Source: Octopus vulgaris (taxonomy: Eukaryota). From it: DNA of 64,000 bases. Every line of letters starts with the position of its first letter. Positions within the stretch are counted from its first letter, which is position 1. Made by a program: the position numbers and the translations under genes. Below, one piece after another: positions 1 through 64,000 of this stretch. The notes under the pieces were generated by a model. That model saw only the letters and a list, made by a program, of their open reading frames with translations. It did not search any database and had not been told where the DNA came from. The DNA lies in NCBI GenBank assembly GCA_951406725.2, contig OX597816.1:174468001-174532000 (forward strand), in the 5' to 3' direction.

Positions 1-1404
1 TTGCTAAAATTATCTTAGACAGAAGTTACATACTCATAAATAGTATTAAATATGATACATGTTGAGTGAAAGTAAGATATTTATTGATACGTCATTGACC
101 CGCATAACATCTACATAAAATATTTGCCATTAGCACATATGGTCCTCATAAGAGAGATTTTACCATTGCATTGAGAAAAACAAAGCATAATGCAAAAGTT
201 CCCTTGTTGAACTATGATAATAGAAACCAGAGTTTATCAAAGGAAATTTTCTGTAACATTGAGCAGGTTTTAATGTCTGCATGGAGGCTACCTCATTGGT
301 TCATGCATCAAATCTAAGTATCAGAGAATTTACTTCTATTTTGCAATATTTATGACATGCTAAGTGGATCAATAACAATAATGATTTATTTTCAGCTTGT
401 TAAATATAAAGAAAGGGAACAAATCAATGAGGAAACCTTTATATGGTTTCTTGGGCAGCGAGAAATAGCAGCCAAGGTTCCTTTAAATAGTACACAATCA
501 CTTGAAAAATATAGGATTGAATAATGTAGTCCATTGAATAATATAGGCCAATTTAAACAAAGGCCAAGTTAAACAAAGGCCAAGATAAACAAAGATAATT
601 TCTGGAATGTCTTTCATCAAGGCTAAAAGGTGAAACAAAACAAGGAAAGCCCAATGTGAAGTTGTAATACTCATATTTTTCCTAAGGTCTTAAATACACG
701 AGTAAAATTATTTTCATTGGAAGAGAAAAGAATTCATCAATAACATCTCACCAGTACAGAGGCAACTGGTCGATAACTAACTGGCTAATAGCCTAGCAGG
801 CAACAGCCAAATAGACAATAGTTAACTGATTATTAGCCAAATGGAAAACAGCAAAACAGATTATGGCCAAGTGGACAACAGCCAAATGAGTTGATAGCAC
901 AAGTAAGTAACAACTAACCTGGCGAACTCACAACCAAAGTAATTTGGCTTCTAGAGTTTAGTCATCAAGAGGTATAATTGTGGTTGATTAACTCCAAGTC
1001 AGCTCAAATAATAATTTCTAACATAGGTATAAAACTACAAATTGAAAGAGGTTTGTTGATTAAAGTAAGCCCAGTACTTGAATTATTTCCTTGACATTAA
1101 AAGATGAAAGACAAAATTGACCTCAGCAAGATTTGAACTCAGAGCATAAAGATCAAAAATAAATATCATTAGGTATTTTTACCAATGTTCTTGAGCGAAC
1201 GATCATAATTGGTAAGGTGAACGGTAGACGTAAAAGAGGCAGACCACCCACTTCTTGGCTGAAAGTCATCACAGCCACAGGATTGTCTTTATTCTCAGCT
1301 GTCCATGGGGTGGGGGACAGGAGAAGGTAGAAAGACATCGTGATGACCACAGCATCGCATAGTGCGGCACCTGATTAGGATGATAATGATGGTGGTGTTA
1401 AAGA

Positions 1405-1975
1405 TAAGACAGACAGAGAAAAAAGATGGTTGTGGATGACTAAAAGAGATTTAAAACCAGAAACGGAGGCGCTAATCTGTGCTACCCAAGAACAAGCACT
1501 AAGAACAAACTACATAAAATACAGAATAGACAACACATCAGAAAGTGATAAGTGCAGAATTTGTAGACAAAATGGTGAAACCGTATGGCATATTACCAGT
1601 CAATGTACACCACTAGTCCAGAAAGAATATAAGAGACACTACAACAATATAGCAAGGCTTGTCCATTGGACACTTTGAAACTAGTATGGACTTGACAGAG
1701 GTAAAAAATTGGTAGGACCACAAACCCGAAAACATCATCATAAATGATAATGCAAAGATCCTATGGGATTTTATGATTCAGTGCGACCATGAGATAGAGA
1801 ATAGGAAGCCAGACAGTCTTAATTGAGAAAGAAACCAAACTATGCTGGATTATAGATATAGCATGCCCAGCTGACAACAAGGTATACGATAAGGAAGAAA
1901 GAAAAGTTGATAGGTATGACTGGTTAGCTTGAGAGGTAAAGCAGTTGTGGTCGGTGAAAAGGTGGTAGTAGTAGG
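1405..1975 (+). mobile_element. R4/Dong-like non-LTR retrotransposon 3' fragment (CCHC knuckle plus restriction-like endonuclease), decayed
   Basis: Translates to LKPETEALICATQEQALRTNY...CRIC...ETVWHITSQC, then KILWDFMIQCDHEIENRKPD and IIDIACPAD (PD..D RLE motif) across stops and frameshifts. Confidence 0.8.
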
Positions 1976-3083
1976 ATGAAAGGTAAAGTCAACCTTGACA
2001 GAATTTGAACCCAGACAAAATATCACTAAGCATTTCACTGGCATGCTAATGATTTTAACAGCTCACCACCCAAATGATAATAATAATAATCTACTATAAT
2101 AATACTCTTGCATTTTTCTCCGTCACAACATATGAATGAGAAAGGAAGGGATGATAAGTGAATAAGGAAGGAAGGAAGAGGTGATGGCAAACTTGGTAGG
2201 AGGATGATGGAAATTCTACAGTGAAAATAAATCAAACAACACTTCAACTTTGTGTGAGTATATGTGTGTGTATGTAAAAGGCAGGTAAGTGAATGTGTGT
2301 GTGTGTGTGTTTGCACGCAATGGAAGTGGGATGGTGAACATTCAGCACTGAAAAAAAAGTCAAACAGCATTTCAACTCTGTGTGAGTATATGTGTGTATG
2401 TGTGTGCATGTACATGGGAAGTATGTGAATGTATGTGTGAACCAGCATTCTTTCAGTAACAAATGATGATCGATGTCACATCTCAAAAAACAACCATTAG
2501 ATAACATTAACAAGTATATTAATTTGATTTACCATCCATATTCTATCTGTTTTGTTAAAAATAATTATTACAATCACACACACCTACACAAATATATAAA
2601 TATACAAATTCATTAGAGAAAATAATTATTACCTGAGTGTATCAAAAATATAAAACGACTGCAGTTGAAAGGTATATTATAAATTTTGGTAATAAAAGTA
2701 TCATTAAACAAAAAACTTGGTTTTGTACCTTATTTATATATAAAATACTACAGTTAGCTGTCATTTTTGATGGTTCAGGGCCAGCTGGTAATAATAATAA
2801 TGTTCATATTCATAATATATTTCCTATACTGTAATGAAACATGTGTAACGTGGAATTAAAGATACACCCAACTTTCCGGTTATTCTCTTAACAAGTACAA
2901 GATGTTGACACTTTACTGAAAAGCTTTAAAATGCATATTTAAAAGGACTGTGGAATGTCAGATTGATACACCTAACTGGTATGAACAAATCTTGCGGCTA
3001 AGAATGAAACCACCAAGTTGGCAGAAAATACCGCTAAGCATTTTTCCCAGTGTGCTAACAATTCTGTCAGCTTGCTCCTTTAA

Positions 3084-3303
3084 CCCTTTCGTTACCAGCC
3101 CGGCTGAAACCGGCTCTGGCTCTGTGGTAAAATGTCTTGTTTTCATAAGTTTTGAATTAAAATCTTCCACCAAACCTTAGTCACAATTTATGTTCCTAAC
3201 ACTAGCTGAATGATAACTGAGTTATTTTACTAAATTCTTTGTTATATATAAAGTAATTGAAAGAAACACAGAGCATCTCAAAATAAATACAGTAACGAAA
3301 GGG
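3084..3303. mobile_element. piggyBac-like MITE
   Basis: TIR CCCTTTCGTTAC / GTAACGAAAGGG, flanked by TTAA at 3080-3083 and 3304-3307. Confidence 0.85.
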
Positions 3304-3345
3304 TTAATAATAATGTTAATGATGATGATGATGATGATGATGATG

Positions 3346-3389
<44 letters not shown>

Positions 3390-3651
3390 CTAAAAACAGA
3401 AACAATTCCTATCATAGTAGGTGCATTAGGCATGATAAAAAAATATTCAGACAAATACATAACAAAAACACCAGGACTTACAAACACATATAACATACAG
3501 AAAATTGCACTACTAGGCACTACACACATCCTACGCAGGACACTTTCCATACAATAACCATCAGAGCATCACAACAAATCACAGCACATACCTAAGGCAC
3601 ACAGAGCTGCGCTCAGTAGTGAAGTGAAAGCACGCTATAAAAATAAAACTA

Positions 3652-3655
<4 letters not shown>
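3390..3655 (+). mobile_element. 5'-truncated R4/Dong-like LINE 3' end inserted in a (TAA)n tract
   Basis: Reads LKTETIPIIVGALGMIKK...IQKIALLGTTHILRRTLSIQ* (typical RLE C-terminus), followed by a short 3' UTR. (TAA)n lies on both sides. Confidence 0.8.
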
Positions 3656-3683
<28 letters not shown>

Positions 3684-3685
<2 letters not shown>

Positions 3686-4372
3686 GCCCTGATGCAGTAC
3701 CAGGCAGTGGCTCTCATGGCTTCTGATCTTAACTGATTGGAAGTGTTACCATGTACATTGTTTTGTCTTGGTATAAAAGATGGGCTATAGCAAATATTCT
3801 GCTCAATACCTCAGATTTGCTTGTCAGTTGTTTGATCTTAATCAGTTGAGCATGTCCCTTAGTGGCTGACGATATGTGCATCTCTGATCACGAGCAGAAG
3901 TAGTGGGGGAGCATCATTGCCGTGTGTTGAGAGGGATTCTTTGGGGTTTGAGTAATTCACCTCTGGAAACATGGGTGTTTCATTCAACATCCTTAAACAA
4001 CCCTTATTCAGGGACCTTTTGAGCGGATGGGTTACTCAACCAGAAGAAAATTCTAATTGGGCCCCATCTGCTAATTGGGCCCCATGTGCTGTTGATATGA
4101 GATCACCATGTTGCGCACATATGGTTGTGATGCATGTGCCTAGTGTACCCTTATCAGATGAGTAGTCATGATGGGTATATTGGGCTTCATATATTTTACC
4201 CCAGTGTCACTTTGATGGCATGCACTGCTCTCTCACTCAATAATAATAATAATAATGGTTGTGATGCATGTGCCTAGCGTATCCTTATCAGACAGGTAAT
4301 CATGATGGGTATATTGGGCTTCATATATTTTACCCCAGTGTCACTTTGATAGCATGCACTGCTCTCTCACTC

Positions 4373-4403
<31 letters not shown>

Positions 4404-4530
4404 GTTGTGATGCATGTGCCTAGCGTACCCTTATCAGACAGGTAATCATGATGGGTATATTGGGCTTCATATATTTGTACCTCAGTGTCACTTTGAAGGC
4501 ATGCACTGCTCTCTCATTCAATAATAACAA
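3684..4530. repeat. Non-coding repeat bounded by (TAA)n, with its terminal ~120 bp present three times
   Basis: The segment ATGGTTGTGATGCATGTGCC...GCATGCACTGCTCTCTCA occurs at ~4121, ~4255 and ~4401, each followed by (AAT)n. Confidence 0.75.
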
Positions 4531-4539
4531 TAATAATGA

Positions 4540-6500
4540 TTTCTTTTATTTGCCACTAGGGCAAAGGATGAGGGGGACAATACAAAGAAAGACATAAAGT
4601 GTAGGGATTTACATAAGACGGAATGATTATTAAGAAAAAAAAAGGTATACACAATGTACATTAGAAGAAAGGAAGTATACATAGTATACGACACTAGAAA
4701 AAGAAGAAAAAACTGATACAGGAGGACCTCTAGGGATAATCAAGGAACCCCACCATCCAAGACCACCCTGAATACCTAGGATAAGTACCCTCTCCAACTA
4801 CTGTCTTCTGACTCACAGGTCTACACCGAGAGTGGTATCATCCATTCTTGCCATTTTTGCAACTTTCACCCACCTTTTCATAAATTCACTTGAAGATAGC
4901 ACCTCCCTTTCCACCCTCACCTTCCTTTTCAAGTGAAACTTGCAAAAGTCCATGAAGGCTTTACCAAAGAGGAATGTTTCTGTCCTCGTTCCGTTCAGCC
5001 TCATCCACCAGAAAACTTCTTTGCCAGCCTGATTAAAGGAGAGCAGTGAAGCAATCATCATTATAGACTCGGCTGACAGATGGATCCATCCCACAGGCAA
5101 CAAAGTCAGCAATACCTGGACACTGAACGAGTGCATGCAGAGCAGTTTCATTGTGCTCTGCTAGCACCTCGAACAAGCCTGTCTGACAACACATCTGTGC
5201 CTGTAGAGTTTATCTTGAACTGGTAGTGCCCCCTGGTAGCACTGCCAGGCCAAAGACATCTGGAAATTATTTATAACAGTCCCTGACTGGAAAGTCCTCC
5301 AGAATATACTTGCCAGTTCATCTTCATCAACATCTAGAGTCTCTCTGAAGATGTCGTCACACTTCCCCACTACTAATCCTCTGGAAATATCTAAAGTGGA
5401 ATGTTCACTGATCCTGTTGCTTGTCTTGTAGAGGACAGTGAATGCCTGACAACATCCAAAGTGCCAGGCACCCAGTCCCATCCTATTCTTTACCTAATAC
5501 TGCAGCTCTGTCAAAGAGATGAGCTGCAGAAAGGCATGTCTCACAAGCGGAGCACACACATTCACCATCTAGAAATCACTGTAGAACGCACAACCTGAGT
5601 GCATGTCTGCACATCAAAAGCCATGGCATGCCTAAGCCACCATGCAGAGGGAGCTGACAGCAGACCAACCACCTGACCTTTGGAACGCATTCCTTCCTCA
5701 AGAAAATAAAGAGGATGCACTCCAATCTAATTAAGCAGTAACTGGAGCAAGGCACGATGGACAGATGATAAATAATGACAGAGGTGTTGTAGGTATTCGC
5801 CACTTCTGACCACCCTTTCAAGGACAACTTTCTCTCAGCCCATTTCTGGGTAAGACAGGCTACCCTGTTCATTACTTCTTCCCTATTCTTATCCACCTGG
5901 AGATCAGGATCTAACTAGACTCTGAGCAGTTCAACTGGTCCGTCAATCAATCTGCCTCTCCAGGTGCCCAGTCGCAATCCCACTGACTTGTCAGCGTTGA
6001 TTTTGGCCCCTGCAACTGACTCACATTCCTTTACAATGTTGCTGACTGTCTCCATTTCGAAGGCATCCAACAACATGACTGTGACGTCGTCCACATACAC
6101 CGACACTGCGCTCCCGAGATCAATTTCGAATGTGCAATACTAAACACACACTGATAGGTGGCCATTTACTTTGACCACTGAAAAGGTGCTGTTGTGCACT
6201 GCAGCCTCTGAAAATGGGCCCAAAACCATCCGCTTTAAGGACGGCTTCCAAGTAGGGATGATTGACCCTATCAAAAGCTTTCAACTGATTTAAATTGATC
6301 AGGGCCTCACCGAAGCCAGCTTAGTCCCAGCCCTCTCTACAATGGTGAAGGTTGTCATGAATAGACCTGCTCAGGATTGCACACATTTGTGCCTCCCCAA
6401 CCAGACTACCAACAACAAGTGCCAACCTTTTAGCTAATACCTTGGCCAAAATCTTAAATTCTGTGTTCATCAGAGTTATGTGCTAAAAATTCCCTAGGAT
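4540..6500 (-). mobile_element. Tx1/L1-clade LINE ORF2 3' half (RT and C-terminal region), decayed
   Basis: Fragments SVYVDDVTV, AKINADKS, WAERKLSLKG, GGLGMP and CSRC. A minus-strand AATAAA lies near 4545. Confidence 0.8.
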
Positions 6501-6729
6501 GTCCCCATTGCTGCTGGAAAGCTGTACACATCTGCTCAGAAACAAGTAGTATGCGTCAATCCTGATCCGTCAAAGACTTGATCGTGGTTTTCTTTCCACG
6601 TCATGTCACTACTGTTTGGGCCTATCGGATTGCTTTAGTTCCTTCATGTTTTAGCTCATGGGCATTAGTACTGACAATGCACCCTTAGTGTTGTGCCTGA
6701 AAGAAATGATCAAGGGCCATTCTCACTGT

Positions 6730-6972
6730 TGAGATGGAAAGAAAGAAGAAAAAAGAAGCATAAAAGTTCATGGTTTAACTTTCCAAAGTTATAAAAACAA
6801 GAGCATGAATCCTTAGGTGCAATCCTGCGTAGGACTTATGCTCATGGATCTATGCAGAGTTGCACCTAAGGACTTACGCTCATGGATCTATGCAGGATTG
6901 CACCTAAGGACTTACGCTCATGGATCTATGCAGGATTGCACCTAAGGACTTACGCTCATGGATCTATGCAGG
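6730..6972. repeat. Partial copy of the 16759 foldback family with a 38-bp tandem amplification
   Basis: 6730-6850 matches ~16808-16930. Unit GCACCTAAGGACTTACGCTCATGGATCTATGCAGGATT starts at 6862, 6900 and 6938. Confidence 0.85.
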
Positions 6973-7600
6973 TAGCAGTTTATGTCCCAACAGGGGCTGG
7001 AAGGCCAGATTTTTTCAGACATCTAGAAACATTCTTGGGAACGTCTTGCACGTTAGGACTAGTGGGGGACTAGCATAGTATTTTGGGCGCATGGAAGGAC
7101 TGTGTGAGTTTAGTACATAGTAGAAGGGGGTATAAAAGCCTTGGAACTTGCTCAGAACTTTCCAGCTTTCTGACAGGTACCAACTGGATTTCCCTGGTGT
7201 GCCAGTATGGCCAATGAGCAACCACAGCAAGTCATGCAGATCGTATTTAGATAAAATACTTGGTAGGTTAGAGGATAGGGATAGCATAGGTTGTCCACAA
7301 TTTAAATTGGTTGGCTACACAAATCACAAATTTGTGATATTCTGAGTTGATTTAGATAGGACCCGGTTATTGGAAGTTGAATGTGTCCTTTCTAGCTCAC
7401 AAAGACTACAGGGACCAGATTAGTGAACTAGTCAAGCGGCAGTTGATGGAAGCTATTGTCAACAACTGGTAGTGGATTGCTCTGAAGAGAACAATTACAG
7501 TAGAATTGATAGTGTTTAGTAAAGATTTAGCAGTAGAAATAAATAGATTAGAGGGAGAACTAATTAACAAACTAGAAGAGGCTATTAGTAAAGGCATCAT
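6970..7600 (+). mobile_element. Tx1-like LINE AP-endonuclease fragment, opposite orientation to its neighbours
   Basis: VAVYVPTGAGRPDFFRHLE...LVGD and SYLDKI...TNHKFV are homologous to the minus-strand copy at 8242-9183. Confidence 0.8.
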
Positions 7601-9371
7601 GACATCAATCTAACTGCAGAAAACCAGTCCAAAACGGCCCGCCAGATATTGATGGTCAACGTTATCAAAGGCTTTTTACTGATCTAAATTGATGAGAGCC
7701 CCTCCCATGCCAGGTTTCTTAACCACCCTATCCACGATGTAGCACATGAGGTGAAGATTATCATGGATTGACCTGTTTGGGATGGCACATGTTTGTGCAT
7801 CCCCAACTAGTTTCTTGACGACTAGTACCAACCTCTCACTAACACTTTGGCCAAAACTTTCATGTCTGCATTAAGCAGAGGGATGGGCCTAAAATTATCT
7901 AAAACCTCTCCCTTGTTTGGATCCTTTCTCAGCAGTAGCACTGTTCCTTGGCTCACAGATTTGGTAACTTCCTCATTCTGTTGCCAGTTGCAGTAGATAT
8001 CTGCCAAGAGGCCTGCAAATGAGTCTGGCATACTAGAATAAAGCCTGTAGAGCAGACCGTCTAATCTCAGCGATTTGCTACCTGTGCAGCCCATTATCTC
8101 ATCCCACATTTCCTCAATTGTCATCAGCTTTTTGCAACACACTGCATCTCTTGCTGAGAGTTGTGACAGGCCATCGAGATAGGCAGTGAAATCCATCCTG
8201 CATTCTGGCCCACCATTCGTCCTGAACAATTCTGCAAAATGCTACTGAAAAGCCACACACATCTGCTCCAGCTCATTCACCATGTGTCCATTCTGGTCCC
8301 CCAAAGACTGAATGGTGTTTTTGTTGCCATTTTGTGGTTCAACCACCTGAGCCCATCGGGCAGCTTTGGTTCCCTCTTGTCTCAGAGCATGTGCCTTAGC
8401 TCTAACAATACAACCTTCATGCTTGACGTTGAAGTATTCATTGAGGGCTAACCTCACTGCCAGCACATCAGCTACAATGCCTTTCCTAAGCACCTCTTCT
8501 AACTTTCTCACTAAATCATCCTGTATTCTATTTCTTTCTACAGCTAAAACTTTGCTAAATCTAACCGATTCTACTTTGATGCCCCTTTTTAGGTTATACC
8601 ACCATTTATTGTTGATGATTGCCCCCATCAAAGCTTTCTGAACTAACTCTTTAATCTGGTCTCTGTAAGCTTGGCATGCCAGGAGTGACTTATTCAGCTT
8701 CCAGTAGCCGGGGCCCTGTCTATGTATGCTATCTAAGTTGACCTTACAGGTCACCAATTTATGATCTGTATAGCTGACGATTTGAAACTGTGGACAAATA
8801 ATACTATCCCTATCTAAATACTTGCAAAATACTCTATCTGGGTACAATCTGGATGTTCCGATGCAGTTTGCCCATGTCCACATTGGCACATTTGGGAAAT
8901 CCAGTCAGTACCTGTCAGACAGTTGAAAATGTCTGAGCAAGTTTGCGAGGCTTTTGCAACCCCCTTTCCTATCGGCTAGCCCCACACAATCCAATTGTGC
9001 ATCTAAAATGGTGTTGAAATTACCCACTAACACTACAGATAGGGATGTGCCCGGAAAGACCTCCAAATGCCAGAAATAGTCTGGCTGTCCTGCACCTGTC
9101 AGTGCATAAACAGCCACCAGTCTGAAGGCCCCGCTGTTACTACCATTAATGTCCAGAACCACCAGCTTACCTTCGGGGTTCAAGAAGACTTACCTTATTT
9201 TGAGATCCAGACCTTTCTGAAACAGTACCCCCAGGATCATTCCCCACCTACATGGAGATGCATAGATCTTGTAGTCATCAAAAATGGGTTTGAAAGCTTG
9301 CAGTTCAGCTAGTCTGGATTCAGTAATAGCTATTACATCTCGTAACCTGAGGTCGTTGAGTAGGTGCTCTT

Positions 9372-9794
9372 GAGTCCAGTTTGCTGGACATTGTTGTAGA
9401 GCTGAAAAAGAGGTAATTTCTACTCTCCTCCTCTGGAAGCCATCTACTCACAATACCAGAGGGCGACACTCTCCTACCCTGATGTAATCTCCTGTCCAAC
9501 AGTGATTGCATCATCCATACTCTCAACAATGCGCCCTTAAATATGGTTTCTGATTACAAATATCTTGGGTCATACATATCATCATCTGGAAAAGATTTTC
9601 TAACTAGAAAGGGTATGGCCTGGTCAGCCTGTAATGACATGCATAAGATCTGGTCATCAAATCTAAGTAGAGACTTCAAACTTGAAATCTTCAAAGCCAC
9701 AGTCGAACCAATTCTACTATATGGCTCAGAAACCTGGCATAGCATGGTAAATTCCATTGTCTCAACCACGGTCGACCAACAATGATGATGATGA
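9372..9794 (+). mobile_element. Rearranged RTE-clade LINE 3' fragment with (TGA)n tail, inserted in Tx1 ORF2
   Basis: YKYLGSYI and LLYGSETW motifs; same family as the copies at 21062 and 26249. Confidence 0.85.
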
Positions 9795-10137
9795 TTCCAA
9801 GGGGACCCCAGGCCACGTATATTTATGCAACGTATTTTGAGTATGACCATTTAAGTGGCTGGTAAGGAGAAAAAGGAAAGGACAACTTACCATTTGCACT
9901 CTGGAGTGGGAGTGTGGCAGATGTCCCACTCCTTAAGTGGGATGTGGTGGTCCCCATAACCAAGAATCTCCAGGACGCTTTTGTGTTGAAGCCTGCAACT
10001 GCCTGTAAAAATTTGGATTTTATGTTGTTGTATGTATGTTGCGATGTTCAAAGTATCTGTATGTGTGGTAGCAGTGTGTTATCCACGGGGGAAACAAAAT
10101 CAGTCATTTTGATGTCTGTATTTTACTTTATAATGTA

Positions 10138-10531
10138 CTAGCAGTATCGCCCAGCGTTGCTCGGGTTTGTAAGGGAAATAACTATATAAGCATTTTTAGA
10201 GATGTAAAGTATAATAGCCATCTCAATATGGCTAACCACAAAGGGGGGGGTACTGTAGCTTTTTATGTTCTGAGATTTAATAATAAATTTTTAGAGAGTT
10301 ACTTCCCTTATATATGCCAAAAATGCATTAAAAATGGGAAAAATTGATGGTAAATTATTTTTAAAATCGTAGACTCATCGTAGACGTGCGCTAATACCCA
10401 GAAGGGCTCGATATGAATCACGACTATAAGATACCCGGTTTTGGTTAAACTGCACCGCAAAATGTGGGAGTAGTTAGGAATCTAAATCGTAGGAGACAGA
10501 CAGCACACAACCTCACTTTTATATATAAAGA
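10138..10531 (-). mobile_element. Non-autonomous Helitron (family H1)
   Basis: In element orientation A|TCTTTATATATAAAAG...CCCGAGCAACGCTGGG hairpin...CTAG|T, with no TSD. Confidence 0.85.
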
Positions 10532-12439
10532 TAGTAAGTTTGTGCTGTCTGTGTTTATGGCAGTGAGTTTTGTGGTGTTTTTGTTGTTTTCGATTACTTT
10601 ATATGTTGACTCTGTTGTGCCTTGTACTGTTGGCTGTGTCTATGGTGTTGGTAGTGGTGGTGTTGGCGAAGGTGTTGAAAACATGGTGGATGCTGGTGTG
10701 TTGTTGCTGTTGTTATTTTGGGGTGATTTTCATTGCTTTTTTTGGCAGGTGCAGCTTCTTTATTTATTGGTATACTGTTGTGCCTTTTTCTTAGTCTTTT
10801 ACATGTGACTTCTGTCCACTCAGTTCTGTCAGCCTCTCCACATGACATGTCTGAGTGGTCAGAGTCAGGAAGGGGTAGTTCCAGCAGGTTGAAATTTGCT
10901 GATGTTTTTTGTTCCTCTGGCAAGAGCTGCATTGTTGGTGTTTTTGTAGGCGATGTGGTAGTGGTTGTTATCTGTGCCTCTGTTGTTGTTGGTATTGTTG
11001 TCTCTCATGTAGTTGTTGTTGTTGGTGGTGGTGGTGGTGATGGTGGTGGTATTTTGGCTGGATCCCTCTCTGACTTCTTTTCTTGGGGTTTCTTCTCTTG
11101 TTTTTGCTGCTTCTGTAGTTGGGGTTGCTTCAGTTGTTGTGGTGTGGGTGGTGCTTGTATCAAGGGAGTAGTGCACTCCTTCTGTCTTAGTTGTGGGAAG
11201 AAGGCTTTCAGGTGGTTATTCTGTCTGCATTGATAACATCTTGGCCTTCTGCCCACAAGTTTGATGTGCCATCTGGAAGGCTGAGTTAGTTAGGAATTTG
11301 TTCCAAAATGTCTTGTTTTATTTGAACCATTATTTGCAATTCCTGACCAGTCCAGTTGTTTTTTCCTTGTTTCTCAACTTGGATGATTCTGATTTTATCT
11401 TCCAAGTCAAGGAGAATGGCTGCAACAATCCAGCAAGCATTCATTTCTGGTGGTATCATCAGTATGTTTATCTTGGTGACACACCGTCCCAAGTATGTTG
11501 GAACTAGGACGAGTTCACTGTTTCTCAGCTGGGCTGTTGAGTGCTGTTTTGCTACATCTTCTGTAGCAAATCTGACTTCAGCTGTGCCATATTTCTTACC
11601 CCTCAACAGATATGTTACTTCATTCCAAATTGTTGCAAGCAGTTGAAAAATGCTTGCTTTGTGGCAGTTTCTAAAACTCTATTTTTTTAAAGATATAGTT
11701 TTGTATACTATGGTACGTTTGTTTGTATTGTCTATAATATCTGTAGGTGTGTTTATCAAAACACATCTTTCACTTTTTCTTTTTAACATGTTTCTGTAGT
11801 CTTTGAGAGTTTCTACAGAAACATTAATGAATTCATTTCTAAGTTTTGCCATTGAAGCAACAGCTCGACTGTTTAATGCATTGGGTTGTTGTTGTTGTTG
11901 CTGAGTGTTCAATGTGTTAGTGTTAGTGGTGGTCGTGGGATGGCTTGGATTCACAGGTGTTGTGATGCTAGCAGCATCCTCAATCTCCAAATACCCTAAA
12001 TAACATTGTGGTTTACATTTGAACAAGACAGTTATAGAGCAAATAATTATGGTGGATGTTTTGGCAGAGGTGAATGCCAAGGATTTCTGAAGCTATGACT
12101 ACTATCACTATTTACTACTACCATTACTACCAGTTCTATTACTACTGTCACAACTTCTAATAACAATTTCTCACATAGGTACAAGACCAGAAATTGTTAT
12201 CAGGAGATGGGTAGATAAAACGTAATTAGATCAAGGATAAAACTTGACTGCTACTTATTTTATCAACCCTGGAAAAATGAAAGAGAAACTCAATGTTTAT
12301 AGGATTTGAATTTGAACTGTAATGGTTCATAATAATAATGACAATAATAATCGTACCACTAATCTGACTGTTAATTTTGAGTACAACCAACAACACCCCT
12401 ACTACTAATACTGTTGTCATTATTAGTACTATTCTAAAC

Positions 12440-12845
12440 ACTTAGCAGCATTTCATCCGTCTGCATATCCTGAGTTCAAATACTGCCAAGGTTAACTTTG
12501 CCTTTCGTCCTTTTGGGGTTTGATAAAATAAGTACCAGTTGAGTACTGGGGTTGATGTAATTGACTTCCCCCTTCCCCCAAATTCAGGCTTTGTGCCTAT
12601 AGTAGAAAAGATTATTAGTATTATTCTTCAGGCAGCAAGCTGCCAGAATTGTTAGCACACCAGACAAAATGCTTAGTGGCATTTCGTCTGTCTTTATGTT
12701 CTGAGTTCAAATTCTATTGAGATCAACTTTGCCTTTCAGTCTTTCAGAGTCAATAAAATAAGTACCAGCTGAGTACTGGGATCGATGTAATCAATTTACC
12801 CCCTCCCCCAAAGTTGCCAACCTTGTGCCAAAATTTGAAATTATT
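12440..12845 (+). mobile_element. Two tandem Nin/Deu-domain-like SINE copies (related pieces at ~1020-1180, 12170-12320, 44500-44630)
   Basis: B-box-like GAGTTCAAAT, then a GCCTTTC...ATAAAATAAGTACCAG core and an ATT-rich tail. Confidence 0.65.
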
Positions 12846-12953
12846 ATTAGTGTTATTCTTACTCTTCTTTTTTTCATCATTAAGGTAGTGAGCCCGCCAA
12901 ATGGAAATGTAAAGACAGATGAAATGCTGTAAAACATTTCATGTTTTTACATT

Positions 12954-15130
12954 TGTTGTGATGAAAGTTATGACACCCCTTTGCAAGAGATAGACTGGTT
13001 CAGAGTTCAGAGTTCAAGGTTCAGAGTTCAGAGTCAACTGAAGTTCATGTTAGTTCACAATGAAGTCATAAGGTGTCAGCTGGTTAGTTCACAAGGAATA
13101 TTGATTGTTGGTTCATAAAGAGATTTGTTAGTTTGTTACATTGTTTTTACTGTTGTCTGGTTATCTTATTTATTGTACATAGCAAATCACATTACATCTG
13201 GTGATGAGGGTTTCAAAGCTCACATAGGTTATTTGACAATTTGTTTATGATACAACTTGTTAAATAATGAAAGACCTATTAGCTTCACAACAAGAGAAGC
13301 AACTATTAAAGCAACAACAATTATTGGAGCTACATTCACAGAAGTCCAAAAATGATGTAAGTTGATTTTTGCCAGATGGTGTTTCACACTCAATTAATGA
13401 ATTCAGTTATAACTTAGATGAAGGTATAACTTTTGCATCATACTACAGAAGGTACAAAGAGATTTTTAAGCAAACAATGGTTGGACCTCCCTATAAATCT
13501 CTATTGTAAAAAAGTAAATGGTTGTCCCTCTAAAAATAATTCATCTGAAGAGTTAAAGAGAAAGTTTTTTTAAATGTTTCCGCAAATACTCTCAGACAAA
13601 GTAGGTCTATGCACAAAGACTGAAATGCGTTTTGAATTAGATTATAACATTACACCTGTGGTGTTCAAGCCTAATTAAGAAAGTGCCTTTTTTGGCAAGC
13701 AAGTGGACGATGAGTTGGACAGATGGAAAAAAATGGAATCATTGAAAAAGTGGATTATGCGAAATTGGCAGCTCTGACTATCTGTATGAAAAAGAAAAAT
13801 AACAAAATTAGGTTGTGTGCTGATTTTTTGACCAGTTTAAATGACTGTTCAAACATGAACCATTATCCACTACTGACTCCAGAAGATATTTTTACAAAAC
13901 TAAATGGAGAAAAAACATTTTCAAAACTCAATCTGTCTGATGCATATCTACAAATCAAAATAGATAAAAAATGCTCAAAGCTGTAAATGGTCAACATATG
14001 CACAGAGGTCTATACAAATACAATAAACTACTTTTTGGACTGAAGGTAGCATCTGCAATATTTCAACAGGTGATGGATGCAGCGTTGGCAGACTGTCAAT
14101 TTGCTACTCCTTACCTTGATGATGTATTAATCAAAAGCAAATCACGGAATAAGCATATTGAACATGTGAAGTGTGTCTTTAAAAAAATTAAGGATTACAG
14201 TTTCACATTTAGTGAAGAGAAATGTGAAATTTTTTACCTAAAATTAAATACCTAGGTCAAACCATAGATAAGAATGAAAGATGTCCTGACCTGTTGAGAG
14301 CAGATGCAATCAAGAATATGCCTCCTCCAATGACTATACCGACATTACAAGCTTTTCTTGGCCTAGCAAATTATTATCAACAGTACATTCCAAATATACG
14401 ATTTACAAAAAAAAAAAAGTAAAATGGAATTGGTCAGTAAAGGACCAAAACACATTTGAAGACATAAAGAAAATACTAATTTCTGACTTGTCACTGGTGC
14501 ATTTCAATCATAGAATGGACATTGTTGTAATGTCTGTTGTTTCGGAGTATGGAATAGGAGCAGTCTTGCTACACAAGCATAAAGATGGAAATACGAAGCC
14601 AGAAGTTCATGCTTCACATTTGTTGATAGCAGCGGCAACAAGTATTGTCAGATAGAGAAGGAGGCTCTATCGATTATTTTTACAGTAAAAAAATTTTACA
14701 AATTTCTGCATAGTAGAATTTTTTTGTTACAAACCGACCATTACTATCAATTTTTGGATCAAAGAAGGGATTGCCTACTCATTGAACAAACTGACAACAA
14801 TGCTGGGGTAGAGTATTACTGAACTACAATTTTAAGATGCAGTATATTCCGTTGAATTAAATTGATCATGGAGACTGCTTATCAAGGCTAATTCCCGAGA
14901 GTGTGGAACCACTAGAAGAGACTGTGATAGCTCCATTGCAGTCAGAAAATGAAGTAAGAAGTATTGAGTGTAATATAATTCAGAAACTGCCGGTGACAGT
15001 GCATGATATAAAAAGGAAATCTGTAGAGAATAGTTACATTACAAGAATGAAAGAAACATTGAAAAAAAAGCATAATAAACATACAAATTCAAATAATTTC
15101 TCACTATGTAACAAGTATTGCAACAAACAT
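12954..15130 (+). mobile_element. Gypsy (Mag-like) LTR retrotransposon remnant: 5' LTR 12954-13196, PBS 13199-13209, deleted gag-pol
   Basis: TG...CA LTR followed by TGGTGATGAGG. Gag FSYNLDEGITFASYYRRY; RT IRLCADF, FSKLNLSDAYLQI, PYLDD; RNase H YGIGAVL and QIEKEAL. Confidence 0.8.
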
Positions 15131-15187
15131 TAAGGCAAGGTAAGCATCACAAGCCGTATATAATATTATTATCAGAAAAAATTGAAA

Positions 15188-15243
15188 ATCTTACAGCTGT
15201 TTCTGGGATATCCCCGAGGATGGGATATTCCATCATCAGAGAC
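15188..15243 (-). ncRNA. Minimal type-I hammerhead ribozyme motif (family A)
   Basis: Minus strand: GTCT-CTGATGA-TGGAATATCCC...GGGATATCCCA-GAA-ACAGCTGT-A-AGAT. Intact core, paired stem II, palindromic stem III. Confidence 0.7.
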
Positions 15244-15261
15244 AAATGGGGAAAATGAGAA

Positions 15262-15470
15262 TCTCTTATGATAAAAGGCAGATTTTCTCTGCCTGTTCCC
15301 ATGTTTCTTTTTAATACAATTCTATAATATAGAATTTCTTCAATTGGAATTTACCTATGATTTTTCCAAGTAGATTCGATTGGGTCATGGCATGTAAAGT
15401 TTTTTTCAATTTGACTCCCAATTAAGCAAAAATTCGAGAAAACTCAATATTTTACAATTTGCCTCTCTCA
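15262..15470 (+). mobile_element. Helitron-like 5' end (second family; related minus copy at ~37200-37380)
   Basis: ATCTCTTATGATAAAAGGCAGATTTT matches ATCTCTTATTATAAAAGGCAGATTTT at ~37380 minus. The 3' end was not located. Confidence 0.45.
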
Positions 15471-16307
15471 TTTCAAGTGGTTTTCTCCTGCTATTACCAC
15501 CACACTTTCTCCTACTTTGTCTCTTTGCAAGTGTGAAACTATTAAAGTGAAAGTATTATATAACAGGGATGAGCCATTAATAGTGGTCATCCTTTTTGCT
15601 AGAGGAAGATCCGCTATGGTCTTATATGCTACACCACTGGTTTTCAATTCATATTAATCAAATTAATATTCAATTTTTCACCCTTATTATGTGTGTGTGT
15701 ATTAGCAATTCGTATAAAATTGCATCAATGACTTGAACTTGAATAAGTGGTTTCACATAAATGGGGATAAATTAAAAAGGTTTGTTGTTATTATTATTAC
15801 TGTTTGACTATTGTAATCACGTTTATTGGTTCCTCGTCAGGGAAACGTTGTTGTGTTGCATTTGTTAAATAATTGTAAACTGTAACCCTCCCCCTTTCAA
15901 AGAAGAGTCTTTGGTTATTGTTTAAAAATTGAATTGTGTCCCTGTTTGGGGAAATTGACAATATTTTCACCGTCTTTACGGAAGCATTTTTGTTAAAATG
16001 CCTTCGATAGAAGAAAGTCCAAAAATGAATTTCGCTGCAGCCATACACTTCTATACAAGAGGGGGGACAAGATCCAATTGATCGAAATTGCAAGAGATGG
16101 GCCTACAATTTCAGTCTGTTATATATTTTGAGTATTGTTATCACTAGCGATATCAAGATATAACTTTGTATTTTGTATTTTATGTGTAGATGTATATATA
16201 TAGATGTACATGTAATATGTACACATATATATACACATATATACATGCATAATATATCTACCCATACACACATACGCACACACACACACACACACACACA
16301 TACATAG

Positions 16308-16441
16308 GGGCAGGTGTGGCTGTGTGGTAACAAACTACGTTCCAAACACATGGTCCTGGGTTCAGTCCCACTGTGTGGTGACTTGGCATGTGTCTTCTCT
16401 GCTGTAGCTTCAGACCAACAAAAGCCTTCTCAGTGGATTTT
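16308..16441 (+). mobile_element. SINE family B head (tRNA-like part only)
   Basis: Matches the 5' part of the full copy at 43225. Confidence 0.7.
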
Positions 16442-16758
16442 GTACATATATACAGGCATACATACATATATATACATGCATACGTACATATTCGGCATAA
16501 ACACTCCACGACTATCAAATTCTTACAATTATGAGAACAATAACATGGCTCTTTTCAAGGCAACCTCACATTCAATTCTTACACCATTCTACGAGGGGGT
16601 AGGAACCCCTTTACACGGCTTTCTATACACTTACAAATACATTCATTCGCCGTAAACTTATATCAATATTTGCCTGAATAATCATCATAATTCAGTGCAA
16701 TCATTAACAGTACTTTCAAGCAATTCAGCCCCGAGCATCGCCGGGCAATTCTGCTAGT

Positions 16759-17242
16759 GGTATATAAATGATATGACAACATACAGGAAGGGAGTAAAAG
16801 AATAAGGAGATGGAAAGAGAGAAGGAAAAAGAAGCATAAAAGTTCATAGTCCAACTTTCCAAAGTTATAGAAACAAGAGCATGAGTCCTTAGGTGCAATC
16901 CTGCATAAGACTTACACTCATGGATCTACGCAGGGTTGCACCTAAGGACTCATGCTCTTGTTTCTATAACTTTGGAAAGTTGGACTATGAACTTTTATGC
17001 TTCTTTTTTCTTCTCTCTTTCCATCTCCTTATTCTTTTACTCCTTCCTCTATGTTGTCATCTTATTGGTATATACCATTCTCATTTTCCCTATTGTTTCC
17101 CTATTTGTCTCTGATGACGGAATATCCCATACTTGGGGATATCCCAGAAACAGCTGTAAGATTTTCCATTTTTTCCAATAATAATATTGTATATGACTTG
17201 AGATGCTTGCCTTGCCTTAACGTTTGCTGTCCTGTTTAACAG
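16759..17242 (+). mobile_element. Penelope-pLTR-like unit: ~320-bp foldback (16759-17077), then a hammerhead, then (TA)n
   Basis: Arms of ~145 bp are reverse complements around a ~17-nt loop. Hammerhead at 17107-17162; (TA)n from 17244. Confidence 0.7.
17107..17162 (+). ncRNA. Minimal type-I hammerhead ribozyme motif (family A)
   Basis: GTCT-CTGATGA-CGGAATATCCC...GGGATATCCCA-GAA-ACAGCTGT-A-AGAT. Confidence 0.65.
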
Positions 17243-17356
17243 TTATATATATATATATATATATATATCAATAATAATAGTGATTGTTTCTTGTCAGGAA
17301 CAAAATGTTTAATAGGACTGCTATAGAAGTGCTCAAGTAAATGAGACGAGTATAAC

Positions 17357-17978
17357 AAACTTTGGTCGTAGAACAAACAACAGATATAAGGTCATCCACC
17401 TAACATATCACATCTCGAATATTTAATCACAGAATGCTTTTTCTTACATATAGAACACAGATGCATAAAATCACAGGAGATGAAACATAATTCATTTAGA
17501 CAAGCATATAAGAGAAATGTGTGAGTACAGTCTATTGCGATTAAAAATAATAGTTAATACTTTAGCGACTAAAAAAAAGAAAGAAAATTTTTTTAAACAT
17601 TAAAACATCTAGGATAATAAATATATAAAAATATAAAAATACATATATATAGGAAACATATAAGTAGATAATATATAAGATAAGATAAAAGTTCATTGAT
17701 TAGAAATATTTTCAATTAAAAATTACTTTTTAAGATAAGGGGAAATGTTTATAATGTTTAAAAAAAGTTTTTTTCTTTTTTTTTTAGTTGCTAAAGTATT
17801 AATTATTAATTTTTAATCACGATAGACTATACTCACACATTTTTCTTATATGCTTGTCTAAATGAGTTATGCATCTGTGTTCTATATGTAAGAAAAAGCA
17901 TTATGTGATAAAATGTTCGAGATGTGATATGTTAGGTGGATGACCTTATATTTGTTGTTTGTTCTATGACCAAAGTTT
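17357..17978. repeat. Diverged inverted repeat (foldback) with ~250-bp arms
   Basis: AAACTTTGGTCGTAGAACAAACAACAGATATAAGGTCATCCACC is mirrored by GGTGGATGACCTTATATTTGTTGTTTGTTCTATGACCAAAGTTT, with an AT-rich spacer. Confidence 0.85.
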
Positions 17979-17989
17979 ACTATATATAT

Positions 17990-20463
17990 ATGATAACTGG
18001 AGGTTTCTATGGGACAATCTGCTGAGAGCCACTGACCAGATCTGTGGATGGAGCAAAGTCCCATCTCAACCCAAGGTAATGTGGTGGTGGAACAATGTGG
18101 TTGACAGGGCTGTTAGACAAAAGAAACAGGCTTGGAGGGACTGGAAGAACGGAAGTAGCAGGGAATTGTATCAGACTGCCAGAAGGGAAGCTAGGAGACA
18201 GGTTTATTTAGTCAGAGGGGAAGCAGATAAGAAAAAATTTGCCAACGTTCTGTGCCGTGAGGACCAAAGACTTGAAGTATTTCGTGTTGCAAGACAGTGC
18301 GTGAGAGAGAATCGTGATGTTGTAGGAGAGAAATGTGTCCGTATGGATGATGGTTCACTTGCACTAAATGAGGCTGCAAAGAGAGAGGTTTGGAGATGCC
18401 ACTATACAATGTTGCTCAATAAAGAGAATGAAAGGGAGAAAGAGAGTCAACCCAACAGAGTTAAAGCAATCAAGAGTATGAAGGCAGGGAAAGCCCCAGG
18501 CCCATCAGGAATCACTGCAGAGATGCTCAAAATATCTGGCAGTGTTGGCTATAGCCTACTCACCCATATAGTTAACCAGGTGATATATGAAGGAGTCATA
18601 CCCAATGACTGGTGTAGCAGCTACAAAAGTAAAGGTGACACCCTAGATACAAATAATTACAGAGGTATCAAGTTGTTGGATCAAGTAATGAATGTCACAG
18701 AGAAGGTCATAGCCCAACTGATTAGAGAGAGAGTCAACCTAGATGAGATGCAGTTTGGGTTCGTGCCAGGGAAAAGTACCACTGATGCTATATTTCTGGT
18801 AAGACAGCTGCAGGAGAAATACCTAGCCAAAGATAAGCCCCTGTACCTGGCTTTCGTTGACATGGAGAAAGCCTTCGACAGGGTCCCCCGATCCCTTATC
18901 TGGTGGTCAATGAGGAAACTAGGGATAGATGAATGGTTAGTAAGAGCTGTGCGAGCCATGTACAGGGACGCTGTTAGTAAGGTGAGGGTTGGCAACAAGT
19001 ACAGTGAAGAATTCCGGGTAGAGGTAGGGGCCCACCAAGGTTCAGTCCTCATCCCCCTCCTATTTATCATAGTCCTCCAGGCAATAACGGAGGAATTCAA
19101 GACAGGATGCCCTTGGGAGCTCCTCTATGCTGATGACCTTGCTCTAATTGCTGATAGTGATCAGAACTGGAGGAGAAGTTTCAGGTGTGGAAGCCAGGAT
19201 TAGAATCGAAGGGCCTTAGAGTCAACCTAGCTAAAACCAAAGTCCTAATAAGTAGGAAGGTAGACAAATCACAAATCCCTTCAGGTAGATGGCCCTGCTC
19301 GATCTGTATAAAAGGCGTGGGTAGTAACTCTATAAGATGCACCAAGTGTAAGCTATGGACACATAAGAGGTACAGCAATATCAAAGGAAGGCTAACTAGG
19401 AAGATAGTCTTTGTATGTGGCAGATGCTCAGTAGCAATAAACACTGAAAATGTGCAGAGACCAACTTTCGGCACATTCCAGGGAGACAAACTAGAAGTAG
19501 TTGAGAGCTTCCGTTACCTAGGTGACCAAGTCAGTAGCGGGATAGGGTGTGCTGAAAGTGTAACTGCTAGAGTAAGAATAGCCTGGGCAAAGTTCAGAGA
19601 GCTCTTACCTCTGCTGGTGACTAAAGGCCTCTAGCTCAGAGTAAAAGGCAGACTGTATGACGCATGTGTACAAACAGCCATGCTACATGGCAGTGAAACA
19701 TGGGCTGTGACTGCTGAGGATATGTGTAAGCTCGCAAGAAATGAAGCCAGTATGCTCTGATGGATGTGTAATGTCAGTGTTCATACTCGACAGAGTGTAA
19801 GTATCTTGAGAGAAAAGTTGAACCTAAGAAGCATCAGTTGTGGTGTGCAAGAGAGACATTTGCGCTGGTAAGGTCATGTGACGAAAATGGATGAAGATAG
19901 TTGTGTGAAAAAGTGCCACACCCTAGCGGTTGAGGGAACCTGTGGAAGAGGTAGACCCAGGAAAACCTGGGACGAGGTGGTGAAGCACAACCTTCGAACT
20001 TTAGGTCTCACCGAGGAAATGACTAGTGACTGAGACCTTTGAAAGTATGCTGTGTGTGAGAAGACCTGGCAGGACAAGTGAGACCATAACCCGTGGCCTC
20101 TACCTGGGTTGTAGTCAGTCCACTTATGCATACCTTTCCTTCTTGGGACACAAAACTCTACTTGCGAAGACCTGTTGAGGCAAGGGAAATTGAAATCGAT
20201 TAAAATCAATGGAAATTGTAGCTGAGAAACCAGTGCTGGTGGCACGTAAGAGAACCATCCGAACGTGGCCGTTGCCAGTACCACCCCGACTGGCCTCCGT
20301 GCTGGTGGCATGTAAAAAGCACCATCCAATCATGGCCGTTTGCCAGCCTCGTCTGGCACCTGTGCCAGTGGCATGTAAAAAGCACCCACTACACTCACGG
20401 AGTGGCTGGTGTTAGGAAGGGCATCCAGCCGTAGAAACATTGCCAGATCATGATGATGATGAT
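17990..20463 (+). mobile_element. RTE-clade LINE, 5'-truncated, RT nearly intact, with a PHD-like zinc finger and (GAT)n tail
   Basis: 414-aa ORF with GKAPGPSG, NYRGIKLL, QFGF, FVDMEKAFDRV, GAHQG and LLYADDL. Next frame has CSIC...CTKC...H...CGRC and FRYLG. 3' UTR carries GTGCTGGTGGCAC-type repeats. Confidence 0.9.
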
Positions 20464-20474
20464 ATAGTTGAAAT

Positions 20475-20705
20475 TTATAGAAAAATAAAAGACGAAGACA
20501 GGTGTATGAACAAGAAGGTGTATTGGTTTGCCACTCGGGAAACTGAAAAATGAAAAAGTCTTTGACATTTTGAGCCTATGCTCTTCAACAGAAAAGAATA
20601 AGAGAAAATAAACAGAGAGAGAATAAAAAAACCTGTGGATTTAGCAGTCAAGCATGGCGACTGATTATAAGAAAAGTTTGAAAGGAGGGGCTGGAAGAAA
20701 GGGAA
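20475..20705 (-). mobile_element. Short PLE-like repeat with a decayed hammerhead-like motif (family E; second copy at ~30025-30300)
   Basis: Shared sequence with ~30040-30210. Minus-strand motif CTGTTGA-A-GAGC-ATAG-GCTC-AAA-ATGT-C-AAAG at 20560-20595. Confidence 0.5.
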
Positions 20706-21061
20706 ATATATACACTCACACACACACACACACACACACATACACATACACATGCTCATACACACACACACATCATCATCATCATCATTGTCATCAGTTT
20801 AAAGTTCATTTATCTAAGCTTCTCGTGAGTCAAACAATTAATTGAGACAGATTTTCAATGACTGGATACACTTCTAGTCACCAATCTTCACCTTTTTTTC
20901 AAGCGAGGTAAAATTTCCTAGCATACAGAGCACAAATAGATTGAACATAGTTACACAATGAATTGGAAACAGACAACTCCATCTGAATGAAGCTAACAAA
21001 TGTCAAAATATGTTAAGAAGCCCAGACATGCTTTTATAGTCGACTACAAGCAAAGTGCACT

Positions 21062-21546
21062 ACATGCATAAGATCTGGTCATCAAATCTAAGTAGAGATT
21101 TCAAACTTGAAATCTTCAAAGCCACAGTCGAACCAATTCTACTATATGGCTCAGAAACCTGGACGTTATCAAAGAAACTTGAGAGGCGGTTGGATGGAAC
21201 CTACACTCGCCTCCTTATGAGAGCTCAAAATCTCTCGTGGAAGCGCCATCCAACCAAAATGCAAATATATGGGAAACTATCACCTGTGTCATCTCTTGTG
21301 AAAGGTAGGAGAGTCCAGTTTGCTGGACATTGTCGTAGAGCTGGAAACGGGGCAATTTCTACTCTTCTCCTCTGGAAGCCATCTACTCGCAATACCAGAG
21401 GGCGCACACTCTCCTACCCTGATGTAATCTCCAGGGATACAGGCATCCAGCAACAGGACCTCCGTAATGCCATGATGGACCGTGAAGTCTGGCGTAGCAT
21501 GGTAAATTCCATTGTCTCGACCACGGTCGAACAATTATGATGATGA
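21062..21546 (+). mobile_element. RTE-clade LINE 3' fragment (second family)
   Basis: LLYGSETWTL...RRVQFAGHC...MMDREVWR, followed by a (TGA)n tail. Confidence 0.9.
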
Positions 21547-22146
21547 AGGATTTGTGAAACTGTTGCTTACAGTCAGCAAACACATGTGAAGATGAAGTGG
21601 ACAATGAACTAATTACATAAATACACACACATCTACATAACAACCAGCTTCTTCATTTTCTGTTTATCAATTTCCTCACAAGGTATTGATTAACGCAAGA
21701 CTATGCAAAAATGCTTCTTCAAGGTTCTACTTTGTGGGATTCAATCTGAAACCAAATGATTGTGGAGCAAACCTCTTAACCACTCAGCTACAGCCATGCC
21801 ATTAGATGTTGTATTATATTCTGAATTCAAATGCTACCGAAAGACATTCATCTTCTTTCCAATGTATGTCTACACCAATGTTGGAAATCTAGAACATTTT
21901 GTTTTATTTTGTTTTGTTTTTGTACTAAATCATTATTTTATTTGGTGGAATTATTATTTTGGCAGGATTCAATTCTGTCTCGGATCTTTCCAGAATCAAT
22001 AAATTTAGATACCAGTCAAGTATTGCTAAGGAAACATCTGTTGCTAGACTCATCCATATAATCACATTTGATGTGTTGCTAGGGCCATTAGCTGTTCTTT
22101 TCCTGTGTAAGATACTTATTCTGTTGCTAGAAACAATATTTGTTAT

Positions 22147-22530
22147 GGGAAGCACTCCGTCGGTTACGACGACGAGGGTTCCGGTTGATCCGAATCAACG
22201 GAAGAGCCTGCTCATGAAATTAACGTGTAAGTGGCTGAGCACTCCACGGACACATGCACCCTTAACGTAGTTCTCAGGGATATTCAGCGTGACACAGAGA
22301 GTGACAAGGCCGGCCCTTTGAAATACAGGTACAACAGAAACAGGAAGTAAGAGTGAGAGAAAGTTGTGGTGAAAGAGTACAGCAGGGATCACCACCATCC
22401 CCTGCCGGAGCCTCATGGAGCTTTTAGGTGTTTTCGCTCAATAAACACTCACAACGCCCGGTCTGGGAATCGAAACCGCGATCCTATGACCGCGAGTCCG
22501 CTGCCCTAACCACTGGGCCATTGCGCCTCC
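22147..22530 (-). mobile_element. tRNA-derived SINE family A, full length, 14-bp TSD
   Basis: A box TGGCCCAGTGGTTAGG and B box GGTTTCGATTCCC. TSD ACAATATTTGTTAT at 22133 and 22531. Confidence 0.9.
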
Positions 22531-22900
22531 ACAATATTTGTTATATGACTAAGTAGACATGTGTTTCATATTACTGTCAGCTGTTACAGTTTCAGTGACA
22601 TTTTTATTGCTGCTTGAGTAATACAGTAATGTTGCTGTATAGAAGTTATAAACAGTGGGTATGAACAACATTTCTATTTATGGTAGATATCAGACTATTG
22701 CTAAGTAGGTTTTCTGTATTGTTAATATGGACATCATCATCATTTAATATTCAATTTTCCATGCTTGCATGAGGCAGATTTTCTACTGCTGGAGTCCTTC
22801 CTATCACCAACACTCGACAGTTTTCAGGCAAGATGATATTACCCAATAACCAGACACAGTTTTCATGGAAAACTGGGGTGAACATTGCTTATATAACTGA

Positions 22901-23203
22901 CTAGCAGTATCGCCCGGGTTGCTCGGGTTTGTAAGGGAAATAACTATATAAGCATTTTAGAGAGTTACTTCCCTTATATAAACCGAGCAAAAAAGGCATT
23001 AAAAAAACGAAAAAATGATGGTAAATTTTTTTTTAAATCGTAGACTCATTGTAGATGCGCGCTAATACCCAGAAGGGCTCGATATGAATCACGACTATAA
23101 GATACCCGCTTTTGGTTAAACTGCACCGCAAAATGTGGGAGTAGTTAGGAATCTAAATCGGAGGAGACAGACTCTCACATAACTTCAGTTTTATATATAA
23201 AGA
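22901..23203 (-). mobile_element. Non-autonomous Helitron H1, internally shorter variant
   Basis: A|TC...hairpin...CTAG|T termini. Confidence 0.85.
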
Positions 23204-23909
23204 TATGATGTGGCTCAGTTTCTTTCTAGGTGAGATGTGATGTGTCTATCATTGGTGTGTGTGAGAGAGTAAATGTATGTATATATGCATGCGTGTGTAT
23301 ATGCATGTATGCATGTGTTTTGTTATCTTTCTTTTATGAAGAATGGCTGGTTTCTAATTAAGAAACAAAGCTCAACTCCCAACAATAATAAAATTCACAT
23401 GCTGAATTTTAGCAAGTTCTTATATATTTGCATGCATGTTCTTTGTATATAGAACGTCCTTTTTGCTACATAATCAAAGAATTCATCTTGTATTTATTTT
23501 GCCAAAAGAATAGTAAAAATGTATATAAGTTTTTGATAAGTTTTAATGCAATAAATGAAAAATAAATCTATAAATGTAATTTATATAAAACATTATTTAG
23601 TGCATTGAAATAAGTATGCAAGTGATTAAAATATATCTTAAGATTCGTGCCTTTGAAAATTTTACTTTTAAAAAATTATTCATTGCTCATATGTTGTGAA
23701 TTGCCATGTGCAATGCAATGAATCACCCTAATGCATTTTTAGGGATATATACATCTTACTTTGAAAGCTTGTGTTTATTCAAGCAAACCAGCCAGCCTGC
23801 CAGCCAATATACATACATACATACATACATACATGCATACATACATGCCCACATACATACATGCATGTATGTACGCATGCATTCATGCTTACATACATAA
23901 ATACGTACA

Positions 23910-24303
23910 TCTTTATATATAAAAGTCAAGTTGTGTGTCTGTCTCCTACGATTTAGATTCCTAACTACTCCCACATTTTGCGGTGCAGTTTAACCAAAAC
24001 CGGGTATCTTATAGTCGTGATTCATATCGAGCCCTTCTGGGTATTAGCACGCGTCTACAATGAGTCTACGATTAAAAAAAAAATTTTTCCATCGTTTTTT
24101 CCCATTTTTAATGCATTTTTTGCTATTATATAAGGGAAGTAACTCTCTAAAAATTTATTATTAAATCTCAGAACGTAAAAAGCTACAGTAACACCCCCTT
24201 TGTGGTTAGCCATATTGAGATGGCTATTATACTTTACATCTCTAAAAATGCTTATATAGTTATTTCCCTTACAAACCCGAGCAACGCCAGGCGATACTGC
24301 TAG
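23910..24303 (+). mobile_element. Non-autonomous Helitron H1
   Basis: A|TCTTTATATATAAAAG...CCCGAGCAACGCCAGGCGATACTGCTAG|T. Confidence 0.9.
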
Positions 24304-25851
24304 TATATTATAAACTGATATACAATTGATTCTTAACTTTAAAAAGTTATAAACAATTCAAAATGTAAAAAAAAAATACTTTTTAATATACTCTGGAGAA
24401 TTATAATATCTGTATTATATTACTTATCTTTTTTTATCGCTTAGTTTCTTACACATGAAGTGTGTAACAAATGTAAAGTCAATAGTTTGGAATAGAAAAA
24501 AATATTGTACTCTCAGAATCTCGTTCTTCACTTGGCATAAAATTGAATACAAAATATAGTTTTGCTCTCGTAACAATCAAGAAAAAAATCAAGAAAAAAA
24601 GTATAAATGTAATAAAAAATTATATGAAATGTTAATATTTTAAAATCTTATAACAATTCCATATTTATGTAAGACAAAATATAGAATATATGGAAAAAAT
24701 ATCAGTATCAAGTGTCAAACAACAAAAAAAAAATCTATTCTGCTAGAGGCTTTGAAAAATGTCTCATGCTACAAGCATTACCCACCAAATTTCTTATTTC
24801 ACCCCATAGGAGGTCATTCAATCTCATTCCCTAACCCCTATAAACAGATGAATGTTTCAGCAAATTGTATAACCTAGTTCAACTTCTCTCACAGGTGAAG
24901 CTAGAGTTATGTTAAATCCCACTGGTCTCATGTGTAAGTTAGTTTGGACCAATTTCCTATTAAAGGATGCTCCTTGTCATAGAATGGCAAGTAATTGGTG
25001 TCATCATCTGACAACAGACACAATCTGACACAGTTTATTGTTGTAGACCCAGACATGTGTTCAAAAAGCAAAAACAATGACAATTTTTTCTAAATGCATA
25101 ATGGGTTTTTGTTTGTTTTGTTTTTTGTTTTTCTTTTTAAATACATATATGCATTCATGTCCATGTTTGCTCACATGTTTATCTGTCTGTGATGTATTAA
25201 AGTAGTATTGGTAATACTAATAATCTAACCCGGCAACTGGGTTGTGTTAATTATACTCAGTAAGGTAGAACCCTTTTAATTTTTCTTAGCTTTTATGGCA
25301 GCTATCAGTGGTTTGAGAAACAATGGCTGATATGGGAACAGACAATTATTGTTGTTTATGTGAACATTTTTACCCTATGTTAATTCTTTTAGAGTCCATA
25401 TGAGCTGGCAGCACAGTCTGAGAGCTACTGCTATGTGTGTGTAAAGTAAATACTGAGATATATATCAACATCATCTTCATCATCATTTAACATCCATTTT
25501 CCAATCTTGCATGGATTGGATGGTTTAACAGGAACTGGCAAACAAAAAGACTACACCAAGCTCTGCTGTCTGCTTTGGTATGGTTTCTACCACTGGATAC
25601 CCTTCCTAAAACTAACTACTTTATAGAGTATACTGGGTGCTTTTTACATGGTATCAACAGCAATGAGGCCACCAAGTAACTTGCAAGACAAGACCCCTCA
25701 ACTAAAGTGAGGAGTAATATTGATTAACAGAAAATAGTGTCCTGCATTAGAAGGGAAACATGTCTACTTCAGGTGAAAAGGGAGAGGAGAGAAGAAAGAT
25801 AAAGGAAGATGAAGAGGAGAGAACGGCGACGACGACGACGCACAAATATAT

Positions 25852-26130
25852 GTGGATTTGGTAGATGGAAACTGAAAGAAGCCCATCGTATATATGTGTA
25901 TATATATATGTGTGTGCATGTGTGTTTGTATGTCTGCGTTTGTCCCCCCAACATCGCTTGACAACCGATATCGGTGTGTTTATGTCACCCGTCACTTAGC
26001 GGTTCGGCAAAAGAGACCGATAGAATAAGTACTGAGCTTACAAAGAATAAGTCCTGGGGTCGAGTTGCTCGATTAAAGGCGGTGCTTCAGCATGGCCACT
26101 GTCAAATGACTGAAACAAGTAAAAGAGTAA
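25852..26130 (+). mobile_element. SINE family B, 5'-truncated
   Basis: Matches ~43349-43620. Confidence 0.85.
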
Positions 26131-26248
26131 ACCACAATCCGATGCTTTCCTATTATTTTACTTTGATGTCGTCCACATGCCTATTTCATCTGCTACATCA
26201 ATAACATCTTTTGCTGCACCATCCTGCTACAAATATTAAAAGTATTAA

Positions 26249-26735
26249 TCATCATCATCATTGTTCGACCGTGGTCGAGACAATGAAATTTACCATGCTA
26301 CGCCAGACTTCAAGGTCCATCATAGCATTACGGAGGTCCTGTTGCTGGATGCCTGTATCCCTGGAGATTACATCAGGGTAGGAGAGTGTGCGCCCTCTGG
26401 TATTGCGAGTAGATGGCTTCCAGAGGAGAAGAGTAGAAATTACCTCTTTTTCAGCTCTACAACAATGTCCAGCAAACTGGACTCTCTTACCTGTCACAAG
26501 AGATGACACAGGTGATAGTTTCCCATATATTTGCATTTTGGTTGGATGGCGCTTCCACGAGAGATTTTGAGCTCTCATAAGGAGGCGAGTGTAGGTTCCA
26601 TCCAACCGCCTCTTAAGCTTCTTTGATAACGTCCAGGTTTCTGAGCCATATAGTAGAATTGGTTTGACTATGGCTTTGAAGATTTCAAGTTTGAAGTCTC
26701 TTCTTAGATTTGATGACCAGATCTTATGCATGTCA
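26249..26735 (-). mobile_element. RTE-clade LINE 3' fragment (same family as 21062)
   Basis: 157-aa frame nearly identical to the 21055 ORF; (TGA)n tail; GTATTAAT on both flanks (candidate TSD). Confidence 0.9.
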
Positions 26736-26945
26736 TGTCATGTCATGCATGTATTAATAATGGTGAACCATTACATCATTTTCATCATATGAGTGTCCAG
26801 TTGTTCAATGAACAGAACAAGTTTCTCATTAAATTAGTGACAAAAGTAGTTGATCCAAGATTCCAAACAGTGAAATCAAACCTGGGAACTCATGGCTGCA
26901 AAACAAACTTCTCAGCTACACAACCATGCCTGCATCCAGAGTATT

Positions 26946-27329
26946 GTGGAAGCACTCTGTCGGTTACGACGATGAGGGTTCCGGTTGATCCGATCAACGG
27001 AACAGCCTGCTCGTGAAATTAACGTGTAAGTGGCTGAGCACTCCACAGACACGTGTACCCTTAATGTAGTTCTCGGGGATATTCAGCATGACACAGAGAG
27101 TGACAAGGCCGGCCCTTTGAAATACAGGTACAACAGAAACAGGAAGTAAGAGTGAGAGAAAGTTGTGGTGAAAGAGTACAGTAGGGATCACCACCATCCC
27201 CTGCCAGAGCCTAATGGAGCTATAGGTATTTTCGCTCAATAAACACTCACAATGCCCGGTCTGGGAATCGAAACCGCGATCCTACGACCGCGAGTCCGCT
27301 GCCCTAACCACTAGGCCATTGCGCCTCCA
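26946..27329 (-). mobile_element. tRNA-derived SINE family A, 13-bp TSD
   Basis: Near-identical to the 22147 copy. TSD CATCCAGAGTATT at 26933 and 27330. Confidence 0.9.
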
Positions 27330-27744
27330 CATCCAGAGTATTAATAGTGCAATAACAGTATTCATGATCTGGTATATGCAACTGAAGCAGTATTTAATTA
27401 AAATAGACATCTGTATAGTATAATTAATGTATACACATTGTCAATAGGCTAATTACTGCAGTATCAGTATCAGAGAAAGATGAAAATTCGTCCTATTAGT
27501 GACCAGTGAGAGTACCAGATGCATTTTGGCCTTTTATGAGCCTTTTCATAAGTGTGTACTTGTAACCAGCCATATGTTCAGACAAGAATTCATCATCACT
27601 GATTTAGGAAAAACCGAATAAAACATTCAATGATGTTGCGAATAACTGCCAGGCTGATTTTAAATCAGTATACCTCTCTCTCCCTCTCCTTCTCCCCCCT
27701 CCCCCCTCTCTCTCTATACACACACACACACACACATATATATA

Positions 27745-28024
27745 TCTCTTTTACTTGTTTCAGTCATTTGACTGCGGCCATGCTGGAGCACCACCTTTAG
27801 TCGAGCAAATCGACCCCAGGACTTATTCTTTGTAAGCCTAGTACTTATTCTATCGGTCTCTTTTTGCCGAACCTCTAAGTGACGGGGACGTAAACACACC
27901 AGCATCGGTTGTCAAGCGATGGTGGGGTGGGGGACAAACACAGACACACAAACATATACACACACATACGGGCTTCTTTCATGTGGTTGGTTAGCAAGCT
28001 ACTTACCACACAGCCACTCCTGCA

Positions 28025-28026
<2 letters not shown>
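27745..28026 (-). mobile_element. SINE family B, internally deleted
   Basis: Reverse complement of the 43225 family with the central part missing. Confidence 0.85.
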
Positions 28027-28077
<51 letters not shown>

Positions 28078-30120
28078 ACACACTCACACACAAGTGTACA
28101 CATACAAGCACATATACCAAGTAAACATCTCCTCACACTTCATTCCTCCAAATTTGTTCTGCTTTCCCATCACCCCAATACCACCACTACTACCACTACT
28201 TCCACCCTGGACTGTTGTCCCCCTTTACTTATTTTTATTAAATGTAAGATAGCTGCAATGTTCAGCTCTGGTTTCAACACAATCAACTTTTATCTCCTTA
28301 TTTTCTCATTACCCACTGACAAGAAACCACCACCCCTAATGTCTCCTACAAACCTCAGACAACCTCTCACCTCCTGTATACTTAGTACTATATTTAAAGA
28401 GTACAGTGTCTGATAAAACCATATTTGTCATAGGCTTTGGCAAAGTCTATCTACTGATATTAGGTTAAGTGCCACCCCCACAAGTTTTAAATATAAACAT
28501 GTAAAGCATCAAAATTCAGTAAAATAGAACTTTTCTTCAACCATGTGAATCATATAAAGATCAGATAAGTTAAAGATACATTCGTTCAGAGGCCATTTAA
28601 GAAAATAATTTTGATGTTACATTTTGTTCTATTAGATTAAATTTTTGATTTGTATGATACTGAAGGTTTGTTTTTTTTGTTTTCTAAATCTCCAAGCTAA
28701 AAATACTTGTCATCCTTGTGCTGTTTACTTCAACTCCATTAGTGATTAGGTCAATTCAAATGACTCTGGAATCAAGTGGATGAGTATGACATTTGAAGAA
28801 ACACACTACTCAAAATTTTGTGAGCTTGTGAGATTCAAATCCCCTCTAAATATAAAGATTCACTAGAAATGGCCTGACCCACGCAGTTAGTCTATGTGGT
28901 TTTGTGAGGTGGTTTGCACACAGAAATATATCTTGGGAGAGATATTGAGGGGCCTAGAAGGACAGTAGATTTTCTCAGGTGCAAAGATTTCATCCTCTGG
29001 CACAGCCGATTTATATATGCAGTTTCTTAACCTTGCATACTTTTCTGCAGGAGGCTTTCATGCTCAGAGAAGGTTCCAAAAATTTTGAGTTTGTTATGGG
29101 CTGGAGAAACAATATACAGAAGAAAAGTCCTACTTTCATGACATATGAAACCTTAATTATCAACTTTATAAGGTCTCTTTTAGAGAAAACTATGAAACTA
29201 TCAAGGATGTATTTTGAAAGTGTTCCAAGTAATTTTTAGACCCCCAAATTCACTATGATTCTATTTGATCAGGCTCATGACAGGGAAACAATTTTGTGAA
29301 AAGTTCAGGTGGTGTTTTGGGACGCACAGAAGGCTCTATGGCATTTCTACCCATGCTAGTATGGAAAACGGATGTTAAACAATGATGATGATGATGATGA
29401 ATGTTATTGGAACCAGAAATGATGAGATAACAGAAGTTTGAAGAAGAGGAATACATTTCTAGAGATGATGAAGAAGCAACCTTTATGAGCAATTCTTGAG
29501 ATCTAGTAACTCTTATAGTGACAGGCAAAACAGTCAAAACTGCACAGAAGTGCTGTACCAGGTTGCAGTGTACTGATCAACACACCAAAAGTACTGGTAA
29601 TAGAAATGTTTGTAGCAACCATCACGGCATTGATATTCACAACAGATATAGTAGCGATGGGGAGGACACCAGCTACAAAATATCAAGATATAGCAGTACT
29701 GAACTGCAGCCACATCAGTGAATGCAAGAGATAGCAATGACATCATCAATTCATACCCAGCTTGTACTGGCAACCCAAATACTGACATACCAGCTGACAG
29801 AGCTGTGGCCGAGCTCATGCAAGAACTATCATGAGCTCACCAGACATCCTTTTACCAACAACCAATCAGATACCCAACCCCTTTTCATCAGTTTTTAACA
29901 ATAGTGTCAGACTTTCCAACCAGCAGGCATTCTTTCCTCTTCACACTGTACAGAGTTCACATTATATGCAGAAACACACACACACACACACACAGGTTTG
30001 TTTGTATGTATGTATATATATATATATGAAGGGAAAGTTTACGAAAATAAACAAAAGACAAAGGCAGGTGGTTTACAAACAAACAGATGTATTAGTATAG
30101 TGCTCAGGAATAGAAAAAGT

Positions 30121-30156
30121 CTTTTACGTTTCAAGCCTACACTCTTCGACAGAAAG
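30121..30156 (-). ncRNA. Hammerhead-like motif with variant core CUGUCGA (family E)
   Basis: Minus strand: CTTT-CTGTCGA-A-GAGT-GTAG-GCTT-GAA-ACGT-A-AAAG. Confidence 0.45.
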
Positions 30157-30529
30157 ATACACAGAAAAAAACAAGGAGAGAAAAAAAATGTGTGTAGTGG
30201 CTAACGATCTATCATGGCATCTGACTTCGGAGAGAATGGTCAGACGGGAGAGGGGAAGTAGGGAAGATAACAAGGTCAAGATGACCTCCAATATGAAGGA
30301 GCCCCCAACACAAAGGTGCGTGTGTGTATAAGAGAGTATGTATGTGCGTGTGAAAGAGGGCTGGTGGTCTGGATGTGTGTGTGTATGTATGTGGTGTGAA
30401 GATGTGGGGATGGGTATGTGGGTAGTGTGTTGTGATGTGTAATGTTGTATGGTGTAGTGTAGTGTGGTGTGGTGTGATGTTGTGGGGAGGTGTGTGATAT
30501 ATATATTATAAACCCAGTGTGTATGGGAT

Positions 30530-30845
30530 GGCACCAGTGGTTTCATGACTTAATGATTAGGAGCATTCAGCTCACAATCATAAGGTCCTGATTTTGATTC
30601 TCGGATGTCTGTTGTGTCCTTGAGTAAGACCCTTTATTCCATATTGCTCCAGCCCAGTTAGCTGGCAAAACTGAGCAGTACCTATATTTTGAAGGGCCAG
30701 CCTTGTCACACCCTGCATCATACTGTATCTCCTTGAGAACTACGTTAAGGGTACGCATGTTTGCAGAGTGCTCAGCCACTTGCATGTTAATTTCATGAGC
30801 AGGCTGTTCTGTCGATCAGATCAACTAGAACCCTCATTGTTGAAA
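30530..30845 (+). mobile_element. Old diverged SINE of family A type
   Basis: GGGCCAGCCTTGTCAC...GAACTACGTTAAGGGTAC...GAGTGCTCAGCCACT matches family A. Confidence 0.7.
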
Positions 30846-30853
30846 CTGATAGT

Positions 30854-31288
30854 CATTATCAACCACATATATTTAATATATATGCTTTATTTGCTGGTAG
30901 GCTGTAATTTTGTGTGGTGAAGAATATTCTCTTAAAGTGCCGGTTGTTAAAACACCTAAACATCATGGACAGGCAACATAACTTACCTCTAAACCCTCTC
31001 CACCATGTCAGGCATACCTGCAAATATGCGATATGCATATAAGTCATGGACTGACAAAATGATTCATCTCCAATCTTGTTCAGCCATATGATACTGATAA
31101 GCGAAAAAAATGGTGAAACATCAATGTCCATCACTCTTGGATGAGATTAGAAGTGAATTATCTTGCCTGTCCATGCCTTTCAAGTGTTTGAACACCTGGT
31201 GCTTTGAGAGAGTAATCTCCACTACACTAACAGCAGCCTACCAGCAAATACACAAGGCATATATATTAAGTATATGTGGTTGATAATG
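30854..31288. repeat. Diverged foldback or MITE-like inverted repeat
   Basis: CATTATCAACCACATATATTTAATATATATGC...TTTGCTGGTAGGCTG is mirrored by CAGCCTACCAGCAAA...GCATATATATTAAGTATATGTGGTTGATAATG. Inner CATGGACAGGCAA / TTGCCTGTCCATG also mirror. Confidence 0.8.
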
Positions 31289-31342
31289 CTTATTTCACTA
31301 GCACTGATTCTATTTCATATTTGAATATATATATATTCTCCT

Positions 31343-31732
31343 CAGGAGTGGTTGTGTGGTAAGTAGCTTGTCTACCAACCGCATGATTGCAGGTTCAGTC
31401 CCACTGCGTGGCACCTTGGGCAAGTGTCTTCTACTATAGCCTCGGGCCGACCAAAGCCTTGTGAGTGGATTTGGTAAACGGAAACTGAAAGAAGCCCGTC
31501 GTATATATGTATATATATGTATGCGAGTGTGTATTTGTTTGTCCCCTAGCATTGCTTGACAACCGATGCTGGTGTGCTTATGTCCCCGTTACTTAGCGGT
31601 TTGGCAAAAGAGACCGATAGAATAAGTACTGGGCTTACAAAAGAATAAGTGCCAGGGTCGAGTTGCTCAACTAAAGGCGGTGCTCCAGCATGGCCACAGT
31701 CAAATGACTGAAACAAGTAAAAGAATAAAAGA
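31343..31732 (+). mobile_element. SINE family B, near full length
   Basis: Matches the 43225 copy; tail GTAAAAGAATAAAAGA. Confidence 0.9.
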
Positions 31733-31974
31733 ATATCTCCAGAAATCAAACTTACTTCAATATGGATGGATTTACATTCTCATTTTCACTTTCCTTTTCT
31801 GGGAAACTAAGAGGTTTTTTAAAATATTTTTTTAAAACCCGTTATATGACTGGGCAACACTAAAAGAACTTTTAGAAGTCCGTTTGTTACCTAAATCTTA
31901 TTTTTATAGAACTATCCCTGATGTTTCAGGAGTGTAACACCACCCACTTAGATGTTTGGAGAACCCAGATGTTT

Positions 31975-32063
31975 TTTCGGCTGATGAGTACGGGTCACTT
32001 ATATTTACTGCAATATTTGCAGCCTTAATAAAGCTGTCTTCGTACGAAACAATTGTACCGAAA
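31975..32063 (+). ncRNA. Type-I hammerhead ribozyme motif with extended stem II (family B)
   Basis: TTTCGG-CTGATGA-GTACG...CGTAC-GAA-ACAATTGT-A-CCGAAA. All three stems pair; (TA)n/(TG)n lies ~35 nt downstream. Confidence 0.8.
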
Positions 32064-32582
32064 TATTGATCCATTCTTGTTGCTTTTTTTCTTATTTATA
32101 TATATGTGTGTGTGTGTGTGTGTGTATAAATGAAAAATGTATGGTAAATAAACCAACGACATAGCATATACTGAGTGTACAACCAGACAGGATACAGACA
32201 CAGAAGGTCCCTAATTCTTCATTAGTTATCAACCAAATGGTAATACTCAGTTTTACTCTATTAATAATAAGACTGCGAACTTCTTATGCTGGCGGTGTCT
32301 GCAAAAATTGCGGAGAATATAGAGCTGAGAGCAAACAAAACAAAACAATAGAGAGTGGACATATGAAAGTGAATAAATGTGATTTAAGATGATGGACAAA
32401 GACAAAATAAATAAAGAAATAAGCAAAATATAGCCTCGGGGCCAAAAGGACAGGAACGGTAAGTAATGCTTAGAAGACATCCTAAAGGATAGACAACAGT
32501 GAGACACAGAAAAATTGTCAACAAAAAATAACGTCAGCAAAAAGAATGGCAACAGAGGGTTGAGTTCAAAATTCCACCAGAA

Positions 32583-32624
32583 CACCTGATGAAGGCTGGA
32601 GAATACATCAGCTGAAACATTGTG
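32583..32624 (+). ncRNA. Minimal hammerhead motif (family C) in a pLTR-like repeat (~32550-32700)
   Basis: CAC-CTGATGA-A-GGCTG...CAGCT-GAA-ACAT-T-GTG. Homolog at ~45678-45720 has ACGT and CAGCC. Confidence 0.6.
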
Positions 32625-32742
32625 ATAACAACAAAGTGAGAACACCTATCCAGCAGTTGTAAATAATGTACATTATTCCTCATCTGAAAATATAGAATCG
32701 TACTTAGGATTAAGGGTTTTGAGTTAGGTTAAGGTTCGATTT

Positions 32743-34044
32743 GGATCTTTTCTATTCTGAAGCCAGGACCACAGATCTTTCTACTTAACTAAATAATCTG
32801 AAACTTCGTATGCTGATAGAGTCTAGCAAAACAAGACACAGGTTGGAACTAGTTTATTTGAGAAAAATCTATTTTATGACTTTAATCGTAGATTAAAACT
32901 GCGAATTTTAACCAATCAGATTGTTTGTTTTCATGTGTAAAACTTGACTGCATTCTATTAGTGTGACGTAGAAAGCGCTTTTGTGACGTACTAACGTTCG
33001 GAAAACTGTAAACAAACACGGCAGACGAAATACGGCTACGCATTTCGCCCGGCGTGCTAACGTTTCTGCCAGCTCTTTGCTTTTTTAATATTAAATTTCG
33101 GCGAAGTTTCTCTTGTCGCAGCACAAGTTTTCCGTCGATTTCCGTAAAAAACTTTTATTTTTTTACATAAGTAATGAGAGCGAAAGAGACTAAGAGGAAA
33201 CGATTTTATGACGAGGGAAGTTTGTCTTTGAAGTTACCGTCTAGGGGAAGCATTGATGTACATGTGTGTGTGTGTGTGTGTTTGATGGGGTGTGGGAGAT
33301 AGTATGTTGTGTAAGTGAAGTGCTTCTGTTAGTGTGTGTGAAGAGACAGAGAGAGTAATGTGTGAAAGAGAGAGATAACTGAAATTTTTTACTCGGTGTA
33401 TGTGTATATGTATGTCTGCATGTATGTGTGTGTGTGTATGTATCTATGTATGTATGGCCGATTCATCGTAATTACGATGAATCGGCCATACATACATACA
33501 CACACACACACACATACACACACACACATACTTACACATACATACACACACACATACATGCAGACATACATATACACATACACCGAGTAAAAAATTTCAG
33601 TTATCTCTCTTTCACACATTACTCTCTCTGTCTCTTCACACACACTAACAGAAGCACTTCACTTACACAACATACTGTCTCCCACACCCCATCAAACACA
33701 CACACACACACATGTACATCAATGCTTCCCCTAGACGGTAACTTCAAAGACAAACTTTTGTTATTAGAAGGTGGCTGACTATAGCTTGTTTACATTTAAG
33801 ATGTCTAATACGTCGCGAAATTGGTGGTCGAGACGGAGTAAATAAAATAAAGCCGAATGACGGAATATCATTGGTTAAAATTCTAATTATTAAACAACGT
33901 TAAACTTAGAAGTTACAATTCCGTTTTCATTCTGGTTTACAATTAAGTTTACTTTTGACACATTCTACCAGTATACGAAGTTTCAAATTGTTTGGTTCAG
34001 TAGGAAAAATTTGAAAAAAACTGGCTTCAGAATAGAAAAGATCC
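32743..34044. mobile_element. Non-autonomous TIR DNA element with long imperfect TIRs and a candidate 8-bp TSD
   Basis: Perfect 24-bp TIR GGATCTTTTCTATTCTGAAGCCAG, with patchy similarity extending ~170 bp inward. Flanks TTCGATTT / TTAGATTT. Confidence 0.7.
33218..33757. repeat. Spacer-less 540-bp palindrome
   Basis: Centre GGCCGATTCATCGTAA|TTACGATGAATCGGCC at 33471/33472. Ends AAGTTTGTCTTTGAAG / CTTCAAAGACAAACTT. Confidence 0.95.
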
Positions 34045-34795
34045 TTAGATTTAAATAGAAAGTGGAGAAATCTTTTTTCAGAATAAAAATCACTTATGCT
34101 TAAAATATGGAAATCTGAAAAAATGTTTTCAAAATAAAATAAAATAAATAAGCTTAAGGCGTACTTAATCCTGAGAGTTTTTCCGAAAACTGTAGTGTAA
34201 GTTAAATAAACTGCTTTGCTGTTATTAATTTCCAGTCTCAAATTCATTGCAGAGCAAATAAAAAAAATTCGCTAAGTAACCCATGTTTCTTAGGGGAGAG
34301 GTTGCTTTTCCCAGCTCTCCATTGTGGACAAGTGTGTTCCAACATAGCCTTTGATTAACCAGTGTGACTTAAATTTGGTCGATAGAGACCGCACAGAAGC
34401 AAGTCACGCGCGCGCGTGCATGTGCGTATGTGCGGGTGACTGTCAACTCGTTCGAATTTACGCTCCTGAACATACGCACGCGTGCACAAGCCACAATCTC
34501 TGGCCTCAGAACAAAATGTTCTACTTCTCAATAAAACTTCAGCCAAAAGACACTTTTTACCCCCGACAGCTAAATAAAGTAAAGCCATTTACAACAGAGA
34601 CATCGTTCAAACTATGAGGAACAACGACTAATTTTCTCTCAAACCACACCCAAACGATAGTTAAAACAACAAAGAACAAATTGGACTGCGTAATTCAAGG
34701 TAAACGGCATGGCCACAAACAGCAGGTCTTATGAAAGCCTGAGCTAGGCAGCAAAGCGAGATGCGTTTATTAGAAAGACAACTATTAGTCATTTT

Positions 34796-35125
34796 GGAGG
34801 CGCAATGGCCCAGTGGTTAGGGCAGCGGACTCGCGGTCGTAGGATCGCGGTTTCGATTCCCAGACCGGGCGTTGTCAGTGTTTATTGAGCGAAAACGCCT
34901 AAAGGTTCACGAGGTTCTGGCAGGGGATGGTGGTGATCCCTGCTGTACTCTTTCACCACAACTTTCTCTCACTCTTACTTCCTGTTTCTGTTGTACCTGT
35001 ATTTCAAGGGGCCAGCCTTGTCACTCTCTGTGTCACGCTGAATATCCCCGAGGACTACGTTAAGGGTGCACGTGTCTGTGGAGTGCTCAGCCACTTACAC
35101 GTTCATTTCACGAGCAGTCTGTTCC
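34796..35125 (+). mobile_element. tRNA-derived SINE family A, 3'-truncated
   Basis: GGAGGCGCAATGGCCCAGTGGTTAGGGCAGCGGACTCGCG head and family A body. Confidence 0.9.
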
Positions 35126-35201
35126 TTTTCACTGCTAGGGACCACTTTTATTTAAATTTTTCCCACGGACCCCTTTTAATATACTTATCCTTATATATAT
35201 A

Positions 35202-35596
35202 CTAGCAGTATCGCCCGGCGTTGCTCGGGTTTGTAAGGGAAATAATTATATAAGCATTTTTAGAGATGTAAAGTATAATAGCCATCTCAATATGGCTAAC
35301 CACAAAGGGGGAGGGGTGTTACTGTAGCTTTTTACGTTCTGAGATTTAATGATAAATTTTAGAGAGTTACTTCCCTTATATATGTCAAAAATGGATTAAA
35401 AATGGGAAAAATTGATGGTAAATTTTTTTTTAAATCGTAGACTCATCGTAGACGCGCGCTAATACCCAGACGGTCTCGATATGAATCACGACTATAAGAT
35501 ACCCGCTTTTGGTTAAACTGCACCGCAAAATGTGGGAGTAGTTAGGAATCTAAATCGTAGGAGACAGACACACAACCTCACTTTTATATATAAAGA
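35202..35596 (-). mobile_element. Non-autonomous Helitron H1
   Basis: A|TC...CCCGAGCAACGCCGGG...CTAG|T. Confidence 0.9.
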
Positions 35597-35758
35597 TTTC
35601 CTCTATTTACATAATATTGAGGTTTCTTTCTTTCTTTTGTTATCTTACTGTTTTTACCAATATACATATATATATATATATAAATATATATATAGTTACA
35701 GAGATGTACTTGCATAGCAAGTGACTTGATCTGAGATCGTGTGCTGGAACGAAAACAG

Positions 35759-36017
35759 TTGCAGCGTTGAAGGTGTTTATAAGCCATTTAAGAAACACAC
35801 AAAAACCGTTAGATTCACTTTAACATTTAAATTTAATTTGTCAAAATATTTTCATCGCTTTGAGACCGCGACCTGTTAGCACGATATTTTTGTCAGTGAA
35901 CAGGTCGCGGTCTCAAAGCGACGAAAATATTTTGGCAAATTAAATTTAAATGTTGAAGTGAATGTAACGGTTTTTGTGTGTTTCTTAAATGGCTTACAAA
36001 CACCTTCCACGCTGCAA
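35759..36017. repeat. Foldback with ~120-bp arms between (TA)n tracts
   Basis: TTGCAGCGTTGAAGGTGTTT...GACCGCGACCTGTT is mirrored by AACAGGTCGCGGTC...AAACACCTTCCACGCTGCAA. Confidence 0.9.
35889..35939 (+). ncRNA. Hammerhead-like motif with swapped G3-C8 core (family D)
   Basis: TTTGTCA-GTGAACA-G-GTCGC-GGTCTCAAA-GCGAC-GAA-AATATT-T-TGGCAAA. Confidence 0.6.
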
Positions 36018-36035
36018 TATATATATACACACACA

Positions 36036-36066
<31 letters not shown>

Positions 36067-36099
36067 GTGTATATGTGTATGCATGTATGTGTGTGTGTG

Positions 36100-36318
36100 T
36101 GCGTGTCTGTGCTTGTGATTGCCCTCCACCACTGCTTGACAACGAATGTTGGTTTGTTTACATTCCTGTCACCTAGTGGTTTGACAAAGGAAACAGATAG
36201 AATAAGTACAATGCTTACAAAAATAAAACGAGTTGATTCATTAAACTACAATTCTTCAAGGCATTGCCCCAGCATGGCCACAGACCAATGGCTGGAAAAA
36301 GCAGAAGAATAAAAGAAT
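36100..36318 (+). mobile_element. Old SINE family B 3' part
   Basis: GCTTGACAAC...GATAGAATAAGTAC...CAGCATGGCCACAG. Confidence 0.65.
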
Positions 36319-36384
36319 ACATTCTCTGCTTTGGTCTTATGTTCAAGGCATGAGAAAGCTTGAGTTTACATGAGAAGGCCTAAC

Positions 36385-36864
36385 AGACCTGGTAGAAACA
36401 GCAGCCAAATCTCCCTCAAATCACACCTTACTGTCTTATGTATGTATATATATATGAGCCAATGAGGGGGACCTCTACATGATAGCTAGACCTGGTAGAA
36501 ATAGCAGCCAAATTTCCCCCAAATCACACCTTACTGTCTTATCTATGTATATATGTATGTATGAGCCTATGAGGGAGACCACTACATGGCAGCTAGACCT
36601 GGTAGAAATAGCAGCCAAATTTCCCCCAAATCACACCTTACTGTCTTATCTATGTATATATGTATGTATGAGCCTATGAGGGAGACCCCTACATGGCAGC
36701 TAGACCTGGTAGAAATAGCAGCCAAATTTCCCCCAAATCACACCTTACTGTCTTATCTATGTATATATGTATGTATGAGCCTATGAGGGAGACCCCTACA
36801 TGGCAGCTAGACATGGTAGAAATAGCAGCCAAATCTCCCTCAAATCACACCTTACTGTCTTATC
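36385..36864 (+). repeat. Minisatellite with a 107-bp unit, ~4.5 copies
   Basis: The unit AGACCTGGTAGAAATAGCAGCCAAAT... recurs; ORF-track starts 36479, 36586, 36693 and 36800 give the 107-bp period. Confidence 0.95.
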
Positions 36865-37430
36865 TTTCTGCTACTTGGATATAGGTGTTATATTCGTCGT
36901 AAAAAACTTTCCTGTCACACACTCACGCACACGCACACACACACACACACACACACGCACCCTCACACACACACACACACGCACACACCCACACACACCC
37001 ACTCACACACACGCACGTTAGCTTACAATTTTATTTATATATTTGCGTGTCTGTGTGGAAAGAGGAAGTGGGAGGCAGAGTGAAAGAATCACTCACTACA
37101 GTAAGTCAATTACTTTCATCTTATTCGTTGCCCACTGTGTGTGTGCGTTTGCGTGTGCTGTAAACCAGACTAAGAAAAGCATTTGACACACACACCAGAA
37201 TGTGAGTTTTCTGTAAATTTTGCTTAACTGGAGTTTAAATTTTAAAAACTGGACCTGGCATGACGCGATGCATTGTACTCTTAAAAATGCAAGGTAAATT
37301 GTAATTGAAGAAATCCTATATTGTAGATTTGTATAACTCCCAAAGGGAGGCAGATAAAATCTGCCTTTTATAATAAGAGATATATATATATATATACCGG
37401 AGTAAACACATAAATGTGAAACAAGGTGGA

Positions 37431-37477
37431 AAAACTGTCTGATGAACGGCAAGAGGAAACTCAGAGTAACAGGTTTT
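37431..37477 (+). ncRNA. Hammerhead-like motif with degenerate stem II (family F), in a 115-bp insert between (TA)n tracts
   Basis: AAAACTGT-CTGATGA-ACGGCAAGAG-GAA-ACTCAGAGT-A-ACAGGTTTT, then AATAAA and (TA)n. Confidence 0.5.
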
Positions 37478-37504
37478 GTTGAATTTTCTGCTGCTTTAAA
37501 TAAA

Positions 37505-37544
<40 letters not shown>

Positions 37545-37783
37545 ATAAGTATATTAAAAGGGGTCTGTGGGAAAAATTTTAATAAAAGGGGTCCCTAGCA
37601 GTGGAAAGGTATATATATATATATATATATATTCAATCAAAGCAATTAAGATTCAAGTCAATTCCAATGAATTTACTTGAATGTGGTACTTAACTTAGAT
37701 GCACCAGAAAAACAATATGGTGTTAACCATACAGTAATGTGGGGTGATTATAAACGAGAAAGAAGCAACAAGAATGGATTAGT

Positions 37784-37874
37784 TTTTAGTACAATTGTTT
37801 CATACAAAGACAGACTTTATTACAAGTTGCAAAAATTGCAGCAGATAAAAGTGGCCCGTACTCATCAGCTAAAA
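37784..37874 (-). ncRNA. Hammerhead motif (family B), mirror copy
   Basis: Reverse complement of 38679-38769. Confidence 0.7.
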
Positions 37875-38678
37875 TACATGTGAGTTCTCCAAACATCTTA
37901 GTGGGTAAGGTTATACTCATGAAGTATTGAAGATAATTTCATTAAAGGCAGTTTTAGGCTGCAAACAGATTTCCAAAGTTCCTTAATGATGATGCACAGT
38001 CTTATCCCAGGTTCTTAAAAGCTTATTAGCTTCACAGAGAAGGTGAATTAATCCGTAGTGTAGATTTAAATTTCCAGAGATATGAGGAGGATGCACAGAC
38101 TTATCACAGGTTTTTAAAAACTTATTAGCTTCACAGAAAAGGTGAATTAATCCGTAGTGTAGATTTAAATTTCCAGAGATATGAAGAGGAATTTCATACT
38201 CACAGACGATGAATTTATCCATTGTTAATCCACAATCATTTCATGCTATATGATAAGGTATTTGCCACCTTACTGTTCTCCATGCAAAACTGCTTATCAT
38301 ATAGCATGAAATGATTGTGGATTAACAATGGATAAATTCATCGTCTGTGAGTATGAAATTCCTCTTCATATCTCTGGAAATGTAAATCTTCACTATGGAT
38401 TAATTCACCTTTTCTGTGAAGCTAATAAGTTTTTAAAAACCTGTGATAAGTCTGTGCATCCTCCTCCTCATATCTCTGGAAATTTAAATCTACACTACGG
38501 ATTAATTCACCTTCTCTGTGAAGCTAATAAGCTTTTAAGAACCTGGGATAAGACTGTGCATAATCATTAAGGAACTTTGGAAATCTGTTTGCAGCCTAAA
38601 ACTGCCTTTAATGAAATTATCTCCAATACTTCATGAGTATAACCTCACCCACTAAGATGTTTAGAGAATTCACATGTA

Positions 38679-38769
38679 TTTTAGCTGATGAGTACGGGCC
38701 ACTTTTATCTGCTGCAATTTTTGCAACTTGTAATAAAGTCTGTCTTTGTATGAAACAATTGTACTAAAA
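38679..38769 (+). ncRNA. Hammerhead motif (family B)
   Basis: TTTTAG-CTGATGA-GTAC...GTAT-GAA-ACAATTGT-A-CTAAAA. Confidence 0.75.
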
Positions 38770-38839
38770 ACTAATCCATTCTTGTTGCTTCTTTCTCGTA
38801 TATATATATATATATATATACATGCACATATGTGGAAAA

Positions 38840-39345
38840 TCGGTGTGTTTGTTTGTGGAGTTGTTATCTAACTCCTCCTACATCGCTTTAGTGATTTTGA
38901 TGAAACTTGCCACGTGAGCAGAACTCATGTCCAGAAATCTCGTGACATACTTAGATTGTTGAAAAAAATCGATAATATGCCCCCTGGAAGGGACCTTTAT
39001 ATCTACCTCATATAACTATTTTTTCTTTTTAAACACCCAAGTGAAATAACCCATAGCACCTTTACAATAGTTTTTTTTAAACACTCAAGAGGAAATAACC
39101 CATTTCATTGTTTGTTTGATTACTTTGAATATTGATTTTTTTTATGTACCCTATTTCTAATTTTTGCAGACAATATCACTCTTATACTTTATTTGACACC
39201 TGAGTAGAACTCATGTGTGGAAACCTTGTGACATACTTAGATTCTTGAAAAAAAATCAATAATAGGGTCCCTCCAATGGATCCTTCTATCTACTACATAT
39301 TACTAATATTTTATTCGAACAACCCTAGGGAACTAACCCATATCA
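38840..39345 (+). repeat. Old Helentron/HINE-like remnant with two diverged internal repeats
   Basis: AACTCCTCCTAC...GATTTTGATGAAACTT core. AGAACTCATGT...GTGACATACTTAGATT occurs at ~38920 and ~39205. Confidence 0.45.
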
Positions 39346-40071
39346 ACTGCAGTTTTTAGTGAAGTGATCAATATTTAATTCTCAAAATCAGCCAGCCTAA
39401 TTCTGCATTTCCCTACTCAGTTTTGAACTGCTAAACATTATTATTGCACATCCTTGATTTGAATCTTTAACCTTAAAGACTTCATTCAGACATTTCTATA
39501 CATATATACTTTTTTTGAATGCCCATTACTCCGATAATTCTGCATTTTTACAGCTACACTATTTCCATGACAGTAGATAAATTTTTTATTCCACAATGTA
39601 TTTGTAATGGCTTCATGCAGGTATAGCATGGAGTTGATCTTCGATTGCCAAATTTCATTTTACACTTCAACAGTGCTTTTCTCACGTTAAAACAATAGTT
39701 TTTCTGTGAATGACTGTAGTAATACATTACCCAGATGTCTTAGCTAAGCAGAATAATGTCTTTGCCACTTGACCCTTCTAACCTTTTCTAGGCCACCAGG
39801 GGTTGAAATGGAGATAACAGATCTCCAACAAAATCATTTGTTCTCAACAATATGTCTGTCCTTCTGGTTGCTTTTCGATAGTTATAAAAACAAGAACTCC
39901 ATAAGCTAAAGGCAGTTATTGAGAGCAACCGTCAGTGAGTGTGAATGTTATTATTGAACTTTCTTCATTTCATTCTTAAACAACCAAGTGGAACTGAACA
40001 ATGAATTAGTGGCAAAGCAATAAATATTCTTCACCTAAACCTATATATTATTCCCTACTTATTAACAATAA

Positions 40072-40756
40072 CACTGGTCAACAAGTATTTTACATCAAGC
40101 ATATGTCAAGGTGTACTTAGTGTAGTTTTTAATGCTGATTTCAAATATACAATTAGTTTTTTGATATCACATACAGTTTTCAAGATGCAAAAGTTTGTTT
40201 TGGTTTTTAGCTCTTGTATTATATAGAAATTCCGATTAATGACATGTATGCACGTATTTCATTTAAATCGTGGAAACATACCTTTAAAATAAACTACGTT
40301 ATTCATTGCTGCATAATTCAGATGCATATGGTGAAAGATTTCACCAGAACATTAATGCTATGGAGAAACGGTACCAAGCCTTCTGAAATAACAGTATGAT
40401 GCCGGACACTTTACCGTGATCAACCAAAAATGGGAACACAACAGGAAATCCAAATCACAATGTTTCTAACTCTGTTGTTCTAACTTTGTTTTGTTTGACC
40501 CAATTTTTGTGTATTCACTCTTTGTAGAATGATAATGATGATTTTTAACTCAATAAACTCATTTGATTTCTACAAATAATATGCCCGTATTTATTACGTT
40601 AATGATTTCATATAATCAAATATGTAAATATTTGCATGCATCTACTGAAAAACTGATACGTGTTGCATACCAATGGAATAAAATTTTGAAATCTGCATGA
40701 TAAATTGGTCTCAAAAAGTTGTTATGCATTCATACATTTAATTTTGTTGACCAGTG
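40072..40756 (+). mobile_element. Chapaev3-like non-autonomous DNA transposon
   Basis: TIR CACTGGTCAACAA / TTGTTGACCAGTG with TAA on both flanks. Internal relic GERFHQNINAMEKRYQ. Confidence 0.75.
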
Positions 40757-40789
40757 TAATCTTGCACGCAGCCAGAAAAAATATACTTC

Positions 40790-41185
40790 TCCATATATAA
40801 AAGTGAAGCAGTGTGAGTGTCTGTCTCCTAGGATTTAGATTCCTAACTACTCCCACATTTTGCGGTGCAATTTAACCAAAACCGGGTATCTTATAGTCGT
40901 GATTCATATCGAGCCCTTCTGGGTATTAGCACGCGTCTACGATGAGTCTACGATTTAAAAAAAAATTACCATCATTTTTTTCCATTTTAATGCATTTTTA
41001 CGCTATTATATAAGGGAAGTAACTCTCTAAAAATGTCTACGATGAAACAACGATTTTTAAAAAATTTACCATCATTTTTTTCCCATTTTTAATGCATTTT
41101 TTTGCTATTTTTTGGCTATAACTCTAAAAATGCTTATATAGTTATTTCCCTTACAAACCCGAGCAACGCCGGGCGATACTGCTAG
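40790..41185 (+). mobile_element. Non-autonomous Helitron H1 variant with an internal duplication
   Basis: H1 body and 3' hairpin-CTAG|T. The TCTACGATGA...TTTAATGCATTTT block is present twice. Confidence 0.85.
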
Positions 41186-42504
41186 TACGGGATAAATGTC
41201 AAATTCGCAGTTAGTTGCAAGTTAATTGTGGCCCCCTCCCTAAATCGGAAATCTAAACTCAAGGGAGATGATACACAATGCAAGCACTGTTATCTCCCCT
41301 GCATTATCAACATAGCTGAGTTTGGAGATTTGGCCAGCCCATACTGCCTTTTAGTTTACAGTTGGTCCTTATACAAATGAAGAATGCAGGAAACTTGTCT
41401 CACTTACCAAGACCCGAAAGTACGTTCGTGCACGCACGCGTGCGCATACACACGTTAGATTAGCGATGAGGAACACGAGAATGAGTATAAGATTTATTAA
41501 TTAAACTACAAAAAATGGATCTTTTCCGCTTAGCTGAACTTTTTGAAATTTTAAAATTAGGTGAAAATTTTCAAATTTGGTGTATTGATGTAATTTTTCA
41601 CGCTGAACGTCAGGGCGTAATTCACTTGTTCTAGAAAATTTTTTTTAAAAGTTTAAAGGTTGGTAATTTTTACCCAGGTAAGAAAACAGGATTTGGAAGC
41701 TGTCGCTTTGTACCTGAAGACAGATCATCTCAAACATTAGTCTTTTCGTTTTCTTCACATCGTAAAATTGCTTCCACAGTATGAACTAATTTTATAAGTT
41801 ATATTGACACAGAATATCTCTAGATTCCTTGAACTCGACTGTTTTATCATTTCAAATATAATTTAGTACTATTGGTGATACCCTTTCCTTTAAAATGATT
41901 TTATATCTGAAGTCACATTCTAGAATGGATTGAAGAAGTTAGGAAAATTAGGAAATAAATCTTATGGCAACTAGTCTTGCTTTATTCAACATTTTCAGAA
42001 AGAAATCAAAGAAGAAAAAGCTGCCTCAACAAATTCCTCCAAGAAATACCAGACTAACCAATGATACTAGATACATTTTGGCGAACTCCCTGCATTAGTG
42101 GATATGATGTCCTAAAACATGACTTAAAAGACAACACTGGCAAAGTTAGACAAGGCCTGAGCCAACAATGGCCAAACTCTAAGTTATTATGAACCAATTA
42201 GCTTTAATTAAGAAACCCAACTATTGATTATTTATTTATTCAGAGCTCTTTTCTTTTTTTTTTTTTAAGCTAAAGTAGTTAAAATAAAAGAGCTGTTATA
42301 TCTTGGTGCAGAAGAAATGACATCCTCATTACATTTCAGTCAGTTGTCCCATATTTTAACCTCACATCTATTAAGATATTCTACTGATGGGAAGCCAGAA
42401 AATATATTTTTAGTGATACTTTATGAGGTGTGGACTGTGTCCATAGCTTAAGACTGATAAGAGTAATACAATGGATGTTCTGTTTAAACACCTTTAAGTT
42501 GATA

Positions 42505-42958
42505 ATAATAATAATAAAAAACATTGTGTACAGTGCTCAGGTGCACTACAACTCATCTAAAGAGTATGTATAATCAGGTGTAGTTTCGGCGGATTTCAGA
42601 AAGCATGAGGGCCTTAAAGGATGCAGTGTCATGGCAGTCAACAACTGACGCAGGCAGTTTATTCCATGCTTCAGCAACTCTGAGCGTGAAAAAATATTTC
42701 CGAAAGTCATGGGAGCTGTGCTGTTTTCTGACTTTGTAGGCATGTCCACGTGTGTTAGACACATGAAGATCCAAAAGGTGTTCAATGTTGTTGTTGGTGA
42801 GGTGGTTGATAACTTTGTGGGTGTTTACCAAGTCCATTGCCAGACGCCGGAGCTTCAGTGAATCCATGCCCAGGGAAACAAGGCGCTCAGAGTATGGTAG
42901 GTGTCTGATGGAGGGTATGCGTTTGGTTGCACGTCTCTGAACAGATTCCAGGAGGTCA
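42505..42958 (-). mobile_element. CR1-clade LINE 3' fragment
   Basis: SLKLRRLAMDL...NTRGH...RKYFFTLRVAEAWNKLP, followed by a (TTA)n tail. Confidence 0.85.
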
Positions 42959-43224
42959 AAAAAATAGGGGGAAAAAAAGGTATTTGGGGTAAAGGGAATT
43001 TCAAAGGTGTGATAATCTGAGAGATTAAAAATGGATAATGCAGGACTTGCAATTGTAAATCAGTGACTGGGTGGCATGAGGAGAGAGAGACCATTGTAAT
43101 AGAAATAAAATTGCCAGAATAAAGAACTGGTATATTTGTGAGCTAGATGTTGTTGGTTAATATTTTTTACCAATCAGTCAGATAACTTTCTTTTGGATGC
43201 AGTTTAGGATATTTTTATATATAG

Positions 43225-43627
43225 GTGCAGGAGTGGCTGTGCGGTAAGTAGCTTGTTTACCAACCACATGGTTCCGGGTTCAGTCCCACTGCATGGCACC
43301 TTGGGCAAGTGTCTTCTACTATAGCCTCGGGCCGACCAAAGCCTTGTGAGTGGATTTGGTAGACGGAAACTGAAAGAAGCCCGTCGTATATATGTATATA
43401 TATATATATATGTGCGTGTGTGTGTTTGTGTGTCTGTGTTTGTCCCCCTAGCATTGCTTGACAACCGATGCTGGTGTGCTTATGTCCCCGTTACTTAGCG
43501 GTTCGGCAAAAGAGACCAATAGAATAAGTAGAAAAGAATAAGTCCCGGGGTCAAGTTGCTCGATTAAAGGCGATGCTCCAGCATGGCCGCAGTCAAATGA
43601 CTGAAACAAGTAAAAGAGTAAAGAGTA
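43225..43627 (+). mobile_element. tRNA-derived SINE family B, full length
   Basis: A-box-like TGGCTGTGCGGTAAG, B-box-like GGTTCAGTCCC, internal (TA)/(TG) tract and GTAAAAGA tail. Confidence 0.9.
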
Positions 43628-45270
43628 TAAGGGAGCTCTAGTACAGTCCCCAATGTAGGAGTATTATTCCATTGATTTTCGTGAGCTTTATAGAGAGTCG
43701 ATCCTGAATTAGAAAGCTAATTTTTATGGTAGGTGAGATCATCAGGAAAAAACTTTTTCCTTGATATGTGCAGTGATTGTATTTTTATGCAGTTAGAGAA
43801 ACAAGATTGTCATGTCTCCATTGAAGAATGGTTTTGAGCTTCTTTTCTCAGAAGCAATGCAGATTCAGCAAATAGGGCGTTTAAACTGCATATGGAAAAA
43901 TATGTGAGCAAATGAATCAGGAGGAGATAGGTATGAGGAGCAGAAAGTGATGTTTTGGGAAGAGTTGTTGTAGTTGACTTGGTAAAGTATTAATAGTTTA
44001 TGTCTGCTACAATATATGTCTGTGCTTCTAGCACCATGTCTATATAAGTGGACTTCTCAAGGCAAATACCACAGTATTCAGCATTTTGATAATACATTCA
44101 CATTAAGTAGAATATAAAGATTGCCAATAATAGTTTATTTTTGAGGCATAATAACTGCAAGAATTACTGATTTTTGTAATATTTGCCCTGGAAGGATAAA
44201 TAACAGTGATGAAGATGCAAGACTGAAAATACAAAAGTGGCTGTTATTATTAATGTTGTCTTTTAGCCCTAGGTCAACCTAATCCAACAAACCTACATTC
44301 AAACTTGACTATCATATTTCATCTTTTGTTCAAACACAGTATACATTATCTAATATCTTCTCTTTTTTAAGACAGTAATATGCAATTTAAGAGAAATTTG
44401 GTGGCTACATAGAGGCTTCCCTGTTAGTTTGTGGCTGCTATAGTATTGTGGTAGGGTGAAGGTTATCTCCATACCATAATAATGATGGTATTAATATTAA
44501 CTGGAATTAGTCATTTGGTAGAATCGTTAGAGTATCAAATAAAGTACCTTGCAGTATTTACTTACAACTCTTCACATTTTGAGTTTAAATCTGCAAGAGT
44601 CAACCTTGCTTTTCATCCTTTCAAGATCAAATATGCTACCCATAAATATATTGCCTGGGATGTATGTTAAAAATCAATATTGATATCCAAACCTGGGCAC
44701 CAAACCGTTAATCTATTAAACATTAATTAATGAAGTTAACATTTTTTATTAACACTTTAGCTTTTAAGTTAACTTTGGAAATCATTATCAGACTAATTCA
44801 GTTACATTTAACTTCTGTTAACTCAAGTCAGCTTGAGGGCAAGGACATCTTGAGGGCGAAGATTATCCTTTCATGTACAATTTTTTCACAAAATCAGTCA
44901 TTGCATTTCACTATTATTCTTGAATTTGGTTATTATTTATTTTTTATTACTATTAATTGCCATATTTAGATAGACTACAACAATATAACTAATAGGCATA
45001 ATTTTGAAACTTAGGCTTCTGATAACATTTATACCACTTCAGCTACAGAGAGGTAACTTTAATCCCCCACGTGCAGTGAAGAGAGAAAGATGCACTTTGC
45101 AAGGTCACATTGTTTAGGTTAAAATCTGTCTTTTTATTTTACTTCAGTTATTTCATCTTGCTCTTTTTGAATGTACACATGCTACATACATTGTTTTATT
45201 GTATCATATGTTACATTTTAATGCTTCTTTAATAATACTGTGTATACATTTAGATGGTCAATCATATATA

Positions 45271-46935
45271 CACTGTTAAAAAATGTCCACATCATTTGAC
45301 GCAAGGTTGTCTTCTAAAATATGTGCAACTAGCTCAGATAACTTTTGTTGAAATATCAGAGAAATATTATGGGATTTATTTACAATTGACAGATAGGTGT
45401 CCTCACCTTGTTTACTCTCAAGCCTTCATCAGGTATTCTGGTGGAAATTTGAACCCAACCCTTTATTTGACTAATGGGGTACACTGTTCTCATTCCGAAG
45501 GTATGTTGCTGTTGTTATTTTTCTGTTGAGGTTATTTTTCAAGTCCCTGCCTGGGATTGAATTTAGAATCCGAGGGCTAGTGGATAAAAGCACAGGCTAC
45601 AAACCCTCGGATTGTAGGATTGAGATCAGTGTACCTCATTAGTCAAATAAAAGGTTGGGTTCACAATTCCACCAGAACACCTGCTGAAGGCTGGAAAGAA
45701 CATCAGCCAAAACGTTGTGATTACAACAAACAAGGTGAGGATACCTATCCATCCATTGTAAATAACGTACATAATTCCTAATCTCAAAAATATAGAATAG
45801 TATTATGGAATTCTTCAAAAAACCTTACTCTGCCTATTTTGGTGCGAAATTAAGAGACCAAGAGTCAACTCCTCATAAGGCCTGTGCAATTTGGGCTGAG
45901 TACTGAGTCAGAAGGTAGAAATAGCAATAATGAAGAAGACTTCAATAGAAGTGAAGGTGAAGAGCCTCAACTATTCAACTAGTGAGAATTAAATGATCTA
46001 GTGAGGGAATTAGGGCTCACAAAGGAGTCAGCAGAGCTTATAGATTCCAAAAGTCTTTTAGCTCCTTGCACATCATTCTTTTGGTATTGTAATCATGAAA
46101 ACAAATCTCTTCCATATTTCGCTCAAGAAACTGATTTGGTTTATGATACTGATACATCAGGGTTAACAGAAACATTTGACTTAAATTACAACTCTTAAGA
46201 TTGGAGATTCTTTATCGACTCTTCAAAGAGAAGACTTAAATCTGTTCTACTGCATAATGATAATAAATATGCTTCCATCCCTATTGGACATTCAGTGATC
46301 ATGAAGGAAACATACAAAAATTTGTTGTCACTCTCTCACAAGAGTAAATTTGAAGATCACAACTGGATGATTTGCAGAAATTTAAAAATAAATTGCATGT
46401 TACTTGGACAACGGTCAAGCTACACAAAGTTTCCTGCTTTCTTGTGTGAGTGAGACAGTAGAGCGAGAACCTCCATTGGTTTAAAAAAGAATGACCAAGT
46501 AGAGATACATTTACACCAGGAACAAAGAATGTCCTCCAAGAAAGGTTGGGTGATCTGAAAATGGTTCTTTTGCTTCCTCTACATATAAAACTTGAACTCA
46601 TGAAGCAATTCGTAAAAGCTTTGCCACAGGATGGAGAGGGCTTCAGGTATTTTCATAACAAGTTTCCTGCTCTATCAGATGCCAAGGTTGAAGAGCAGGT
46701 ATTCATAGGACCAGACATAAGGAAACTTGTCGAGGATGAAAATTTTGAAAACTCTCTTAGTGATTTTGAAAAAGATGCATGGTCATCACAAGGATTCAAA
46801 CTACAAAGACGTAGTAGAAAGAATGCAGGAAAAATTCAAGGTCTTGGAATGTAAAATGAGCATTAAACTTTATTTTCTAGATATCCATTTGGGTTTGTTT
46901 CCAGAAAATCTAGGATGCGTGGGTGAAAAGCAAGG
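45271..46935 (+). mobile_element. Chapaev3-like transposase pseudogene, interrupted by a foldback
   Basis: CACTG left end. Motifs ELNDLVRELGL, WRFFIDSSKRRLKSVLLHN, LPLHIKLELMKQFVKAL and MSIKLYFLDIHL..FPENLG. Superfamily assigned from memory of these motifs. Confidence 0.7.
45355..45800. mobile_element. Inverted pair of family-C pLTR-like repeats carrying decayed hammerheads
   Basis: 45375-45500 is the reverse complement of 45620-45765 (with a deletion). Central hairpin AATCCGAGGG...CCCTCGGATT. Homologous to 32550-32700. Confidence 0.75.
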
Positions 46936-48039
46936 ACTGTGGTGGCTCGTAGATAAAATTAGTGTGGGTGCTGCTTCAGAAAAGTTTTAGCCATTGTTTT
47001 GATATTGTGTAAAAGGAAACAAACATAAAACATTTTTAAGGATTTAAGGACATAAACTTGATCGGTTTGCATTTTAGCCACTGCTGGGTAGTGTGTTTAA
47101 TTTGTTCACTGAACAGTGACACAAATTCCCCCTTGTTTTTCAAAAAACCCCTAAATCACAAAATAAGGAGGGAAAATCTGCCCTTTTTTTCAAATTCTGG
47201 TAGCAACACTGAAGCTGGAAGTAGGATAATAATCTAATTCTACACTTTATCACATTCAAGAATATAAAAACGTTTTTAAGCACAACACACATAGAGTCAA
47301 AAAGAAACATTACCTTTCACTGGCACTGTGTGGATGACAATGCTCTCTCTCCCTAGTGTGAAGCTTCCTATCTGGGATATGTGGGTATGCCATATGTGGG
47401 TATGCCAAACACCATATCACTGAAACTGTGAAGCGCACAGTTCTATATAAGGATTTTTGCATTTTTTTCATAAACTAGGGGATGGCTACTGACATTAAGG
47501 TTAATGTACAAGTAATTAAATTAAAGAAAAAAAGGACACATTATATTGAATGTTATCGATAATATCGAGTGGAAATAGGGGGTGCTGCAGTTCCGTAGTG
47601 CCTATACACACAAGCAACCACTGAGCAGGGGATAAGTTTCCTCTAAAAGATATACATAAAGGAGACAGAAAGAAGATATCAAGGAAGATGGAATGTCAGT
47701 ACAATGGCCAATTACTGCTGGATGTTGCATTGTGAATGCTCACAAATGAAAGATTTCCATGCATAGCTACCAAGTGAAAAAGAAGAGATTTTGAGGTACT
47801 GAACCTAAAAAATGAATGAAACTCTTGTAAAAAATCTATTTTTTCATCTTTAAAATTGCATTTGTATCATTTTATTTTGCTAAATAAAGTACCAGGTTCA
47901 TTTTTATTAGTTTCATTTTGTTCTACAATATGTGAATTTACTTACAAATGATGGTATATTTTGTGATTAAATTGTGAGAAAACCTTAGGTAATGGAAAAG
48001 AGCTTTTTTGATATTTTGAATTAATACCACAAAAATATA

Positions 48040-50947
48040 TGAAACGAACTTCGTGTGAGTGAATATCTTGTCTTGTACTTTCGGGGTACAAGAAAGCAAT
48101 CACTCACTAGCCGTTGCTTTAATAATCCAGAATCTCTGCCCGTCAGAAAACAACAAGACGCAGACGTAAAATATATATATACTACTTTATTCTCTTTCTT
48201 GGTAACAGTAACAATAAGTGTGTTATCTGATGTCCTTGGTTCTGGGCGTGCAAGGCTGAAAGTTAATCGATTGTAATATTTACAATGTTCAGCCGCCAAA
48301 ACAGAAAGGGTCAAAATGGCGTCCGGAGGAAGAAGATGATGTCTGCAACAATCCAGGTCAAAGGCCTTTTGGTAAGGACTGCTAGAAGCAAGTTCGTACG
48401 GAGAGAAAATATGCGTGACCGTCTCCTTCAATCGCTGCTGTCCCAAGTCCCCGCTGCTGCTGCCAGCAGTCAAACGTTCTACGGCCCCTGACCGCCGCCT
48501 TCAATCGCTGCTGTCCCAAGTCCCCGCTGCTGCTGCCAGCGGTCAAATGTTCTACGGCCCCTTGCCTCGCTAACTCCTACGTAGGCAATAGGGTTCTTCT
48601 TCCGGTGCTTCGTGCATGCGCGAGAGGGCCCTTCCTTTCTGTGCCTTGGTGAAGGCACCAACACGCACGAATTTAGAAAATGGACGGTGCGCGCACGCGC
48701 ACCGTTATAGGGTCACTACAAGGCTCCCCTCCAGTGCGTACGCACGAAAGGAAACTTATTGTAGTGACTGCAAAACTCAAGGTGGACACCAGATAACCAA
48801 ATAGCACACAATAATATAATGGCAAAATTTATAACATACACAAGAAATTTACTAAAGGAAAAAGAGAAAAAATACTCAATGAGCAAAAATCAAGAGTGCA
48901 TGCATGAAAGTGTATACGTCACAAAGTATAGAGCCTTCCGCTGTAGGAAGCGGAGGGAAAGCAAAACTCACAGTCAATGAACCTAGGCGAAATTAAATCC
49001 AACTTCTCTAAAGGTGGTTGATCCTGCAAAATAGCAGTTAAATCAATTGCTGCAGGAGAGGAAATGGAATTGACAGAAGCTCGCTAGTAACACAAAAGGC
49101 AAAAGTGCAAACATGCTGGTGTGATGCGCGACACAGATAATTTTCTGTTAATTACGTGACCAACAGTGATCTAACAGGGAAAAATAATTACGCCTAAACA
49201 TGGCGCAGCGCATGTGAACATCCGACGTCCTATGAGTCAGGAAAAACTAAGCTACTGCAAACGTGTTGCAAAAAACAAGGCAATACACGTGCGAAGCAAG
49301 GCGCATGAAATGCAATAGTGCTTGCCAGACCGAAAAACAGCAAGAATATGCCAGTGGTTGAGCGATTATATGCCTCGTTCGTACAGGAACAAAAGTATGA
49401 CATGCTGGCGCGTTATAATGGACAAACAACCCTCTCTATGTATACGTGACCGACCTAGGGTCTATAGAAATGAGGGGTGTCCACAAAAGGCAAATTTAGC
49501 ATGGAACAAACAAGCGAGAAAAAGCATGTGTGACGTATGTATGTGAGAGATAGCATTTATGTGTGTGTACGTGTGTGCGACAAAATACATACAAGGTGAA
49601 TGCGAGCAAAATATAAAAACAGCGCATAGAAAAAATGTCTCTCAAGTGCTATTCCAGACAAGAGTTAATTTACCAGTCTCTAATAGCCTGATGCACAATA
49701 GCAGTTCGTTCTGTAACAGAATGTTGAGATCACAAATGCAGATGCCGGTTGAACACATATCGTGTAGCGGTTGTGGCTTCAATGCTGTGACAGGTTAACT
49801 GGAACAGAAGAATCTCATAGATAGACGGTGCTGTTTATCCTTGGTGTGCATATGCACAAAACAGCGTGCACGCTAAAGTTCCGTGAGTTGCTATGTACAT
49901 CTTGTGGAGGTCGATGGTGTTGAAAGGCGACGGTGGTGGAGGAAGGCGACTGTAGTGGACTTGAGACAACATCGTTCTTAGTGATGATGGCGATGAAGAT
50001 AGCGACGACGTGAAGTAGAAAAACGACGATGGCAATGACGAAGGTGGAGAAAAAGCATCGAATATATGATGGCGTCCGTCATCATGGCTGTAGAAGAAGA
50101 AAGAGGCTCCTTCTACAACTGTTTGTAGTGGCCGGAAACAAATCATCGAAAGATGATGCGTAGAGTTAAATCGTGTTCCGACTTCGCAGAAAAACTGGAT
50201 TTTTTTTTTGTTGATAAGTGATCTCTGGTTTTAGACCAGAATCACGTCAGGGGGTCACCACTGTAACGAGCTTGATGTGAGTGAAGTGAATATCTTGTTT
50301 TGTACTTTCGGGGTACAAGAAAGCAATCACTCACTAGCCGTTGCTTTAATAATCCAGAATCTCTGCCCGTCAGAAAACAACAAGACGCAGATGTAAAATA
50401 TATATATACTACTTTATTCTCTTTCTTGGTAACAGTAACAATAAGTGTGTTATCTGATGTCCTTGGTTCTGGGCGCGCAAGGCTGAAAGTTAATCGATTG
50501 TAATATTTACAATGTTCAGCCGCCAAAACAGAAAGGGTCAAAATGGCGTCCGGAGGAAGAAGATGATGTCTGCAACAATCCAGGTCAAAGGCCTTTTGGT
50601 AAGGACTGCTAGAAGCAAGTTCGTACGGAGAGAAAATATGCGTGACCGTCTCCTTCAATCGCTGCTGTCCCAAGTCCCCGCTGCTGCTGCCAGCGGTCAA
50701 ACGTTCTACGGCCCCTGACCGCCGCCTTCAATCGCTGCTGTCCCAAGTCCCCGCTGCTGCTGCCAGCGGTCAAACGTTCTACGGCCCCTTGCCTCGCTAA
50801 CTCCTACATAGGCAATAGGGTTCTTCTTCCGGTGCTTCGCGCATGCGCGAGAGGGCCCTTCCTTTCTGTGCCTTGGTGAAGGCACCAACACACGCGAATT
50901 TAGAAAATGGACGGTGCGCGCGCGCGCACCGTTATAGGGTCACTACA
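48040..50947 (-). mobile_element. Young non-autonomous LTR retrotransposon (LTRs 50947-50262 and 48720-48040)
   Basis: Near-identical ~680-bp direct repeats with TG...CA ends. PBS TGGTGACCCC(CT)GACGTGAT (tRNA-Trp-like) at ~50241-50260; PPT CTGGAGGGGAGCC; TATA on both flanks. Confidence 0.9.
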
Positions 50948-51519
50948 TATATAAAGTAACACACAACTATCAAAACAATTTTCAAAAACTATTTTGCAGA
51001 TCTGTGTAATTTATGAATATCCTTATAACTCTTCACAAAGGTAAATATACAAATATTTGGAAATAGAGGAAAGCAATTTCATAAATAACAATGAATCTAG
51101 GATTTTGTGGTCAGAACAAAGAACACCAGTATTTTGTGGCCTTCTAAAAATACACAAAAAATTTCAAAAAATTTCCTCCATTGTGTCCAGTTTGAAGCGG
51201 GTATGAATGTTGCACAGCCAAAATTTCAGAGTGGCTGGATAACATTCTATTCCTTGTAGCAAAAAGATTGAGTTTCTTTATTCTGGAATACTTTTGATTT
51301 TGTGTCTAAAATTAACAATTTTTCTATGCACCAAAGTTGTATTGAAAACTGCTTTTTGGTAACCATAGATGTTTCTTCACTATACCCCAACACTGACCAT
51401 GATGAAAGGGTAGAAACATGCATGAATACCTTTGAAAAATAGCCAAACAAAAGTATTCCATTTAATTTTGTCTGTAAATTATTGAAATTTAAGTTAGAAA
51501 GTAACACAGTGAAATATAT

Positions 51520-51955
51520 AATAATAATGAAATTATTGTATACAGTGCTCAGGTGCACCACAACTGTCAGAAAGTGCATATAAAGTACATGCAGTAATGT
51601 AGAAATGTCTGGAAAGCGAACAATGTATGAGTCAGATACATGCTTGTGTGTTTATGGAGGGGAGAAAATCAAGTGTAGTGTTGGCGAATCTCAGGAAGCA
51701 TGGAAGTTTTGAAGGATGCAGTATTCCGACAACTAACAACCGATGCCGGCAGTTTGTTCCATGCTTCAGCAACTCTCAGCGTGAAAAAATGTTTCCTGAA
51801 GTCATGGGAGCTGTGCTGTTTTCTTACTTTGTAAATATGTCCACGGGTGTTAGATGGGTGGAGTTTGAAAAGGTGCTCAGAGTTATTGTTTGTACAATGG
51901 TTGATAATTTTATGGGTGTCTGCCAAGTCAGCTGCCAGACGTCGGAGTTTCAATG
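51520..51955 (-). mobile_element. CR1-clade LINE 3' fragment nested in the Penelope element
   Basis: LRRLAADL...NTRGH...FFTLRVAEAWNKLP; same family as 42505. Confidence 0.85.
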
Positions 51956-52542
51956 TGGATAAAAATTTTATCTCTGGACAAAGGGATGCACCATGGGTAC
52001 CCCCATGCCAGTTAATTACACTAACATCTTTATGACAAAATTTGAGACACAGTTAATGGAGATATTCAAATGTCATAAACTAATAGTCTTGGTTGTGGTC
52101 AGGAACTAATACTCTTGTTGCTTAGATTGTATGCATGTGAGGCTTCATTTGAGTGATATAACAACACCAAGCTAACATTTAATAGTAACTTTATATCACC
52201 ACACAAGTAATATTGAGGTTGGTCATGAATTATAAAGTTCCACAACAGGTCAACACTATTGAAGGAATAACTCAATAGTGTTCATAAATAGTAGATTACA
52301 AAAAGCTCAGTACAGGAGAAAATATCAACAAATCCAAGTTGAGTGGAAAGTCGTTAAAATGACTATTATAAATGGCAGGAGAGCATGTGGAAGAAGATCA
52401 TACGTTACCACACTCTGCTGGTTGGCACTAAAAACAAGCCTTTATATAACCCTTGTAGAGGATCTAGATCAACCTGTCATGTGAAGTCTGGCTACTGATT
52501 AGCCAATAACTCGATCTCTCATTTGAACAAGGTTGTGTTATA

Positions 52543-52923
52543 TCTCTCTCTATATAAACGGCAGTTTGTCTGTGTGTGTTTCTGTGTGTCTGTTTGCTTG
52601 TACCCTCACCCTGACCACGGCTTTCAACCGATTCTGATGAAACTTGACACACACATAGCCCAATGTCATAATTCAAAACTAACGCAGCGAAAATTTTGAA
52701 AAGTTCCCCCAGTTCTGAAAAGAATCGATAAATTCGACATGGGGTCGACAATTAGAAACACAAACAGCAAACTGTCTAGGGGACGCAACTCCACCTTTTT
52801 TAACTAAAAAAAATTTACCATCATTTTTTTCCATTTTTTTGCTATTTTTTGGCTATAACTCTCTAAAAATGCTTTATAGTTATTTCCCTTACAAACCTGA
52901 GCAACGTCGGGCGATACTGCTAG
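52543..52923 (+). mobile_element. Non-autonomous Helitron with the H1 3' end but a different 5' body
   Basis: A|TCTCTCTCTATATAAACGGCAG...GAGCAACGTCGGGCGATACTGCTAG|T. Confidence 0.85.
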
Positions 52924-54310
52924 TCATGACTAAAACTTCATAATTTGATTACTTGTTTTTGAGTCTTGTCTTGCTACACTTTGGTTACATTGATGATATC
53001 TTTTTTGCCTGAAAAGGATCACAGGATAGTTTAGTTAACTTCTTGCATTTCTGTGATTGCTTCACAAATCAACTATGGCTTTAAGTCCAATATAAAATTC
53101 TCATCAAGTGTCTCAAAAACCAGCATCAAATTTTTGAACACAAAAGTCAAGTTTTCAGAAGCATGAATAGAGTTATTTTGCAAACCCATATCCAACATTT
53201 ATCTTCATTGCTGTTCCAATCATCAACACCATACAATTAAGTCAAATCCAAAGTCGTAGTTTTTGAGGATAAAATGGATTTGTACTGATATAAGGGAAGC
53301 AGGCAAATGCTTTTGTGCACCATTGTGTCAAACACACTTATAATGAATCATAATTAAAGGAAATTGCAAATGACAGAAAGGAAAGTCAAATCAGAAAGGA
53401 AAGTCAAACTTTCATGCCTAATTTTAGCAGCCAAAATAAAACTCATGACTGAATTCTTTTAGTGATTAACTAATACCAAAATTTTTCTGGCATTTCAAAA
53501 GTGTTGCAAGAAAGTTATCAACATGTTTCAGAAAAATATCCCTGCTTCAAGCAAATATTTCCTCATTCACCTATTATAGCCTTTAGACACAATAAAAATA
53601 TAAGACAATTATTAATCAATAAAAAATAAAACAATTCCATTGTACACTGAAAAAAGCTACAAGAGAGGTAGGCCCTGATCAATATGCAACAACGTGAGTG
53701 AAGTCAACTCTATCACAAATTATAACAGAAATGTTATGATTTATATGGAAGGTAGGATCTGTAAAGGTTCCCATTTGGAGTACACAGTGGAATGCACAAA
53801 ACACAACTTGGTTTATGTTGGTTACACAACAGAGAAATTGAATAAAAGATTCAAAGAGCATAGGTATAATGTTAGGTACAATAACAGGAGTTTGATGGAA
53901 CTCGCTAAACATTTTACATCAAACAGCAGTAAACTTGAGGAATATCTGAAAGAACACATTCTTAGAGAACATTCTGACTCCACTGCACTTTCAGTTCTCA
54001 AAATATATGAGGATAAATATATTTGTGAACTAGCAGAGATACTTGGCATTGTTCAGAATTAAAATGGCATATTTTGTATATATATATTACATTCATGTTG
54101 ACAACAAAACATTTGTGGAGTAAATGTTAAAGATTTGCATGAATGACAATTTGAATTTAGCACACCAAATTAGACAGAATTATCATTTTTATAAGAATGG
54201 GATGGATCATATCTGAAAGCAGCTCCAGGTGTTGTGAAGAACGAATTTGTACATGATCTGTTTCTGAGAGCTATTCTATTGGACCTCTGTGTAATGTGGC
54301 ATGCTAAACA

Positions 54311-57300
54311 TCATTTTAATGGTTCAGCATTAAGTGCTGCAACAAGCCTTTGCTGATCTTGAGAAAGTCTCATCTCCTTTGTCGCTTGGGACTCCATCTG
54401 ATGTGCTGCAACAAGCCTTTGCTGATCTTGAGAAAGTCTCATCTCCCTTCTCTCTTGGGACTCCATCTGATGTGCTGCAACAAGCCTTTGCTGATCTTGA
54501 GAAAGTCTCATCTCCCTTCTCTCTTGGGACTCCATCTGATGTGCTGCAACAAGCCTTTGCTGATCTTGAGAAAGTCTCATCTCCCTTCTCTCTTGGGACT
54601 CCATCTGATGTGCTGCAACAAGCCTTTGCTGATCTTGAGAAAGTCTCATCTCCCTTCTCTCTTGGGACTCCATCTGATGTGCTGCAACAAGCCTTTGCTG
54701 ATCTTGAGAAAGTCTCATCTCCTTCTCTCTTGGGACTCCATCTGATGTGCTGCAACAAGCCTTTGCTGATCTTGAGAAAGTCTCATCTCCTTTTCTCTTG
54801 GGACTCCATCTGATGTGCTGCAACAAGCCTTTGCTGATCTTGAGAAAGTCTCATCTCCCCTTCTCTCTTGGGACTCCATCTGATGTGCTGCAACAAGCCT
54901 TTGCTGATCTTGAGAAAGTCTCATCTCCTTCTCTCTTGGGACTCCATCTGATGTGCTGCAACAAGCCTTTGCTGATCTTGAGAAAGTCTCATCTCCCTTC
55001 TCTCTTGGGACTCCATCTGATGTGCTGCAACAAGCCTTTGCTGATCTTGAGAAAGTCTCATCTCCTTCTCTCTTGGGACTCCATCTGATGTGCTGCAACA
55101 AGCCTTTGCTGATCTTGAGAAAGTCTCATCTCCCTTCTCTCTTGGGACTCCATCTGATGTGCTGCAACAAGCCTTTGCTGATCTTGAGAAAGTCTCATCT
55201 CCCTTCTCTCTTGGGACTCCATCTGATGTGCTGCAACAAGCCTTTGCTGATCTTGAGAAAGTCTCATCTCCCTTTCTCTCTTGGGACTCCATCTGATGTG
55301 CTGCAACAAGCCTTTGCTGATCTTGAGAAAGTCTCATCTCCCTTCTCTCTTGGGACTCCATCTGATGTGCTGCAACAAGCCTTTGCTGATCTTGAGAAAG
55401 TCTCATCTCCCTTCTCTCTTGGGACTCCATCTGATGTGCTGCAACAAGCCTTTGCTGATCTTGAGAAAGTCTCATCTCCCTTCTCTCTTGGGACTCCATC
55501 TGATGTGCTGCAACAAGCCTTTGCTGATCTTGAGAAAGTCTCATCTCCCTTCTCTCTTGGGACTCCATCTGATGTGCTGCAACAAGCCTTTGCTGATCTT
55601 GAGAAAGTCTCATCTCCCTTCTCTCTTGGGACTCCATCTGATGTGCTGCAACAAGCCTTTGCTGATCTTGAGAAAGTCTCATCTCCCTTTCTCTCTTGGG
55701 ACTCCATCTGATGTGCTGCAACAAGCCTTTGCTGATCTTGAGAAAGTCTCATCTCCCTTCTCTCTTGGGACTCCATCTGATGTGCTGCAACAAGCCTTTG
55801 CTGATCTTGAGAAAGTCTCATCTCCCTTCTCTCTTGGGACTCCATCTGATGTGCTGCAACAAGCCTTTGCTGATCTTGAGAAAGTCTCATCTCCTTTTGC
55901 TCTCTTGGGACTCCATCTGATGTGCTGCAACAAGCCTTTGCTGATCTTGAGAAAGTCTCATCTCCCTTCTCTCTTGGGACTCCATCTGATGTGCTGCAAC
56001 AAGCCTTTGCTGATCTTGAGAAAGTCTCATCGCCCTTCTCTCTTGGGACTCCATCTGATGTGCTGCAACAAGCCTTTGCTGATCTTGAGAAAGTCTCATC
56101 TCCCTTTCTCTCTTGGGACTCCATCTGATGTGCTGCAACAAGCCTTTGCTGATCTTGAGAAAGTCTCATCTCCCTTCTCTCTTGGGACTCCATCTGATGT
56201 GCTGCAACAAGCCTTTGCTGATCTTGAGAAAGTCTCATCTCCCTTCTCTCTTGGGACTCCATCTGATGTGCTGCAACAAGCCTTTGCTGATCTTGAGAAA
56301 GTCTCATCTCCTTCTCTCTTGGGACTCCATCTGATGTGCTGCAACAAGCCTTTGCTGATCTTGAGAATCTCTCCTTCTTGGACTCCATCCTGATGTGCAA
56401 CAGCCTTTGCTGATCTTGAGAAAGCTCATCCCTCTCTTGGGACTCCATCTGATGTGCTGCAACAAGCCTTTGCTGATCTTGAGAAAGTCTCATCTCCCTT
56501 CTCTCTTGGGACTCCATCTGATGTGCTGCAACAAGCCTTTGCTGATCTTGAGAAAGTCTCATCTCCCTTCTCTCTTGGGACTCCATCTGATGTGCTGCAA
56601 CAAGCCTTTGCTGATCTTGAGAAAGTCTCATCTCCCTTCTCTCTTGGGACTCCATCTGATGTGCTGCAACAAGCCTTTGCTGATCTTGAGAAAGTCTCAT
56701 CGCCCTTCTCTCTTGGCACTCCATCTGATGTGCTGCAACAAGCCTTTGCTGATCTTGAGAAAGTCTCATCTCCTTTCTCTCTTGGGACTCCATCTGATGT
56801 GCTGCAACAAGCCTTTGCTGATCTTGAGAAAGTCTCATCTCCTTCTCTCTTGGGACTCCATCTGATGTGCTGCAACAAGCCTTTGCTGATCTTGAGAAAG
56901 TCTCATTGCCCTTCTCTCTTGGGACTCCATCTGATGTGCTGCAACAAGCCTTTGCTGATCTTGAGAAAGTCTCATCTCCTTTCTCTCTTGGGACTCCATC
57001 TGATGTGCTGCAACAAGCCTTTGCTGATCTTGAGAAAGTCTCATCGCCCTTCTCTCTTGGGACTCCATCTGATGTGCTGCAAAGCATCTTGAGAAAGTCC
57101 ACGCCCTTGCTGATCTCTGATGTGCTGCAACAAGCCTTTGCTGATCTTGATCTCATCGCCCTTCTCTCTTGGGACTCCATCTGATGTGCTGCAACAAGCC
57201 TTTGCTGATCTTGAGAAAGTCTCATCTCCCTTTCTCTCTTGGGACTCCATCTGATGTGCTGCAACAAGCCTTTGCTGATCTTGAGAAAGTCTCATCTCCC

Positions 57301-60300
57301 TTCTCTCTTGGGACTCCATCTGATGTGCTGCAACAAGCCTTTGCTGATCTTGAGAAAGTCTCATCGCCCTTCTCTCTTGGGACTCCATCTGATGTGCTGC
57401 AACAAGCCTTTGCTGATCTTGAGAAAGTCTCATCTCCTTTCTCTCTTGGGACTCCATCTGATGTGCTGCAACAAGCCTTTGCTGATCTTGAGAAAGTCTC
57501 ATCGCCCTTCTCTCTTGGGACTCCATCTNNNNNNNNNNNNNNNNNNNNNNNNNNNNNNNNNNNNNNNNNNNNNNNNNNNNNNNNNNNNNNNNNNNNNNNN
57601 NNNNNNNNNNNNNNNNNNNNNNNNNNNNCTTGAGAAAGTCTCATCTCCTTTCTCTCTTGGGACTCCATCTGATGTGCTGCAACAAGCCTTTGCTGATCTT
57701 GAGAAAGTCTCATCTCCCTTCTCTCTTGGGACTCCATCTGATGTGCTGCAACAAGCCTTTGCTGATCTTGAGAAAGTCTCAGACTCCATCTGATGTCTCA
57801 TCAAGCCCTCTTGAGAAAGTCTCATTCCCTTCTCTCTTGGGACTCCATCTGATGTGCTGCAACAAGCCTTTGCTGATCTTGAGAAAGTCTCATCTCCCTT
57901 CTCTCTTGGGACTCCATCTGATGTGCTGCAACAAGCCTTTGCTGATCTTGAGAAAGTCTCATCTCCTTCTCTCTTGGGACTCCATCTGATGTGCTGCAAC
58001 AAGCCTTTGCTGATCTTGAGAAAGTCTCATCTCCTTTCTCTCTTGGGACTCCATCTGATGTGCTGCAACAAGCCTTTGCTGATCTTGAGAAAGTCTCATC
58101 TCCCTTCTCTCTTGGGACTCCATCTGATGTGCTGCAACAAGCCTTTGCTGATCTTGAGAAAGTCTCATCTCCCTTCTCTCTTGGGACTCCATCTGATGTG
58201 CTGCAACAAGCCTTTGCTGATCTTGAGAAAGTCTCATCTCCTTCTCTCTTGGGACTCCATCTGATGTGCTGCAACAAGCCTTTGCTGATCTTGAGAAAGT
58301 CACATCTCCTTTCTCTCTTGGGACTCCATCTGATGTGCTGCAACAAGCCTTTGCTGATCTGAGAAAGTCTCATCTCCTTTCTCTCTTGGGACTCCATCTG
58401 ATGTGCTGCAACAAGCCTTTGCTGATCTTGAGAAAGTCTCATCTCCCTTCTCTCTTGGGACTCCATCTGATGTGCTGCAACAAGCCTTTGCTGATCTTGA
58501 GAAAGTCTCATCTCCTTTCTCTCTTGGGACTCCATCTGATGTGCTGCAACAAGCCTTTGCTGATCTTGAGAAAGTCTCATCTCCTTTGTCTCTTGGGACT
58601 CCATCTGATGTGCTGCAACAAGCCTTTGCTGATCTTGAGAAAGTCTCATCTCCTTTCTCTCTTGGGACTCCATCTGATGTGCTGCAACAAGCCTTTGCTG
58701 ATCTTGAGAAAGTCTCATCTCCTTCTCTCTTGGGACTCCATCTGATGTGCTGCAACAAGCCTTTGCTGATCTTGAGAAAGTCTCATCTCCTTCTCTCTTG
58801 GGACTCCATCTGATGTGCTGCAACAAGCCTTTGCTGATCTTGAGAAAGTCTCATCTCCTTCTCTCTTGGGACTCCATCTGATGTGCTGCAACAAGCCTTT
58901 GCTGATCTTGAGAAAGTCTCATCTCCCTTCTCTCTTGGGACTCCATCTGATGTGCTGCAACAAGCCTTTGCTGATCTTGAGAAAGTCTCATCTCCCTTCT
59001 CTCTTGGGACTCCATCTGATGTGCTGCAACAAGCCTTTGCTGATCTTGAGAAAGTCTCATCTCCTTTGTCTCTTGGGACTCCATCTGATGTGCTGCAACA
59101 AGCCTTTGCTGATCTTGAGAAAGTCTCATCTCCTTTCTCTCTTGGGACTCCATCTGATGTGCTGCAACAAGCCTTTGCTGATCTTGAGAAAGTCTCATCT
59201 CCTTTCTCTCTTGGGACTCCATCTGATGTGCTGCAACAAGCCTTTGCTGATCTTGAGAAAGTCTCATCTCCCTTCTCTCTTGGGACTCCATCTGATGTGC
59301 TGCAACAAGCCTTTGCTGATCTTGAGAAAGTCTCATCTCCTTTCTCTCTTGGGACTCCATCTGATGTGCTGCAACAAGCCTTTGCTGATCTTGAGAAAGT
59401 CTCATCTCCCTTCTCTCTTGGGACTCCATCTGATGTGCTGCAACAAGCCTTTGCTGATCTTGAGAAAGTCTCATCTCCTTTCTCTCTTGGGACTCCATCT
59501 GATGTGCTGCAACAAGCCTTTGCTGATCTTGAGAAAGTCTCATCTCCCTTCTCTCTTGGGACTCCATCTGATGTGCTGCAACAAGCCTTTGCTGATCTTG
59601 AGAAAGTCTCATCTCCTTCTCTCTTGGGACTCCATCTGATGTGCTGCAACAAGCCTTTGCTGATCTTGAGAAAGTCTCATCTCCCTTCTCTCTTGGGACT
59701 CCATCTGATGTGCTGCAACAAGCCTTTGCTGATCTTGAGAAAGTCTCATCTCCTTTCTCTCTTGGGACTCCATCTGATGTGCTGCAACAAGCCTTTGCTG
59801 ATCTTGAGAAAGTCTCATCTCCTTTCTCTCTTGGGACTCCATCTGATGTGCTGCAACAAGCCTTTGCTGATCTTGAGAAAGTCTCATCTCCCTTTCTCTC
59901 TTGGGACTCCATCTGATGTGCTGCAACAAGCCTTTGCTGATCTTGAGAAAGTCTCATCTCCTTTCTCTCTTGGGACTCCATCTGATGTGCTGCAACAAGC
60001 CTTTGCTGATCTTGAGAAAGTCTCATCTCCTTCTCTCTTGGGACTCCATCTGATGTGCTGCAACAAGCCTTTGCTGATCTTGAGAAAGTCTCATCTCCCT
60101 TCTCTCTTGGGACTCCATCTGATGTGCTGCAACAAGCCTTTGCTGATCTTGAGAAAGTCTCATCTCCTTTCTCTCTTGGGACTCCATCTGATGTGCTGCA
60201 ACAAGCCTTTGCTGATCTTGAGAAAGTCTCATCTCCTTTCTCTCTTGGGACTCCATCTGATGTGCTGCAACAAGCCTTTGCTGATCTTGAGAAAGTCTCA

Positions 60301-62085
60301 TCTCCTTCTCTCTTGGGACTCCATCTGATGTGCTGCAACAAGCCTTTGCTGATCTTGAGAAAGTCTCATCTCCTTTCTCTCTTGGGACTCCATCTGATGT
60401 GCTGCAACAAGCCTTTGCTGATCTTGAGAAAGTCTCATCTCCTTCTCTCTTGGGACTCCATCTGATGTGCTGCAACAAGCCTTTGCTGATCTTGAGAAAG
60501 TCTCATCTCCTTTCTCTCTTGGGACTCCATCTGATGTGCTGCAACAAGCCTTTGCTGATCTTGAGAAAGTCTCATCTCCTTCTCTCTTGGGACTCCATCT
60601 GATGTGCTGCAACAAGCCTTTGCTGATCTTGAGAAGTCTCATCTCCTTTGTCTCTTGGGACTCCATCTGATGTGCTGCAACAAGCCTTTGCTGATCTTGA
60701 GAAAGTCTCATCTCCTTTCTCTCTTGGGACTCCATCTGATGTGCTGCAACAAGCCTTTGCTGATCTTGAGAAAGTCTCATCTCCTTCTCTCTTGGGACTC
60801 CATCTGATGTGCTGCAACAAGCCTTTGCTGATCTTGAGAAAGTCTCATCTCCTTTCTCTCTTGGGACTCCATCTGATGTGCTGCAACAAGCCTTTGCTGA
60901 TCTTGAGAAAGTCTCATCTCCTTCTCTCTTGGGACTCCATCTGATGTGCTGCAACAAGCCTTTGCTGATCTTGAGAAAGTCTCATCTCCCTTCTCTCTTG
61001 GGACTCCATCTGATGTGCTGCAACAAGCCTTTGCTGATCTTGAGAAAGTCTCATCTCCTTTCTCTCTTGGGACTCCATCTGATGTGCTGCAACAAGCCTT
61101 TGCTGATCTTGAGAAAGTCTCATCTCCTTTCTCTCTTGGGACTCCATCTGATGTGCTGCAACAAGCCTTTGCTGATCTTGAGAAAGTCTCATCTCCCTTC
61201 TCTCTTGGGACTCCATCTGATGTGCTGCAACAAGCCTTTGCTGATCTTGAGAAAGTCTCATCTCCTTTCTCTCTTGGGACTCCATCTGATGTGCTGCAAC
61301 AAGCCTTTGCTGATCTTGAGAAAGTCTCATCTCCTTTCTCTCTTGGGACTCCATCTGATGTGCTGCAACAAGCCTTTGCTGATCTTGAGAAAGTCTCATC
61401 TCCCTTCTCTCTTGGGACTCCATCTGATGTGCTGCAACAAGCCTTTGCTGATCTTGAGAAAGTCTCATCTCCTTTCTCTCTTGGGACTCCATCTGATGTG
61501 CTGCAACAAGCCTTTGCTGATCTTGAGAAAGTCTCATCTCCCTTCTCTCTTGGGACTCCATCTGATGTGCTGCAACAAGCCTTTGCTGATCTTGAGAAAG
61601 TCTCATCTCCTTCTCTCTTGGGACTCCATCTGATGTGCTGCAACAAGCCTTTGCTGATCTTGAGAAAGTCTCATCTCCTTTCTCTCTTGGGACTCCATCT
61701 GATGTGCTGCAACAAGCCTTTGCTGATCTTGAGAAAGTCTCATCTCCTTCTCTCTTGGGACTCCATCTGATGTGCTGCAACAAGCCTTTGCTGATCTTGA
61801 GAAAGTCTCATCTCCTTTGTCTCTTGGGACTCCATCTGATGTGCTGCAACAAGCCTTTGCTGATCTTGAGAAAGTCTCATCTCCCTTCTCTCTTGGGACT
61901 CCATCTGATGTGCTGCAACAAGCCTTTGCTGATCTTGAGAAAGTCTCATCTCCCTTCTCTCTTGGGACTCCATCTGATGTGCTGCAACAAGCCTTTGCTG
62001 ATCTTGAGAAAGTCTCATCTTTTCTCTCTTGGGACTCCATCTGATGTGCTGCAACAAGCCTTTGCTGATCTTGAGAAAGTCTCAT
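54311..62085 (-). CDS. Putative poly-STPR repeat coding segment (frameshifted in this assembly)
   Basis: The frame reads (ESQERREMRLSQDQQRLVAAHQM)n, a 23-aa repeat with E-S/T-x-E-x-R-x-x-R-L spacing. It begins TAG|ATG at 62085 and ends ...LVAALNAEPLK*. Confidence 0.4.
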
Positions 62086-62088
62086 CTA
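54332..62088. repeat. Tandem array with a 69-bp unit, ~110 copies, 100-N gap at 57529-57628
   Basis: Unit GTGCTGCAACAAGCCTTTGCTGATCTTGAGAAAGTCTCATCTCCCTTCTCTCTTGGGACTCCATCTGAT. Variation is almost confined to the CT tract. Confidence 0.99.
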
Positions 62089-62097
62089 CATTAACCA

Positions 62098-62240
62098 ATT
62101 TGGAAATACCTTGCAGTTGCTGTGATAATTATGAATTTTTGTTAATTGAATGGTAGATGTAAATTAACCAAATATAAGCAATTTGGAAATACCTTGCAAC
62201 TGCTGTGATAATTATGAACTGTTAATTGAATGGTAGATGT
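62098..62240. repeat. ~60-bp direct duplication abutting the array
   Basis: AATTTGGAAATACCTTGCA...GTTAATTGAATGGTAGATGT at ~62098 and ~62180. Confidence 0.85.
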
Positions 62241-62742
62241 TCATTTTTATATAACTTGGACGTTCCACATAAATGCTTTTTGTCAAGAGTTTGTGTAGAT
62301 GTATGCGTGTGTTCAATAACATGCATAATGGGCATGCAAACACACACATACTCACAGACACATACACATTCATATACAAAATGTGATGATATGCACACAT
62401 ACACTCTCACATACATACAGTAAGGGAGACACATACAGACATACATTCACACATGTCAGTAGTCACATGTGTATATGTAGATGTATGTGTATGTTTAATA
62501 ATGTACCTAACACAGAAACAAACACACAGTCAGAGAAACATACACACTCATACACCCACACATATACACTCAAAAACACATACACACTCATATATGTGAT
62601 GTCGTCATCATCGTGGTTTGAAATGTCCTTTACTATCCCATACATATTGAATGTGCAAACACACACACAAAATGAAAGAATAAAAGTGAAACAATATTAC
62701 ACAACGGTTTTTGGTAGCGGGAGAAGTGTAATTAGTGTATTT

Positions 62743-63170
62743 GGATCTTTTCGGTTTGAACGGCAGTTTTAACATAATTTCTATGTAACTAAAAAATTTT
62801 AAACTTTGTATACTGGTAGAATGTGTTTATAAAACATCTTTTTCTCTTGGCTTTATTGAGAAAATTCTATAGTTTGTAAGATATTTGTTGCTTTTTTTCT
62901 TCAATTTCTGCAATTTCAACCAATCACTGACATGTATTGAGGTAAAAAAAACATTCTGTGCCGTATGAATATGTCCCTCGTTTAAGAAACCGATTGGGTT
63001 TATTTACATTTGTGAAGAAAAAAAGATACCCTTCTCCCACCCCTAACCCTAACTAACCCTAACCCTAAAACAGACTGAAATGCAAAGGATCGATACAAGG
63101 GTCATAATTATGGGTGACAATTTCATATGACACCGCTAGAAAAAGACTGCCGTTCAAACCGAAAAGATCC
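62743..63170. mobile_element. MITE with a 25-bp TIR, related to the 32743 element
   Basis: GGATCTTTTCGGTTTGAACGGCAGT / ACTGCCGTTCAAACCGAAAAGATCC. Shares AAACTT-GTATACTGGTAGAATGT and AACCAAT with the 32743 arms. Internal CCCTAA repeats; no clear TSD. Confidence 0.8.
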
Positions 63171-64000
63171 CAAAAATATTTACACATGACAAAATTGAAA
63201 TACACTGAAATCAATTTTTCAGAGAGAGAGTGAGAGAGTATGTGTGTGTGAGAGAGTGAGTAAAAGAAACAGATACCTAAAAATGTGAAAGTGAGAAAAA
63301 GAAAGAGAAGTGATAAATATAAGAGAGAGAGAAAAGGGAGATTATCGCTTGAAAACTGCAGAAGTCAAAGGGAGAGAATCAGTTGAAAACTGCAGTTTTT
63401 AGAGAAAAACCCATGTGAAAAACTTTTTTTCAAGGTCGGTTTCTTGCATGACGTGGGAGCTCTGGGCAAAATGTTATATTGCATGACCATCCATGGCATA
63501 TAAGTAATGTGTGGGTAAAGTTTGGTGAAAATCGGTTGAAAACTGTAGAAAAGCATACATATTACACACACACAGTATACATCCTTTGTTTTTACACTCC
63601 ATATAGATTACTAGCATCATGCCTGAAAGAATGAACAAAATGACAGAATTCTCTCACATTTACTCAAAATATTTTGACTAAACATTCACTTTCCTGCATT
63701 CTTTTTCTCTTCTTTCATCTAGTTTTCTTTTCCTTGTTTCCAGTTTTGAAAAAGCAAAAATTGATGATATTTTGTCTAAAAAGGAATGCAGGATATTCAG
63801 TTCAAATTTTGAATTCTTGTACTTCTGCATATTTTTCATTTTTCATTTTGAACCTGAGAAAGACAGACAGACAGACTTTTGAAAAATTATTCAGTTCAAT
63901 AAATAGAGTCAGTCTCTAATTACTTCAAATTCTATCATGCTCTGCTTCATAATCATCATCATCATTATCATCTTCATCATCATCATCATCATAATCATCA

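Follow-up and report, generated by a model that had tools for sequence, protein, structure and literature searches.

STPRs are defined by a strict 23-residue period with Glu1, Thr/Ser2 and Arg9 (PMC4856987), and the criterion for the class is that their helices bind the DNA major groove at 4 bp per repeat. Li et al. (2024, PMC11417382) list them with the domains that are nearly confined to HLE1, whose elements start with TC, end with CTRR preceded by a hairpin, and insert between A and T (PMC11417382). Published work describes STPRs in Helitrons and also satellites that arose from Helitrons; our search of the literature found no satellites built from transposase coding repeats. Here we describe a 69-bp tandem array within a 64,000-nt stretch of Octopus vulgaris DNA (contig OX597816.1, hereafter the window). 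Very probably, STPR repeats from the N-terminus of a Helitron RepHel grew in place to about 110 units, the mechanism probably being unequal exchange, and they likely give no protein.

The array's host is a non-autonomous Helitron that has decayed and lost internal sequence; its family is dispersed and very large (Table 1). Its 5' region was matched in 7 of 19 fetched loci, with A|TC at the identical boundary in four of the seven, and CTAG|T is present in nine of the 14 loci that match the 3' end among the 19 examined. The 3' junction also occurs in a second species. The element is flanked by A at 63608 and T at 54029, that is, inserted between A and T; together with the TC start, the CTRR end and the dispersed RepHel-related copies, this is the organization of a non-autonomous HLE1 Helitron. 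The 3' hairpin is decayed in the window (folding z 0.2) and significant neither there nor at the ends of four tested copies: folding draws a GC stem where one would be expected in L025 and L027, at z of only -0.8 and -1.5, and L028 has no stem. A MITE-like insert nested in the element is missing from the copy L011 and occurs separately from the element at two other loci (L014, L029). An autonomous Helitron would have a complete RepHel including Rep and PIF1 helicase domains, which is absent here, and neither the window nor the 10 kb beyond it holds a Rep, helicase or other catalytic RepHel remnant. Our searches turned up no autonomous parent of this particular family; L051 has an intact ORF, which is just 51% identical and has no PF21107 match.

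Table 1. Features of the array and its host element (window positions).
Feature	Position	Strand	Basis or remark
Entire Helitron copy of HLE1 type, non-autonomous and internally deleted, including array and nested insert	54030..63607	-	Ends aligned with other copies
5' end, A|TC then TA-rich stretch	63560..63607	-	Alignment of fetched loci
Nested MITE-like insert, 31-nt terminal inverted repeats	62740..63173	.	Arms 94% complementary
Putative rearranged junction	62086..62245	-	Apparent ~80-bp local duplication relative to L011
Array, upstream part	57629..62087	-	~65 units; first begins at codon 8 (Met) of the unit
Assembly gap in array	57529..57628	.	100 N
Array, downstream part	54334..57528	-	47 units, mostly a single variant
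Linker codons and first premature stop	54311..54333	-	TGA at a sense codon of most other copies
RepHel N-terminal remnant, in the units' own frame	54101..54310	-	tblastn; second stop 54172-54170
3' end, decayed hairpin segment and CTAG, then T	54030..54062	-	Alignment of fetched loci
Tract nearly identical to copy L011, conversion-like	54170..62470	-	Identity inside versus outside the tract

Beyond the array, the same reading frame continues into a RepHel remnant, which matches the RepHel protein P0006 by tblastn (E 6.5e-7) as well as residues 82-124 of the L051 ORF (E 5.9e-5), and is 68% identical to the remnant of the sister copy L025. The longer remnant of L025 finds 33 proteins, of which 19 carry PF14214 (Helitron_like_N) and five carry PF21107 STPRs, and one matches the Helraiser structure (E 2e-156). 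Searching the genome for the RepHel remnant gave 2,492 candidates, and all 150 of the 150 scored match, mostly with stops. The TGA that follows the array is a decayed sense codon, common to one further copy, and a contig of run X1 is identical across this linker and stop segment. A reading of the sequence alone had reported a unique tail, LNAEPLK*, in frame with the array; the last five units are in frame with it, and uniqueness is contradicted by a genome search with the unit and tail (523 DNA candidates, 40 of which when scored gave 165 matches).

Tandem Repeats Finder (TRF) places the 69-bp array at 54334-62087, with 47.0, 2.2 and 62.3 copies at 95-98% matches. There are about 110 copies of the unit as assembled, and a gap of 100 N lies within the array, so that its real size may differ from the assembled one. 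Upstream of the gap two unit variants are intermixed, often alternating, and units close to the gap are damaged. A contig of run X2 that carries the array unit has a word depth of 1202, compared with 12 in unique flanking sequence; this is not a copy number and counts only weakly against an array length produced by assembly. Read data list no insertions or deletions at a share of 3% or more in the array, where the family-wide pile-up dilutes the array signal, so that this says little on whether the 68/70-bp units are real. Secondary structure of the unit was considered as a driver of expansion and rejected (folding z -0.01).

As regards the nature of the unit, a Pfam scan of the window peptide (P0001, P0002) gave no PF21107 at E values up to 10, and the profile was also absent for L011 and for three repeat frames of L025; matches of the unit to Ribosomal_L32p, Lactonase and RAG2_PHD were short and spurious, as is usual for repeats. 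PDB sequence searches with P0002, the L051 N-terminus and four L019 units did not find FMBP-1. The first eight PF21107 loci of the genome belong to other families, with no DNA or tblastn match to the window element. On PF21107 the sister array L019 reaches 61.7 bits, summed over 14 stretches, against a cut-off of 27, and the window peptide lines up in register and without gaps with the PF21107-positive repeats of P0005 (40%, E 1e-10). It also did better than unit shuffles (p<0.05) against 17 of 20 RepHel N-termini, failing with three, in a set whose proteins are partly interrelated. Since the sister array passes the profile and the alignment with RepHel STPRs is in register, the unit is, judged by sequence comparison, a diverged Helitron STPR. 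The strict 23-residue period is kept, and the distinct units of the family have E1 in 60, S2 in 71 and R9 in 72 of 82 cases. Three of the nine DNA-contact residues of FMBP-1 are retained (R6, R9 and L10, with R6 replaced by K in the second variant), and none of the six C-terminal ones (M13, S14, Y16, A17, R20, L21).

Several claims of the sequence-only reading can be judged from these results. TRF and translation agree with its 69-bp array, its 23-codon minus-frame peptide and its ATG at 62085, and the FMBP-1 repeat that it gave is correct, with E1, S/T2, E4, R6, R9 and L10 matching in register. Its STPR call drew no match from the profile when the unit itself was checked and is supported by the L019 array and the RepHel alignment. 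Of its two proposals, a satellite derived from a Helitron STPR module is supported, because the Helitron ends, the RepHel remnant in the same frame, the above-threshold score of L019 and the RepHel alignment all speak for it.

Comparison with other copies informs on how the array arose. L011, located 1.07 Mb away in inverted orientation, is nearly identical to the window across a conversion-like tract: identity is 302/309 and 171/171 inside it, against 208/238, 198/228 and 111/130 outside. A segmental duplication was rejected, since collinear flanks are absent in about 10 kb on either side. L011 carries the window's unit in a row of a mere six, most fetched copies have 3-8 units, and the other long arrays, with 28 (L019), about 66 (L012) and about 115 units (L056), differ in unit sequence and belong to two Helitron families. 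These long arrays show repeated independent expansion of Helitron STPR segments. Because the expanded arrays differ in their units and L011 retains a short row of the window's own, growth after insertion is indicated. In the order of events that we infer, the parent element would have been internally deleted and its non-autonomous descendants, each with 3-8 units, have spread; decay and then homogenisation of a few units may have followed, and conversion with L011 would have preceded expansion to about 110 units. The expansion itself probably proceeded by unequal exchange between near-identical neighbouring units.

The other proposal of the sequence-only reading was a giant exon encoding a poly-STPR protein of more than 2,500 residues, weighed here as an exon or single-exon gene for a DNA-binding protein in which every frame break would be an assembly error. 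In its favour, the unit is exactly 23 codons and retains E1, S2, R6, R9 and L10, and the array starts with an ATG and ends at a stop. Spacings between anchors (n=107) are 69 bp in 72 cases, 68 in 22, 70 in six, 67 and 71 in one each, and longer in five, so that 72 of the 102 single units have the full length; 28 of the 30 that do not are altered within one common A/G tract, confirming the reported clustering of frame breaks, and most are the intersection (19) or union (5) of two common unit variants, as consensus error would produce. However, codon periodicity is explicable by descent from coding repeats, and an open frame in the array says little because the commonest unit is open in four of its six frames. 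Native start codon and first two units are gone: where L011 has them in about 340 bp, the window has what appears to be the ~80-bp duplication. The opening ATG, which recurs as codon 8 in every unit, lies at this junction, and the unit right after it is 67 bp long, so that the STPR frame is lost immediately. At TAG|ATG, the proposed splice acceptor or start, the AG lacks an acceptor-type pyrimidine tract. The closing stop is a decayed sense codon within the RepHel remnant, the C-terminal DNA-contact residues of FMBP-1 are all unkept, and inspection of the window's ORFs, which is not gene prediction, recognised no host exon. Unit variants show no sign of coding constraint: the window has no synonymous, four non-synonymous and one stop change among five distinct changes, a small count; pooling four arrays gives 13 synonymous of 66, also few, against 17-27% expected without selection; and 32 of 97 units in other copies bear stops. 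A giant exon is therefore most unlikely, and the array is likely untranslated. Run X14, which we guess to be RNA, has eight contigs on the stretch, one of them identical to an array unit; neither strand nor transcription is readable from contigs. The L019 array forms an open frame of 686 codons over its 28 units, and one could imagine that Helitron STPR segments recurrently seed long poly-STPR frames (L019, L012, L056 and the window), at least one of which is transcribed or exonised into a many-helix, major-groove-binding protein, a birth stage of host STPR factors like FMBP-1; we regard this as very improbable.

Two further alternatives concern the array as DNA. Its length could be largely a product of assembly around the gap, the true array being far shorter or longer, and the mid-array position of the gap, the damaged units beside it and the unlike variant mix on its two sides would fit; but 47 and about 65 units are each anchored in unique flank, and long arrays of the same kind stand in the assembly without any N (L012, L019, L056), which makes this unlikely. 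Alternatively, aberrant rolling-circle replication during transposition may have multiplied the units, which then entered the locus as a long array. The accessible text of PMC12628747 describes how Helitron segments become tandem by rolling-circle replication, but here a single 5' and a single 3' end enclose the array, the termini are not repeated, this long array recurs at no other locus among the 30 fetched copies, and L011 holds the window's unit in a short row; we consider this origin quite improbable.

These arrays show how repeats in the coding sequence of a transposase can become satellite DNA; in this one genome that happened at least four times, in two Helitron families, and short ancestral copies survive with which the long arrays can be compared. 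In practice, gene predictors and readers alike will mistake such arrays for giant repeat proteins. Should any long open frame prove to be expressed, it would become possible to test the connection of Helitron STPRs with STPR transcription factors of the host.

With respect to known systems, the repeat shares with silkworm FMBP-1 (PDB 5D23; PMC4856987) and PF21107 the 23-residue period and the same six in-register positions, whereas only 5 of 23 residues are identical to FMBP-1 repeat 1, about 110 units stand against four, and the window array is likely untranslated. The element resembles non-autonomous HLE1 Helitrons (PMC11417382) in its TC start, CTAG end, A/T insertion and RepHel derivation; unlike those, it is internally deleted and decayed with a degenerate hairpin, and its STPR segment has grown to about 20 times the 3-8 units usual in the family. 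As in Helitron- and Helentron-borne satellites (PMC12628747) and the 166-bp minisatellite of Xenopus Heli2Xen (PMC12001565), a short internal array has become a long homogeneous one between element ends. The accessible text of these reports does not trace those satellites to a transposase reading frame, whereas the window array derives from one and keeps its 23-codon period; it also expanded at a single locus instead of being spread in long form by many copies.

The 69-bp array of the window is a genuine transposon-derived minisatellite, built of diverged Helitron STPR units. The sequence-only reading had rightly placed a 69-bp array here and had overlooked the 100-N gap within it; TRF counts 47.0 copies before the gap, and 2.2 plus 62.3 after it. 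Measured from anchor to anchor (n = 107), 72 intervals are 69 bp long, 22 are 68 bp, six are 70 bp, one is 67 bp, one is 71 bp and five are longer. The unit is open in four of six frames, and its minus-frame peptide is ESQERREMRLSQDQQRLVAAHQM in 39 units and the same sequence with K at position 6 in 24. Birth from a Helitron STPR module, an origin already suggested from the sequence, is supported by Helitron ends, a RepHel remnant in the same frame, the PF21107 score of the related locus L019 and an in-register alignment with the RepHel protein P0005.

The alignment of copies breaks off at CTAG followed by T. The 3' match is found in 14 of 19 loci (a spurious L020 row left out), with CTAG before T in nine, TTAG before T in two, GTAG before T in one and an unclear boundary in two. 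The 5' match is found in seven of the 19, four of which have A before TC at the identical boundary. These ends (TC start, CTAG end, A/T flanks) are HLE1 marks in the available part of PMC11417382. By folding, the 3' hairpin does not reach significance in the window element (z 0.2) or in three copies (z 0.0, -0.8 and -1.5), and the same goes for two other Helitron-like ends that the window carries (z -0.6 and 1.2).

The unit is best read as an STPR by descent, not by direct profile match. The sequence-only reading had looked to the STPR profile for this family call; PF21107 gave no row at E up to 10 for P0001 or P0002, the window array peptides, and a PDB sequence search with the window peptide gave no match. 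The profile was present in the library: of 150 scored places in the genome 50 matched it, and none of the 14 control genomes did. Against it, the 28-unit array of L019 scores 61.7 bits (cut-off 27; summed over 14 stretches). The window peptide aligns with the PF21107-positive repeats of P0005 gap-free and in register (43 of 108 identities, E 1e-10). Three tiled units outscore 1,000 unit shuffles (p<0.05) in 17 of 20 RepHel N-termini, several of them related, and their best match is in register in 20 of 20; 13 of 33 proteins were omitted as having no usable N-terminal repeat region. In a set of 82 distinct units drawn from 25 loci, E1 is conserved in 60, S2 in 71, R9 in 72 and L10 in 79, while position 17 is L in the window versus H in 67 of the 82. 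The window unit also has the 23-residue period, Glu1, Thr/Ser2 and Arg9 given for STPR in the available part of PMC4856987. Separately, the genome's top PF21107 match among 150 scored lies in L031, in an ORF that encodes four STPR units, closer in type to those of FMBP-1, and lacks a RepHel motif downstream; this ORF and its neighbours may be host STPR genes arranged in tandem.

The array tail is a transposase remnant. After LNAEPLK*, the same frame continues into AAFRYDPSHSY and, past a second stop, reaches a Cys pair, and this stretch resembles the RepHel proteins P0006 (E 6.5e-7) and the intact L051 ORF (residues 82-124, E 5.9e-5). The tail had been taken as unique; two units plus tail as query gave 523 genome candidates and 165 matches from the 40 scored, on many chromosomes. 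Some of the 19 places fetched from these matches have coding sequence longer than the window's. The 160-codon remnant of copy L025 is 68% identical to the window piece; it found 2,492 genome candidates, with 150 of 150 scored matching and stops in most, and 33 proteins among 231 database candidates, 19 with Helitron_like_N and five with STPRs. Intact L051 RepHel is matched by 20 of 30 family loci tested, 19 of which end by about residue 234, short of the Rep domain at 361; L018 has helicase pieces besides its N-terminal match. Neither the window nor the 10 kb beyond it yielded a Rep or helicase remnant.

The simplest path would be that an internally deleted Helitron spread with few STPR units and decayed, that a few units then became identical, and that unequal exchange multiplied these in place. 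Rolling-circle amplification could also produce an array, and is less likely because the element has a single pair of ends and the window's long array recurs at none of the other loci fetched. The giant exon, the other proposal of the sequence-only reading, is not supported. L011, an inverted copy 1.07 Mb away, has a fuller layout with native ATG, N-terminal stretch and six units; about 340 bp holding the native start and first two units are missing from the window assembly, where an 80-bp local duplication takes their place. As assembled, the window array opens at codon 8 of a unit, the ATG at 62085, followed by a 67-bp first unit. Both stops behind the array are common to L011; contigs of public DNA runs carry the first in X1 (possibly the assembly's own sample) and the second in X1 and X2. 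There is no synonymous excess: window unit variants comprise 0 synonymous, four non-synonymous and one stop, and across four arrays synonymous changes make up 13 of the 66 distinct codon changes, where 17-27% would be expected in the absence of selection; all these counts are small. At 24 other loci, 32 of 97 units contain a stop. An expressed poly-STPR protein from such arrays is very unlikely; L019 would be a better site to check for one than the window locus, although there too a stop directly precedes the first unit.

A single A/G tract is altered in 28 of 30 off-length single units, mostly as the intersection (19) or the union (five) of two common unit variants. Arrays without the two-variant tract are cleaner (exact intervals: L019 27/27, L012 60/65, L056 105/110). 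Consensus error from misregistered reads, as first suggested, fits these frame breaks; genuine slippage followed by amplification also fits.

Searching the 2.8-Gb genome (227 contigs) also revealed other long arrays. Among 19 wide-flank loci, 16 have 3-8 units, L024 about 16, L019 28 and L012 about 66, counts that are no census since loci were chosen by similarity rank. Each of the latter three has a unit sequence of its own, and L012 and L019 are expansions independent of the window's in the same Helitron family. Over 62470-54170 the window matches L011 at 98-100% identity; beyond that tract identity falls to 85-87%, and the flanks are unrelated. This confined near-identity suggests that conversion took place between a pair of old insertions. 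One tract edge is spanned, in the window's form, by contigs of X1, X2 and X5. Because the 3' junction is also present in X5, a run labelled as another organism, the insertion likely predates the split from that organism.

Coordinates of features in the window and at related loci
Feature	Position	Remarks
69-bp array	54334-62087	TRF
100-N gap	57529-57628	splits the array
Helitron 3' end	54030	G of CTAG
Helitron 5' end	63607	start of TC
Insert in 5' part of element		434 bp; 31-nt inverted ends
Helitron-like 3' ends, plus strand	41137-41186; 52875-52924	GC-rich segment, then CTAG and T; 96% alike; short element present in other loci too
Palindrome, ~1 kb	37749-38804	arms 98% complementary; internal duplication ~100 bp
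99% identical copies	48058-48562; 50285-50789	2,227 bp apart; 73-bp dimer and 160-codon minus-strand open frame in each
Broken reverse-transcriptase-like frames	17944-19634 and other stretches	presumably LINE type
107-bp tandem repeat	36385-36865	4.5 copies, 95% matches
L051 stretch	L051:2197-6618	contig G000:C5
L019 array	L019:2558-4489	28 units in 686-codon open frame; stop directly before first unit
L012 array	L012:228-4890	~66 units, three with stop; window's family
L056 array	L056:1095-9002 (G000:C30:18776594-18784501)	gap-free; 114.7 units of 69 bp each; other Helitron family; ten units score 124 bits against PF21107; frameshifted N-terminus before, helicase fragment joined after
L031 match	L031:1440-1890 (G000:C3:151372159)	top PF21107 match
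Further PF21107 matches	151344967; 151358577	~27 and 14 kb from L031, respectively

By word start, the HELIANO paper (two versions) was the sole literature match for STPR together with Helitron, and the titles and abstract openings listed by broader searches mentioned no satellites from transposase coding repeats, which subscription papers, Repbase or supplements may describe. Helitron expansion is reported in a repeat annotation of octopus, whose available main text has no word starting 'satellite' (PMC13282606). In the available parts of the sources, STPRs are almost confined to HLE1 Helitrons (PMC11417382), and satellites from short arrays within Helitrons are a common case (PMC12628747), with an example in Xenopus (PMC12001565). 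With respect to silkworm FMBP-1, the window unit retains three of the nine DNA-contact residues named in the available part of PMC4856987, and shares five of 23 residues with repeat 1, as taken from the PDB alignment.
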